A DNA stretch of 64,000 bases from Candidatus Sericytochromatia bacterium (GCA_026004035.1 BPII01000001.1:312-64311), one strand, 5' to 3'. Shown: positions 1-64,000, numbered from the stretch's first letter. The notes: a model not told the origin generated them from the sequence alone. Numbers and translations: made by a program.

Positions 1-171
1 ATTGAAAACAAAACAATTAAAAAAGAAATTATTAAAAAAACTGATAATACTAATACTATTAAAAAATTAGAACAAAAACAAAATCCTATTGTGAATAAAG
101 TAGAACAAAAACAACCTGTTAATAAACAAAAGAATCAAGAAAATAAAACAAGTATAGGAGAAGGTTATTAA
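1..171 (+). CDS. 3' end of a gene that begins upstream of the window; K/N/Q-rich tail with no recognisable domain
   Basis: Frame 1 is open from base 1 to TAA at 169-171. The stop overlaps the next start codon (TAATG). Confidence 0.35.
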   Translation: MENKTIKKEIIKKTDNTNTIKKLEQKQNPIVNKVEQKQPVNKQKNQENKTSIGEGY

Positions 172-899
172 TGAAAGGTAAAATTATTATATCTTTATTT
201 ATTACACTTATAATTAGTAATAACTCTTATGCAACAAGTAGCTTCAAAGATATAGATGAAGGAAATAAAAACTATAATTCTGTAAATTTAATAGTGAATA
301 AATACAAAGTTATGTCAGGTTTTCCTGATGGAACATTTAAAGGAGAAGAAAATATTACTAGATATACATATTCTACAATAATGTTAAACACTATTGAAAT
401 ATTAAATAAAAAAATGAATGAAATAGAAGAAAAAAATATATATGATACAAATCAATCAGTATTAAATGATATTAAAATAAGTAATATTCCTGACTTTAAT
501 AAAGAACATTGGGCATATGAAAGTGCAACTACATTATTAAAAATAGGTTTAATAAAAACTTTTTCAGATAATACTTTTAGAGGAGAACAAAAAGTTGATT
601 GTTTAGGTTTTTCAATAGGTTTAGGTAGAATAATGAATATAATTTATAATTCTGCTCCTCCTGTTTTAAAAAGAAAATGGGAAAAAGAAAATAAGAAAAT
701 TACATCTATTAATGGTATTGCAAAAGATAGTCCAATATTTGAACCATTAAAAATGGCTATAGAAAATAATCTTACAGATAATAAAGATTTAAAAGAAATG
801 ATGAAACCTATTACAAGATATGAAGTTGCTGAATATTTAATTAGATTAATAGATAAATTAGAGGAAGTTAGAAAATATATTGTATTTACAAAAATTTGA
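171..899 (+). CDS. Secreted S-layer-homology (SLH) domain protein
   Basis: N-terminal signal-like hydrophobic segment (IIISLFITLIISNNSYA). Two clear SLH repeats (FKDID...VMSGFPDGTFKGEENITRYTYSTIM; FNKEHWAYESATTLLKIGLIKTFSDNTFRGEQKV) and a third partial one (KPITRYEVAEYLIRLI). Confidence 0.7.
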   Translation: MKGKIIISLFITLIISNNSYATSSFKDIDEGNKNYNSVNLIVNKYKVMSGFPDGTFKGEENITRYTYSTIMLNTIEILNKKMNEIEEKNIYDTNQSVLNDIKISNIPDFNKEHWAYESATTLLKIGLIKTFSDNTFRGEQKVDCLGFSIGLGRIMNIIYNSAPPVLKRKWEKENKKITSINGIAKDSPIFEPLKMAIENNLTDNKDLKEMMKPITRYEVAEYLIRLIDKLEEVRKYIVFTKI

Positions 900-1252
900 T
901 AAAAAAAATAATTTCAATTTTTCTAGTTATAAATTTATCTTGCACTTATAATATAAAAGAAAAAGAAGAAATATTTGAAAGACAAATATCAGAGAATAGT
1001 AATGACTTTATGATTATAGGAGATGATATAGATTATTGGGGTAATGATTCACCAAGAGGAGCAATTTTTATAATATATTCTAAGGAGAATTATTTGAATG
1101 CAATAGGTATAAAAATTCAAAGCTTTCAAGAGTTTGACAAGAGTATATTAGAGCTTGAAAAACAAATAAGCACATCTAATATTTATAATTTATATGTTTA
1201 TGGAATAAAAGAAAGAAATAGTGTTTCTATATATTCAACCTTTGATTTGTGA
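896..1252 (+). CDS. Hypothetical small exported protein (TTG start, hydrophobic N-terminus ending in Cys)
   Basis: ORF track. The TTG start overlaps the upstream TGA. N-terminus MIKKIISIFLVINLSC is signal-like, but the lipobox is weak. Confidence 0.35.
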   Translation: MIKKIISIFLVINLSCTYNIKEKEEIFERQISENSNDFMIIGDDIDYWGNDSPRGAIFIIYSKENYLNAIGIKIQSFQEFDKSILELEKQISTSNIYNLYVYGIKERNSVSIYSTFDL

Positions 1253-1583
1253 TTTTATAAATAATAATTTATATTCAGCTGAAAAGTTATTTTCACAAGA
1301 ATATATTTCTTTTAGAATAAAAGAAAGGGAATGGATATACACAAATATATATTTAGATTATAAAAAATATAATTTGTTTTTTGTTAGAATTAGTATATCT
1401 TCAGAATATTTTAATATGCTAAAAAATAGGAGTCCTGAGTTTATAAAAATACTAGCTCAAAGAAAAAATTTAAATTTAAGTAATAGAAAAAATTATATTA
1501 CTTGTACAGAAAATATTTTTTTAGAAGAAAAACATCTTGAAAATATTTACTTAAATCCTGATATAGTTTTTATGTTTAATTAA
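1221..1583 (+). CDS. Hypothetical protein; overlaps the previous ORF by 32 nt in another frame, so it may be a continuation after a frameshift
   Basis: ORF track only (GTG start). No motif recognised. Confidence 0.25.
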   Translation: MFLYIQPLICDFINNNLYSAEKLFSQEYISFRIKEREWIYTNIYLDYKKYNLFFVRISISSEYFNMLKNRSPEFIKILAQRKNLNLSNRKNYITCTENIFLEEKHLENIYLNPDIVFMFN

Positions 1584-1585
1584 GT

Positions 1586-2779
1586 TTAGTCAAAAATACT
1601 TGATGGACCAGTTTTATTTTCTTGATTATTACTACTTTGATTATTATTAAACTCATTTCTATTTTCAACTTGTTTTGATTTAAATCTTTTTTTAGCTTGT
1701 TTATTAAGCATTTCAAGTAATTGTTTTTGTTGTTTTTCTTTCATCAATTTTAATATAATTTGTGCTACTGCTGTATAAAATTCTGGTGGTATTGGCTTAT
1801 CTATAACACATACAGGATACATAGCTCTAGCAAGTTCCCTATCTTCAAAAATTGGTATATCATGTTTTATAGCAAGTTCTTTTATTAAAAGTGCCATAGT
1901 ATCTTCACCTTTAGTAGTAACAACAGGTGCTTCATCATTTTGAGGATCATACCTTAAAGCTATTGCATAGTGAGTTGGATTAGATACAACAGCACTAGAT
2001 TGAGGCACTGCTTGTCTTACTTGTCCTCTAGCAATTTGTCTTTGTTTTTGTCTTTGTTTTGCTTTAATATGTGGATCACCTTCTGTTTGCTTGTACTCAT
2101 CTTTTACCTCTTGTTTAGACATTTTCAAAGATTTTTCAAACTCATATCTTTGATAAAAATAATCTAAAGATGCAATTATTACCATAGCACCAGCTACTTT
2201 TTTTGCTATTTTTAAAACTAATTCGCCAACTAATACAAATGATGCTTCAGGTGGTTCTCTTATTAATCCTATAATATGACCTATGTTATCTCGTATAACA
2301 GTATAAGCAACCCAACCTATAATTAAAGTTTTTATGAAACTCTTAACAAGTTCTACAAGAGATTTCATAGAAAAAACTCTTTTAAAACCTTTTATAGGAT
2401 TTATTTTATTTAAGTCAGGCTTAAGAGTTTTTGTTGTAAATAAAATACCTACTTGTAATAATTCAACAAGTGCAGCTGTAACATATACAGCAAACATTAT
2501 TGGTAAAACACAAAAAAGAGTGATAAGTAAAAATCTTACACCATATTTTAATGTTATTGGAACTGTTAAATCAACATAAGGTAATTCTTGTATTGTTTGT
2601 GTAAATAATTTAAATAAATTAATATATATTTGCTTACCAAACCAACTTAAAGAGTAAGCAGAAATTAATACAAGTGCTGCTGTATTAACTTCTTTACTCT
2701 TTAAAACTTGCCCTTTTTCTCTAGCTTCTCTTCTACGCTTGGGCGTCGGTTCTTCCGTTTTTTCGCTATCGTCTGCCAA
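1586..2779 (-). CDS. flhB: Type III secretion export-apparatus switch protein, FlhB/SctU family
   Basis: Family-typical N-terminus EKTEEPTPKRRREAREKGQVLKSKEV. Four hydrophobic segments. Autocleavage motif NPTH (VVSNPTHYAIALRY). N/Q/K-rich C-terminal tail. Confidence 0.85.
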   Translation of the reverse strand: MADDSEKTEEPTPKRRREAREKGQVLKSKEVNTAALVLISAYSLSWFGKQIYINLFKLFTQTIQELPYVDLTVPITLKYGVRFLLITLFCVLPIMFAVYVTAALVELLQVGILFTTKTLKPDLNKINPIKGFKRVFSMKSLVELVKSFIKTLIIGWVAYTVIRDNIGHIIGLIREPPEASFVLVGELVLKIAKKVAGAMVIIASLDYFYQRYEFEKSLKMSKQEVKDEYKQTEGDPHIKAKQRQKQRQIARGQVRQAVPQSSAVVSNPTHYAIALRYDPQNDEAPVVTTKGEDTMALLIKELAIKHDIPIFEDRELARAMYPVCVIDKPIPPEFYTAVAQIILKLMKEKQQKQLLEMLNKQAKKRFKSKQVENRNEFNNNQSSNNQENKTGPSSIFD

Positions 2780-2916
2780 CTAAACACCTAAACAAATATA
2801 TATAATAATTTTATCATTTTTTAGAATTAAGAAATAGTTTTTTGATTTATTTTATAATAACAAGTTTATGTTAAAAAGAATTATAATTAAATTATAATTA
2901 AATATTTTATTATGTT

Positions 2917-5382
2917 ATGGCTTCTGTTGGTAATAATAATCTTTTTGTTAATGAAAACGTAAATAAAGTTAGTAAATCAAGGTTAGATTTACTAAACAAA
3001 ACTGAAAATAAATTACAAAATGATAAAAATGATACATTGTTAGTAGTTAATAAGATATCTAAAAAAGCTATTCCTAATACTATTTTTATTGATAGTAAGA
3101 AATCTTCTATTGAAGATATAAAAAAGTTTGAATATTTATATAATCATTTAGCAAATAATTTTGAAGATAGAGTTACAAATAATGATGTTAGTAATTTATT
3201 ATCAATTCTTTTAATTGATAATATAAGAAGTGTAGCTAATGACCAACAAAAAGTAAAATTACTTGTAAGAGCAACTCAAAAACTAGATTCCGTTAGTGAT
3301 AAAAGTATTAAAGATAACTTGTTAAAAGGCATAGATAATATAATAGAAGACTTTAAAAAAGATAATAAAATGGATAAATTAATACAATTTTTATTCTTGG
3401 AAATGTCAAATACAGGAGTAATTATCTCAAGAGTAGATGATTGGGGAGCAAGAAAATTTTCTCAAAACGATAAATTATTAAATGCTACCAATCCATCACA
3501 AAAAGCTAATTTAATATATCAATTAAAATTTGGCTATACTTCAGATAAGGACCAAGAAGCAATTTTAAGAATACTTGATAATGCTGTAAAAAATAATCAA
3601 TTAAAAAATCTTATGGCTAGCTGGAGTGATGGACTTGATTTTACAGCTTCATCTCTAGATGCTATGTATTCTGATATTTCATCTGAAAGAAGGGTCAAGT
3701 TTCTTGAAATAATAGACAAAGGTATGAAAAATGAGAAAATATTACCAGAAGTTATGAAAGAACTTTACGGAGCAAATACAATTCTTAATGATTTAGAAAA
3801 ACTAAAAATAGCTAAAAATTTAGAATCACAAGGAAAATATAAAGAAGCATCTGTAATTTATAGTTCTTTATCTGATTATTCTAAAACAAAGGAATTGTTA
3901 GAAAAGCAAGGAAATAAAGATTTAAATTCTAAAAACTATTTAAGCTTATTTAGTAATTTTATAGATTATTCTAAAGTAAAGTTTAAAGAAAATGTTTCTA
4001 AATCAATTGACTTACTAGCTTTACCTAAGAGTAGTAATGCTTTTATATCAACATCATCACATTTAAGTGATAAAATTGATTCTTTATTAAAAGATTTTCC
4101 TCTTTTACAATCTAAAAATATAATGGAAATTCAAGAAAAAAGAGATTCTCAATTAAAAAAGCTTGAAAAAATTGAGGTAAAAAAATTAACTCCTCAAGAA
4201 AAGATTCAAAATAAAATTTTATTAGATAAAAAGATAGATGAACTAACTGGAACAAGATCAGTAGATGGTAATAGAATAAAACTTTTACTAGATGGAAAAG
4301 AAGCATTTGAAAGAATAAAAGAGCGGATAAATAATGCAAAAGAAAGTATATATATAGATGTTTATTTATTTTATGATGATCCTAAAGGCCATGAAATAGC
4401 TGATATGTTGATAAAAAAAGCTAATGAAGGCTTGGATGTTAGAGTAATAATAGATGGTCCAGGTAATCTAGCACATGGAAAAATTATAAGTAAGCTTAAA
4501 AATAGTAAGGTTCAATTTTATAAATATAGAGGTTCTTATCATGATCCGATTACAAATAGAGGACAAGTGGGAAATCATAGAAAATTATATATATTTGATA
4601 AAAAGACAGCAATGACAGGCGGTATAAATTTAGGTGAAAAATATTTAAAAGAAGGAAAATGGCATGATTTACTTGTTGAAGTAGAGGGACCAATAATGAG
4701 TGATACACTAAAAGATTTTTATAAAAAATGGTCTTTTACAACAGGAAAACCTTTAGAATGGACACCACCACCAACAGCTTATAAAAAATTTGATGACAAA
4801 AATTTGAATGAAGGTAATTTTAACTTCGATAGCACAGCAAAATTAAGACTTATAACAACCTCACCAAGTGAAAAAAGAAAAGATATAAGAACTTGGATGC
4901 TAGAAGCAATAAAAAATGCAAAAGAAAGAGTATATATTCAAGATCCATATTTTAATGATCCTGATATAATAAAAGAACTTAAAAACGCTATTAATAGAGG
5001 TGTCAAAGTTCAAATTATATTACCAAATGCAAATGATGTTCATATAATGAAACATATAGGGGACTATGTTGCTGATGAATTGTATGCTGAAGGTGCTGAT
5101 GTTTATATTTACAATACAAGTGGAAAAGAAAGTTTTAATCATCTTAAAGCTACTATTGTAGATGATTTGATTTCAGTTGGTTCAGCTAATAAAGATATGA
5201 GAGCAATGAATACAAATGAAGAAATAAACTATGTAATAGATGACAAAAAATTTACAGAAATTTTTATAAAAAGAGTTTGGGAAAATGATATTAAAAACTC
5301 CACTCAATATAGACCTGTTCCTGATAATGTTTTAAAAAGATTAATAAAACAAACTTTTAAAGAAATACCTTCAATGTTTTAA
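2917..5382 (+). CDS. Large phospholipase D / cardiolipin-synthase-like (HKD) family protein with an unassigned N-terminal region of about 450 residues
   Basis: Two HxKxxxxD motifs with the trailing G-x-N: HRKLYIFDKKTAMTGGINLG and HLKATIVDDLISVGSANKD. The N-terminal half has no recognisable motif. Confidence 0.8.
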   Translation: MASVGNNNLFVNENVNKVSKSRLDLLNKTENKLQNDKNDTLLVVNKISKKAIPNTIFIDSKKSSIEDIKKFEYLYNHLANNFEDRVTNNDVSNLLSILLIDNIRSVANDQQKVKLLVRATQKLDSVSDKSIKDNLLKGIDNIIEDFKKDNKMDKLIQFLFLEMSNTGVIISRVDDWGARKFSQNDKLLNATNPSQKANLIYQLKFGYTSDKDQEAILRILDNAVKNNQLKNLMASWSDGLDFTASSLDAMYSDISSERRVKFLEIIDKGMKNEKILPEVMKELYGANTILNDLEKLKIAKNLESQGKYKEASVIYSSLSDYSKTKELLEKQGNKDLNSKNYLSLFSNFIDYSKVKFKENVSKSIDLLALPKSSNAFISTSSHLSDKIDSLLKDFPLLQSKNIMEIQEKRDSQLKKLEKIEVKKLTPQEKIQNKILLDKKIDELTGTRSVDGNRIKLLLDGKEAFERIKERINNAKESIYIDVYLFYDDPKGHEIADMLIKKANEGLDVRVIIDGPGNLAHGKIISKLKNSKVQFYKYRGSYHDPITNRGQVGNHRKLYIFDKKTAMTGGINLGEKYLKEGKWHDLLVEVEGPIMSDTLKDFYKKWSFTTGKPLEWTPPPTAYKKFDDKNLNEGNFNFDSTAKLRLITTSPSEKRKDIRTWMLEAIKNAKERVYIQDPYFNDPDIIKELKNAINRGVKVQIILPNANDVHIMKHIGDYVADELYAEGADVYIYNTSGKESFNHLKATIVDDLISVGSANKDMRAMNTNEEINYVIDDKKFTEIFIKRVWENDIKNSTQYRPVPDNVLKRLIKQTFKEIPSMF

Positions 5383-6014
5383 TGTTTAAAAGTTTTTATT
5401 ATAAAGAATTTCTTAATGTTTTTTCACTAAATTACATTAATAAACTTAAAGAAAATATCTTAAACTCCCCTTACTTAACAAAAAACCATTTAAATTATAA
5501 TTTTAATTCAACATTAGGCTTTTCAGTTGTTTTTAAAAAGAATAAAATAGATTACGCTATTTCTAAATTTCCTTACTTTGATGAATATATAAAAAAGATT
5601 TTTGATAAAAATATCAGTATTTATTACTTAAACCCTTTGGTAATACCAATAAACGGTAAAGTTGGAAAACATATAGACTATAGTTTAAATACGTATTGTT
5701 ATAATATAAATTTTCCAAAAAAAGTTAGTGTTCTTTATATTAGTTGCAAAAATATTAATGGTGGTAACTTAAATCTTATAAAGAGAAATAAAATTATAGC
5801 TACAATTGAACCTTTAGAAAATAAACTAGTTATATTTAAAGGAAATTTAAAGCATGAAGTAACTAAAGTCATAAATTTGGATGAAAATTATAGAATAAGT
5901 TTAGTTTGTGAAATGTATAATGTTAGTGATAGTAATTTAGAAAAAATACCTGATTTTTTCATAAGATCAAAAGCAAGCTTTAAAACTTTTTTAGAGCAAG
6001 AAGTTAAGGAATAA
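5382..6014 (+). CDS. Probable 2OG-Fe(II) oxygenase (prolyl-4-hydroxylase-like) protein
   Basis: HxD...H...RxS pattern: GKHIDYS, LVIFKGNLKHEVTKV, YRISLV. The start overlaps the PLD stop (TAATG). Confidence 0.5.
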   Translation: MFKSFYYKEFLNVFSLNYINKLKENILNSPYLTKNHLNYNFNSTLGFSVVFKKNKIDYAISKFPYFDEYIKKIFDKNISIYYLNPLVIPINGKVGKHIDYSLNTYCYNINFPKKVSVLYISCKNINGGNLNLIKRNKIIATIEPLENKLVIFKGNLKHEVTKVINLDENYRISLVCEMYNVSDSNLEKIPDFFIRSKASFKTFLEQEVKE

Positions 6015-6186
6015 AATAAAAATTTATGATAAAATCCTTCTCTTTTATATGTAAATTAATACCAAATAAACCTTATTAAAATTATTGTAATATGGTAAAT
6101 TAGTAAAATATAATGTTTCTAAAAAGTTGAATTTTTATTAAAGTCTGAAAACTACTTTTAAAAAGTCTGAATTTATTATTTTTATA

Positions 6187-6195
6187 TGTTACAAT
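6187..6195 (+). promoter_or_regulatory. Candidate extended -10 promoter element (TGtTACAAT)
   Basis: Sequence tgttacaat lies 87 nt upstream of the ATG at 6282, in a 267-bp intergenic region. Confidence 0.3.
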
Positions 6196-6281
6196 GAAGA
6201 AATATTGTTTGTTAAAAATATTTTCATAAATAATCTTTGTTTATTTTAAATTTTAAATAAAAAAATGCAAAACAATTTTAT

Positions 6282-7004
6282 ATGAAAGAAAAAATAAAGA
6301 AAAAGTTTAATTTAATTTTTACTATAATAATATTCTCTTTTATTATATTTTTAATATCTTTTTTAATAAGCAAATTAATATTTTTAATTTTACCTGATAA
6401 TGTAAAACAATTCTTAAGTATTTTGAATAAAGAAGATTTGAAAGAATTACTAAATGAGGCAAAATTATATTTAAATAATTCCTACTTAATTTTTATTATT
6501 TTACAAATCTCACAAGTTATATTGGTACCAATACCTGGTCAAATAGTCGGCATACTAGGAGGATTTATTTTCGGATTTATAAAAGGTTTAACACTAACTA
6601 TGATAGGTATTACTATAGGTTCTTTAGTATCGTTGCTAATAGGAAGATATTTTAGTAAGATTTTACCTAAAATACTATCAAAAGAATTAATTAAAAAATT
6701 TGAGTTTTTAGTAGAAAATTCTAACTTAAGCACTTTTTTTATAATATTTCTATTACCAGCATTTCCTGATGATGCTATATGTTTTATAGCTGGATTAACA
6801 AGATTAAATTTACTAAAGCTTTTATTAGTTAGTTTTTTAGGAAGATTACCAGGAATGGCATTATTAACTTTTCTAGGTTCAAGTATTGATTCTAATTTAA
6901 CCTATTCATATATAATTTTCTCTATTTTTGTAATAATATCTTTTTTTATTTGGCTTTTTGATAAGGAGTTAAAAAACTACTTTTTAAAGTTTATAGAAAA
7001 ATAA
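6282..7004 (+). CDS. TVP38/TMEM64 (DedA-related, SNARE-associated) family membrane protein
   Basis: Polytopic membrane protein with family-typical segments PIPGQIVGILGGFIFGF and LLPAFPDDAICFIAGLT. Confidence 0.75.
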   Translation: MKEKIKKKFNLIFTIIIFSFIIFLISFLISKLIFLILPDNVKQFLSILNKEDLKELLNEAKLYLNNSYLIFIILQISQVILVPIPGQIVGILGGFIFGFIKGLTLTMIGITIGSLVSLLIGRYFSKILPKILSKELIKKFEFLVENSNLSTFFIIFLLPAFPDDAICFIAGLTRLNLLKLLLVSFLGRLPGMALLTFLGSSIDSNLTYSYIIFSIFVIISFFIWLFDKELKNYFLKFIEK

Positions 7005-7067
7005 ATTGAATTAAAAAAACAAAAGTAAAGTTTATAACAAAATGTTTTCATGATAAACTCTTAAAAT

Positions 7068-8894
7068 ATGAAAAACAATAATATTTATTTTAATATAGAT
7101 GAAAAAGGTATTGGATATCTAATATTCGATTTTAAAAAAAATGATAATGTCTTTGATTATAATATTTTAATAGAATTTGAAGAATTACTTAAAGAAATAT
7201 CAAGAAATATAAATATAAAAGTTTTAATTTTAAAAAGTAATAAAGATAATTTTATTTTAGGGTATGATTTAAATGAATTAAAAAAAATAGAATATTTTAA
7301 TGAAGCTAAAAATTTATCAGATAAAGTAAAATCTGTTTTAAACAAGCTTTCTAATTTAAGATTTACAACAATATCTTTAGTAAATGGTAAATGTCTAGGC
7401 ATAGGTGTAGAAATATTTTTATCAACCGATTATAGAATAATGTCTGAAAAATCATATTTACAGCTTTATGAAAATTTTTTTAAATTGTCTGCATTAGGTG
7501 GTATAAATATTTTACTTCCTAGAATAATAGGCTTAGAAAATTCCATAAAATTTTTATTAGGAGAAAAAATTTATCCAGAAAAAGCAATTAAATTAAGACT
7601 TATACAAGAAATAATACCTAATTATAGTATAGATTATTTACCTTATAAAATAGCTCTTAATTATTGTAATAAATCAAAATATATTTCTGAAAACTTTCAC
7701 TCACTTAAGGATGTCGTCATAGAAGAAACAAATTTAGGTCAAAAGTATTTACTAAATAAGTTTGAAAATAATAATAATAAAAAGTTTATAGAATTTATTA
7801 TAAATTCATACAATTTACCAATTGATAAGGCTTTAGAAGAAGATTCTCTTTTTTTTGCTCAATTATGTGAAAGTAAATCTCCAAAAAATATAATTGATTT
7901 TTATTTTATAGAAGAAAAACAATTTATTAAAACTACTCATGAAATAAAAAAAATAGCAATTATAAACATAGATACATTAAATAAATCTTTTTATATAGAT
8001 ATTATTAAAAATAATTTTAATGTTAGATTGATAGATGATTATAATAAAATATCTTTTCTTCAAAAAGATTTATCTAATATATTCGGTAAGAAAAATTTAA
8101 TAAATAAACTTTCTTATTCTGAAGATTGTAGTTATTTAAAATCATCGGATTTAATTTTTTTAAGTGATATTAATTCTATAAATAAAATAGATATAGATGA
8201 TTATAATTTAGTTTTATTTAACAATATACAAAATCTTAGTAAAGATGAAATAATAACTAATTATAAATATCCTAAACTTATATTTCCAATATCAATAAAT
8301 AATAATTTAATTGAGATTATTATAAATAATAATTCACTAGAAAAAAATATTAATAAAGTAATTTCATTTTTTAAATGTTTAAATAAGAAAACTATTATCT
8401 GTAATAACTTTTTTGTAAAAAAAATATTAATTAGCTATTTAGAGGAGATTTTATCATTATATCAAGAAAATTATAATCCTTATGAAGTAGATTTAATAGT
8501 TAAAAATTTTGGATTTAAAAATTCTCCTTTAGAAATTTTAAAAAAAAGTAATTTTCTAGGTAAAGAATTAAATATAATCTATAACAAAAAAGATTACAAA
8601 GAAATAGAAAGTATAGATATTATTAAGAATAGAATAGTTTTTTCTATATTAAAAGCTTCTATTGAATGTTTAGAAAATAGATTTGTAGATAGCTATCAAA
8701 TTATTGATTTAGCACTAGTATATGGATTAGGTTTTCCTATTCATTTAGGCGGTATTTTTAAATATATAGATGATATGACAATAGAAGAAACAGTAAAAAA
8801 TTTTGAATATTTAAATAAAAGATATGGCGATAGATTTACTACTCCTAATTTATTATTAAAAATGAAAGACAATAAAGAAACTTTTTATAAATGA
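7068..8894 (+). CDS. FadB/FadJ-like fusion (enoyl-CoA hydratase + 3-hydroxyacyl-CoA dehydrogenase); the dehydrogenase half looks degenerate
   Basis: Crotonase-like N-terminus (LVNGKCLGIGVEIFLSTDYRI; LYENFFKLSALGGINILLPRIIG). HCDH C-terminal domain (IDLALVYGLGFPIHLGGIFKYIDD). The expected GxGxxG site reads IAIINIDTLNKSF. Confidence 0.6.
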   Translation: MKNNNIYFNIDEKGIGYLIFDFKKNDNVFDYNILIEFEELLKEISRNINIKVLILKSNKDNFILGYDLNELKKIEYFNEAKNLSDKVKSVLNKLSNLRFTTISLVNGKCLGIGVEIFLSTDYRIMSEKSYLQLYENFFKLSALGGINILLPRIIGLENSIKFLLGEKIYPEKAIKLRLIQEIIPNYSIDYLPYKIALNYCNKSKYISENFHSLKDVVIEETNLGQKYLLNKFENNNNKKFIEFIINSYNLPIDKALEEDSLFFAQLCESKSPKNIIDFYFIEEKQFIKTTHEIKKIAIINIDTLNKSFYIDIIKNNFNVRLIDDYNKISFLQKDLSNIFGKKNLINKLSYSEDCSYLKSSDLIFLSDINSINKIDIDDYNLVLFNNIQNLSKDEIITNYKYPKLIFPISINNNLIEIIINNNSLEKNINKVISFFKCLNKKTIICNNFFVKKILISYLEEILSLYQENYNPYEVDLIVKNFGFKNSPLEILKKSNFLGKELNIIYNKKDYKEIESIDIIKNRIVFSILKASIECLENRFVDSYQIIDLALVYGLGFPIHLGGIFKYIDDMTIEETVKNFEYLNKRYGDRFTTPNLLLKMKDNKETFYK

Positions 8895-9697
8895 TACGTT
8901 TTTTAATATCACTATTTTTATCTATTTTATTACATATATATTTTTTTTCTTTTATTAAAATAAATACTTATCAAAAAAAAACTAATATTGATAAAAAAAT
9001 TCAGATTGTTTATATAAAAAAAAAAGAAGCTATTATAAAAAAAAGTGTAACTGAAATTTCAAAATCAACTAATTCTATTCAAGTAAATAAAAAGGAAGTA
9101 AAGTCAGTAAAAAAAAATGTTTTAAAAAAAAATAATAAGCAAGTAGTAAAAAAAGAAATAAAAAGAAAAATAGTTGATAAAACAAAACTTATAAATAAAT
9201 ATGATGATGAAATCCAAAAAAAGATAGAAATTTTGAGAAAAAATTCTTATTTTAAAAATTGGTCAGATGAAAGGTTAAAAAAATTAGAGTTACCACCAGG
9301 TATGAAAAGTTGGGATGAAGTAGAAAAAATGACTAAGTACTTAGATACTCAATACAATTGGCTTTATACTCCACCAAACTTAGGTAATAATGAAAATAAT
9401 AAAGTAACTTGGAAAGAATTTAATATAAAAGATAATATTCAAATAAGATTTATTTTTGAAAATACTATTTTTATAGCTGAATTTTATAAAGAAAATAATA
9501 TTGTATTTATTACTTATTTTCCTAAAAAAGAATACATGAGTATAAATGAAAATCTTGATATACCTAATAATATAAAAGACGAAGATATAAACTATTTTCA
9601 ATTTGAAATGACAAATGAGTTAAATAATGAGCAAAATAAGAATATTATTATTTCTGAATATATAAATAAAATCATTGATTTTTATAAAAATAATTAA
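8891..9697 (+). CDS. Hypothetical membrane-anchored protein (N-terminal TM, Lys-rich linker, C-terminal domain)
   Basis: ORF track. Start overlaps the upstream stop (ATGA). One N-terminal hydrophobic helix, then a KK-rich stretch. Confidence 0.45.
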   Translation: MIRFLISLFLSILLHIYFFSFIKINTYQKKTNIDKKIQIVYIKKKEAIIKKSVTEISKSTNSIQVNKKEVKSVKKNVLKKNNKQVVKKEIKRKIVDKTKLINKYDDEIQKKIEILRKNSYFKNWSDERLKKLELPPGMKSWDEVEKMTKYLDTQYNWLYTPPNLGNNENNKVTWKEFNIKDNIQIRFIFENTIFIAEFYKENNIVFITYFPKKEYMSINENLDIPNNIKDEDINYFQFEMTNELNNEQNKNIIISEYINKIIDFYKNN

Positions 9698-9707
9698 AAA
9701 ATTTTTT

Positions 9708-10214
9708 TCATTTATATAAATTATTGATTTTATATATAATTTCATCACAAATATTTTCTATAGTTTTATTTTTAGTAATTATTTTTATATCAGCTTTATT
9801 ATAAAACTTTTGCCTTTTATTAAATAATGTTTTTAAATTATTATTAAATAAAGGTCTTTTAATTATTTGATTAATTGATGCTCTTTCTAGAATCTCATCA
9901 ATATCTGATTTTAATAAGATAGATATACCCACTTTTTTTATAACATTAATATTTCTATAACTACAAAAAGTCCCACCTCCCAAACTTATTATGTTTTTTT
10001 TCAAATGTAAAAAATTCCTTAGTTTTAAATATTCTATATTTCTAAAATATTTTTCTCCTTTTAACTTGAAAATTTCTGATATAGAGAGTTTCTCTTCGTC
10101 TTCTATTAATTTATCTAAATCAATAAAATTCCATTTAATTTTTTCTGACAATAATTTTCCAACTGAAGATTTACCACTTAACATAAATCCAGTAATTATT
10201 AAGTTTTTTAACAT
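9708..10214 (-). CDS. aroK: Shikimate kinase
   Basis: P-loop ITGFMLSGKSSVGKLL followed by FIDLD, a later SLGGG, and a size of about 168 aa typical of AroK. Confidence 0.85.
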   Translation of the reverse strand: MLKNLIITGFMLSGKSSVGKLLSEKIKWNFIDLDKLIEDEEKLSISEIFKLKGEKYFRNIEYLKLRNFLHLKKNIISLGGGTFCSYRNINVIKKVGISILLKSDIDEILERASINQIIKRPLFNNNLKTLFNKRQKFYNKADIKIITKNKTIENICDEIIYKINNLYK

Positions 10215-10278
10215 TTAAGCAATTTTATTTTTTAATAAAAATATAACTTAATTATAATGTAAATTTAATTTTATAAAA

Positions 10279-10287
10279 TGTTATAAT
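10279..10287 (+). promoter_or_regulatory. Candidate extended -10 promoter element (TGtTATAAT)
   Basis: Sequence tgttataat lies 41 nt upstream of the ATG at 10328. An AGGAG ribosome-binding site lies just before the ATG. Confidence 0.35.
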
Positions 10288-10327
10288 TTTTTTAGTATTG
10301 TTTAGTATTTTATTTTAGGAGCTTATA

Positions 10328-11868
10328 ATGAAATTAAGTATAAAACTATTGTCTTTATTAATTACTACAACAATTTTTGTTTCTGCTTGCTCTAATGATT
10401 TAGAAATTGATCCTACGCTAAAACAGAATAACTTAATAAAAATTGATAATGAGTTTCAAACTTTTGCTTCTCAATCAGCACAAATAATGACAACTGAAAA
10501 TGATATAAATAAAGATGGCAAAATTTCTTTACAAGAAAGCGGTTTAACTGATAAAGAAATGAAAGAAATTGATTCTGATGGAGATAATAATATATCTCTA
10601 TTTGAAATAATAAAAAATTTACAAGAAGAAATTTCAAATGCTATAAAAATAGCGCAAGCCATAACTAAGGATTTTCCTGTTTCCAGTGGTTATAATGGTC
10701 CTTTACCTAATAAGCTTCCAACTTTTACTTCAAAAGCTAATAAAGTTCAATTATTTATAGATAAAGATGAAATACTTCCTATGATGTTTGATACTATAAG
10801 AAATGCTAAAAAAAGTATTCAAATAGACGTATTTTTATTAGGAGGAAATATTGGATTACAAATTGCTCAAGAATTAGTAAAAAAGAAAAATGAAGGTGTT
10901 AATATAGAACTTACTATGGATCCGAATTTAGGTTTTGGTGGACCAACTCAAAAAGAAATATATACTGTTTTAAGTTTTTTACAAAAAAAATGGGATTAAT
11001 TTCAGGCTATATCCATTACATTTAATGCCTAAAGTTCAAGATGGATTATTAAAAAATAAATTTCAAATAGATCATAATAAGCTTTATGTTATAGATGAAG
11101 AAATTTTAATAATTGGTGGTTTCAATTTATTTGATATTGGAGTAATAAATAGAGATCTGATGCTAAAAATTGAAGGACCAACAGCAAAGGATGCTTCAAC
11201 AATGATGAGATATGAATGGTCATTAGGAGACACATTTGTATATAAACCACCTAGAGATGTCTATGTTATTAAAAATGAATTTCCTAGTGCTGATGCTTTA
11301 GTAAAAATTGTAAGGACTGATCCATTTGAAAGTACAACCAAAACAGGCAATTATTAATGCAATTGATAATGCTACTGAAAGTGTTTATTTAGCTGTATTA
11401 GACTATAGTGATATGGATATTACAAGAGCTTTAATAAGAGCTTATAGAAGAGGTGTAGATGTAAGGGTTTTAATGGATAGAAAAAATACCAATGATAAAT
11501 ATGCTGGAGGGTTACCAATTCCAGACTATTTTCCAAATATATTACCAGCTGTTGAATTATTTAAAAATAGAGTTCCTGTAAAATGGTATGATCCAAGAGT
11601 TAAAGGACAAGAGTTACATCTAAAGATGGTTTTAGTAGATGGAAATAAATTAATAACAGGTTCAACAAATTTTACTAGACAAGCATTTACAACTCTTAGA
11701 GAAACATCTGTAGTTGTAGAAGGTGGAACCGCACCAGCTAAAATGAGAAAGGCATTTATGGAAGATTGGCTTAATAGCTCTACTTCGTTAAAGAAAATTA
11801 CTTTAAAAGATAAAATAAAAGCAAAAGTTGTTGATTTTTTAGATAGAAAATATTACGCTTGGTGGTAA
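10328..11868 (+). pseudogene. Lipoprotein phospholipase D (HKD family) with two EF-hand loops, split into three ORFs by two +1 frameshifts in A-runs
   Basis: Signal peptide plus lipobox (FVSAC). EF-hand loops DINKDGKISLQE and DSDGDNNISLFE. HKD motifs HNKLYVID..GGFN (ORF 2) and HLKMVLVD..GSTN (ORF 3). Removing one A from A8 (10983-10990) and one from A4 (11340-11343) restores a single frame. Confidence 0.7.
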
Positions 11869-11910
11869 TTGTTATTATTATTTAATTATATTTTTAAGGT
11901 GTAAACAGTT

Positions 11911-13014
11911 ATGTTAGAAAATAAAAATATATCTACTGTTGCAAAGATAAAAGTTGTAGGTGTCGGTGGTGGTGGTGGAAATGCTATAAATAGGATGATT
12001 AATTCAGGATTAGAAGGTGTTGAATTTATATCTATAAATACTGATGCTCAGGCACTTTCTAGTTCATTAGCTGATAAAAAATTACAAATTGGTGAAAAAT
12101 TGACAAGAGGACTAGGTGCTGGTGGTAATCCTATAGTAGGTCAAAAAGCAGCTGAAGAAAGTAAAAATGATATTGCTGCTAATTTAGAAGGTGCTGATAT
12201 GGTATTTATTACTGCTGGTATGGGAGGTGGAACAGGTACAGGAGGAGCACCTATAATTGCTGAAGTAGCAAGAGAAATAGGAGCTTTGACAGTTGGAGTA
12301 GTTACAAAACCATTTTCATTTGAAGGAACGAGAAGAAAAAAACAAGCTGAAGAAGGTATATTAAATATAAAAGAAAAAGTTGACTCTCTTATTGTAATCC
12401 CAAATGATAAACTATTTTCAATAGTAGAAAGAAACACTCCTATGCAAGAAGCTTTTAGGATAGTAGATGATATATTAAGACAAGGCGTTCAAGGAATATC
12501 TGATATAATAAACATACCTGGGGTTATAAATGTTGATTTTGCTGATGTTAAAGCTATAATGTCAAATTCAGGTTCAGCTCTAATGGGTATTGGTAGAGCA
12601 TCAGGTGAAGGTAGAGCTGTAGAAGCAGCTAGATGTGCAATACAAAGTCCTCTTTTAGAAGGTAATGTATCAGATGCAAAAGGTCTTATATTCAATATAA
12701 CAGGTGGTAATGATTTAACTTTAGTAGAAATTAATGAAGCATCTGAAATTATAAGAAATCTTGTTAATGCTGATGATAATAATATAATATTTGGTTCTGT
12801 AATAAATCCTGAATTAAATGGTGAAATAATTATTACAGTAATAGCTACTGGTTTTGATAATAGTAGAAATAATATTGTTGTTCCAAAAACTATTTTAAAA
12901 GAAGTTAAACAACAAGAAACAATTTCTATACCTGTTTTTGAACCTGTTAAACCACTGATACAAGAAGAAGAAAACTCAATACCTCCATTTTTGAGAGATT
13001 TTAAAAGATTATAA
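11911..13014 (+). CDS. ftsZ: Cell division protein FtsZ
   Basis: [38 protein letters not shown] (tubulin signature), and the C-terminal peptide IPPFLRDF. Confidence 0.97.
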
Positions 13015-13782
13015 CTTAAAATTGTCTTTTAAAAATTGAGTAAGCCTATATAACTTTGTTCTTAAATCAGGTTTATATATTCCTCTAATATTTGGATTAA
13101 TATTAAATTCTCTAAATATTTCATCTAATTCTTTTTTATACTCATAATAATTCCATTTTCTTTTTACTATTGCTGTTGATATATAAGGGTATACTATAGA
13201 AGCATAATGATTACCTATTTTTTTGCCTTTTTTATAATAAACTAATCCATTTTTATTAATATTCCATAAAATATTTGATAAACTAGATTCTTCAAATATA
13301 CTTTTTACTTTAACTTTTAAATATAATTCTTTTAATATATTTTTTCTCCAAATAGTTATTTGAAGTGAATAATAATATTTAGAGTTACCTATGTAATAGA
13401 ATTTTTCATTATATTTTTTGTAATTATTACTAATTCCACTCCAGATAAGTCTAATAAATGGTATTGAATTATCATTTTTCAAAATAGAAATACAATAATT
13501 AATTTCTTCTAAATTAACTTTATCATATAAAATACAATCTTCTTGAGAATATATAAAAAAATCTGTATTTATATTTTCAATTGCAAGTAATATTTGATTT
13601 GAATAGTAATCATTATCATCATATACTAATGTTTTAGTATCCTTATATGATAAATCTTTATCACATATTAGTAATTTATTTTTTATCTCTGGAAAGTATT
13701 TATTAATTCTTAATAAATAAATATTATGTATATCTATACAACTAGAATGTGTATATGTTAATAATGTTAAATCCTCTATCAT
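13009..13782 (-). CDS. Hypothetical protein
   Basis: ORF track. Its stop overlaps the ftsZ 3' end by 6 nt (convergent). No motif recognised. Confidence 0.45.
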
Positions 13783-14555
13783 TATTTTTCAGAATTTATA
13801 AAAAATTTTGTTGCTCCTATTATAGTAGCTGGTATTAAAAATATTTGAACTATTGGAACCCAAAAAAGAAATGATAAAGGAATACAAAAAAATATATATG
13901 ATGAAAAATTTTTTTTAAAAAATTCTACTTTTTCAATTAAAGAATATTTTTTTATTGACATTGGTAAATCTATAAAATCAATCCCTGATAAAATAATTAA
14001 AACAAATGAGAATATTATATGTCCAATTGTTGGGATAAAATTTATTGGAAAAATAAATATTATTATAAAAATTTTTAAAATAAATATTTTTATAGACTCA
14101 ATAAAACCTTTTATAATAGAAACATTTTCAAAAGTTTTATCACCTAATAGTTTTTTCTCTATTTCCATAGATATTGGCTCACTGAATGGTATAGCTACTA
14201 ATGTTGATAATGGAATAAAAGAGAAAATAACTATTACAGATGATAGCAAAGTTCCTAATAAAGAAAAGAATATTTTACTTATTATACTATAATTGTTTTC
14301 AGCTAAATATGTTCCTAAATATGAAAACACTAAATACATTAATGAAAAAAATATGATTAAAGATATTATAGCAGTAATAATTAATGGTAATATACAAAGT
14401 TTAAATATTTTTTTATCAGAAAAAATGTATTTAAATCCTTCAAATATATAAAAAATTTTGTGAAAGTTATTTTTATCTTTCGAATAATTTAAATTAATAC
14501 AATTATTACAAATATTCTGATCATTTATTAATAATCCACATAAATTACATCTCAT
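13782..14555 (-). CDS. CysZ/EI24-family membrane protein with an N-terminal zinc-ribbon-like CxxC...CxxC
   Basis: Aligns by eye to E. coli CysZ landmarks: ILPL..., VAIPFSEPISMEIE (cf. IAAPFNGLLAEQLE), FIPTIGH (cf. FIPGIGQ), LIPATIIGATKFF (cf. IMPVAVCGATAMW). N-terminus is MRCNLCG...NICNNC. Confidence 0.65.
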   Translation of the reverse strand: MRCNLCGLLINDQNICNNCINLNYSKDKNNFHKIFYIFEGFKYIFSDKKIFKLCILPLIITAIISLIIFFSLMYLVFSYLGTYLAENNYSIISKIFFSLLGTLLSSVIVIFSFIPLSTLVAIPFSEPISMEIEKKLLGDKTFENVSIIKGFIESIKIFILKIFIIIFIFPINFIPTIGHIIFSFVLIILSGIDFIDLPMSIKKYSLIEKVEFFKKNFSSYIFFCIPLSFLFWVPIVQIFLIPATIIGATKFFINSEK

Positions 14556-14650
14556 AGTTGCTCTTATACTTCACTAAATATAAAAAATTATAGAAAGTTT
14601 TTTTTTAAAATTTCTAAAATTTACTCATAAGAATTTTTTAGTTTAATAAA

Positions 14651-16453
14651 ATGGAAACATTTAGAAATATTAGTTCTAATTTTAAATCAACACTAGATAA
14701 AGCTAGTGGAGATAAAATAATAAATAAAAATGAATTAGATGAGTTGAAAAAAAAAGCAAAAAGCAAAGATGAAAAAGATTTAGTAAAATTTATTGAAACA
14801 AGAAAAGACAAATCTACTTTATCATTTGAAATAAAAAATGGGAATGCTAATTCCTCATATAATTTAAGTCTTGACATAGAAGAAAAAGAACAAAGTAGGT
14901 ATGAACCAAACACAAGAAGTTATTCATCTTTAGGACAAGGTAATATAGAAGTAGCAAGAAATGTTTCAGAACAACAAGCGGTATCAAGACCATTAGGTGA
15001 CTTAGATTCAATATCAAATGAATATAATACACCTGAGAAAATAGCTAGTTTATTGGGTAGTATTCCTTATGATACAGAAAGAGGAAAACCATTAGGAGGT
15101 GATGGCCCATTAGGTGCAAGAAGTCCAGATGAAACATTAAAAATATATTCAGGTGTTTGTAGAGATATACATCAAGTTGGTGCTTATTTACTTTCAAAAA
15201 ATGGTTATGAAGCTATTCAAATGGGATATGTAGGTGCTAGAACAAGTCATTCTTTTACTGTATATAAAGAACCTGGTGGTAAAGGTTATGGTGTAGTTGA
15301 ATATGGTAAAGTATATTCACCAGAATATGTATCTAAACTACTAGGTGGTAGGTATGCTAGTTCTCCTGAAGAAGCATTAAATGCTTTAAATCTTGGAACA
15401 GCTACAGCAATATATAAATGGACACCACCTAAAGAAGGACAGGTTGGTTATGTAGAAGGTGTATTTTATACAGATAAGCATAAAAATTATCATAAAACAT
15501 TACAATTAGAACATAAGGATAGAATAATAATAGATAGGCAACTTGGTGTTGAAATAGAAAAAACATTAGGTGATAAGTGGAGTGTAAAAGCTGGTGTAAA
15601 TTTTGATTCTCCTTCTGATCCTACAGCTGCTGGTGCTGTTCATGCTAGTGTAGGATATAGGACAGGTGATAATGACAATTATTTCTCATTATCTTTAGGT
15701 ACTCAATTTAGACCAAATGAAGGTTCTAGAATTGTAGGGACTATGGACTGGTTAACTAATCCTACATTATTAGCAGGTGCTGATATAAGGGGAAAATGGA
15801 CACCTTATAAGTTAGAATACTTACCTGGTCATTTTATGACAACATCATTAACAGGCAATTTATCAGGAGCTTTTTTGGCTCTTAATAAAGAGAAAGAAAC
15901 TGATGCGGGTGAAATAAAACTATCTGATAAATGGGGCTATGATTTAGATTATGTAAGTGGTCTTGCTGATAGTAAATTGGGTTTAAGACATGGATTTTAT
16001 GGGGATTTAGGAAAACACTTTAGTTACTCAACTGGTTTATTTGCTGAATATGATGTTAATTTAGCTGTAGCAGGTATGAGTATGGGAGCACCACATCCAT
16101 TTTTATTTTTCAATACAGGTGTAGATGGAAGAATTAACTATCATAATGAATGGTTAGATTTAGGATTAAGTGGTAAATATTTATTTACGCAAGTAAATAA
16201 CTCAAATACTTCTGGTGTTGGATTAGATGCTAGATATAAAAGAGGAAACTTTGAATTATTTGGAAGAGCTGACTATTTAAAGTCAGTTGAAGGTTCTAGA
16301 TTACAATTTACAGAAGGAGTAAGATGGAGGCCAGATAATCGTATTGCTTTAACTGCTCAATCTCAACAAGAAATTGTTATACCTGATTCAGGAAAGCATT
16401 ATGTAAATCCAGGGGGAATAAATGCTACTTTAAATGCTGAATTAAGATTTTAA
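14651..16453 (+). CDS. Transglutaminase-like cysteine protease core fused to a beta-rich, outer-membrane-barrel-like C-terminal half
   Basis: Core SGVCRDIHQVGAYLLSKNGYEAIQMGYVGARTSHSFTVYKEPGGKGYGVVEYG (Cys170...His...acidic). The C-terminal 300 aa has alternating beta-strand-like patterns and ends in ...NAELRF (terminal Phe). No signal peptide. Confidence 0.55.
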   Translation: METFRNISSNFKSTLDKASGDKIINKNELDELKKKAKSKDEKDLVKFIETRKDKSTLSFEIKNGNANSSYNLSLDIEEKEQSRYEPNTRSYSSLGQGNIEVARNVSEQQAVSRPLGDLDSISNEYNTPEKIASLLGSIPYDTERGKPLGGDGPLGARSPDETLKIYSGVCRDIHQVGAYLLSKNGYEAIQMGYVGARTSHSFTVYKEPGGKGYGVVEYGKVYSPEYVSKLLGGRYASSPEEALNALNLGTATAIYKWTPPKEGQVGYVEGVFYTDKHKNYHKTLQLEHKDRIIIDRQLGVEIEKTLGDKWSVKAGVNFDSPSDPTAAGAVHASVGYRTGDNDNYFSLSLGTQFRPNEGSRIVGTMDWLTNPTLLAGADIRGKWTPYKLEYLPGHFMTTSLTGNLSGAFLALNKEKETDAGEIKLSDKWGYDLDYVSGLADSKLGLRHGFYGDLGKHFSYSTGLFAEYDVNLAVAGMSMGAPHPFLFFNTGVDGRINYHNEWLDLGLSGKYLFTQVNNSNTSGVGLDARYKRGNFELFGRADYLKSVEGSRLQFTEGVRWRPDNRIALTAQSQQEIVIPDSGKHYVNPGGINATLNAELRF

Positions 16454-16734
16454 ATATAATTATAATTTTAACAACGAAATTCTAAAATTAACATAAAGTA
16501 ATATTGATAATATTTAGAGAGTAATTAGTTATAATATAATTTGTATTTTTATTTTGGATAGGTTAAAATAACTTCATATTTTTGTTAAAGAGATATACCA
16601 ATTTAATACTTCAATTATTAATGTTATTAATGAAAGAAACAAAAATAAAAGAAGGGATATTTATAATAGATTGTACATCTTTAAAAGTATGCGAAAATGT
16701 AAGAAAGAAAGTTGTGTTTATAGATATTTGAAAT

Positions 16735-16778
16735 CAATCTATAAAATTTTTTTAGGCAATCTATAAAATGTTTTTAGG
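16735..16778. repeat. Perfectly adjacent tandem duplication of a 22-nt unit (caatctataaaatNtttttagg)
   Basis: Units 16735-16756 and 16757-16778 match at 21 of 22 positions (counted by hand). Confidence 0.8.
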
Positions 16779-16794
16779 ATTTTCATACACAAGA

Positions 16795-17055
16795 TTATGA
16801 CAACTCTCTAAATAATAGTCCTCTTAATGTAGCTTCAAGCACTAAATTATCAACATTTATTCCAACTAATATTCTAATTTTTGAAACTTTATTTAAAAAT
16901 TCTCTAATTCTAAAATATCCTGAAGCTCTAAAAAATCCTACTAATGCATCAAAATAATAAGGTTTCTTATACTCAAAAATTCCTTTTAGCTTATTTAGTA
17001 GAGTGTTTTCACCTTTATTGGTAAAAAATTTTGTAGTCACTAATTTTTGAAACAT
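16795..17055 (-). pseudogene. 86-codon remnant: N-terminus of a PLD-like-nuclease/helicase restriction-type defence protein
   Basis: FFTNKGENTLLNKLKGIFEY...YFDALVGFFRASGYFRIREFL...IRILVGINVD matches, as I remember it, the N-terminal PLD-like module of large helicase/restriction proteins. The ORF stops after 86 aa and no continuation appears in any frame. Confidence 0.5.
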
Positions 17056-17142
17056 CTTAATTTAAGAAATTTATATTATTAAACTTGAATATTATATTAC
17101 TATATTACATAAAATCTCAAAAATCAAGCCAAATAATTAACT

Positions 17143-18549
17143 TTAATCAATATTTACTAGTTTTTTATCATTAAGTAAAATAAAGTATTCCTTCATCAGA
17201 AAATTTTTATAAAAAGAAACAATATTAATAAGTAAGTCTTCTTTTTTAAAAATATTTTTATTATTTAAATAATAATTACTTAATAATATTGGTAATCTTA
17301 TTTCTTTGTTTTTAATAATTTCATTAAATTTATTGAAAAAATCTAAAAGTTTGTCTTTATCTATTTTCAAATAATAAGCATTAATATTTTTATCTGACAA
17401 ACTTAAAAATATTTCTGTATTTATTTTTATATCATTATCATAGGAAAAAACTTCATATAATAAGTCGTTTATTATAAAAAAATTTTCTTTATCTAGAAAA
17501 AAATCAAATAATTTAAAGTTAAGTTTTTGTTCGCTAAATAAATTGTTATAAACAATTTTTTCAATATCCTTTATAGCAAAAGCATTATCTAATCCTCTAT
17601 CAAAAGCAACTTGTCTAAAATTATTACAAAACTCAAAAACAAAAGAACCTCTTTTTTGAAGTTCTAACATAGCTTTTACAAGACTCATAATAGAATGTTT
17701 AGAAATATTTCTTGAGTGTTGTTTATTAACTTTATTTATTCTTATAGCATCATAATAATCATAACCTGCTGGCAAATATTTATCTAAATCAGTATTAGTT
17801 GAATCTGTTATTATATCAGGTAATAAAGCTTCATTTAAAATTTTATTTACTACTTCAGAACCATTACCTAATAGTCCTATAATTTTTGATTGTTTTTCTT
17901 TTTTATAATAAAATGCAAAATCAAAAGCACTATTAAAATCTTCAAAAATGTAATCACAAAATCCTTGTTCTTGTCTTTTTCTTAAAATATAAGGATTTAT
18001 ATCTATGACAATAGAAACTCCACCTAAATATTTAGTTGCTTGTGATATAGCTATACCTGTATCTCCAAATCCAGAAGTTACAAGTATTTTTCCTTTTAGA
18101 GAACCTTTAAAATTTTCTAAAGTGATATCTTTCATTATATAGTAAGTTTCCAAAATTAGATTAAACTTTGAATTTTCTATTAAACTTAATTTAGATAATT
18201 CTTTATATATGTTAAATATTTTATCATTACATATATTTATTTCATTCTCAATAGAGTAATTCTTATTAATATTAATGTTTTCTAGATTTTTATCAACAAA
18301 TTTAAATTTATATTTATTTTTAGAGTTAATTAATTTACTTAAAATAATTTTTAATTCATTATATTTATCTTGTTTATTTTCATACCTTGATAGAATCAAT
18401 TTTATTAAAATATCTTTTGTTGATATGCACTTTTCTATATCTATATAAGGAAATGAAATTTCATCATTTAAAAACTTATTTATTATTTCATAATAATAAA
18501 AATTCTCTATTTTTAACAATTTAATATCCTCTAATTTAGAGTATATCAT
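17143..18549 (-). CDS. Highly divergent urocanate hydratase (HutU)-like protein, probably not a canonical urocanase
   Basis: Collinear with HutU landmarks: ILVTSGFGDTGIAISQA (cf. LTAGLGGMGGAQPLA), LLGNGSEVV...LLPDIITDSTNTD (cf. GNAAE...PDMVTDQTSAHD), YLPAGY, SLVKAMLELQKRGSFVFEFCNNFRQVAFDRGLDNAF (cf. [25 protein letters not shown]...VSNAF). Confidence 0.55.
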   Translation of the reverse strand: MIYSKLEDIKLLKIENFYYYEIINKFLNDEISFPYIDIEKCISTKDILIKLILSRYENKQDKYNELKIILSKLINSKNKYKFKFVDKNLENININKNYSIENEINICNDKIFNIYKELSKLSLIENSKFNLILETYYIMKDITLENFKGSLKGKILVTSGFGDTGIAISQATKYLGGVSIVIDINPYILRKRQEQGFCDYIFEDFNSAFDFAFYYKKEKQSKIIGLLGNGSEVVNKILNEALLPDIITDSTNTDLDKYLPAGYDYYDAIRINKVNKQHSRNISKHSIMSLVKAMLELQKRGSFVFEFCNNFRQVAFDRGLDNAFAIKDIEKIVYNNLFSEQKLNFKLFDFFLDKENFFIINDLLYEVFSYDNDIKINTEIFLSLSDKNINAYYLKIDKDKLLDFFNKFNEIIKNKEIRLPILLSNYYLNNKNIFKKEDLLINIVSFYKNFLMKEYFILLNDKKLVNID

Positions 18550-18621
18550 TAAAATTATTTTTAATAAAAAATTTTTAATTTACTTGACATGTAAATCAAA
18601 ATCAAATATAAATTAAATTAT

Positions 18622-18694
<73 letters not shown>

Positions 18695-18726
18695 TATATA
18701 TTTTTATTATATTATTGAGAATAATA

Positions 18727-19827
18727 ATGTCTGAAAATAATATTCAAGAAGATGTTTATGATGATATTGAATCTTTATTTGATGATTTAGATAATATTAT
18801 AAATAACGATGAAAATAATACTTCTAATGAACTAATTGAAAGTTTAGAAAATATTATAGAAGGAAAAGAAGAACCAAAAGTAGATTTTGATAGTGAAACT
18901 CAAAATTTGCTTGATGAATTGTCAGAATTTTTAGATGAACAAGAAACTGATTTAGAACAAGAAAGCTTGGAAGATGAAGAAATACCAAATCTTGATGAAA
19001 TGGCTAATGATGATTACTTTGAAGATGAACCATTACAAAGTGAAGACATTGAAACTGAAGAAACTAGAAAATTAAGAGAAGAAGCTGCCAAAGTTGCACT
19101 TGGATTAATGAATTATTGTGAATTTCATGTTATAAGTTTAGAAAACGAACTTGTAATTTTGGGTGATGCTTTTAATGAATTAATAGAGGAGACAAGAAAA
19201 TTAGATGACAAAATATCAAAATTAAGTGAAAAAATAAATAATGCTAAAGTTGAAGGTGCTAAACAATTAATGGATTTCATTCATGAAGAAATAAAATTAA
19301 TATCTGATAATTTAGAAGGTGCTATAAAATCAAGTGATCCTGGGGATTTAGAAATACTTTATGAAAATATAGAAATCTTAAAAGAAAATAAAAATGTAAT
19401 AGAAAATCAAATAAAAGGTTTAAAAGAAATAGGAGCAAATACTGACAAGTTAGAAAAGGATGTCCAAATATTAGAAAGTTCTATAGAAAAATTACAGAAA
19501 GCAATAGCTTCAAATGAAGTTTTTTCGGTTTCTATGAAATTTAATAATGAAATAAATCAAACAATATTTCAAATAAAAGAAGCTCAAGTTGCTGAAGATA
19601 TAGAAGATTTAAAAATTATAAATGAAAATTTAGATGTATTAATGGATAATAGAAATAATTTAGAAGAACAAATATGGGAATTATATAATAAAGGTTATGA
19701 TATAGAAGGACTTAAGCAACAATTAGAAGTTTTAAATATAAATTTAGAACAATTAAGTAGAACAATAGATGAAGCTACTTATAATATAAATATTATGATG
19801 AATAAAGAAAAAAAAAATAAATTTTAA
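18727..19827 (+). CDS. Acidic coiled-coil protein with an internal repeat of about 60 residues (hypothetical)
   Basis: ORF track (a TTG at 18715 is possible; the ATG at 18727 is preferred). The first 110 aa are D/E-rich and the rest is heptad-like. DLEILYENIEILKENKNVIENQIKGLKE repeats as DIEDLKIINENLDVLMDNRNNLEEQIWELYN. Confidence 0.55.
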   Translation: MSENNIQEDVYDDIESLFDDLDNIINNDENNTSNELIESLENIIEGKEEPKVDFDSETQNLLDELSEFLDEQETDLEQESLEDEEIPNLDEMANDDYFEDEPLQSEDIETEETRKLREEAAKVALGLMNYCEFHVISLENELVILGDAFNELIEETRKLDDKISKLSEKINNAKVEGAKQLMDFIHEEIKLISDNLEGAIKSSDPGDLEILYENIEILKENKNVIENQIKGLKEIGANTDKLEKDVQILESSIEKLQKAIASNEVFSVSMKFNNEINQTIFQIKEAQVAEDIEDLKIINENLDVLMDNRNNLEEQIWELYNKGYDIEGLKQQLEVLNINLEQLSRTIDEATYNINIMMNKEKKNKF

Positions 19828-20204
19828 TTTTCAGGATATTTTATTATATCAATTTTAGTTACAATTCCATCTTTTATAATAATTTCAGCTATTGTATCTC
19901 TAATTTTATTAAAATGAGAATTAACCCCTTCTATTTTAACACAAGCTTCTAAAAATAAATTGCCCATTATACCACTTGTAAGAAAAATTTTTTTAAAAAC
20001 TTCTGTTGTTTTATTCACAAGAGAATTAGGAATATTAAATTTTTCTTGATAGTTCTGATCAACTATTCTTTGTAGAATTTCTTTTGTAAATTCTTCTGCT
20101 GAATCATCTTTAAAAGAATTAAAAAGTTCTGTTCTTATATCATTAAAGTATTTCGGACTATTTATAGCTTTAATCCTTGCCAAACCATAAAGTTCAATAG
20201 CCAT
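19824..20204 (-). CDS. Hypothetical 126-aa protein, last gene of the minus-strand ORFan operon
   Basis: ORF track. Its start ATG (20202-20204) abuts the upstream gene's stop codon, sharing one base (ATTA on the plus strand). Its stop overlaps the convergent gene by 4 nt. Confidence 0.5.
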   Translation of the reverse strand: MAIELYGLARIKAINSPKYFNDIRTELFNSFKDDSAEEFTKEILQRIVDQNYQEKFNIPNSLVNKTTEVFKKIFLTSGIMGNLFLEACVKIEGVNSHFNKIRDTIAEIIIKDGIVTKIDIIKYPEN

Positions 20205-21112
20205 TATTTCTTTCCAAATTTTGTCATCAAACTTCTTACAAAACCAATATTTTCTAGTTTTTTTAATGGCATTAACACCATACCTTTTATAAGATTTGAT
20301 TGAAAATTTTTTTCTTCTTCTATTCTTCCTGCTACAAATCTATCAGTATTTGCTCTTGCATGACTTTCCGAATAACCTGTTATTTCTCCAGTAGCTTCCC
20401 ATATTCCATCATTACAAGCATACTTTAATTTTTGATCTAATTGTTTAGTATATTCAAGCTTAGACTGATAGTTTTTAAAATATATAGATAACATAAATAA
20501 AGATGCTCCTAGACTATGTGATGCTAATTTCATACTATAACCTATATTAACTTTTCCATAAATAACTTCTGATGCTATTATTTTCATTGCTTCTGCCATA
20601 ATTTTAGGATCATCATCATGTGGTGATATAGCCATAAGCCCTGTTACAACCATTTTTATTGCTTCTTGTAACCTTATTTCATTTTCTTTTGCAGCTTGCA
20701 TTGTTCCTTGTACTATTTCCCTAACTATAAGTCTGTATTCAGGTGATAATATATCAGGAGTATCAGACATAGCTTCAACTATTTGATTTAACAATGCTTT
20801 TTGCATGTTTGGACCAATACCATTTTCAGAATTTGGATCAGCATTAGCAGCAACAGTATTAAAAACAGATGAACCAATAGCTCCAAGACTATATTCTCTT
20901 ATTTGTTCTACAATTGTTTTATCTTTAACATGACTTACAATTTCAGATCCAGCAGGAACAAATAAATCTTGAGAAAAACCATCTAATACAGTAGAACCTT
21001 TTATAACAGCTGTAGCTCTTCTACTTGTAGAAGCTAAACTTTTTTTAGCAGGAGTAGTAGCAGATGCTGAATTTCTCTTATCTCTTTTTGCTACTTCTTC
21101 ACCTTCAGCCAT
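20204..21112 (-). CDS. Hypothetical protein, paralogue A of a duplicated helical domain family (motif ISPHDDDPK)
   Basis: 37 of 75 residues are identical to the next gene's product in a hand-aligned stretch (GLMAISPHDDDPKIMAEAMKIIASEVIYGKVNIGYS... vs TLMNISPHDDDPKFMSDALNVIVSELIYSKAKIGYT...). Basic, Ser/Thr/Ala-rich N-terminus. Confidence 0.65.
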   Translation of the reverse strand: MAEGEEVAKRDKRNSASATTPAKKSLASTSRRATAVIKGSTVLDGFSQDLFVPAGSEIVSHVKDKTIVEQIREYSLGAIGSSVFNTVAANADPNSENGIGPNMQKALLNQIVEAMSDTPDILSPEYRLIVREIVQGTMQAAKENEIRLQEAIKMVVTGLMAISPHDDDPKIMAEAMKIIASEVIYGKVNIGYSMKLASHSLGASLFMLSIYFKNYQSKLEYTKQLDQKLKYACNDGIWEATGEITGYSESHARANTDRFVAGRIEEEKNFQSNLIKGMVLMPLKKLENIGFVRSLMTKFGKK

Positions 21113-21157
21113 ATTACCTCTTAAATAGTATTCTATATATTATTATAATATAATTCT

Positions 21158-22492
21158 TTATTTCTTAAAAACTTTTTTTATGGAAGTTGTAGCAATTTCT
21201 TTGTACAAATTCTTCGTATATAAGTTTTCTTCTTCATTTCTACCTTGTATAAAAGCATCAACATTTGTTTTTACAGCTAATTGAGGATTTTTTGATATTT
21301 TGCTAATAGATTGCCATAAAGCTTCACCAACAGCACGATTAAGCTTGTGTTCTAATTCTTTACTAAATTCTATTTCATTTTGATAATTTCTATAATAAGT
21401 AAATAATGTAAATATAGCAGCTCCAATATTATAAGAAATATCTCTTAAGGTATAACCTATTTTAGCTTTAGAATAAATTAATTCAGAAACTATTACATTA
21501 AGAGCATCAGACATAAATTTTGGATCATCATCATGAGGTGATATATTCATAAGTGTAGATATTATCATTTTTGTACAATCTTTAAAATCTAAAGTATGTT
21601 CTAAAGCAGCTTTCATTGTTCCCATTATTACATCTCTTACATACTTTCTATAAGAATCATGGTTAACATCTTCAACTTTGTTTATCCCATTTATTAAAAC
21701 TGACAAATAATCTTTTTGAACAGTATCATTTAGTCCATTAGGGGATTTATGATTTACATGATTCGATATAGTATCAAATATCATCCATGCAAAATTAGTC
21801 ATTTCATATTCCATAATTTCTTGTATTATAGGTTTCTTTTCAATAACACTTACTCTTTGTTGAGATTTTCGACTACTTATAAACATATCTTGAGTACCAC
21901 TTTCAGAAACAACAGCACCTTTTAACATTTCAGGTATAACTACATTTTTTCTGTTTGGTAAGTTTGCTTTTTTTCTTTTTTTTCTATGATTTAAATCATC
22001 GCTTTCTTCTTCATCTTCATTCTTTTTTCTTTTAGCATTTAAATTATATCTAGTAACATATTTGCCATTAATGTTATCATCAGGATTTCTTGTTTTATCC
22101 TGATATTTTGGATCTTGTTGTACTAGGTTCTTTACTCCAGCAGTGCTAACATCATTTTGACCACCTGACATACTATTGTTTTGTATTTGTTTTTTTGAAT
22201 GTTCTTTTTCTGATTGATTAACTCTTTTAAATTTTCCTTCATCACTTGTAGCTGGAGATATTAAATTTTTAATGTTTTCTCCAACATCTTGTAACAATTT
22301 TTTTAAAAGTCCTGTATCCTGCTTATTATTATCTTCTACATATTTTAAAACAGCAGCATTTTTATTGTCAGCTTTTACTATTTTTTTATCATCTACCTGT
22401 TCAGAATTTCCTTTAATTTTAAATTCTTTTTCAAGTTTCCCACTTTCAACTAAAGTTTTATTAAAAGCTGCGTCAAGTTTTTGTACTGACAT
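21158..22492 (-). CDS. Hypothetical protein, paralogue B of the same family, with a charged N-terminal extension of about 170 residues
   Basis: The C-terminal 270 aa or so are collinear with the 302-aa paralogue. The N-terminus is K/E/N/Q-rich and includes RKKRKKANLPNRK. Confidence 0.65.
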   Translation of the reverse strand: MSVQKLDAAFNKTLVESGKLEKEFKIKGNSEQVDDKKIVKADNKNAAVLKYVEDNNKQDTGLLKKLLQDVGENIKNLISPATSDEGKFKRVNQSEKEHSKKQIQNNSMSGGQNDVSTAGVKNLVQQDPKYQDKTRNPDDNINGKYVTRYNLNAKRKKNEDEEESDDLNHRKKRKKANLPNRKNVVIPEMLKGAVVSESGTQDMFISSRKSQQRVSVIEKKPIIQEIMEYEMTNFAWMIFDTISNHVNHKSPNGLNDTVQKDYLSVLINGINKVEDVNHDSYRKYVRDVIMGTMKAALEHTLDFKDCTKMIISTLMNISPHDDDPKFMSDALNVIVSELIYSKAKIGYTLRDISYNIGAAIFTLFTYYRNYQNEIEFSKELEHKLNRAVGEALWQSISKISKNPQLAVKTNVDAFIQGRNEEENLYTKNLYKEIATTSIKKVFKK

Positions 22493-22644
22493 AATAAAAT
22501 TCCTTAATAAATATCTATTACTATTATAATAAAATAAAAAAAAATATTCTACTTTTAATAAAGTAATAATAATTATTTAATTTTATTTAATTTAGATATG
22601 AAGAATTTTTTTTCTAAAAAGAATTTACTTTAAATAAAAAATAG

Positions 22645-22675
22645 TTGAATATACTTTTAAAAATAATGTTACAAT
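22645..22675 (+). promoter_or_regulatory. Candidate promoter: TTGAAT, 19-nt spacer, extended -10 TGtTACAAT
   Basis: ttgaat at 22645-22650 and tgttacaat at 22667-22675, 58 nt upstream of the ATG at 22733, inside a 240-bp divergent intergenic region. Confidence 0.35.
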
Positions 22676-22732
22676 AGTAGTAAGGTTATATCAATATTTT
22701 GATATATATTTTTAGTTTTTAGGTTTTTATAT

Positions 22733-24448
22733 ATGTCTGAAGAATTAGAAAATAAGGAAAAAACTGAAGAAAATTCTTCTATAAATGAAGAAGATTTTAA
22801 TACAGATAGTCAGTTATTAACTGAACCTCAAGATTCATTAGCAATAAGTAGAGCTAAAGCTGCTTATGGTAAAAAATCTCCAAATACTGTAAGAGAAAGA
22901 AGAATACCACAAAGAGTTGTTACAGCTGATTATGTAAATGAAGAGCCTTATGAACCTGATGATATAGATGATGATACTATTATATCTCCTGATAAAGGCA
23001 CTATAAATAAAACTTATAAATCTTCATTGGAGTTAAAACAACAAAAAACTTATATAAATATTGCTGAATCTGTTAGTGGAGATGATGTATTAGCTTTACA
23101 ATCAGCTGATAGTAAATCAGGACAAACAATATCATTTAAAGTTAAAGGTATTCAATGGAAAGCAGGATTTTCAAATGAATTTACAAAAACTCCTTTGGGA
23201 CATTCTATGCATCCTATACCACTTCCAGGTCCAAATGATGACAGGCCTGATGCTCTAAAAAAAACAGGTATAGTTATAAGGCCTGTTAATCCAAAGTTAC
23301 AGAAAGTTTTAAGTCAATTATTACCAGCTTCTTTTAAAAAAGAAATGATAAAAGAGAGAAAAAAAAGAGATAGATTAAAACAATTAGCTATTTATTATTT
23401 GCCTTCTACTCAATCATCATCAGTTGGATTTATACATGAATATATTGTTCCAAGAAGTGATGGAAGGGATGCTTTTTATCTGTATGTTCAAACATCTGTT
23501 GGTAAAGCACCTGTAGCAATTTTAGATGAAGTTTTAAGAACTTTAGAAGCAGGTCTTCCTGAAGGAGAAAAAGCTGATGTATATGATTATACTCAAGTTG
23601 AAGAAGAAGATGTTGTATTACCAGAGCCTAATTATAAACTAGCTGAAGAAGTAAATGAAGCAATGAAACAAGTTTCTAGCACTCTTAATGATTCTGTATT
23701 AGTTCATTCTGTTAGAAAAGGATTAGCAAATACTAGAAACTTTTGGATTGAATTTATGAAACAATTTGATAAATATCTAGCAAGATTTGTAAGAGTATTA
23801 GCAGCAATAATTCTAATACTTATGAATAGTCTTCCTATGAGACTTTTTATTCAAGGATTAAGATTACTTACAAAAGGAATTGTAAAAATGATTTGGGGAG
23901 TTAATGGTATTTTACTAGCAATAGCAAGATCTCCTATCACAGCAGCTATTTTAAAAACTTTTGGTAAAGGTTTTTCATTGCTAGGAGGACTATTTGGTGC
24001 AGTATTTAGTGGTTTCTTTTACTTCTTTAAATTAATAGGAAAAACTATAGCTAGTATATATTTTAATACAGTATCTTTATTAAAAGATCCCAAAAATTTT
24101 GATTTAGGCATAAGTTTTCCAGGAAGAAAATTATTTGATGTACCTAAATCAGATAAAAGTAGTAAAGAAGAAAATAAAAAAGGAAGTACAAAAATAAAAG
24201 TAGCTAAAAAAGCTCAAATAGCAAAACCGAAACCTAAACCAAATGTTATAAAAGGTACAACTTCTTTTAGTCAAGTTACAAAACCTAATCCAAATACAGC
24301 TAAAAAACCTGTACCTCCTAAAGTTAAAGGTAGTACAGGAACTCAACAAATAGTTTCTTCAGGAAGTAATGAATCAACAGGAAAGGTAGCAAATACAAAA
24401 ACACCAGGAAGCACTCCTTTAGGTTATTTTGAAGATGAGCCATTTTAA
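22733..24448 (+). CDS. Hypothetical polytopic membrane protein with an acidic N-terminus and a basic Pro/Lys-rich C-terminal tail
   Basis: Hydrophobic block of about 100 aa (FVRVLAAIILILMNSL...GILLAIARSPITAAILKTFGKGFSLLGGLFGAVFSGFFYFFKLIG). Tail is KAQIAKPKPKPNVIKG...KKPVPPKVKG. Confidence 0.6.
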   Translation: MSEELENKEKTEENSSINEEDFNTDSQLLTEPQDSLAISRAKAAYGKKSPNTVRERRIPQRVVTADYVNEEPYEPDDIDDDTIISPDKGTINKTYKSSLELKQQKTYINIAESVSGDDVLALQSADSKSGQTISFKVKGIQWKAGFSNEFTKTPLGHSMHPIPLPGPNDDRPDALKKTGIVIRPVNPKLQKVLSQLLPASFKKEMIKERKKRDRLKQLAIYYLPSTQSSSVGFIHEYIVPRSDGRDAFYLYVQTSVGKAPVAILDEVLRTLEAGLPEGEKADVYDYTQVEEEDVVLPEPNYKLAEEVNEAMKQVSSTLNDSVLVHSVRKGLANTRNFWIEFMKQFDKYLARFVRVLAAIILILMNSLPMRLFIQGLRLLTKGIVKMIWGVNGILLAIARSPITAAILKTFGKGFSLLGGLFGAVFSGFFYFFKLIGKTIASIYFNTVSLLKDPKNFDLGISFPGRKLFDVPKSDKSSKEENKKGSTKIKVAKKAQIAKPKPKPNVIKGTTSFSQVTKPNPNTAKKPVPPKVKGSTGTQQIVSSGSNESTGKVANTKTPGSTPLGYFEDEPF

Positions 24449-24460
24449 TTTATATAAATT

Positions 24461-25747
24461 ATGAGTAACGAATTGTATGATCAATTAATTGGTGTTAATT
24501 TTCCTTGTGTTGAATATTTGGAAGATAATTATAAAGAACATTATGAGTTATTAAAAGAAGCAGATGAATTCTCAGCAGCAGCAGTTTTATATCCCGATGA
24601 AAAAAATGAACTTTTAGCTAATAGCTTGCATAGATATCAGTTAATATTAGATAAAGCATCTAAAATATTAAAATTAGAAACTGATTTCTTATTAAAAAAG
24701 AAAATTTGTTTTAATTTTTATACTGATATAGCTAACCTTTTTGGACTTGGAACTCAAGCATATACTACAGAAACAGAAACTCCTTATATAGGAGTAAGTG
24801 AATTAAGCTTACAAAATGTATATCTTTTACAATTAATACTATTACATGAAATGCAACATGCTACAGACTTTGTTTATTTCAATGGATTTGATATGGGAGT
24901 AGCAGAAAGGGAATTAAGGGCAAGACTTACTATATGTCATTCTTTAAATGAATTACAAAAGCAATTTAATAAGTTATACAAAAATGCTTATATAGATCAA
25001 GCATATTGGTTTGTAATATTATTCTCATCACCTAATATAAGTGATGAGTTAAAGTATAAATACTATGAATTGCTAGAAAAACCAGCTAAAGATATTTTAG
25101 AAAGTGATGATGGAGTTGTATTTTCACCATTAATTTTAAGAGTGTTTGGAATGGAATTAAAAAGAGAAGGAGTAAATTTAAAAGCAAATACTAGTTATTC
25201 TATAACTAATAGAAATGGCTTACTAATAATGGAAGAAAAAGAATTAAAAATTCAAGAAGAAATACAAGAAGAAGATACAATAATTTCTGATACTGAAACT
25301 TATGATGATAAATTATTATCTGTTAAGCTATCAAGAATGACAGGGGAAAAAATATCCGATGAAAATCAACCATTAACATTAGTTAAAAATAAATTAATAG
25401 AATGGCATACTTATAAAGATGAATTAAAAAATATGAAAAAAAATGCAAACATAATAATAACAAGGAATGCTGAATCTCTTTCTAATATTTCAACTGTTGA
25501 AAATACTAATTTATCAGTTCCGAAAATAATAAAAGTCGAAAAACAATTTATAAAAATGGAAAATGATTTTGAAAAATTAAGAAATATAAATATTCCTAAT
25601 TCAACTTATAAACCTGAAGATTTTTCTAATGATGACTCACCAATAATTATTTTAAATAACGCTAATAGAAAAAAAGTTATAGAAGAAGATAATGAAGCAC
25701 AAAATTTTGTTAATAATTTATCAGATTTTTTCAAAGGTAAAAAATAA
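24461..25747 (+). CDS. Hypothetical protein with a zincin-type HExxH motif (putative metallopeptidase)
   Basis: LILLHEMQHATDFVYFNGFDMGVAERE: HEMQH with a Glu about 20 residues downstream (gluzincin-like spacing). Starts 12 nt after the upstream stop. Confidence 0.5.
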   Translation: MSNELYDQLIGVNFPCVEYLEDNYKEHYELLKEADEFSAAAVLYPDEKNELLANSLHRYQLILDKASKILKLETDFLLKKKICFNFYTDIANLFGLGTQAYTTETETPYIGVSELSLQNVYLLQLILLHEMQHATDFVYFNGFDMGVAERELRARLTICHSLNELQKQFNKLYKNAYIDQAYWFVILFSSPNISDELKYKYYELLEKPAKDILESDDGVVFSPLILRVFGMELKREGVNLKANTSYSITNRNGLLIMEEKELKIQEEIQEEDTIISDTETYDDKLLSVKLSRMTGEKISDENQPLTLVKNKLIEWHTYKDELKNMKKNANIIITRNAESLSNISTVENTNLSVPKIIKVEKQFIKMENDFEKLRNINIPNSTYKPEDFSNDDSPIIILNNANRKKVIEEDNEAQNFVNNLSDFFKGKK

Positions 25748-26667
25748 TGAATAATATAAAAAAAAATTATAGTAACTATAATTTAGATTCTGATAATTAT
25801 TTAGAAGATATAAAAAATTATCCCAAAGATTCTTATGTAAAGAACAATACAAATTCTAGCATAGGTAAATTAGATAAATATAGCAAAGAAAAAGAAAATT
25901 TTAATAATGAAAAATCAAAAATAATATTAAAAGAAAGCAATATTGATAAAACACTAGATGATTTAATACCTTCACAAATTGGAGATGCAATAGATAATGT
26001 TTTTTCTTCTGTAGATAATTTACTAACAAAAGCTGGAAAACTAATGTTTGGCCATATGAAAAATAAAAAAGTAAATTCTATTCCTAAAAAAAATAATATT
26101 GTTGTAAATAATCCAGTTAAAACAGTTTCTTCAAGAAATATAAATACTAATACTAATAATCAATTAAAAGTTATTACAGAAGCAAACACAAATAATAAAT
26201 CAGAAAATAATCAAAAATTAGAAAAAACTGAACAAAAACAAGAAATAAAAAAATCACCTCCTATAACTAGAACAACAAGCATATCAGAGTTAGATTTACC
26301 TTTGGATATTTTATCTGATTCTGATTTAGTAAAATATTTCGATCAAATGAAATTATACGATAAGAAAATAGAAGGTGGTTTATGCTCATTAACTTTTAGT
26401 GAAGCAGAAGAGATATTAAAAAAAGGAAAATGGGGCAAATTATTTACAATAAAATATGAACAATTGAAAATAAATACTATGATAGCTGGTTCTGATGCAC
26501 CCCTTAAAAGATTTAATGGAATGTTACCTGTTTATAAAGCATTAGCTAGAAAATTTAAAAATACTGAAGAGTTAAAGAAAGCTATTGAAAGAGATATTGA
26601 AACTTATCTTAGAACAGGAGAAGGTAGTAAAGACTTTCATAAATTTACTTATACTTTAAAAAAATGA
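25747..26667 (+). CDS. Hypothetical protein: Asn-rich N-terminal half and a compact C-terminal domain
   Basis: ORF track. Start overlaps the upstream stop (TAATG). The stop abuts the tRNA-Leu 3' end. Confidence 0.5.
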   Translation: MNNIKKNYSNYNLDSDNYLEDIKNYPKDSYVKNNTNSSIGKLDKYSKEKENFNNEKSKIILKESNIDKTLDDLIPSQIGDAIDNVFSSVDNLLTKAGKLMFGHMKNKKVNSIPKKNNIVVNNPVKTVSSRNINTNTNNQLKVITEANTNNKSENNQKLEKTEQKQEIKKSPPITRTTSISELDLPLDILSDSDLVKYFDQMKLYDKKIEGGLCSLTFSEAEEILKKGKWGKLFTIKYEQLKINTMIAGSDAPLKRFNGMLPVYKALARKFKNTEELKKAIERDIETYLRTGEGSKDFHKFTYTLKK

Positions 26668-26753
26668 TGCTCGGAGCGAGACTTGAACTCGCACGGGATT
26701 TGTGTCCCGCAGGATTTTAAGTCCTGTGCGTCTGCCGATTCCGCCACCCGAGC
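26668..26753 (-). tRNA. tRNA-Leu (anticodon UAA), type II with a long variable arm
   Basis: 86-nt cloverleaf on the reverse complement: acceptor GCTCGGG/TCCGAGC, anticodon stem CAGGA/TCCTG with loop CT-TAA-AA, long variable arm, T-loop TTCAAGT. Confidence 0.9.
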
Positions 26754-26814
26754 TAAACAATAGATACATTATAATCTTTAATATTATTTTGTCAATCAAA
26801 TTTGTTAATAAAGT

Positions 26815-28122
26815 TTATATTTCATCATCTAGTTCTATAAAATCTAAAGTTTCTTCTTTTTCGTTAGAAAACTCTTGCATAATATTTGCAAGTAATTCAG
26901 TTGCTTTGTCAAATCTAGCATTCATTATATACATTAGTAACATACTAAATAATAAATCTTTTCTATTTTCTTCTGGAACTATTATTTCAGCTGCTCTAAA
27001 ATATGCTTCTGAAGAATCAAATTGTCTTAAAAATTTACAACAAATAGCTAAGTAAAATAATATTAACCATTGATTTTGATTATATTCAAGAGCTTTCTCT
27101 AAATAGATTTTTGCATTTTTATAATCTTTTAATCTTAAATATGAATATCCTATTAATAAATTAGGTTTCCATGTCATTATATCAATGTCATTCAATATTG
27201 GTTCAGCTAATGGTGGTAATTCTAAAGATCTTTTTAGAGCGTCTATACAAGTGTAAATATCACTTTCTTTAAAAGAAATAAATCCATAAATAAACCAATA
27301 ATAAGGATTTTCTTTACATATATTTTGTCTTCTTATACATTCATTCAAAGCTTCTTCTTTTTCTCCTATCTTATACATTATTTTAATAATGTCTGTGCAT
27401 ATATCAGACATTATTAAATCATCTTTATAATCATTACTATTTAAAGCATTTTGATAACAATTAAAAGCTTTTATTAGATATCCATATAATAAACATTCTT
27501 TTCCCATCAAATAATTATAGTAAAAGCTATTTTTATCTTCTTTTAAACAATTTTTTAGAATATTAACATTCCTTTTAGTCTTTGATTTTATACCATCTTT
27601 TAGAAAATGTTTTATAAAAACTTTGTTTATATCTAATGAAATAAGATTATCAGTTCCATTAGGATGATAAATTTTTTCTTTTATTTTATACTCATATAAA
27701 ACATTTTCAGTATTTGGAAACAATCTTATTTGTTTTTGATAATATTTATATTCTTTGTCTTTTAGCTTATCTACATATGTGAATATATCAAGGAAAAAAA
27801 AAGGAAAACTATTATAGCTTTTATTTATACTTTTTAAAATTTCATCTTTATATCCTTCTAAAGTTTCATCAGAATCTATTGCTAATATCCAATCATTAGA
27901 GCATTTCTTTATGGCATAATTTCTAACTTCTGAAAAATTATCATTCCATCTATAATTAAATATTTTAGAATTATATTTTTTTGCAATATTAATTGTATTA
28001 TCAGTTGAACCTGTATCAACAATTACTATTTCGCTAGATATATCTTTAATACTTCTTAATGTATTTTCAAGATAAGCTTCTGAATCTTTAGTTATTATGT
28101 AAGTACTTATTAAGTTATTCAT
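26815..28122 (-). CDS. Family 2 glycosyltransferase fused to C-terminal TPR repeats
   Basis: GT2 N-terminus (IITKDSEAYLENTL...IVIVDTGSTDNT...ILAIDSDE). TPR-like helical repeats in the C-terminal half. Confidence 0.8.
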   Translation of the reverse strand: MNNLISTYIITKDSEAYLENTLRSIKDISSEIVIVDTGSTDNTINIAKKYNSKIFNYRWNDNFSEVRNYAIKKCSNDWILAIDSDETLEGYKDEILKSINKSYNSFPFFFLDIFTYVDKLKDKEYKYYQKQIRLFPNTENVLYEYKIKEKIYHPNGTDNLISLDINKVFIKHFLKDGIKSKTKRNVNILKNCLKEDKNSFYYNYLMGKECLLYGYLIKAFNCYQNALNSNDYKDDLIMSDICTDIIKIMYKIGEKEEALNECIRRQNICKENPYYWFIYGFISFKESDIYTCIDALKRSLELPPLAEPILNDIDIMTWKPNLLIGYSYLRLKDYKNAKIYLEKALEYNQNQWLILFYLAICCKFLRQFDSSEAYFRAAEIIVPEENRKDLLFSMLLMYIMNARFDKATELLANIMQEFSNEKEETLDFIELDDEI

Positions 28123-28129
28123 AAAAAAA

Positions 28130-38318: not shown

Positions 38319-38464
38319 TAAAGTAGTATTCATAACCTTTGTAGAGCAATATTAAGTTGAAAAAATACAAAATGTTTTATTACTTTTTAAGTAATCTTAT
38401 AGGTTATAATCTAATTCCTGTAATTATTTCATAAATAATAATAATCATTTATAATATTAACCTC

Positions 38465-38595
38465 TTATCAAATAAAGAAAATATTTTTGTTTGGTTACTA
38501 ATTTCGTTGTTAAGGTTATTTATATATTTGGAGAATTACATTTTATCAAGTAAAGAAAATATTTTTATCTAGTTGCTAATTTAGTTATTAAGCTT
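38465..38595. repeat. Imperfect 53-nt direct repeat, period 78
   Basis: 38465-38517 and 38543-38595 match at 45 of 53 positions (ttatcaaRtaaagaaaatattttt...ctaattt.gtt.ttaag.tt), upstream of rplI. Confidence 0.7.
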
Positions 38596-38682
38596 TAAAA
38601 AGTTATAAAAACTATTGAATCATTGTTATGTTTATGTTTAAATATACTAAAAATGTTTAAAGTTTCTTTAAAGGGAGGAATT

Positions 38683-39132
38683 ATGAAAGTAATATTAACA
38701 CAAGATGTACCTAAGTTGGGAAAAAGAGGAACAATAGTAGATGTTTCTGATGGACATGCTAGAAATTTTTTGTTTGTTAGAAAATTAGCAGTTGAAGCAA
38801 CAAAAGAAAATATTGAGAATGAAAAAAATAGATTAAAAAATATAAAGTTAAAGGAAGAAAGATTATTAGCTGAAGCACAAGAATTAGCAAAAAAATTAGA
38901 AGAAAACATTATTAAATTAAAAAGTAAAGCTGGTGAAAATGGTAAGTTGTATGGTACCGTTACCAATAAAGAAATTGCTCAAGCAATAAAAGAACAATTA
39001 AATCATGAGATAGATAAAAAGAAAATTCACATTAATGAGCATATAAAAACATTAGGTAATTATACACTAGAAATAAAGTTGCATCCACAAGTAATAGCTA
39101 AATTAAGATTACAAGTTGAAGAACTAAAATAA
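38683..39132 (+). CDS. rplI: 50S ribosomal protein L9
   Basis: MKVILTQDVPKLGKRGTIVDVSDGHARNFL is a typical L9 N-terminus. GGGAGG lies 5 nt upstream of this ATG; the ORF-track start at 38623 is an artefactual extension. Confidence 0.92.
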   Translation: MKVILTQDVPKLGKRGTIVDVSDGHARNFLFVRKLAVEATKENIENEKNRLKNIKLKEERLLAEAQELAKKLEENIIKLKSKAGENGKLYGTVTNKEIAQAIKEQLNHEIDKKKIHINEHIKTLGNYTLEIKLHPQVIAKLRLQVEELK

Positions 39133-40461
39133 ATGATAGATAAAATTCAACCTCATAATTTAGAAGCTGAAAGAGCTGTAATAGGTTCTATGCTTTTAGA
39201 TAAAGATGCTGTTATTAAATGTCTTGAAATACTAAAACCAAATTATTTTTATGCGCCTAATCATCAAACTATATTTAGAGTAATGCTTGATTTATTTAAT
39301 ATAAATAAACCTATAGATTTAATAACAATAAGTGATACTTTAAGGAATTTAAATTTACTTGATGATATAGGTGGCTATATATATCTTGTAGATTTAACTG
39401 AAAGCATACCAAGTACAGCTAATGTTGAACAATATGCTAGCATAGTTGAAGAAAAATATATAAGAAGAGAGTTAATAAGAATAAGCAATGAAATTATAGA
39501 GCTTTCATATGAAAGTAATGAGGATATTTCATTATTACTTGATAAAGCTGAAAAAGAAATATTTAATTTAGGACAAAAAAAATTTACAAAAGATTTAATA
39601 CATATAAGAGATACTTTAGTTGATAGTTTTGATGTTATTTCAAATGAAGATTTTTATGATGCTACTAAAATAGTAACAAGATATGGTATAAGTACAGGTA
39701 TTAACGATTTAGATCAATTAACTAATGGATTAAGACCATCTAATTTAATAGTAGTAGCAGCTAGACCAGCTATGGGTAAAACTTCTTTCTGTCTCAATTT
39801 AGCTACTAATATAGCTTTAAGAGAAAAATACCCTGTAGCAATATTTAGTTTAGAAATGTCTAAAGAAGAGTTATCTCAAAGGATATTATGTGCTGAAGCA
39901 GAAATAAGCTTACAACATTTTCGTTCAGGAAATATTCCAAAGGAAATGTGGGAAAAAATAACAAATACTATTTCAAAATTATACTCAGCACCAATTTATA
40001 TAGATGATTCTAGTTATTTAACTCCTATAGAAATGCGTTCAAAACTTAGAAGATTGAAAGCTGAACATAAAAAATTAGGTGCTGTAATAGTAGATTATAT
40101 ACAATTAATGGAAATAGAAGGTTCTGAAAATAGAGTTCAAGAAATAGCTAAAATATCCAGAAACTTAAAGAGAATAGCAAGAGAATTAGATGTTCCTGTA
40201 ATAGCTCTAAGTCAATTAAGTAGAAATGTTGAGCAAAGACAAAACAAAAGACCGCAATTAAGTGATTTAAGAGAAAGTGGTTCTATAGAACAAGATGCTG
40301 ATATAGTTATGTTTTTATATAGAGATGAATATTATAATCCAAATACGGATAAAAAGAAAATAGCTGAACTTATAATAGCAAAACATAGAAGTGGTCCTGT
40401 TGATACAATAGAACTATATTTTGATGCATCATTAACCAAGTTTTCAGGACTAGAAAGGTAG
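39133..40461 (+). CDS. dnaB: Replicative DNA helicase DnaB
   Basis: PHNLEAERAVIGSML, Walker A AARPAMGKTSF, FSLEMS, SQLSR, LRESGSIEQDAD. Starts directly after the rplI stop. Confidence 0.95.
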   Translation: MIDKIQPHNLEAERAVIGSMLLDKDAVIKCLEILKPNYFYAPNHQTIFRVMLDLFNINKPIDLITISDTLRNLNLLDDIGGYIYLVDLTESIPSTANVEQYASIVEEKYIRRELIRISNEIIELSYESNEDISLLLDKAEKEIFNLGQKKFTKDLIHIRDTLVDSFDVISNEDFYDATKIVTRYGISTGINDLDQLTNGLRPSNLIVVAARPAMGKTSFCLNLATNIALREKYPVAIFSLEMSKEELSQRILCAEAEISLQHFRSGNIPKEMWEKITNTISKLYSAPIYIDDSSYLTPIEMRSKLRRLKAEHKKLGAVIVDYIQLMEIEGSENRVQEIAKISRNLKRIARELDVPVIALSQLSRNVEQRQNKRPQLSDLRESGSIEQDADIVMFLYRDEYYNPNTDKKKIAELIIAKHRSGPVDTIELYFDASLTKFSGLER

Positions 40462-40582
40462 GTAGTATTTATAAATTTATTAAAAAAAATGAATAATAAT
40501 ATTTATTTAAATCAAAATTTGATAATTTATATTTTCATTTTATTTTAAAATATTTTAAGATTTATATATTTTATCCTTAATT

Positions 40583-41803
40583 ATGAATAGTCTTGAAGAT
40601 TCTTTTAAAATAGGTAAAAATTATCAAACATTAGAATATATAGGTGCTGGAGACACCGGGATTGTCTATAAAGGATTAAACTCAAATCTTAATACTTTAG
40701 TTGCTATAAAATTTTTAAAACCTGAATTAACAAGAAGTAATAAATTTATTTCTCATTTAAATCAAGAATTACAATCAGTTTTTGAATTAAATCATCCAAA
40801 TATTGTCAATGTAAAAGAATTATTAAAAGATGGAGATAAATATTACATAATAATGGAGTATGTAGATGGAATAGACTTACGTGATATTCTAAAAAATAAT
40901 GATATATTACCTTTTGAAACTAGTATAAATATAGTAACCCAAATAGCTAAAGGACTAGAATATTCTCACTCTAAAGAAGTTATACATCGTTCATTACAAC
41001 CAGAAAACATTATTGTAAGTAAAGACAAATTAGTAAAAATAATAAACTTTGGAATATCTAAAGCAATAGCCAATACATGGCTAACTATGACAGGAACAAA
41101 CGTGTCAAATGTAGAATATATGTCTCCTGAACAAGCCGAAGGTGAATTGGTAGATCATAGAAGTGATATATATTCTTTAGGTATAATTGCTTATGAGTTA
41201 TTTACAGGTCAAGTACCTTTTAAAAAAGGAAATCAAACTATATTGCAATTAGCAATGAAACATATTAACTCTATTCCTGAATTACCTTCTAAAATAAATA
41301 AAGATATACCTTCTTGGATAGAAGATATTATTATGAAGTGTATTGAGAAAAAACCTTCAGATAGATTTCAAAGTGCATCTGATATAATAAAAGCATTTGA
41401 AAATAGAGACAATGAACAAAAGAGACTTGAAATATTTATATCATCAAAAGTTGAAAATGAAAATAATAATATAGACATGAAAGAATTAGAACATTTTTTG
41501 TTAAACGATACAAATGATGAAAATAAAGAAAAAGAAGAATTAGTAATAAATAATGAAGAATTAGTAATAAATAATAATGTTACTCAAAATGATATTATAA
41601 ATCAAGAAGATTCTATTAAAATTGATATTCAAAATGAAGATAATAAAATAGATAACAAAGAAAATATTAAAGTTGAGAAAAAAACTTTATCTAATATTAA
41701 TAATATTAATAATATTAAGCAAATAAAAATTTTTCTCGGAATATTGATAATATTAGAAGTTATAATTATATCAATAATTTTATTAAGTCTTATGATAGAA
41801 TAG
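40583..41803 (+). CDS. Hanks-type Ser/Thr kinase-like membrane protein, predicted pseudokinase (HRD->HRS, DFG->NFG)
   Basis: GAGDTGIVYKG and VAIKFL are present. The catalytic loop reads HRSLQPEN (Ser137, codon TCA at 40991-40993). The Mg-binding motif reads INFG (Asn155, codon AAC at 41045-41047). SPEQ is present. Asn-rich linker and a C-terminal TM. Confidence 0.75.
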   Translation: MNSLEDSFKIGKNYQTLEYIGAGDTGIVYKGLNSNLNTLVAIKFLKPELTRSNKFISHLNQELQSVFELNHPNIVNVKELLKDGDKYYIIMEYVDGIDLRDILKNNDILPFETSINIVTQIAKGLEYSHSKEVIHRSLQPENIIVSKDKLVKIINFGISKAIANTWLTMTGTNVSNVEYMSPEQAEGELVDHRSDIYSLGIIAYELFTGQVPFKKGNQTILQLAMKHINSIPELPSKINKDIPSWIEDIIMKCIEKKPSDRFQSASDIIKAFENRDNEQKRLEIFISSKVENENNNIDMKELEHFLLNDTNDENKEKEELVINNEELVINNNVTQNDIINQEDSIKIDIQNEDNKIDNKENIKVEKKTLSNINNINNIKQIKIFLGILIILEVIIISIILLSLMIE

Positions 41804-44800
41804 AGTTTATTTTATTTATTTTTTTAGGAAAAATTATTTGCTTTTGTAAATTTTTTAATTCAATCTTTTCAAAATCATTACTTATATTAATTTTTTCTTT
41901 TAATTCAATATTTAATTTTAGAGCTTCTGCTAATAATAATTTATAATCTTTTTGCTTGATTATATTTATTTCATCTTCTAGTATAGAATTAGCTTCTTTA
42001 AAATTTCTTTCCAATTTTTTTATTATTACATTTAAAAGATTAAATTCTAATCTTAAGTAAAAAAATTCTGATTTTTTAAAATTTTCTGCTATTGTTTGTG
42101 ATAGTTCTTTTGCTTTTTCAATAAGATTTTTATCTATAAAATATTTAAGTTTTAATATATTAACTTCAAAAAATATTTCTTTATTATCTATATTAGAAAT
42201 TAATAAATCAAGTTCAGAAATATATTTGTCAAAATTTTTAAATGAGTATAAAATTAAGAGATAGTAATAGTAAGCCATAAAATAGTTTGAATTAGTTTCT
42301 TTAGAATTATTCTTTATTAAGTTTATAATTGATGTAAATTCATTTTTATTAAGATTATTTGAAAGTGTCAATAAATATATTTTTGATAGTATTATCAAGC
42401 TTCTTGTATAATTAAAACTATCATCATTTTTAAAAGTTTTATCTATTGCTTTTTTACAAATTTTATATGCTTCTTCAATATTTCCTAACCTAATATATAT
42501 ATCTGGCATATAAGAAAGCCAACGTCCTATATTAACTTTATCACCTATTTTTTCAGCAATGTTTAATGCTTTATTAAAAAACTCTAATGATTTTTTTTCT
42601 TCACCAGAATTTAAATAAACTATAGCTATATTACCCAAACAAGCTTCTTCTCGTCTTAAATCATGTATTTCTTTTGCTATATCTAATGATTTAAAACCGA
42701 ATGCTAATGCTTCACTTTGTAATCCAAGTTGGCTATATGGTGATACTATACTACCTAACCATCTACTTAAATTATTTTTATCATTTATCTCTTCTGTAAT
42801 ACTTAATGCTTTATGTGTAACTTTTATTGAATCAAGTTCTTTAGCCATTTTACTATAAGCTATTCCCATATTACCTAACCAATTAGCTTGACTTATTCTA
42901 TCTTTAGTTTCTAAAGCAATTTTATATGCTTCTTTAAAATGCTGTACTGCTTTATCTTGTTTCCACATTCTACTATAAGCAATTCCTATTGCTCCTAACC
43001 ATTTACCCTCAAGCTTATTGTTATTTAGAGATTTAGCAAGATTTAATGCTTTTTCAAAATAATTTATAGCTTTTTTTTGCTCTCCTAAATTACTATAGCT
43101 ATAGCCTATATTTCCAATCCATAACATTTCATTAAATTTATCTCCTAAAGATTTAGATAATTTTAATGCTTTATTAAAATATTCTATAGCCTTACTTTCA
43201 ATACCTAAATTACTATATGTTATTGCAATAGAACCAAGCCATCTTGAAGTATTTATTTTATCTCCTATAGATTCTGATATTTTAAAAGCTTCTTCTAATA
43301 ACTTTATAGCTTTTTTAGACTTTCCTAAATGAGCATAAACATTAGCAATATTCCCTAAACAAGCTGCTTCTCTTCTTAAATCATTTATTTCTTTGGCTAT
43401 TTTTAATGCTTTCTTTCCAATTTTTAAAGCATCATTTAATTGACCTATATTAGTATAAGAATAAGTTAATGCTCCTAACCATCTACTCTCGTTTGACTTA
43501 TCTTTTAAATTTTTTGATATTTCTATTGCTTTATTAAAATACTCTATTGCTTTACTTTCATCACCTATTTTACTATAAGATATTCCTAAATTACCATATG
43601 CTCGTCCTTGTCTTCTTATATCATCAATTTGTATTGCTATTTTTATACCTTCTGTAAAGTATCTTATAGCTTCTTCTTGATTTCCAAGACGACTATAGCA
43701 ATTACCTATTTCTATTAACCATTGACTTATATCAGAATAATTCTTTATTTTTTCAGAAATACTTAAAGCACTATCCAAATATTTTAATGCTTCTTTTTGT
43801 TCTCCTAAATTACTATATGATATACCAAGATTACCAAGTATCTTACTTTGTAACTTTTTATCATCTATATCAATAGATATTTTATAAGCTTGCTGTAAAT
43901 AACTTATTGCTTCTTTTTCATTACCTAATCTACTATAAAATATTCCTATATTACTTAGAGAATTGCAAAAGTTATACCAATCTCCAATTTTTTTTGATAT
44001 TTCGATTGCTTCTTTTGATAATTCTATTGCTTTTTTCTGTTGTCCTAAATTACTTAATGATACAGATAAATTTGATAACCATAAACTTTCATGATATTTA
44101 TCTCCGATTTCTCTTGAAATTAACAAAGCTTTCTGACTATAATCAATAGATTTTATGTCATTACCTATATTACTATAATAACTTGCTATATTTCCATACC
44201 AAATAGCTTGATTGTTTTTATCATTTGAAATAATAGATAAATCCAAAGCATCTTTTAAATATTTTATTGCTTTTTTATTATCTCCTAAATTACCATAAAT
44301 AATTCCAAGGTTACCTAGTACTATATATTTATTTGCTATGTCATTTGCTTTTTTTGATATATTTAAAGCTTTTTCATAAAATTCTATTGCTTTATTATAA
44401 TCTTCCAATGAGGAATAAATATTACCTATATTACCTAGCCATCTACCTTGATTAAATAAGTCATTTAATTCTTCAGATAATTTTAAAGCTTTTTTGTAAT
44501 TATTAAGTGCATCTTCTATTTTTCCAATTCTACTATAAGCTATTGCAATATTTCCTGTCCATTGTGCTTGAGCATACTTATTTTTATTTTCTTTTGCTAA
44601 TTTTAGTGCATTTTCATAAAATTGTATTGCTTTATTTATTTCACCTAATTTACTTAAAGATATTCCTAAATTTCCTATCCATATACATAAACCTTCTTTA
44701 TCGTTTATACTTTCTGCTATTTCAATAGCTAATGATAAATTATCTAATGATTTTGTAATTTCATTTAAATTACTATAGGTAACACCTAAATATCCTAAAG

Positions 44801-45218
44801 CATATTCTTTATTTTTTTTAGATTTTGATATATCTGTAGATTTCAAAACCTCATTACATAGTTCTATGACTTTTTTATAATCACCTTTTCTACTATAAAC
44901 TCTACTAAGATTTAATAAAACTTTCTCAAGTAAATCATTATTTTCTATTTTATTTAAAATTTCTAGTGCTACATTTAGGTTTTTATAAGCTTCCTCTATT
45001 TGTCTAGTATTGATAAAACAATCAGAAATTTTTAATAATAATTCAATTTTATAATCGTTATCATAATCAATGATTTTTAAAGCTTCATTATAATAGTTTA
45101 TAGCTTTATTAAACTTTTCTTCTTTTTTAAATATATCAGCTATTTTTTCTGCTAATTTGTAATCTTTATTATCTTTGTATTCCTTAATATAATTACTAAT
45201 ACCTTTTTTGTCTTTCAT
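41790..45218 (-). CDS. Giant tetratricopeptide-repeat (TPR) protein, 1142 aa
   Basis: More than 20 consecutive repeats of the type W.GNLGI.YS.LG...KAI.YFEKAL.I...I.D. Confidence 0.85.
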   Translation of the reverse strand: MKDKKGISNYIKEYKDNKDYKLAEKIADIFKKEEKFNKAINYYNEALKIIDYDNDYKIELLLKISDCFINTRQIEEAYKNLNVALEILNKIENNDLLEKVLLNLSRVYSRKGDYKKVIELCNEVLKSTDISKSKKNKEYALGYLGVTYSNLNEITKSLDNLSLAIEIAESINDKEGLCIWIGNLGISLSKLGEINKAIQFYENALKLAKENKNKYAQAQWTGNIAIAYSRIGKIEDALNNYKKALKLSEELNDLFNQGRWLGNIGNIYSSLEDYNKAIEFYEKALNISKKANDIANKYIVLGNLGIIYGNLGDNKKAIKYLKDALDLSIISNDKNNQAIWYGNIASYYSNIGNDIKSIDYSQKALLISREIGDKYHESLWLSNLSVSLSNLGQQKKAIELSKEAIEISKKIGDWYNFCNSLSNIGIFYSRLGNEKEAISYLQQAYKISIDIDDKKLQSKILGNLGISYSNLGEQKEALKYLDSALSISEKIKNYSDISQWLIEIGNCYSRLGNQEEAIRYFTEGIKIAIQIDDIRRQGRAYGNLGISYSKIGDESKAIEYFNKAIEISKNLKDKSNESRWLGALTYSYTNIGQLNDALKIGKKALKIAKEINDLRREAACLGNIANVYAHLGKSKKAIKLLEEAFKISESIGDKINTSRWLGSIAITYSNLGIESKAIEYFNKALKLSKSLGDKFNEMLWIGNIGYSYSNLGEQKKAINYFEKALNLAKSLNNNKLEGKWLGAIGIAYSRMWKQDKAVQHFKEAYKIALETKDRISQANWLGNMGIAYSKMAKELDSIKVTHKALSITEEINDKNNLSRWLGSIVSPYSQLGLQSEALAFGFKSLDIAKEIHDLRREEACLGNIAIVYLNSGEEKKSLEFFNKALNIAEKIGDKVNIGRWLSYMPDIYIRLGNIEEAYKICKKAIDKTFKNDDSFNYTRSLIILSKIYLLTLSNNLNKNEFTSIINLIKNNSKETNSNYFMAYYYYLLILYSFKNFDKYISELDLLISNIDNKEIFFEVNILKLKYFIDKNLIEKAKELSQTIAENFKKSEFFYLRLEFNLLNVIIKKLERNFKEANSILEDEINIIKQKDYKLLLAEALKLNIELKEKINISNDFEKIELKNLQKQIIFPKKINKINSILS

Positions 45219-45278
45219 TATTACCTCTAATTTAACCTTATTTATTTTATCAATTCTATTAATAAAATCAAATATATT

Positions 45279-46559
45279 TTATTGTTCTATAGCTAGAAAA
45301 TTAATACCTTTTTCCTTTGCAAAACTTTCAGCCCAGGAATTATTATATCCTTTTATTTTCTCTGGCATTTGATTACCAAACATAGAATTACTATAATAGA
45401 CATTCTTGTTTTTATTTAAAAATGTGATTTCATTTAATTTATTATTTCCAAAAGCAGCATGCCCAATATAAGTAACGGAAGAAGGTATAATTATACTTTC
45501 TAATTTATTATTATAAAATGCGTATGAGTCTATATGAATAACAGATTCATGCATTATTACATTTGTCAATTGATTACCAGAAAAAGCTCTATTACCAATA
45601 TAACGAACAGAATTAGGTATTTCTACATTTTCTAATTTGTTATTTGAAAATGTTTGAGATGCAATATAACTAATAGAATTAGGTAGTTTTACATTTTTTA
45701 ATTGATTTCCTGTAAAAGCACAATAACCTATATAAGTAACTGAATCTGGTATTGTAATATCCTCTAATTTATTGTTATAAAACGCAAAAGGACCTATATA
45801 ATTAATAGAATTAGGAATTTTTATATTTTTTAATTCATTATTTGCAAATGTATAAGCTCTAATAGACTTAATTGAATTTGGTATTTTTACATTAGTTAGT
45901 TGATTTCCTCCAAATGCAGAATAACCAATATATGTAACTGAATCAGGTATTATTAAAGTTTTTAGTTGATTTTTGTAAAAAGCATATGAACCAATGTAAT
46001 TAACAGAGTTTGGTATATCAATACTCTTTATTTGATTGTTAGAGAAAGTACTCTTACTAATATGATTAATAGAATTTGGTATTATTACATTTTCTATATC
46101 GTTATTTGAAAAAGCATATGAACCAATATAAGTAACAGAGTTCGGAATTTCTATACTTGTCAATTTATTACCAAAAAAGGCATATTCTCCAATATAATTG
46201 ACAGAATTAGGTATTACTATATTTGTTAATTGGTTTTTTGAAAAAGTTTTTTCAGCAATATAAGTAATAGAACTTGGTATTATTACATTAGTTAATTGAT
46301 TTTCCGCAAAAGCTTGATAACCAATATAAGTAACAGAGTCTGGAATTATTAAAGTTTCTAATTTATTTTGGTAAAAAGCGTGTGCTCCAATATAAGTAAC
46401 AGAATTGGGTATTGTTAAATTCTTTAGTCTATTTTTTGAAAAAGAACTATTATCAATATATGTTACAGAGTTAGGAATAACTACATTTGTTAATTTATTA
46501 TTTGAGAATTTATTACCAGCAATAAATGTTGAAGAATTAGGTATTATTATTTCAGACAT
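45279..46559 (-). CDS. BspA-type leucine-rich repeat (LRR_5-like) protein with no signal peptide
   Basis: About 17 tandem units of roughly 23 residues (IPNSVTYIGSYAFSNNxLxNVx). Confidence 0.8.
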   Translation of the reverse strand: MSEIIIPNSSTFIAGNKFSNNKLTNVVIPNSVTYIDNSSFSKNRLKNLTIPNSVTYIGAHAFYQNKLETLIIPDSVTYIGYQAFAENQLTNVIIPSSITYIAEKTFSKNQLTNIVIPNSVNYIGEYAFFGNKLTSIEIPNSVTYIGSYAFSNNDIENVIIPNSINHISKSTFSNNQIKSIDIPNSVNYIGSYAFYKNQLKTLIIPDSVTYIGYSAFGGNQLTNVKIPNSIKSIRAYTFANNELKNIKIPNSINYIGPFAFYNNKLEDITIPDSVTYIGYCAFTGNQLKNVKLPNSISYIASQTFSNNKLENVEIPNSVRYIGNRAFSGNQLTNVIMHESVIHIDSYAFYNNKLESIIIPSSVTYIGHAAFGNNKLNEITFLNKNKNVYYSNSMFGNQMPEKIKGYNNSWAESFAKEKGINFLAIEQ

Positions 46560-46711
46560 AATTAATATTTTATCATAAATAAACTTTATAAATATTAATA
46601 TATATTTGATTTAAGTTTTAGATTATTAATATTTATTTTTACTTTAATTTTAATTATTTTGTTTTTTATGTTAAATTATATTAAATAATTCAACTTATTA
46701 AAATCATAATA

Positions 46712-48067
46712 ATGTTTGTAAACTGGGAAGAGTTAAGAAGAAGGAACAAAATTCCTTTATTTTTTGATTTATTTATGATAAGTTTAGCAATATTAAATAT
46801 ATTGCTAGTATTATTTGATTTTACATACTTTTATTTTAGAGACTTTTACTTTCATAATTTAAATTTTATAACTAAAATATATGATCCTATAAAGGGAGTA
46901 GAAAAACATAGAGACACAGAAAAAATCATTTTACTTGCTGAAACTTTTTTTAGTAATATAGAAAATACTAAGAATGAAAAATTAAAGAATGAACTAGTTA
47001 ATATTTGTCTTGAAATGATAGAAAAAGATTTTTTCTCAAGAGCTAATAAATCAGGTAGTTTAGAAGTTATAAAAAATAAAATAAGGAAATATGAAAATGA
47101 AGAAAGTTCAAAAAAAGCTTTCAAAAAATTTTGGAATAATACCTCAATAATTAATTTTGAAAAAAATAAGAAATTCTTTTTTAAAGAAATATACCCTATA
47201 TTACAAACTAATTATTGGAGAGGTTATGATGAAAGAGGTAAATATATTGATTATTTTTATTACATAGATTCTATTTTTGTTTTAATATTTATTTTAGAGT
47301 TTATTTTTCAATGGATATTAGCTATAAAAAGAAATGGTAATGATGAAAAAATATTATATCCTTTATATCATTGGTATGATATTTTAGGACTTATACCATT
47401 AAAGGAATTTAGAATTTTAAGGTTATTTAGAATTCTTTCAGTATATATAAGACTTGTAAATACTAATATTATAATAATAAAAGATAATCCTATATATAAA
47501 AGAATATCTAAAATAAAAAGAATAATTACTGAAGAAATATCTGACCAAGTTTCAATAAACATATTAACTGATATACAAGAAAAAACTAAATTAGGTGCTA
47601 ATAGAGATTTAATAGCACAAACTATAAAAGCTCACAAAGAAGAAATTAAACATGTTTTAAAAGAAAATATTGTAAAACTGGAAAAAAGAATAATACAAGA
47701 AAATCATTCAAAAATAGTTAGTTTTATTAGTAATATTATTTTAGATAGTATAGAAAATAATTCTCAATATAAAAAAATAGAAAAAATACCATATATAAAT
47801 CAAAAAATAAAAGAAGTAATAAATTATTCTTCAATAAAAAATTATATTGATGAAATTTTGAAAAATTCATCAAATTCTTTTAATAAGTTAATAACATCTA
47901 AGGAAGGAGATGATCTATTAAATAATATAATAGATGATTTTATTGATGAAATAATAATAATACTTAACGATAAAAAAATACAAGATTTAATAGAAAATAT
48001 TAATTTGAAAGTATTAGAAGAACTAAAAAAAGGTAATAAATTAAAAAAATGGAAAATTATCAACTAA
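46712..48067 (+). CDS. Voltage-sensor-domain-like membrane protein lacking a pore domain, with a cytoplasmic helical tail of about 190 residues
   Basis: S1 FFDLFMISLAILNILLVLF. S2 YIDSIFVLIFILEFIFQWILA (acidic E). S3 HWYDILGLIPL (acidic D). S4 FRILRLFRILSVYIRL (Arg at every third position). No further hydrophobic segments. Confidence 0.6.
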   Translation: MFVNWEELRRRNKIPLFFDLFMISLAILNILLVLFDFTYFYFRDFYFHNLNFITKIYDPIKGVEKHRDTEKIILLAETFFSNIENTKNEKLKNELVNICLEMIEKDFFSRANKSGSLEVIKNKIRKYENEESSKKAFKKFWNNTSIINFEKNKKFFFKEIYPILQTNYWRGYDERGKYIDYFYYIDSIFVLIFILEFIFQWILAIKRNGNDEKILYPLYHWYDILGLIPLKEFRILRLFRILSVYIRLVNTNIIIIKDNPIYKRISKIKRIITEEISDQVSINILTDIQEKTKLGANRDLIAQTIKAHKEEIKHVLKENIVKLEKRIIQENHSKIVSFISNIILDSIENNSQYKKIEKIPYINQKIKEVINYSSIKNYIDEILKNSSNSFNKLITSKEGDDLLNNIIDDFIDEIIIILNDKKIQDLIENINLKVLEELKKGNKLKKWKIIN

Positions 48068-48077
48068 TTCTCTATTT

Positions 48078-49715
48078 ATGAATGATATTATTGATAATTT
48101 ATTAGAATTAATATCAAACCAAAATATATCAAAGGATAATATACAAGTATTAAACGATATTAAAAATATAAATAATAATTGTTACGATATATTTTTAGTC
48201 ATTTCTAATGAAAATAAAGCTGTTTCTTTTATAGAGAAAAATTATATTTTATTATATAAAACAGATTTATTGAATGAAAAAAAGTTATTTTTATTCTGTA
48301 AAAAAAGTTTTGATTTATTATTACTTAATCCCTTTATATCAGTGTGTATTCCTACTTATTACAATAAAGATAGAGGTAACATTCTAGATTTTTCTATTCA
48401 AGAATGGAGCAAAAGTAAAAGTATTAATTTAAATTTGGTAGAATTTATAATTGTTGAAAATGGTTCTAATTATTATAAAGAAGATATTTTGAATAAATAT
48501 AAATTAAAAATAAGTTTAAATAAGATAAAAGAAGCTAATCTTGGAAAAGCAAGAAAAATATCAGTAGAAAAATCTAATTCAAAAATTTTACTTTTAGTAA
48601 ATGATGATACAATACCAAGTACTAATTTGTTAGAAAAACATTTATTTTATCAATTAATAAATTACAAAAGAAATATAGCTATATTAGGAAAATTTATTTT
48701 TCATAAAAAGGTTTTAGATAATAATTTTATGAAAATAATAAATGATTCTAATAGTCTTTTTGTTCAAAATAAATTAATAAATGATAAGGAATATAATTAT
48801 TATAAATTATTTATAACGAATAATATTTCAATAAAAAAAGATTTAATTTTAAAAGTCGGTAATTTTTCTGAAGATATCAAGAAAGAAGGTGAAGATACAG
48901 ATTTAGGCTACAGATTACTTAATAAAATAAATCTAAAAATTATTTTTAAAGAAGACTTAATTTCATATCACTTACATAAGCATGATATTAATTCTTATAT
49001 AGATGTTTTGAAAAGAAGAGTAATCACTGGTTATAAAATTATTAGTAAATATTCAAATGAAAAGGTGTATTTTAGTTTAGATAAAATGAGTATTGATTAT
49101 ACTCTTCCTTCAGAAATATTTATAAACTATATTATTAATAATAATGATAATTTATTCTTAAAATATTATGTTCAATTTATAAACTTTTGCTCATATATTT
49201 GTGCAAACTTAGATCTTTTATTTAAGGAGTTTAATAAAAAACTACATAAAGAAATAAATTATATAAATAATATAGAGAATGTTATTAATTTAATACACAA
49301 AAAAAATAAAAAATATATTGATGTTCTAAATTTAAAAAATTACTATTTATATGATAATAATTCTTTTATTTATGATATTTTTAATAACGATTTTGATTTT
49401 ATTTTAAAATATGATGAAGATTTTATACCTGTTCCATATACTAATTATCTTTTTATAAATGTTAAAAATAATATAGATAAAAACATTGAAGTAATATTTG
49501 GAAACTCTTTTTCATTTGATAATTTAAAGAAAGAAGTTAATTTTGAAAAAAATAAAAATATATTCTTTTCTAAAAAGACTTTAATTAAAAAGAGCTATTT
49601 ACTTGAAAATAAAATTGTTGATATAGATTTAAATTTATTCAAAAATGAGAATTATTTTCATATTTCAACGCCTCTTACATCTATAAAAGTAGATAGTATT
49701 TTGAATAAATTTTAA
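48078..49715 (+). CDS. Family 2 glycosyltransferase with N- and C-terminal extensions
   Basis: VCIPTYYNKD, LLLVNDDTIPS, GEDTDLGYRL: GT2 landmarks in the central region. Confidence 0.7.
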   Translation: MNDIIDNLLELISNQNISKDNIQVLNDIKNINNNCYDIFLVISNENKAVSFIEKNYILLYKTDLLNEKKLFLFCKKSFDLLLLNPFISVCIPTYYNKDRGNILDFSIQEWSKSKSINLNLVEFIIVENGSNYYKEDILNKYKLKISLNKIKEANLGKARKISVEKSNSKILLLVNDDTIPSTNLLEKHLFYQLINYKRNIAILGKFIFHKKVLDNNFMKIINDSNSLFVQNKLINDKEYNYYKLFITNNISIKKDLILKVGNFSEDIKKEGEDTDLGYRLLNKINLKIIFKEDLISYHLHKHDINSYIDVLKRRVITGYKIISKYSNEKVYFSLDKMSIDYTLPSEIFINYIINNNDNLFLKYYVQFINFCSYICANLDLLFKEFNKKLHKEINYINNIENVINLIHKKNKKYIDVLNLKNYYLYDNNSFIYDIFNNDFDFILKYDEDFIPVPYTNYLFINVKNNIDKNIEVIFGNSFSFDNLKKEVNFEKNKNIFFSKKTLIKKSYLLENKIVDIDLNLFKNENYFHISTPLTSIKVDSILNKF

Positions 49716-50491
49716 AAGTTTTCTAAAAAAGAAAATATTGTTTTAAAGTTTTCAATATCCTTTTTAGTTCCTGCTATAAATCCTTTAGAAACTTTTAAAT
49801 CTTTTTGATTAAAAATGTTTTCTTTTTTATCAAATCTTATAACACTTTTACCACTATCTAAAACTAAACCTATACCAGCGCAAATATCCCATTCAGCTTT
49901 TGGTGATAATGTAATGTATATATTATCTTTACCACCAGCAATTCTTAAAAGTTTGTATGCTACACTTCCTATTTTCTTTAGAGGGTATTTATCATTTATA
50001 AATATGTCTAAATTACCTCTACTCATTTCTGAAGAACTGACAATTATAGACATATCATCATTTTCATAGTTATTTTTATTAAAATGATTACTAAATATTA
50101 GGTTATCCCATTTATTGCTTATTCCATATTCTAGAGTTATTGGATTTATTATAGAACTTATAACCGGTATTCCATTTCTAACAAGTGCTACTGAAATAGA
50201 AAATTCTGGTATTTTCTTTATTAATTTACTAGTTCCATCTATTGGATCTACAATCCATACAAACTCTTTATTAAGTCTTTCTAGATTATCAGCTGATTCT
50301 TCTGAAAGCCAACCTGATTTTGGCAATAATTTTGTCAATTTATTTTTTAAAAAGTCATTTATTTTAATATCTACTTCCGTAACAGGGCTACTATCATTTT
50401 TTATGTTAATTTCAAAACCTTTATCATAATAATCTCTAATTATGTTAGATGCTGTTAGCAGAATTTCTAATATATCATCATTTTTTATCAT
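49712..50491 (-). CDS. Inositol monophosphatase family protein (SuhB/CysQ-like)
   Basis: SEE...WIVDPIDGTSKL and EWDICAG motifs. Confidence 0.8.
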   Translation of the reverse strand: MIKNDDILEILLTASNIIRDYYDKGFEINIKNDSSPVTEVDIKINDFLKNKLTKLLPKSGWLSEESADNLERLNKEFVWIVDPIDGTSKLIKKIPEFSISVALVRNGIPVISSIINPITLEYGISNKWDNLIFSNHFNKNNYENDDMSIIVSSSEMSRGNLDIFINDKYPLKKIGSVAYKLLRIAGGKDNIYITLSPKAEWDICAGIGLVLDSGKSVIRFDKKENIFNQKDLKVSKGFIAGTKKDIENFKTIFSFLENF

Positions 50492-50496
50492 TAAAA

Positions 50497-52239
50497 TTAA
50501 AAATCCATTTTATTTTCTTCTAAAATTTTATTTATAAAATCATCTAATTTAATTGTACCTAAATTTCCTTCTCTAATATGTCTTAAACTAATAGAATTTG
50601 TTTCAATTTCTTTATCACCAATAACTAACATATAAGGTACTTTTTGTAATTGAGCTTCTCTTATTTTATAATTCATAGTCTCATGTTTATCATTGAAATA
50701 TATTCTTAGATTTAATTCATTAAATTTTTTCTCTAAATCTTTACAAAATTCTTTATGTTTATCTGAAATATTAATAATTACTCCTTGAATAGGTGCTAAC
50801 CATATCGGAAAAATCCCTGCATAATGCTCTATTAATATTCCAATAAATCTTTCTAAACTACCATACATTGCACGATGTATTACAATAGGTGTTTTGTATT
50901 CATTATTTTTATCAACATAAGTTAATTCAAATCTTCTTGGAAGTTGAAAATCTAATTGAGTTGTAGCTGTTTGATGTTCTCTACCTAAGGCATCATACAC
51001 TAAATAATCTATTTTAGGTCCATAAAAAGCACCATCTCCAGGATTTATAGAATATTCTAATTGATTTTCTTTTATTACTTCCTCAAGTATTTTTTCAGCA
51101 TTATTCCAAAGTTCTATATCTCCCATAAATTTTTCAGGTCTTGTTGATAAAACTACTTTAAATCTCATATCAAAAACACTATATATTCTTTTAATCATTC
51201 GTATTATTCCATTTATTTCGTCTTTTAATTGTTCTTCTGTTACAAATAAATGAGCATCATCTTGAGAAAACATTCTAACTCTTGTTAAGCCACCTAGAGC
51301 ACCTGAAGCTTCATTTCTATGTAAAACTCCTTGGTCATGAATTCTCATAGGTAAGTCTCTATAACTTCTTAATTGATTTTTGAAAATAAGCATATGAGAA
51401 GGACAATTCATTGCTTTTAGAGCGTAAATTTCTTCTTGGTTTTCAAAAGAAAACATGTTTTCTTTATAATGTTCCCAATGTCCTGAAATCTCCCATAAAT
51501 CTTTCTTAAATAATTGAGGTGTTCTAACTTCAACATAACCATTTCTATAGTTATATTCTCTTATCTTATTTGAAAGTATTTGAAAAAGGGTATTTCCTTT
51601 TGGTAGCCAAAATATAGAGCCGGGGGAATATGGGTGCATAAAAAAAAGTTCCATTTCTTTTCCTAATTTTCTATGATCTCTTTTTTTAGCTTCTTCAATT
51701 TGAAATAAATATTTGTCTAAATCTTCTTTTGTTTTCCATGCTGTTCCATATATTCTTTGTAACATTGGATTTTTTTCATCACCTCTCCAATATGCACCTG
51801 ATACTTTTAGTAATTTAAAATTTTTACATTGCTTTGTATATTTTACATGAGGACCGGCACATAAATCTATAAAGTTACCTTCTTTATATATAGATACATT
51901 TTCAGATTCTATACCATTTATTATTTCCAATTTATAATCTTGATTATTTTCTTTAAACCATTTTATAGCTTTATCTTTGCTCCATTCTTCATGAATAAAC
52001 TGATTATTTGATTTTATTATTTCCTTCATTTTTTTTTCAATATTTTCTAAATCATCTTCACTTATAGTTTTTGGTAAATCTATATCATAGTAAAAACCAT
52101 CTTTTATTACAGGACCTATAGCAAATTTTGCATTCGGGTATAATTCTTGAATGGCATGAGCCATTATATGAGCAGTTGAATGTCTTATGCAATGTAGTTC
52201 ATAATCTGGATTATCTTTTTCAATTTTATTTTCATCCAT
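50497..52239 (-). CDS. thrS: Threonine--tRNA ligase (appears to lack the N-terminal TGS domain)
   Basis: The editing-domain motif IRHSTAHIMAHAIQ lies at residue ~19 rather than ~70. Class II core present (FRNEASGALGGLTRVRMFSQDDAHLF), plus a C-terminal anticodon-binding domain. Confidence 0.93.
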   Translation of the reverse strand: MDENKIEKDNPDYELHCIRHSTAHIMAHAIQELYPNAKFAIGPVIKDGFYYDIDLPKTISEDDLENIEKKMKEIIKSNNQFIHEEWSKDKAIKWFKENNQDYKLEIINGIESENVSIYKEGNFIDLCAGPHVKYTKQCKNFKLLKVSGAYWRGDEKNPMLQRIYGTAWKTKEDLDKYLFQIEEAKKRDHRKLGKEMELFFMHPYSPGSIFWLPKGNTLFQILSNKIREYNYRNGYVEVRTPQLFKKDLWEISGHWEHYKENMFSFENQEEIYALKAMNCPSHMLIFKNQLRSYRDLPMRIHDQGVLHRNEASGALGGLTRVRMFSQDDAHLFVTEEQLKDEINGIIRMIKRIYSVFDMRFKVVLSTRPEKFMGDIELWNNAEKILEEVIKENQLEYSINPGDGAFYGPKIDYLVYDALGREHQTATTQLDFQLPRRFELTYVDKNNEYKTPIVIHRAMYGSLERFIGILIEHYAGIFPIWLAPIQGVIINISDKHKEFCKDLEKKFNELNLRIYFNDKHETMNYKIREAQLQKVPYMLVIGDKEIETNSISLRHIREGNLGTIKLDDFINKILEENKMDF

Positions 52240-52245
52240 AATAAA

Positions 52246-53490
52246 TTAACTCCAAATGAATGATAAATACCCAGGATTTTCTTTAGTATAATTATTTAAT
52301 TTTTCAGCTTCTTTATTTAAAGCTTCAGCCCTTATTTTTATAAACTCATTTTCAGAAAAATCTACTATAATATCTACTAACTTATAAACAGCATTTGAAT
52401 TGTCAATTTTTGACATATTTTCTACAATTTCAGAATATAAATTTTTATTTTCAATAAAACTTTTTATATGTTTTCTTATATCTTCTTTATTATTAGCTTT
52501 TAAAGCTATTTTATTTTCCAAAGCATATTCTAAATTTCCTCTTTCTTGAATCATTACACCATTAAGAGCTTCTAAAATTAATGGTCTTTTTTTAGCAGTA
52601 GCTTCAGCAATTATAGCTGGTCCTGGCTTACCAATAACTATATCGCAAGCATCCATTAATAAATTCATTTCTTGAGTAAATCCAATAACTTTGATTTTTA
52701 ATCTTGAATTACTAGAATAATCTGTTAATTCTTTTGTTTGTTTTTCATTTTTTCCACAGCATACAATCAGTTGAATATCTAAATTAGTATTATCTAAATA
52801 CTTTGTTATTATTCCAACCTCTTTTGTTCCAACTCCACCTGAAGTTATTAAAGCTGTAAATTTGTTTTTGTCTAACCCTAATATTTCTCTTGCCTCTTCT
52901 TTAGATTTTGAATCATTTGTAAAGCTAGGATTTATTGGCACACCATTTAATACTCTTATTTTATTCTCAGGCATTCCATACTCAACAAGTTGATTTTTAC
53001 AGATTTCTAGTGGAGCAAGCATTAAATCTACTTCAGGATGGACCCACCCTTTTACAAAACCTTTTGTTGGATCAGTACAACAAATAATAAATGGAATTTT
53101 TTTATCCCAGTTATTTTTCTTAAATATCTCACTTATAAAAGCATTAACACCTGAATTAACTGATAGTATTATATCAGGATTTAAGGATTTAAAGTATTTA
53201 GAAACTCTTTCTACAACTTTTGGAAAAAAATTTACTAAGGATTTATCACCTCTTGAAGCATTTAGTAAGCCAAATCCCCATATACAAAATTTTGTATTTG
53301 TTCTCAATAAATAATCATATATATCATTTAAAAAATTTATTATCTTACTACCTGTTAATTTTGGTCCATCTAGTAATATGACGTTATATTGTGGATATTT
53401 TTCATTTAAAGCTTTCTCAATAGCTTTTGCAGTGCTATAATGACCACCACCTGCACAAGAATATATTACTAGTATATTTTTTTTTTTCAT
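52246..53490 (-). CDS. MGDG-synthase-like / GT28 diacylglycerol glycosyltransferase
   Basis: N-terminus ILVIYSCAGGGHYSTAKAI typical of the MGDG_synth/UgtP family. C-terminal GT-B fold signature (ITSGGVGT...GKPGPAIIAEA). Confidence 0.7.
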   Translation of the reverse strand: MKKKNILVIYSCAGGGHYSTAKAIEKALNEKYPQYNVILLDGPKLTGSKIINFLNDIYDYLLRTNTKFCIWGFGLLNASRGDKSLVNFFPKVVERVSKYFKSLNPDIILSVNSGVNAFISEIFKKNNWDKKIPFIICCTDPTKGFVKGWVHPEVDLMLAPLEICKNQLVEYGMPENKIRVLNGVPINPSFTNDSKSKEEAREILGLDKNKFTALITSGGVGTKEVGIITKYLDNTNLDIQLIVCCGKNEKQTKELTDYSSNSRLKIKVIGFTQEMNLLMDACDIVIGKPGPAIIAEATAKKRPLILEALNGVMIQERGNLEYALENKIALKANNKEDIRKHIKSFIENKNLYSEIVENMSKIDNSNAVYKLVDIIVDFSENEFIKIRAEALNKEAEKLNNYTKENPGYLSFIWS

Positions 53491-53800
53491 AAATTACAAC
53501 CAAAATTAAATTAATTAATATAATAAAATTTATATTTACTTTTAATTATTTTCTAAATAAAAATTAAGAAATAAACTATAGACATCAATACTATGAACAT
53601 AATTTAAATGCACTCGGATTAAGTTATAGAAAAGGAATTTGAGAGAGTATTTTACACTTTATTATTTTTTTATTTTTTAAGTTATTTTTTGAATTATTAA
53701 TTTTTCGACAGAATAAGAGTTATTAATAATACCTAAAACTAATGCAAGTACTAATTAACTACATAACTTTTCACAAAAATTTTAAAGCTAAACTGGTATA

Positions 53801-53809
53801 TGTTATAAT
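53801..53809 (+). promoter_or_regulatory. Candidate extended -10 promoter element (TGtTATAAT)
   Basis: Sequence tgttataat lies 28 nt upstream of the aceE ATG, in a 346-bp intergenic region. Confidence 0.3.
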
Positions 53810-53836
53810 CTTATAATATTATTTTTAGTAGTTAAA

Positions 53837-56479
53837 ATGGAGAATATAGAAAAAAAAGAATGGTTAGAATCATTAGAATATATAATAAAAACTTATGGTA
53901 ATGATATAACAACTGAACTTTTAAGGGATTTAAAAACTTATGCTTACAAAAAAGGAGTTAAAATACCATTTACAGCTAATACACCATATATAAATACTAT
54001 ACCTGTTGAAGAACAACCTGTATTTCCTGGTAGCATAGAAATAGAAAAAAGAATAAGAAGTATTATAAGATGGAATGCTATGGCAATGGTTGTAAGAGCT
54101 AATAGAATTGATTCAAGTATTGGTGGTCATATATCAACTTATGCTTCAGCTGCAACTCTTTATGAAGTAGGTTTTAATCATTTTTTTAGAGCTAGAACTG
54201 AAGATTTTGAAGGTGATTTAGTTTATATACAAGGTCATGCTTCACCAGGCATATATGCAAGAGCATTTCTTGAAGGTAGAATAACAGAAAAACAACTAGA
54301 AAATTTTAGAAGAGAATTATCTAAAGAAGGTGGCATTTCATCATATCCTCATCCTTGGTTAATGCCTGATTTTTGGCAATTTCCTACTGTTTCTATGGGA
54401 TTAAGTCCTTTAATGGCAATATACCAAGCAAGATTTAATAGATATTTAGAAGATAGAGAATTAAAAAAACATTCTGACTCTAAAGTATGGGTATTTTTAG
54501 GTGATGGTGAAACAGATGAACCTGAAACATTAGGTGCTATTTCTTTAGCAGCTAGAGAAAAACTAGATAACTTAATTTTTGTTATAAATTGTAATTTACA
54601 AAGATTAGATGGTCCTGTAAGAGGAAATGGAAATATAATACAAGAATTAGAGGCAGTTTTTAAAGGTGCAGGTTGGAATGTTATAAAAGTTATATGGGGT
54701 AATGAATGGGATCATTTTCTTAAACTTGATAAAGACGGTTTGCTTGTAAAAAGGATGAATGAACTTATTGATGGAGAATCTCAAAAATACGTTGTAGAAG
54801 GTGGATCATATATAAGGAAACATTTTTGGGGCAAATACCCTGAACTTTTGAAAATGGTAGAACATTATACAGATGAACAATTAGAAAAAATGAGAAGAGG
54901 AGGACACGAAGCTGAAAAAGTTTATGCAGCATATAAAAAAGCAGTAGAAAATAAAGGCTCTCCAACTGTAATACTTGCAAGAACTGTAAAAGGTTATGGA
55001 TTAGGTGAAGCAGGAGAAGGTAGAAATATTACTCATCAACAAAAAAAATTAAATGAAGATGAATTAAAACGTTTTAGAACAAGATTTGGCATACCTTTAT
55101 CTGATGAAGAAGTTGTTAAAGCACCTTTTTACAAACCAGATGAAAATAGCCCTGAAATGAAATATTTAAGAGAAAGAAGAAGACAATTAGGTGGTTATAT
55201 TCCAAAAAGAATAGTTAAAAATATTCCTTTTGAATTGCCAAAAGAAGATTTATTCTTAGAATTCTTAAAAGGTTCTGAAGGTAGAGAAGTTTCTACTACA
55301 ATGGTATTTGTAAATATATTATCAAAATTAATGAAAGATAAAAATATAGGAAAAAATATTGTTCCAATTGTACCTGATGAAGCAAGAACTTTTGGAATGG
55401 AAGCATTTTTTAGACAATTTGGTATATATTCTCATATAGGACAATTATACGAACCTGTTGATGCTGCTAATTTTCTTTATTACAAAGAAGCAAAAGATGG
55501 ACAATTATTAGAAGAAGGCATAACCGAAGCAGGAGCTATGTCTTCGTTTATAGCAGCTGGAACTTCGTATGCAACACATGGTATAAATATGATACCTTTC
55601 TTTATCTATTATTCAATGTTTGGTTTTCAAAGAATAGGTGATTTAGCTTGGGCTGCTGGAGATATGAGAACAAAAGGATTTATGATAGGAGGAACAGCTG
55701 GAAGAACTACATTAGCTGGTGAAGGATTACAACATCAAGATGGACATAGCTTGTTACTAGCTTACCCTATACCTAATTTAATAATATATGATCCTGCATA
55801 TGCTTATGAATTAGCTGTAATAATAGAAGATGGAATAAGAAGAATGTATTTTAATAAAGAAAACAAATTTTATTATATTACAGTTATGAATGAAAATTAT
55901 GTAATGCCACCTATTCCTGAAAATGTTAAAAAAGAAGAAATATTAAAGGGTTTATATAGATTTAAAAAATCTAAAATTAAATCTGATAAAAAAGCACATT
56001 TATTTGGAAGTGGTGCAATAATGAATGAGGTAATAAAAGCATCAAAAATTCTTGAAGAAAATTATTTTGTATCAACTGATGTATGGAGTATAACAAGTTA
56101 TAAAAATTTACACATAGACATATTAGAATGTGAAAGATTAAACATGTTAGAACCTGAAAAAGAATTTATACCTTATATAAAACAGGTACTAAAAGATGAA
56201 AAAGGAGTTTTTATTACAGCATCAGATTATGTTCAAATTTTAGGTGACTCTATTTCAAAGTACTTTCCAGGAAAACATCAAGCTTTAGGTACTTACGGAT
56301 TTGGAAGAAGTGATACTAGAGAAGCTCTAAGAAACTTTTTTGAAGTATCAGCTAATTACATAGCTTTTAGAGCTTTAAGCTTATTATATAGAGAAAATAA
56401 ACTAAGTATTGAAACTTTAAAAAATGCTATGAGAGATCTAAACATAGATGTTAGTAAGAAAAATCCTTTTATTGATTAG
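53837..56479 (+). CDS. aceE: Pyruvate dehydrogenase E1 component, homodimeric AceE type
   Basis: 880 aa. N-terminus KEWLESLEYIIKTYG is AceE-like. TPP motif region GDGETDEPETLGAI...NLIFVINCNLQRLDGPVRGN. Confidence 0.93.
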   Translation: MENIEKKEWLESLEYIIKTYGNDITTELLRDLKTYAYKKGVKIPFTANTPYINTIPVEEQPVFPGSIEIEKRIRSIIRWNAMAMVVRANRIDSSIGGHISTYASAATLYEVGFNHFFRARTEDFEGDLVYIQGHASPGIYARAFLEGRITEKQLENFRRELSKEGGISSYPHPWLMPDFWQFPTVSMGLSPLMAIYQARFNRYLEDRELKKHSDSKVWVFLGDGETDEPETLGAISLAAREKLDNLIFVINCNLQRLDGPVRGNGNIIQELEAVFKGAGWNVIKVIWGNEWDHFLKLDKDGLLVKRMNELIDGESQKYVVEGGSYIRKHFWGKYPELLKMVEHYTDEQLEKMRRGGHEAEKVYAAYKKAVENKGSPTVILARTVKGYGLGEAGEGRNITHQQKKLNEDELKRFRTRFGIPLSDEEVVKAPFYKPDENSPEMKYLRERRRQLGGYIPKRIVKNIPFELPKEDLFLEFLKGSEGREVSTTMVFVNILSKLMKDKNIGKNIVPIVPDEARTFGMEAFFRQFGIYSHIGQLYEPVDAANFLYYKEAKDGQLLEEGITEAGAMSSFIAAGTSYATHGINMIPFFIYYSMFGFQRIGDLAWAAGDMRTKGFMIGGTAGRTTLAGEGLQHQDGHSLLLAYPIPNLIIYDPAYAYELAVIIEDGIRRMYFNKENKFYYITVMNENYVMPPIPENVKKEEILKGLYRFKKSKIKSDKKAHLFGSGAIMNEVIKASKILEENYFVSTDVWSITSYKNLHIDILECERLNMLEPEKEFIPYIKQVLKDEKGVFITASDYVQILGDSISKYFPGKHQALGTYGFGRSDTREALRNFFEVSANYIAFRALSLLYRENKLSIETLKNAMRDLNIDVSKKNPFID

Positions 56480-56492
56480 TAGATAGGTGCTT

Positions 56493-58160
56493 ATGGAAAA
56501 AGAAATAAAATTACCAGTATTAGGAGATAATATATCAAGTAGTGAAGTAGTGAAAATATTGGTAAAAGAAGGTGATAGTGTTGTTGAGGGTCAAGCTTTA
56601 GCTGAATTTTCATCTGATAAAGCTACAATAGAGTTACCATCCGAATTTCAAGGAATTATTAAAAAAGTATTTATTAAAGAAGGTGATTCTGTTAAAATTA
56701 ATGATAAACTTTTTTTAATTGAAGTAAAAAATAATAGTAATAATAATATTTTAAGTAAAACAGAAAATGACAATAATAAATTTACATCTCAAGATAAAGT
56801 TATCATAGAAAATAATATTAAAGAAAAAGATATAAAAGAAAATATCCAAAAAGAAATAAGATTACCTATATTAGGTGATAATATATCAAGTAGTGAAGTA
56901 GTGAAAATATTGGTAAAAGAAGGTGATAGTGTTGTTGAGGGTCAAGCTTTAGCTGAATTTTCATCTGATAAGGCTACAATAGAATTACCATCCGAATTTC
57001 AAGGAACTATTAAAAAAATATTTATTAAAGAAGGCGATTCCGTTAAAGTTAATGATTTATTATTTACTATTGAATTAAAGAATGGCAATAATCAAGATAT
57101 TCAAAAAAATTCTTTATTAGATGAAAAAAATATTAATAATAAAGAATATCAAGAAGAGAATTTTTCAATAATAGCTCGAGAAGGTGAAAAAAATAATTTG
57201 CAAAAAATTGAAAGAGAACAATTAGAAATAAATTCAGATTTTAAACTATCAAATAATATAATTCCAGCTTCTCCATCTGTAAGAAGATTTGCTAGAGAAA
57301 TTGGTATTGATATATTAAAGGTAAAAGGTAGTGGTAAAAATGGAAGAATAACTATAGATGATGTTAAGAAATTCTCTAAAAGTTTAAATGAAAATAGAAT
57401 TTCTTTAAATTTAAGTAATAATCAAGAGAAATACTTTGAAGTATTACCTGATTTTTCAAAATGGGGTAATATTGAAAAAGAAAAAATGAATAATATAAGA
57501 CATAAAACAGCACAACATCTTAGTTTTGCATGGAATACAATACCTCATGTTACTCAGTTTATAAAAGTTGATATAACAGAACTTGAAAAATTAAGAAAAA
57601 AACACTCTCAAACTATAGAAAAGAGCGGAGCAAAATTAACTATAACTTCTATATTAGTTAAATTTATAACTTATGCTTTAAAAAAGTTTCCTAAATTTAA
57701 TTGTAGTATAGATTTAGAAAATAAAGAAATAATATATAAAAGCTATTATAATATAGGTGTAGCAGTAGATACACCTAAAGGATTGCTAGTACCTGTTATA
57801 AGAAATGCAGACCAAAAAAACTTAATGGATATATCATTAGAATTAAAAACAATTTCAGAAAAAGCTAGAGATTTTAAGCTTTCTTTAGAAGATATGCAAG
57901 GAGCAACATTTACAATAACAAATTTAGGTGGTATAGAAGGTGATTATTTTACACCTATAATTAATTATCCTGAAGTAGCAATACTTGGTGTTTCAAAATC
58001 AAAAATTGAACCTGTTTATATAGATAATAAATTTGAAGCAAGATTAATCCTTCCTTTATCATTATCTTATGACCATAGAATAATAGATGGTGCTGATGCA
58101 GCTAGATTTCTAAAATATTTAAAAGAGATTTTAGAAGATAATTTTTTTATTTTTATTTAA
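56493..58160 (+). CDS. aceF: Dihydrolipoamide acetyltransferase (E2) with two lipoyl domains
   Basis: Two lipoyl domains each carrying SDKATIELPS. E3-binding domain ASPSVRRFAREIGIDILKVKGSGKNGRITIDDV. Catalytic SYDHRIIDGA. A GTG at 56487 is an alternative start. Confidence 0.9.
   Translation: MEKEIKLPVLGDNISSSEVVKILVKEGDSVVEGQALAEFSSDKATIELPSEFQGIIKKVFIKEGDSVKINDKLFLIEVKNNSNNNILSKTENDNNKFTSQDKVIIENNIKEKDIKENIQKEIRLPILGDNISSSEVVKILVKEGDSVVEGQALAEFSSDKATIELPSEFQGTIKKIFIKEGDSVKVNDLLFTIELKNGNNQDIQKNSLLDEKNINNKEYQEENFSIIAREGEKNNLQKIEREQLEINSDFKLSNNIIPASPSVRRFAREIGIDILKVKGSGKNGRITIDDVKKFSKSLNENRISLNLSNNQEKYFEVLPDFSKWGNIEKEKMNNIRHKTAQHLSFAWNTIPHVTQFIKVDITELEKLRKKHSQTIEKSGAKLTITSILVKFITYALKKFPKFNCSIDLENKEIIYKSYYNIGVAVDTPKGLLVPVIRNADQKNLMDISLELKTISEKARDFKLSLEDMQGATFTITNLGGIEGDYFTPIINYPEVAILGVSKSKIEPVYIDNKFEARLILPLSLSYDHRIIDGADAARFLKYLKEILEDNFFIFI
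56501..57056 (+). repeat. Intragenic direct duplication of about 205 nt (lipoyl domain 1 vs 2), offset 351 nt
   Basis: 56501-56705 and 56852-57056 are near-identical, including an uninterrupted identical run of roughly 95 nt (gataatatatcaagtagtgaag...tcatctgataa). Confidence 0.85.
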
Positions 58161-58209
58161 AAAATATAAAATAGTGTTCAAATTTGAGTTTAATTTTTTA
58201 ATAGGTTAG

Positions 58210-59112
58210 ATGAATAAGTACTTAATATCAAACTTTTTTAAAGATTTACAAAATGATATTTGTAAGGATTTGGAGATAGAAGATGGTAAATCACAATTTA
58301 AAGAAGATTTATGGGAAAGAACAGGTGGTGGTGGAGGTAGAACAAGAATAATATCAAATGGAAATATAATAGAAAAAGGGGGGGTAAATTTTTCAGCTGT
58401 TTATGGTGAAATACCTTCTAAAGTAAAAAATTATTTGAATGTAGAAGGTAAAATTTTTTTTGCAACAGGAGTTAGTGTAGTAATTCATCCTCTAAGTCCT
58501 ATGATACCTATAATACATATGAATGTTAGATATTTTGAAATAGACAATAATTTATACTGGTTTGGTGGTGGCATAGATTTAACACCACATTATGTAAATA
58601 AAAAAGATGCATATTATTTTCATAATGAATTAAAAAAAATTTGTGATAAATATGATAAAAATTACTATCAAAGATTTAAAAAGTCGGCTGATGATTATTT
58701 TTTCATAAAACATAGAAACGAAACAAGAGGTATAGGAGGAATATTTTTTGATAGATTAAATGAAATTAATGAAAATAAAACAAAAGAAGAATTATTTAAT
58801 TTTGTTAAAGATATTGGAAATTCATTTTCAAGAATTTATATAAATTTAATAAGAGAAAATAAAAATAAAACTTATTCAGATAAAGAAAAATTATGGCAAT
58901 CTATTAGAAGAAGTAGATATGTAGAATTTAATTTAATTTATGATGCTGGCACTAAATTTGGATTAGAAACAAACGGAAGAACAGAATCAATATTAATGAG
59001 CTTACCACCTCAAGCAATATGGTTATATGACTATAAACCAGAAAAAAACTCCAAAGAAGAAGAAACTCTAAATTTACTAAAAAAAGGTATAAATTTTTTA
59101 GAATATGAATAA
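58210..59112 (+). CDS. hemF: Oxygen-dependent coproporphyrinogen III oxidase
   Basis: 300 aa. WERTGGGGGRTRII, HPLSPMIPIIHMNVRYFE, GIGGIFFD, RYVEFNLIYD.GTKFGL: HemF landmarks. Confidence 0.9.
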   Translation: MNKYLISNFFKDLQNDICKDLEIEDGKSQFKEDLWERTGGGGGRTRIISNGNIIEKGGVNFSAVYGEIPSKVKNYLNVEGKIFFATGVSVVIHPLSPMIPIIHMNVRYFEIDNNLYWFGGGIDLTPHYVNKKDAYYFHNELKKICDKYDKNYYQRFKKSADDYFFIKHRNETRGIGGIFFDRLNEINENKTKEELFNFVKDIGNSFSRIYINLIRENKNKTYSDKEKLWQSIRRSRYVEFNLIYDAGTKFGLETNGRTESILMSLPPQAIWLYDYKPEKNSKEEETLNLLKKGINFLEYE

Positions 59113-59665
59113 ATATCCTAATTTACCAAATATTTTAACAATATTAAGAATACTTCTTATTCCTTTATTTTGTGTTTTTATTTTTGATTTAAAAAATGTT
59201 GGTATATATAAAAATAGTCATCCTGAAAATTTAACAATAGCAGGTATTATATTTTCAATAGCTGCTATAACTGATTATTTTGATGGATATTTTGCTAGAA
59301 AATGGAATCAAGTAACATCAGCAGGAAAGCTACTTGATCCTTTAGCTGATAAAATACTTACTACATCAGCTTTTATAGGTTTTATAGAATGGGGATTTAT
59401 TCCCGGTTGGACTGTTGTAGTTATTTTAACAAGAGAATTTTTAATAACAGGTATTAGGTCTATAATTGTAGAAGCAGGTGGCAAATCTTCAGGTGCAAGT
59501 ATGCTCGGAAAAATAAAAACATTTCTACAAATGACATCTATAATACTCATATTATTTGAATGGAAAACTTTAGGGGTATATGTTTATTACCTAGCTCTAT
59601 TTTTTACAATTTATTCAGGACTTGATTACTTGTATAAAGCTAGAAAATACTTAAAGTTTAACTGA
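59105..59665 (+). CDS. pgsA: CDP-diacylglycerol--glycerol-3-phosphate 3-phosphatidyltransferase
   Basis: CDP-alcohol phosphatidyltransferase motif DYFDGYFARKWNQVTSAGKLLDPLADK. Overlaps hemF by 8 nt. Confidence 0.88.
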   Translation: MNKYPNLPNILTILRILLIPLFCVFIFDLKNVGIYKNSHPENLTIAGIIFSIAAITDYFDGYFARKWNQVTSAGKLLDPLADKILTTSAFIGFIEWGFIPGWTVVVILTREFLITGIRSIIVEAGGKSSGASMLGKIKTFLQMTSIILILFEWKTLGVYVYYLALFFTIYSGLDYLYKARKYLKFN

Positions 59666-59782
59666 ATTAAACTTAAAAGTTTAAATATCATTAATATATG
59701 AACTTTTAATTATATTAATTGACTTTTAAGCTTATTAAGAATATACTTAACTCTAAAAACTAATTTTATTCTAGGAGGAATA

Positions 59783-61168
59783 ATGAATCACAATGATATC
59801 ATAGATAAAGTAACTTATGAAGTAATGAATATATTAAAAGGAATTAATTTAACTTTATCTTATGATACAAATTTATCAGGTAAAGTTATATCTCTAATTA
59901 TTCCTAATATAGATATAAATTTAAGTCATTTAGAAAAATTTTTAAAAGCTATATCTAAAAATAATACAATAAAAGTTTTTCTTCCAAAATGGTCAAAATA
60001 TTTGGATACAAAAATTTTTTCGGATATAAAAGCAGAAATTATAAATATAGAACATACTAATATTTCTAATTCATCATTAATAAGTGGAAATATTCTTATT
60101 TTAATAGTTAATAATGAAAATTTTTTAAGAAAATTATCAAAGTTAGAAAAGTCAAATGCTTTTTTAAATGCAATAGTCAATGCTTTAGCTAATAATACTG
60201 AGGTATATGTAACAAGTTCATTTGATTACAAAATAAGTGATTATATTAAAAAAGAACTAGAAAAAGTAAAAATAAAAGTAGTTAATAGTAATGATTTAGG
60301 AAAATCTTTTCTTTATCAAACTGATAGTAATATAAAAACTTATCAAAATATTTATAGTGAAAGAAAATATACACAAGATACAGTTAATTGTTATAACTGC
60401 ACTACTTACGATTGTATTAATAAATGTTTGTCAAAAGTTGATGCTATAATAAATTCAGGAGCTGATAGAGTAAGTCCAAATATTCTTGATAAGATACCAT
60501 TAGATATAGCACATTTAATAGATCACACATTACTAAAGCCTGATGCAACTGAAGAACAAATTAGAAAGTTATGTAAAGAAGCATTAGAATTTGGTTTTGC
60601 TTCTGTATGTGTTAATCCTTCTTTTGTCCCCTTAGCACACTCAATTTTAAAAGGTTCTAAAGTAAAAGTTTGTACTGTAATAGGATTTCCTCTTGGTTCT
60701 ACTACAACAGAAACAAAAGTTTTTGAAACAAAACAAGCAATACAAAATGGAGCTGATGAAATAGATATGGTTATAAATGTAGGTGCATTAAAAAGTAAAG
60801 ATTATGATTATGTATATAATGATATAAAGGAAGTTGTTAAAGCTTGTAATGGTAAAATTTTGAAAGTAATATTAGAAACAGCTTTACTAAATGATGAAGA
60901 AAAAATAAAAGCTTGTGAATTATCAGTTAAAGCAGGTGCTGATTTTGTTAAAACTTCCACAGGATTTGGACCAGGTGGTGCCACTGAAGAAGATGTAAGA
61001 TTAATGAGATACATTGTTGGGAAAGATTTAGGAGTAAAAGCATCAGGAGGTATAAGGGATACTATAACAACACTAAAAATGTTAAAAGCAGGTGCTAATA
61101 GAATAGGTGCAAGTGCAAGTGTAGCTATTGTAAAAAATCAAGCAGGAGATAAAAAATCTAACTATTAA
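59783..61168 (+). CDS. deoC: Deoxyribose-phosphate aldolase with an unassigned N-terminal extension of about 230 residues
   Basis: C-terminal 225 aa: [50 protein letters not shown] (Schiff-base Lys). The N-terminal half has no recognised motif apart from [19 protein letters not shown] ribosome-binding site. Confidence 0.85.
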
Positions 61169-61169
61169 A

Positions 61170-61937
61170 ATGAAACTATTTTATAGGAAAATAGGTGAAG
61201 GAACACCAATAATTATTTTACATGGACTATTTGGTTCAGGTGATAATTGGCTTACATTTTCAAAAAAACTTTCATCTTCTTATACTATATATCTACCTGA
61301 TTTAAGAAATCATGGAAATTCTCCACACGACTATGTTCATGATTATCCTTCTATGGTTAATGATTTATTTGAGTTTGTAGAAGAAAATAAAATTTTAAAT
61401 CCTATTTTAATAGGACATTCAATGGGTGGTAAAGTAGCTATGAGATACTCAATAAATAATCCTGAACTTGTTAAAAAACTTATTGTTGTAGATATTGCCC
61501 CAAGAGTATATAAATTAAGAACAAAACATATATTAGATGCTTTAATTTCAATAGATTTGAGTAAAATAAAAAGTAGATTAGAAGCTGAAAAAATTCTTGA
61601 AGAAAAAATAAAAAGTAGAGATATAAGATTATTTATATTAAAAAACTTAGTTCGTAAAGAAGATATGACTTTTTCATGGAGATTAAATTTGGAAGTTTTA
61701 AGAGATAATCTTGAAATAATAGGTGGAAATTTTAGTGATAAAGAAAGATTTGAAAAAGAAACTCTTTTTTTTAAAGGTGAAAAATCTAACTATATACAAG
61801 AAGATGATTATAAATTGATATATAAAATTTTTCCTAATTCAAAAATAATAACCGTACCCAATGCTGGACATTGGGTACAAAATAATAATTTAGAATTTTT
61901 ATATGAGAAAACGAAAGAGTTTTTAGGAAATGAGTAA
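61170..61937 (+). CDS. Alpha/beta hydrolase (YbfF-like esterase)
   Basis: ILHGLFGSGDNW, nucleophile elbow GHSMGG, C-terminal GHW. Confidence 0.8.
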   Translation: MKLFYRKIGEGTPIIILHGLFGSGDNWLTFSKKLSSSYTIYLPDLRNHGNSPHDYVHDYPSMVNDLFEFVEENKILNPILIGHSMGGKVAMRYSINNPELVKKLIVVDIAPRVYKLRTKHILDALISIDLSKIKSRLEAEKILEEKIKSRDIRLFILKNLVRKEDMTFSWRLNLEVLRDNLEIIGGNFSDKERFEKETLFFKGEKSNYIQEDDYKLIYKIFPNSKIITVPNAGHWVQNNNLEFLYEKTKEFLGNE

Positions 61938-62862
61938 TATAGATTTAAATCTAATAGGTATTTTTCTTTTATTATTAGTAAGTATAACAATATTTATAAT
62001 GTCTTTTGCTAAACCAAAGCAAAAAGCTGATATAACTTCAAGATTAGATAAAATAAAAAAAGAATACGATAGTCAAAAGTTATCTAATATAAAATCTGGA
62101 AAAGATGCTATTAAATTAGAATTTGAGGAATTTACAAAAAGAATAAGTCCAATAGCAAGTAAAACTTTAAATAAAAGATTAGAAGAAGTATATAGAAAAA
62201 AATTAGACCAAGCAGGAAAATATGACGTTTCTGTAATAAAATTTGTATCTATAAGACTTATATCAGCAATATTATTTCCTTTAGTTTTTATTATTTTTAA
62301 CATATTATTTTTTGATTTAGATTTTATAACCTCTTTAACAATGTTTTCTATAGTAGCTATAATAGGTTATTTTTATCCACTTGTTAAACTAAATACAATG
62401 ATAGAAGAAAGAAAAAAAGAAATATTTAAATCTTTACCTGATACTTTAGATTTACTTACCGTTTGTTTAGAAGCTGGTATGGGAATAAATGAAGCACTTG
62501 TAAAAGTTGTTGATAAATCAAGACCAAGTGCATTAAGAGATGAAATATCAAGAACTTTACAAGAAATACAGATAGGTAATCCTAGACTTCAAGCATTAAA
62601 AGACTTAGCTAAAAGAATAGAGTTAAAAGAATTAACATCTGTAATAATAGCTATTATTCAAGCTGAAAAAATGGGTAATAGTCTTTCAAGAACTTTGAAA
62701 ATACAAAGTGAAATAATAAGAGAAATAAGATGGCAAAAAGCACAAGAACAAGCACAAAAAGCTCCAGTTAAAATTATAATCCCAGTTGCTTTATTTATAT
62801 TTCCTACTATATTTATGGTAATATTTGGCCCATTAGTAATAAACTATTTAGTAGGTAATTAA
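61930..62862 (+). CDS. Type II secretion system F-domain protein (TadB/TadC-like Flp pilus assembly platform)
   Basis: N-terminal TM, LPDTLDLLTVCLEAGMGINEAL (T2SSF domain) and a C-terminal TM pair. Overlaps the hydrolase gene by 8 nt. Confidence 0.75.
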   Translation: MSNIDLNLIGIFLLLLVSITIFIMSFAKPKQKADITSRLDKIKKEYDSQKLSNIKSGKDAIKLEFEEFTKRISPIASKTLNKRLEEVYRKKLDQAGKYDVSVIKFVSIRLISAILFPLVFIIFNILFFDLDFITSLTMFSIVAIIGYFYPLVKLNTMIEERKKEIFKSLPDTLDLLTVCLEAGMGINEALVKVVDKSRPSALRDEISRTLQEIQIGNPRLQALKDLAKRIELKELTSVIIAIIQAEKMGNSLSRTLKIQSEIIREIRWQKAQEQAQKAPVKIIIPVALFIFPTIFMVIFGPLVINYLVGN

Positions 62863-62871
62863 TTCTTTTTT

Positions 62872-64000
62872 ATGCTCTCAGATGAAAATAAAATTACTTA
62901 TTTTATAAGTTTATTATGGCTACTATTCGTATTTACTTTTTTATTATTAATATTTGTTATTTATAATCTAGAAACATTATTTTCAGAAGAAAGCTTTTTT
63001 GAAATATTAAAAATATTTAGTGTTTTTATAGTATTATTTTTCTTTATATTTAAAGCTCATGAAAATTCAGCAATATATCTTGAAAAAAAAGGTAAGATAA
63101 ATAAAGCTTTATTTCATTATAGAGTATGTTATTTTTTCTTTCCTTTTTCATTAAGATATAAATATAATATTGGATTTTTTTATTTAAAAAATAAAAAATT
63201 AGAAAAAGCAGAAAAAATTTTAAAAAAATTAGAAAAATTAGTTCCAGATGATATTGATATATTAAATAATTTAGGCTTTTTATATTTATATAAAAATGAA
63301 TTTGAAAAATCTTATGACTATTTTTTAAAATCAAATTATTTAAAAAGAGGAAAACCATTTGATTTTGGTAGAATTCAAAGAGAAGTAAATTTTATAAATA
63401 TTACAAAAATAAAACATGATATGCAACAATTAGCTTTTCTAGTAAAAAATAAAATTTTAAATGATAGTTTTCTAAATATTTGTGAGGAATATAAGGAAAT
63501 TTTAGAACAAAATTCAAATGAACAAATAATAAATATTCCAAAAGAAAAATATAGTTTTATAAAGACATATTATGGTAGAAACATGTATGTTTATGATAAA
63601 GAATTACCTTTAAAACTTTTAAATAATATTGAAATAAAAAATTTTGATAAATACTTAATTATAGATAATTTTCTAACTAATGAAGCTCTAAATTATATAT
63701 ATAACTATTGTTTGTTTTCTACTATATGGAATGGTGATTTAAAAACAGGTAAATATTTATGTTCATATATAGATGATGGATTAAACCATACTAAATTTAT
63801 ATTCAATTTAGTAAGAGAGTTACAAAATTTTAAAGTTTTTAGAGAGTTAAAATTAATATATGCATGGGCATATAAATATGACTTTAATTCGGAAGGAATA
63901 CCTATACATTCAGATAAAGCAAAAATTAATATTAATTTTTGGATAACACCTCAAAACTCAAACAATAATCAAAATAATAGTGGATTGATAATATATGATA
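62872..64000 (+). CDS. Membrane-anchored TPR protein with a C-terminal HxD-containing (2OG-oxygenase-like) region; 3' end lies outside the window
   Basis: Not in the ORF track because it has no stop. I translated frame 1 by hand from the ATG at 62872 and it stays open to base 64000. N-terminal TMs, TPR-like NLGFLYLYKNEFEKSYDYF, later GIPIHSDKAKININFWITP. Confidence 0.6.
   Translation, partial: MLSDENKITYFISLLWLLFVFTFLLLIFVIYNLETLFSEESFFEILKIFSVFIVLFFFIFKAHENSAIYLEKKGKINKALFHYRVCYFFFPFSLRYKYNIGFFYLKNKKLEKAEKILKKLEKLVPDDIDILNNLGFLYLYKNEFEKSYDYFLKSNYLKRGKPFDFGRIQREVNFINITKIKHDMQQLAFLVKNKILNDSFLNICEEYKEILEQNSNEQIINIPKEKYSFIKTYYGRNMYVYDKELPLKLLNNIEIKNFDKYLIIDNFLTNEALNYIYNYCLFSTIWNGDLKTGKYLCSYIDDGLNHTKFIFNLVRELQNFKVFRELKLIYAWAYKYDFNSEGIPIHSDKAKININFWITPQNSNNNQNNSGLIIYD

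Follow-up and report, generated by a model that had tools for sequence, protein, structure and literature searches.

A predicted operon of two paralogous helical-domain proteins and a small partner protein in one order of Sericytochromatia

The window analysed here, a stretch of 64,000 nucleotides from a Candidatus Sericytochromatia bacterium (GCA_026004035.1, BPII01000001.1:312-64311), carries three consecutive minus-strand genes, B, A and C. The products of A and B are paralogues that share an all-helical domain of about 240 residues, and this domain represents a previously undescribed family, for which a remote known relative is possible. We propose, tentatively and with somewhat less than even confidence, that B-A-C is one operon for a lineage-specific, vertically inherited cytoplasmic scaffold complex of one Sericytochromatia order. 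Among non-photosynthetic bacteria, the Sericytochromatia belong to the closest relatives of the oxygenic Cyanobacteria; to our knowledge they have no cultured representative, so that their cell biology is known from genomes. Nearly all genomes of one order encode the A-type protein, which diverges at about the rate of FtsZ and matches no known family; it probably performs a central function that current annotation has missed. On its own the module gives structural biology and biochemistry a clear target, and it is not a solved puzzle.

The features of the triad are collected in Table 1. All three ORFs lie exactly where the initial annotation had placed them, and the tight coupling of A and C that it described is seen in the sequence TAATG at 20204, in which the TAA stop codon of A and the ATG of C have one base in common. 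B and A are separated by a spacer of 45 nt, and terminator-like sites are absent within 19500-23000. The maximum Kyte-Doolittle means over 19-residue windows (1.09 in A, 0.79 in B and 1.46 in C) all fall below the threshold of 1.6, so no transmembrane segment is predicted by this measure in any of the three products, and all of them appear to be soluble proteins.

Table 1. Features of the B-A-C triad, in coordinates of the window.
Feature	Position	Strand	Remarks
Gene C, 126 aa	19824-20204	-	ORF; small alpha/beta partner, translationally coupled to A
Gene A, 302 aa	20204-21112	-	ORF; paralogue with slow evolution
Gene B, 444 aa	21158-22492	-	ORF; fast-evolving; long disordered N-terminus and helical domain, without C-terminal tail
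AAGAGG, Shine-Dalgarno-like RBS of gene A	21117-21122	-	Read from sequence, in the 45-nt B-A spacer
N-terminal region of B, residues 1-189	21926-22492	-	Low complexity, mixed charge; net charge +9
KRKKNEDEEESDDLNHRKKRKK inside the N-terminal region of B	21968-22033	-	
Conserved short linear element of B, LKGAVVSESGTQDMFIS, residues 190-206	21875-21925	-	Aligns with A 37-53
Helical domain of B, residues ~215-444	21161-21850	-	Collinear with the domain of A
SPHDDDPK of B	21518-21541	-	
Disordered N-terminus of A, residues 1-62	20927-21112	-	AF2 pLDDT <50
Conserved element of A, IKGSTVLDGFSQDLFVP	20954-21004	-	
Helical domain of A, residues 64-288, ten helices	20249-20923	-	AF2 model
Most widely conserved helix of A, IVREIVQGTMQAAK	20687-20728	-	
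SPHDDDPK loop of A	20603-20626	-	
C-terminal tail of A, LENIGFVRSLMTKFGKK, residues 286-302	20207-20257	-	Short basic amphipathic helix

BLASTP aligns A with B over 286 residues at 33% identity and 61% positives (E 6e-63), a similarity far past chance level which, as judged from the sequences, makes them paralogues. The previously reported count of 37 identities in 75 positions from LM.ISPHDDDPK onward is exact and ungapped. The basic N-terminal stretches described in both proteins were located at residues 9-32 of A and 170-182 of B, and the K-G-x-V...F element, also described as common to the two, corresponds to residues 37-53 of A and 190-206 of B; its positions G39, V42, D49 and F51 are invariant in 40 family members. 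The Q-D-[LM]-F end of this element was considered as a beta-clamp-binding peptide and rejected, since the consensus of such peptides, Q-L-[SD]-L-F, is spaced wider by one residue and the initial Gln of the element is unconserved.

Searches of A, B and C against Pfam, NCBIfam, PHROGs and PADLOC gave no match above the cut-offs. Pfam searches with 40 relatives of A and B and 35 relatives of C likewise gave nothing consistent, with SURF4, CDC45 and TPR_SYO1 staying far under their cut-offs, and PDB sequence profiles were not matched by either a narrow or a broad alignment. AF2 models A with confidence (pLDDT >90 over residues 65-280 and mostly 88-97 across the domain block, pTM 0.70) as a disordered N-terminus followed by a stack of about ten antiparallel helices, which bears out the all-helical character ascribed to the domain. 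Foldseek comparison of this model with the PDB and BFVD returned no natural structure at E<0.001. The best match was the designed helical repeat DHR4 (PDB 5cwb; E 3e-3, TM 0.69 on the target), and TOG, CNOT1, 14-3-3 and translin structures followed with weaker scores. The domain is thus unrecognised, as had been suggested, across the family, profile and structure collections searched. With HEAT, ARM and TPR alpha-solenoids and with designed repeats A shares only the shape of a helical stack, whereas no sequence-profile relation connects A or B to them: none of the HEAT, ARM or TPR Pfam models exceeds its cut-off for A, B or the 40 relatives (best TPR_SYO1, E 0.012). Nor are internal repeats detectable in the domain of A, in which four consecutive helix-pair segments compared by profile gave probabilities of 5.5% at most.

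The A/B family numbers 30 representatives in a set of 1.84 billion proteins. It is carried by 18 of 301 Cyanobacteriota genomes: five of the six genomes of the window's own family have the gene twice in tandem, 12 of the 13 sister-family genomes have it once, and one further family of the class is also positive, while no member was found in the four other listed families of the class. Among 185,579 species genomes 16 loci were found, all of them titled Sericytochromatia, Blackallbacteria, UBA7694 or unclassified Cyanobacteriota. The family tree consists of an A clade, a single-copy clade and a monophyletic, long-branched B clade. In the ancestral state one gene of 412-476 aa specified a product with both a long disordered N-terminus and a C-terminal amphipathic tail. 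After duplication in the window's family, A retained the tail together with a short N-terminus and has stayed extremely constrained. In B the long N-terminus persisted and the tail was lost, and this copy evolves several times faster. In comparison with the closest relative all three genes are under purifying selection; dN/dS is lowest in A (0.03), followed by B (0.16) and C (0.21). The identity of A amounts to 76-85% within the family and 66-68% to the sister family, on a par with FtsZ.

The tail of A forms a separate helix at residues 290-299 of the AF2 model. Its hydrophobic moment ranges over 0.45-0.71 across orthologues, the window's own tail having a modest value of 0.51. Such a tail is found in A and in the single-copy proteins and is missing from typical B proteins; the two deepest branches of the B clade (P0076 and P0077) retain a tail-like end. 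MinD and FtsA have C-terminal amphipathic membrane-targeting helices, and A resembles them in ending with a short basic amphipathic helix that stands apart from the folded domain (FVRSLMTKFGKK; sister-family counterpart FVRKLLSRFQKG). Unlike these proteins, A has neither an ATPase nor an actin-like domain and is not homologous to them; the tail is a candidate membrane-targeting sequence, through which A may bind the membrane.

The product of C is modelled as β-α-α-α-α-β-β-β (pLDDT 78), and in the sister family a homologous small gene (hhalign 96.7%, E 3.6e-10) follows the single-copy one. With few exceptions C stands directly downstream of the A-type gene, its start codon overlapping the stop codon of the latter. 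The top five Foldseek matches of C are the five chains of PDB 4dci, a protein of Synechococcus sp. WH 8102 (E 6e-5, probability 1.00, 145 columns, 16% identity). The two are alike in their cyanobacterial origin, in similar size (~145 aa) and in an alignment that covers about the full length of both. However, a TM of 0.35 and an rmsd of 11.8 Å imply either that the structural elements are arranged differently or that the model of C is imprecise, and sequence-profile searches with C did not recover 4dci. Being itself uncharacterised in function, 4dci offers no hint at what C does, and a literature search on 4DCI and on Sericytochromatia/Blackallbacteria returned nothing on function. Two other identities were rejected for C, namely LPD14 (20.3 bits against a cut-off of 27) and the Trigger factor C-terminal domain (Trigger_C, 16.4 against 22.7; TIGR00115, 16.8 against 180); these weak matches occur in only two of the 35 C relatives.

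Taken as a whole, the observation recorded in the initial annotation is confirmed as real, and its interpretation as an unrecognised helical domain in duplicated subunits with a small partner is largely supported. Paralogous hetero-oligomers can arise by duplication of the subunit of a homo-oligomer, the subfunctions being partitioned between the copies. The triad resembles such systems in that the single-copy form has both terminal regions, of which A keeps the tail and B the long N-terminus, and in that A and B are adjacent in one operon and evolve at strongly asymmetric rates; it differs from them in that the physical association of A with B is putative. The complementary loss of terminal regions lends indirect support to the idea of a hetero-oligomer. 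We suppose that the ancestral protein was a homo-oligomer, and that A and B would now form a hetero-oligomer jointly supplying both terminal regions. C would act as an adaptor or help in assembly by binding the A-type helical domain at a fixed stoichiometry, the amphipathic basic tail would anchor the complex at the cytoplasmic membrane, and the disordered N-terminus with its short motif (K-G-x-V...Q-D-x-F) may recruit a further partner. A module of this kind would be a scaffold or organising complex and neither an enzyme nor a defence system nor a toxin pair. It is also a clean case in nature of subunit duplication in which the copies have split the ancestral termini between them and were retained in one operon.

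A bolder version, to which we assign a low probability, is that the A-type protein and C are the core of a hitherto unknown cell-organising system confined to this order, a membrane-tethered and self-assembling helical scaffold under constraint like that on FtsZ. The uniform surface conservation of A would be expected if the protein polymerises or packs in a lattice. If this version is true, the A-type proteins would constitute a novel bacterial class of cytoskeletal proteins or compartment organisers, of which the paralogue pair has divided the ancestral membrane anchor and the disordered recruiting arm.

The scaffold complex has to be weighed against the view that A and B are nucleoid- or RNA-associated and possibly condensate-forming proteins, in which the mixed-charge, Arg/Lys-rich N-terminus binds nucleic acid, the domain oligomerises and C has a regulatory role. 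Basic clusters bordered by acidic runs lie directly upstream of the short motif (KRKKNEDEEESDD..RKKRKK in B, ..DRDEE..RRRRPRQ in the single-copy form), and this basic-acidic-basic cluster is the only N-terminal part that aligns between B and the single-copy proteins (hhalign probability 79%). In addition, the dN/dS of the N-terminal region of B against the closest relative is 0.165, so that the region is constrained by purifying selection. However, the net charge of the N-termini is low, being +2 in A, +9 over 200 residues in B and +3 over 220 residues in the single-copy form; A, the most constrained copy, has an N-terminus of only 60 residues, and Pfam and NCBIfam recognise none of the known domains for binding DNA or RNA. 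Nucleic-acid binding by the basic N-termini, which the initial annotation put forward for testing, is a weak suggestion because these regions are of mixed charge and low net charge, and we consider this account of the module unlikely.

Slightly less likely still appears to be the possibility that the helical domain is an enzyme or a binder of a small ligand or metal, with the SPHDDDPK and KNYQ loops forming a metal site and C acting as a specificity or regulatory subunit. In 40 sequences H165, D166, D168, K170, N214, Y215 and Q216 are invariant or nearly so, both loops are predicted from the order of the helices to lie on the same edge of the stack, and the conservation of A reaches the level of FtsZ. 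The ISPHDDDPK motif, which was initially thought to define the family, turned out to be conserved only inside this order: in distant members the HDDD loop is lost (STKSKDD, SPFTEDG, SYIENPY, SPIESIED), and it is altered in some proteins of the B clade (SPHKNKLE, SPHENQSD). The sole residues invariant across the whole family including these distant members are R131, G136, K153, E182 and G202, and neither Pfam nor Foldseek relates the domain to the HD-domain or any other enzyme family. An HD-domain metal-dependent phosphohydrolase in particular was dismissed, since only part of the family conserves the HDDD loop; moreover, against the H...HD...D metal-binding residues of such enzymes the A/B domain has a single invariant His, H165, and there is no Pfam HD match. 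Among the conserved polar residues, those listed above for the two loops together with R131, K153, E182 and E266 may possibly serve ligand binding or catalysis.

In the window's family the order B-A-C is kept without exception. The homologues are not just singletons beside unrelated genes, as 17 of the 18 carrier genomes sampled retain the A-C pair. In the closest relative the triad is retained and all of its flanks are different. In the window the triad lies within an 8-kb block of unassignable ORFs that extends from tRNA-Lys (18621-18695) to tRNA-Leu (26668-26753). Cargo of a mobile island between tRNA genes, such as a toxin-antitoxin, effector-immunity or defence module, could be read from this block and from the overlap of a small gene with the 3' end of a larger neighbour, an arrangement common in toxin-immunity pairs, but we regard this as very improbable and reject such an island because the other ORFs of the block (370, 571, 428 and 306 aa) adjoin the triad in no relative. 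The phyletic pattern tracks taxonomy, each genome having one or two copies, no match comes from PADLOC or PHROGs, and the dN/dS and FtsZ-like conservation of A are unlike those of fast-evolving conflict genes.

The gene content of the module is not the same in all carriers. In the sister family one long gene is followed by the C homologue and then by a gene for a true HEAT-repeat protein (PF13646, E 2.5e-63), to which the domain of A has no detectable profile relation (hhalign probability 0.2%). This third gene was rejected as a universal component of the module; it is limited to the sister family and has no orthologue in the window's family, so that the module composition is not fixed. The single-copy gene has no detectable adjacent C in two lineages (L003 and family f7), so C is not universally required, and no small partner is found in the contexts of the distant homologues P0089, P0094 and P0095. 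A small Gln-rich glycine-zipper membrane protein was also dismissed as an obligate partner, as it was not found in the window's genome (only 75% complete) and is unlinked in another one (G016); in three relatives its gene is located divergently from B.

Judged from the sequence, B-A-C is a genuine operon that looks expressed and is under strong constraint; it encodes proteins of an undescribed family and is inherited vertically within one order of the Sericytochromatia. The three ORFs, coding for the paralogues A and B and the small coupled partner C, lie at exactly the positions proposed in the initial annotation (see the table below), and its interpretation as a whole is supported so far as it was testable. 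A and B share 33% identity across 286 residues (E 6e-63), and the earlier hand count of 37 identities in 75 residues is exact in the ungapped stretch from LM.ISPHDDDPK. The claimed overlap of the stop of A with the start of C reads TAATG in the sequence; the 45-nt spacer between B and A carries AAGAGG four bases ahead of the ATG, and no terminator-like site was found inside the operon. The window is very AT-rich (G+C about 24%) and is ordinary chromosomal sequence; among the genes nearby are ftsZ, rimO/miaB-type and glycosyltransferase genes.

Coordinates of the operon, of neighbouring features in the window and of features at related loci
Feature	Position	Strand	Description
Gene B	21158-22492	(-)	ORF, 444 aa
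Gene A	20204-21112	(-)	ORF, 302 aa
Gene C	19824-20204	(-)	ORF, 126 aa
Stop of gene C	19824-19826	(-)
370-aa gene	18715-19827	(+)	acidic coiled-coil protein
TAA stop of 370-aa gene	19825-19827	(+)
571-, 428- and 306-aa genes	22733-26667
tRNA-Lys(CTT)	18621-18695
tRNA-Leu(TAA)	26668-26753
468-aa gene	17143-18549	(-)	urocanase Rossmann-like domain
ftsZ	11911-13014
Gene beside single-copy helical gene	L003 11269-12873		534-aa protein
Gln-rich glycine-zipper gene	L018 11492-12001; L019 7973-8500; L020 7793-8284		163-175 aa
Gene pair convergent to HEAT-repeat gene	L021 6161-7214		about 160 and 186 aa (f2)
Divergent copies of helical domain	G094:C679:7951-8565; G136:C419:228-836

In Pfam, NCBIfam, PHROGs and PADLOC, A and B gave zero matches and C only sub-threshold ones (LPD14, 20 bits, and the trigger-factor C-terminus, 16 bits). 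No consistent weak family emerged when 40 A/B relatives and 35 C relatives were scanned one by one, and the PDB sequence profiles matched neither A/B nor C. In a full HMMER profile search the family amounted to only 30 proteins among 1.84 billion representatives. When 5.8 billion proteins were searched with a word index, A had 63 relatives (54-96% identity), the named ones all being Sericytochromatia or Cyanobacteriota MAGs; B had only five, and C had 39, one of which is labelled Candidatus Blackallbacteria. The titles of all 16 loci found in a one-genome-per-species scan of 185,579 prokaryotic species read Sericytochromatia, Blackallbacteria, UBA7694 or unclassified Cyanobacteriota. The initial annotation could not name a family, and no characterised one was matched by our profile or structure searches: at the tested sequence and structure level the A/B family is outside every described family, its fold class, a helical stack, being ordinary.

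Across the phylum Cyanobacteriota the family is carried by 18 of the 301 genomes sampled. It is present as two tandem copies in five of six genomes of the window's own family (f1), as one copy in 12 of 13 genomes of the sister family of the same order (f2), and in one genome of a further family of the class (f7), which has one full-length copy and a partial, divergent second match; no genome of the four other listed families of the class (f3-f6), nor any of the other Cyanobacteriota sampled, contains it. The few very distant members found elsewhere (E 1e-7 to 1e-27), among them a fusion with TPR repeats and a pair of proteins with long helical N-terminal extensions, keep the helix VR[DE]IVQGxMxA together with R131, G136, K153, E182 and G202; the SPHDDDPK loop is not kept, and no small partner was found in their neighbourhoods. 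Further divergent copies of the helical domain, seen in some Sericytochromatia (G094 and G136), resemble the distant branch P0085/P0089; one is 26% identical with two in-frame stops and is possibly a pseudogene, and the second, at 31% identity, sits at the end of a contig.

Homologues restricted to singletons among unrelated neighbours would have spoken against the earlier reading, and this is not what was observed: when the ORFs from 13 neighbourhoods were clustered, the order in f1 was invariably B, A, C, and C was detected in 17 of the 18 family-carrying genomes. The window's closest relative, whose B is 82% identical, retains the whole triad with its A/C overlap, and all the flanking genes are different. 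In f2 one long A-type gene of 460-473 aa comes first, followed by a 140-159-aa gene and the gene of a HEAT-repeat protein of 441-449 aa (PF13646, E 2.5e-63), no orthologue of which was found in f1; hhalign shows the small genes of f1 and f2 to be homologous (probability 96.7%, E 3.6e-10). This comparison indicates that the conserved unit is A plus C, B being an f1-specific addition. No recognisable C stands beside the single-copy gene in two lineages, locus L003 and f7.

The 534-aa protein encoded next to the single-copy gene in L003 has no precomputed Pfam match on record and shows a C-terminal Cys...His pattern, by eye reminiscent of NlpC/P60-type peptidases. A gene divergent from gene B in three of the five sampled f1 genomes (six f1-type loci counting JGI contig L053) encodes a small Gln-rich protein that carries a glycine-zipper hydrophobic segment in its middle and gives a weak C19orf12-like match; a fourth genome has it at an unlinked position, and no copy was found in the window's genome, which is only 75% complete. 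Two conserved genes are convergent to the HEAT-repeat gene at four f2 loci; the L021 pair has no Pfam match, and those of L022, L023 and L027 were grouped with it by BLAST only.

In the maximum-likelihood tree, the A proteins and the single-copy proteins each form a short-branched clade above the distant outgroups, and the B proteins form a long-branched one (SH-aLRT 95); the stem of the window's own B lineage measures 1.8 changes per site. Identity of A is 76-85% within f1 and 66-68% between f1 and f2, against 70-73% and 66-71% for FtsZ of the same genomes. Measured against the window's closest relative, A has a dN/dS of 0.03, B one of 0.16 (with equal values for its N-terminal half and its domain half) and C one of 0.21. 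The single-copy proteins possess both a low-complexity N-terminus of 150-206 residues and the C-terminal tail PLKKLENxPFVRKLMSRFQKG. In A the tail is kept and 36 residues precede the conserved K-G-x-V motif; in B the motif is preceded by about 190 residues and the protein ends directly after PLKK, a tail-like end being still present in two deep B-clade branches (P0076 and P0077). By this sequence comparison, the terminal regions are partitioned between A and B relative to the single-copy proteins. Between the N-termini of the latter and of B, alignment is confined to a basic-acidic-basic cluster immediately preceding the motif (hhalign probability 79%).

The helical domain proposed earlier is borne out by the AlphaFold2 model of A (40-sequence alignment; mean pLDDT 80, pTM 0.70), in which a disordered stretch (residues 1-62) is followed by ten helices (residues 64-288; block pLDDT mostly 88-97) and a short separate helix (residues 290-299). 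Foldseek of this model against the PDB found no natural protein at E<0.001 and against BFVD nothing; the best match was DHR4, a designed helical repeat (E 3e-3, target-normalised TM 0.69), followed by insignificant all-alpha matches such as translin, 14-3-3, TOG and CNOT1. No internal sequence repeat was detectable in the domain, nor any profile relation to true HEAT repeats. The model of C (pLDDT 78) begins with one long strand, continues with four helices and ends in three strands. The one structural neighbour of note is PDB 4dci, a Synechococcus WH 8102 protein of unknown function (full length, E 6e-5, probability 1.0, TM only 0.35), a lead and not a membership. No hydrophobic segment long enough to span a membrane occurs in A, B or C, which are predicted to be soluble proteins.

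From the complementary loss of terminal regions and the adjacency in which both copies are held, we infer that A and B associate, a homo-oligomer having probably turned into an obligate hetero-oligomer. The stop/start overlap and strict co-occurrence suggest that C may bind the A-type protein at a fixed stoichiometry. MinD and FtsA carry membrane-targeting helices, and the terminal basic amphipathic helix of A (hydrophobic moment 0.45-0.71 across orthologues) resembles these. The short motif conserved within the disordered arm resembles a docking peptide to which a further partner would bind, and the near-uniform conservation of the A surface fits a protein with several interfaces or a self-assembling one. 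We tentatively predict that A, B and C may constitute a membrane-associated scaffold, a reading to which we give somewhat under even credence. A nucleic-acid or condensate role of the mixed-charge arm is unlikely in view of its low net charge, and binding of a metal or ligand by the HDDD and KNYQ loops slightly more so, since the family as a whole does not conserve the HDDD loop. Both distribution and selection contradict a mobile toxin, immunity or defence pair, which is highly improbable. The remaining probability belongs to functions other than these and the scaffold.

Two tRNA genes bound an 8-kb block of the window in which no ORF reaches the Pfam gathering threshold and the triad alone is conserved elsewhere, so that the block as a unit finds no support. 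The 370-, 571-, 428- and 306-aa ORFs of this block are not conserved neighbours of the triad in relatives, and homologues of the latter three are absent from all 12 relatives' neighbourhoods compared. The match of the 370-aa protein to NF045487, an SMC-related protein of archaea, is weak (E 5e-6) and falls far short of the cut-off; the stop of the 370-aa gene overlaps that of the convergent gene C. In the 468-aa protein, which has Asn-, Lys- and Ile-rich termini, only the urocanase domain was recognised (PF01175, E 1e-39). A second FtsZ-like gene is present in all four f2 genomes tested (G004, G028, G058 and G082; 55-57% identity to the window's FtsZ) and in one f1 genome, G052 (70%).
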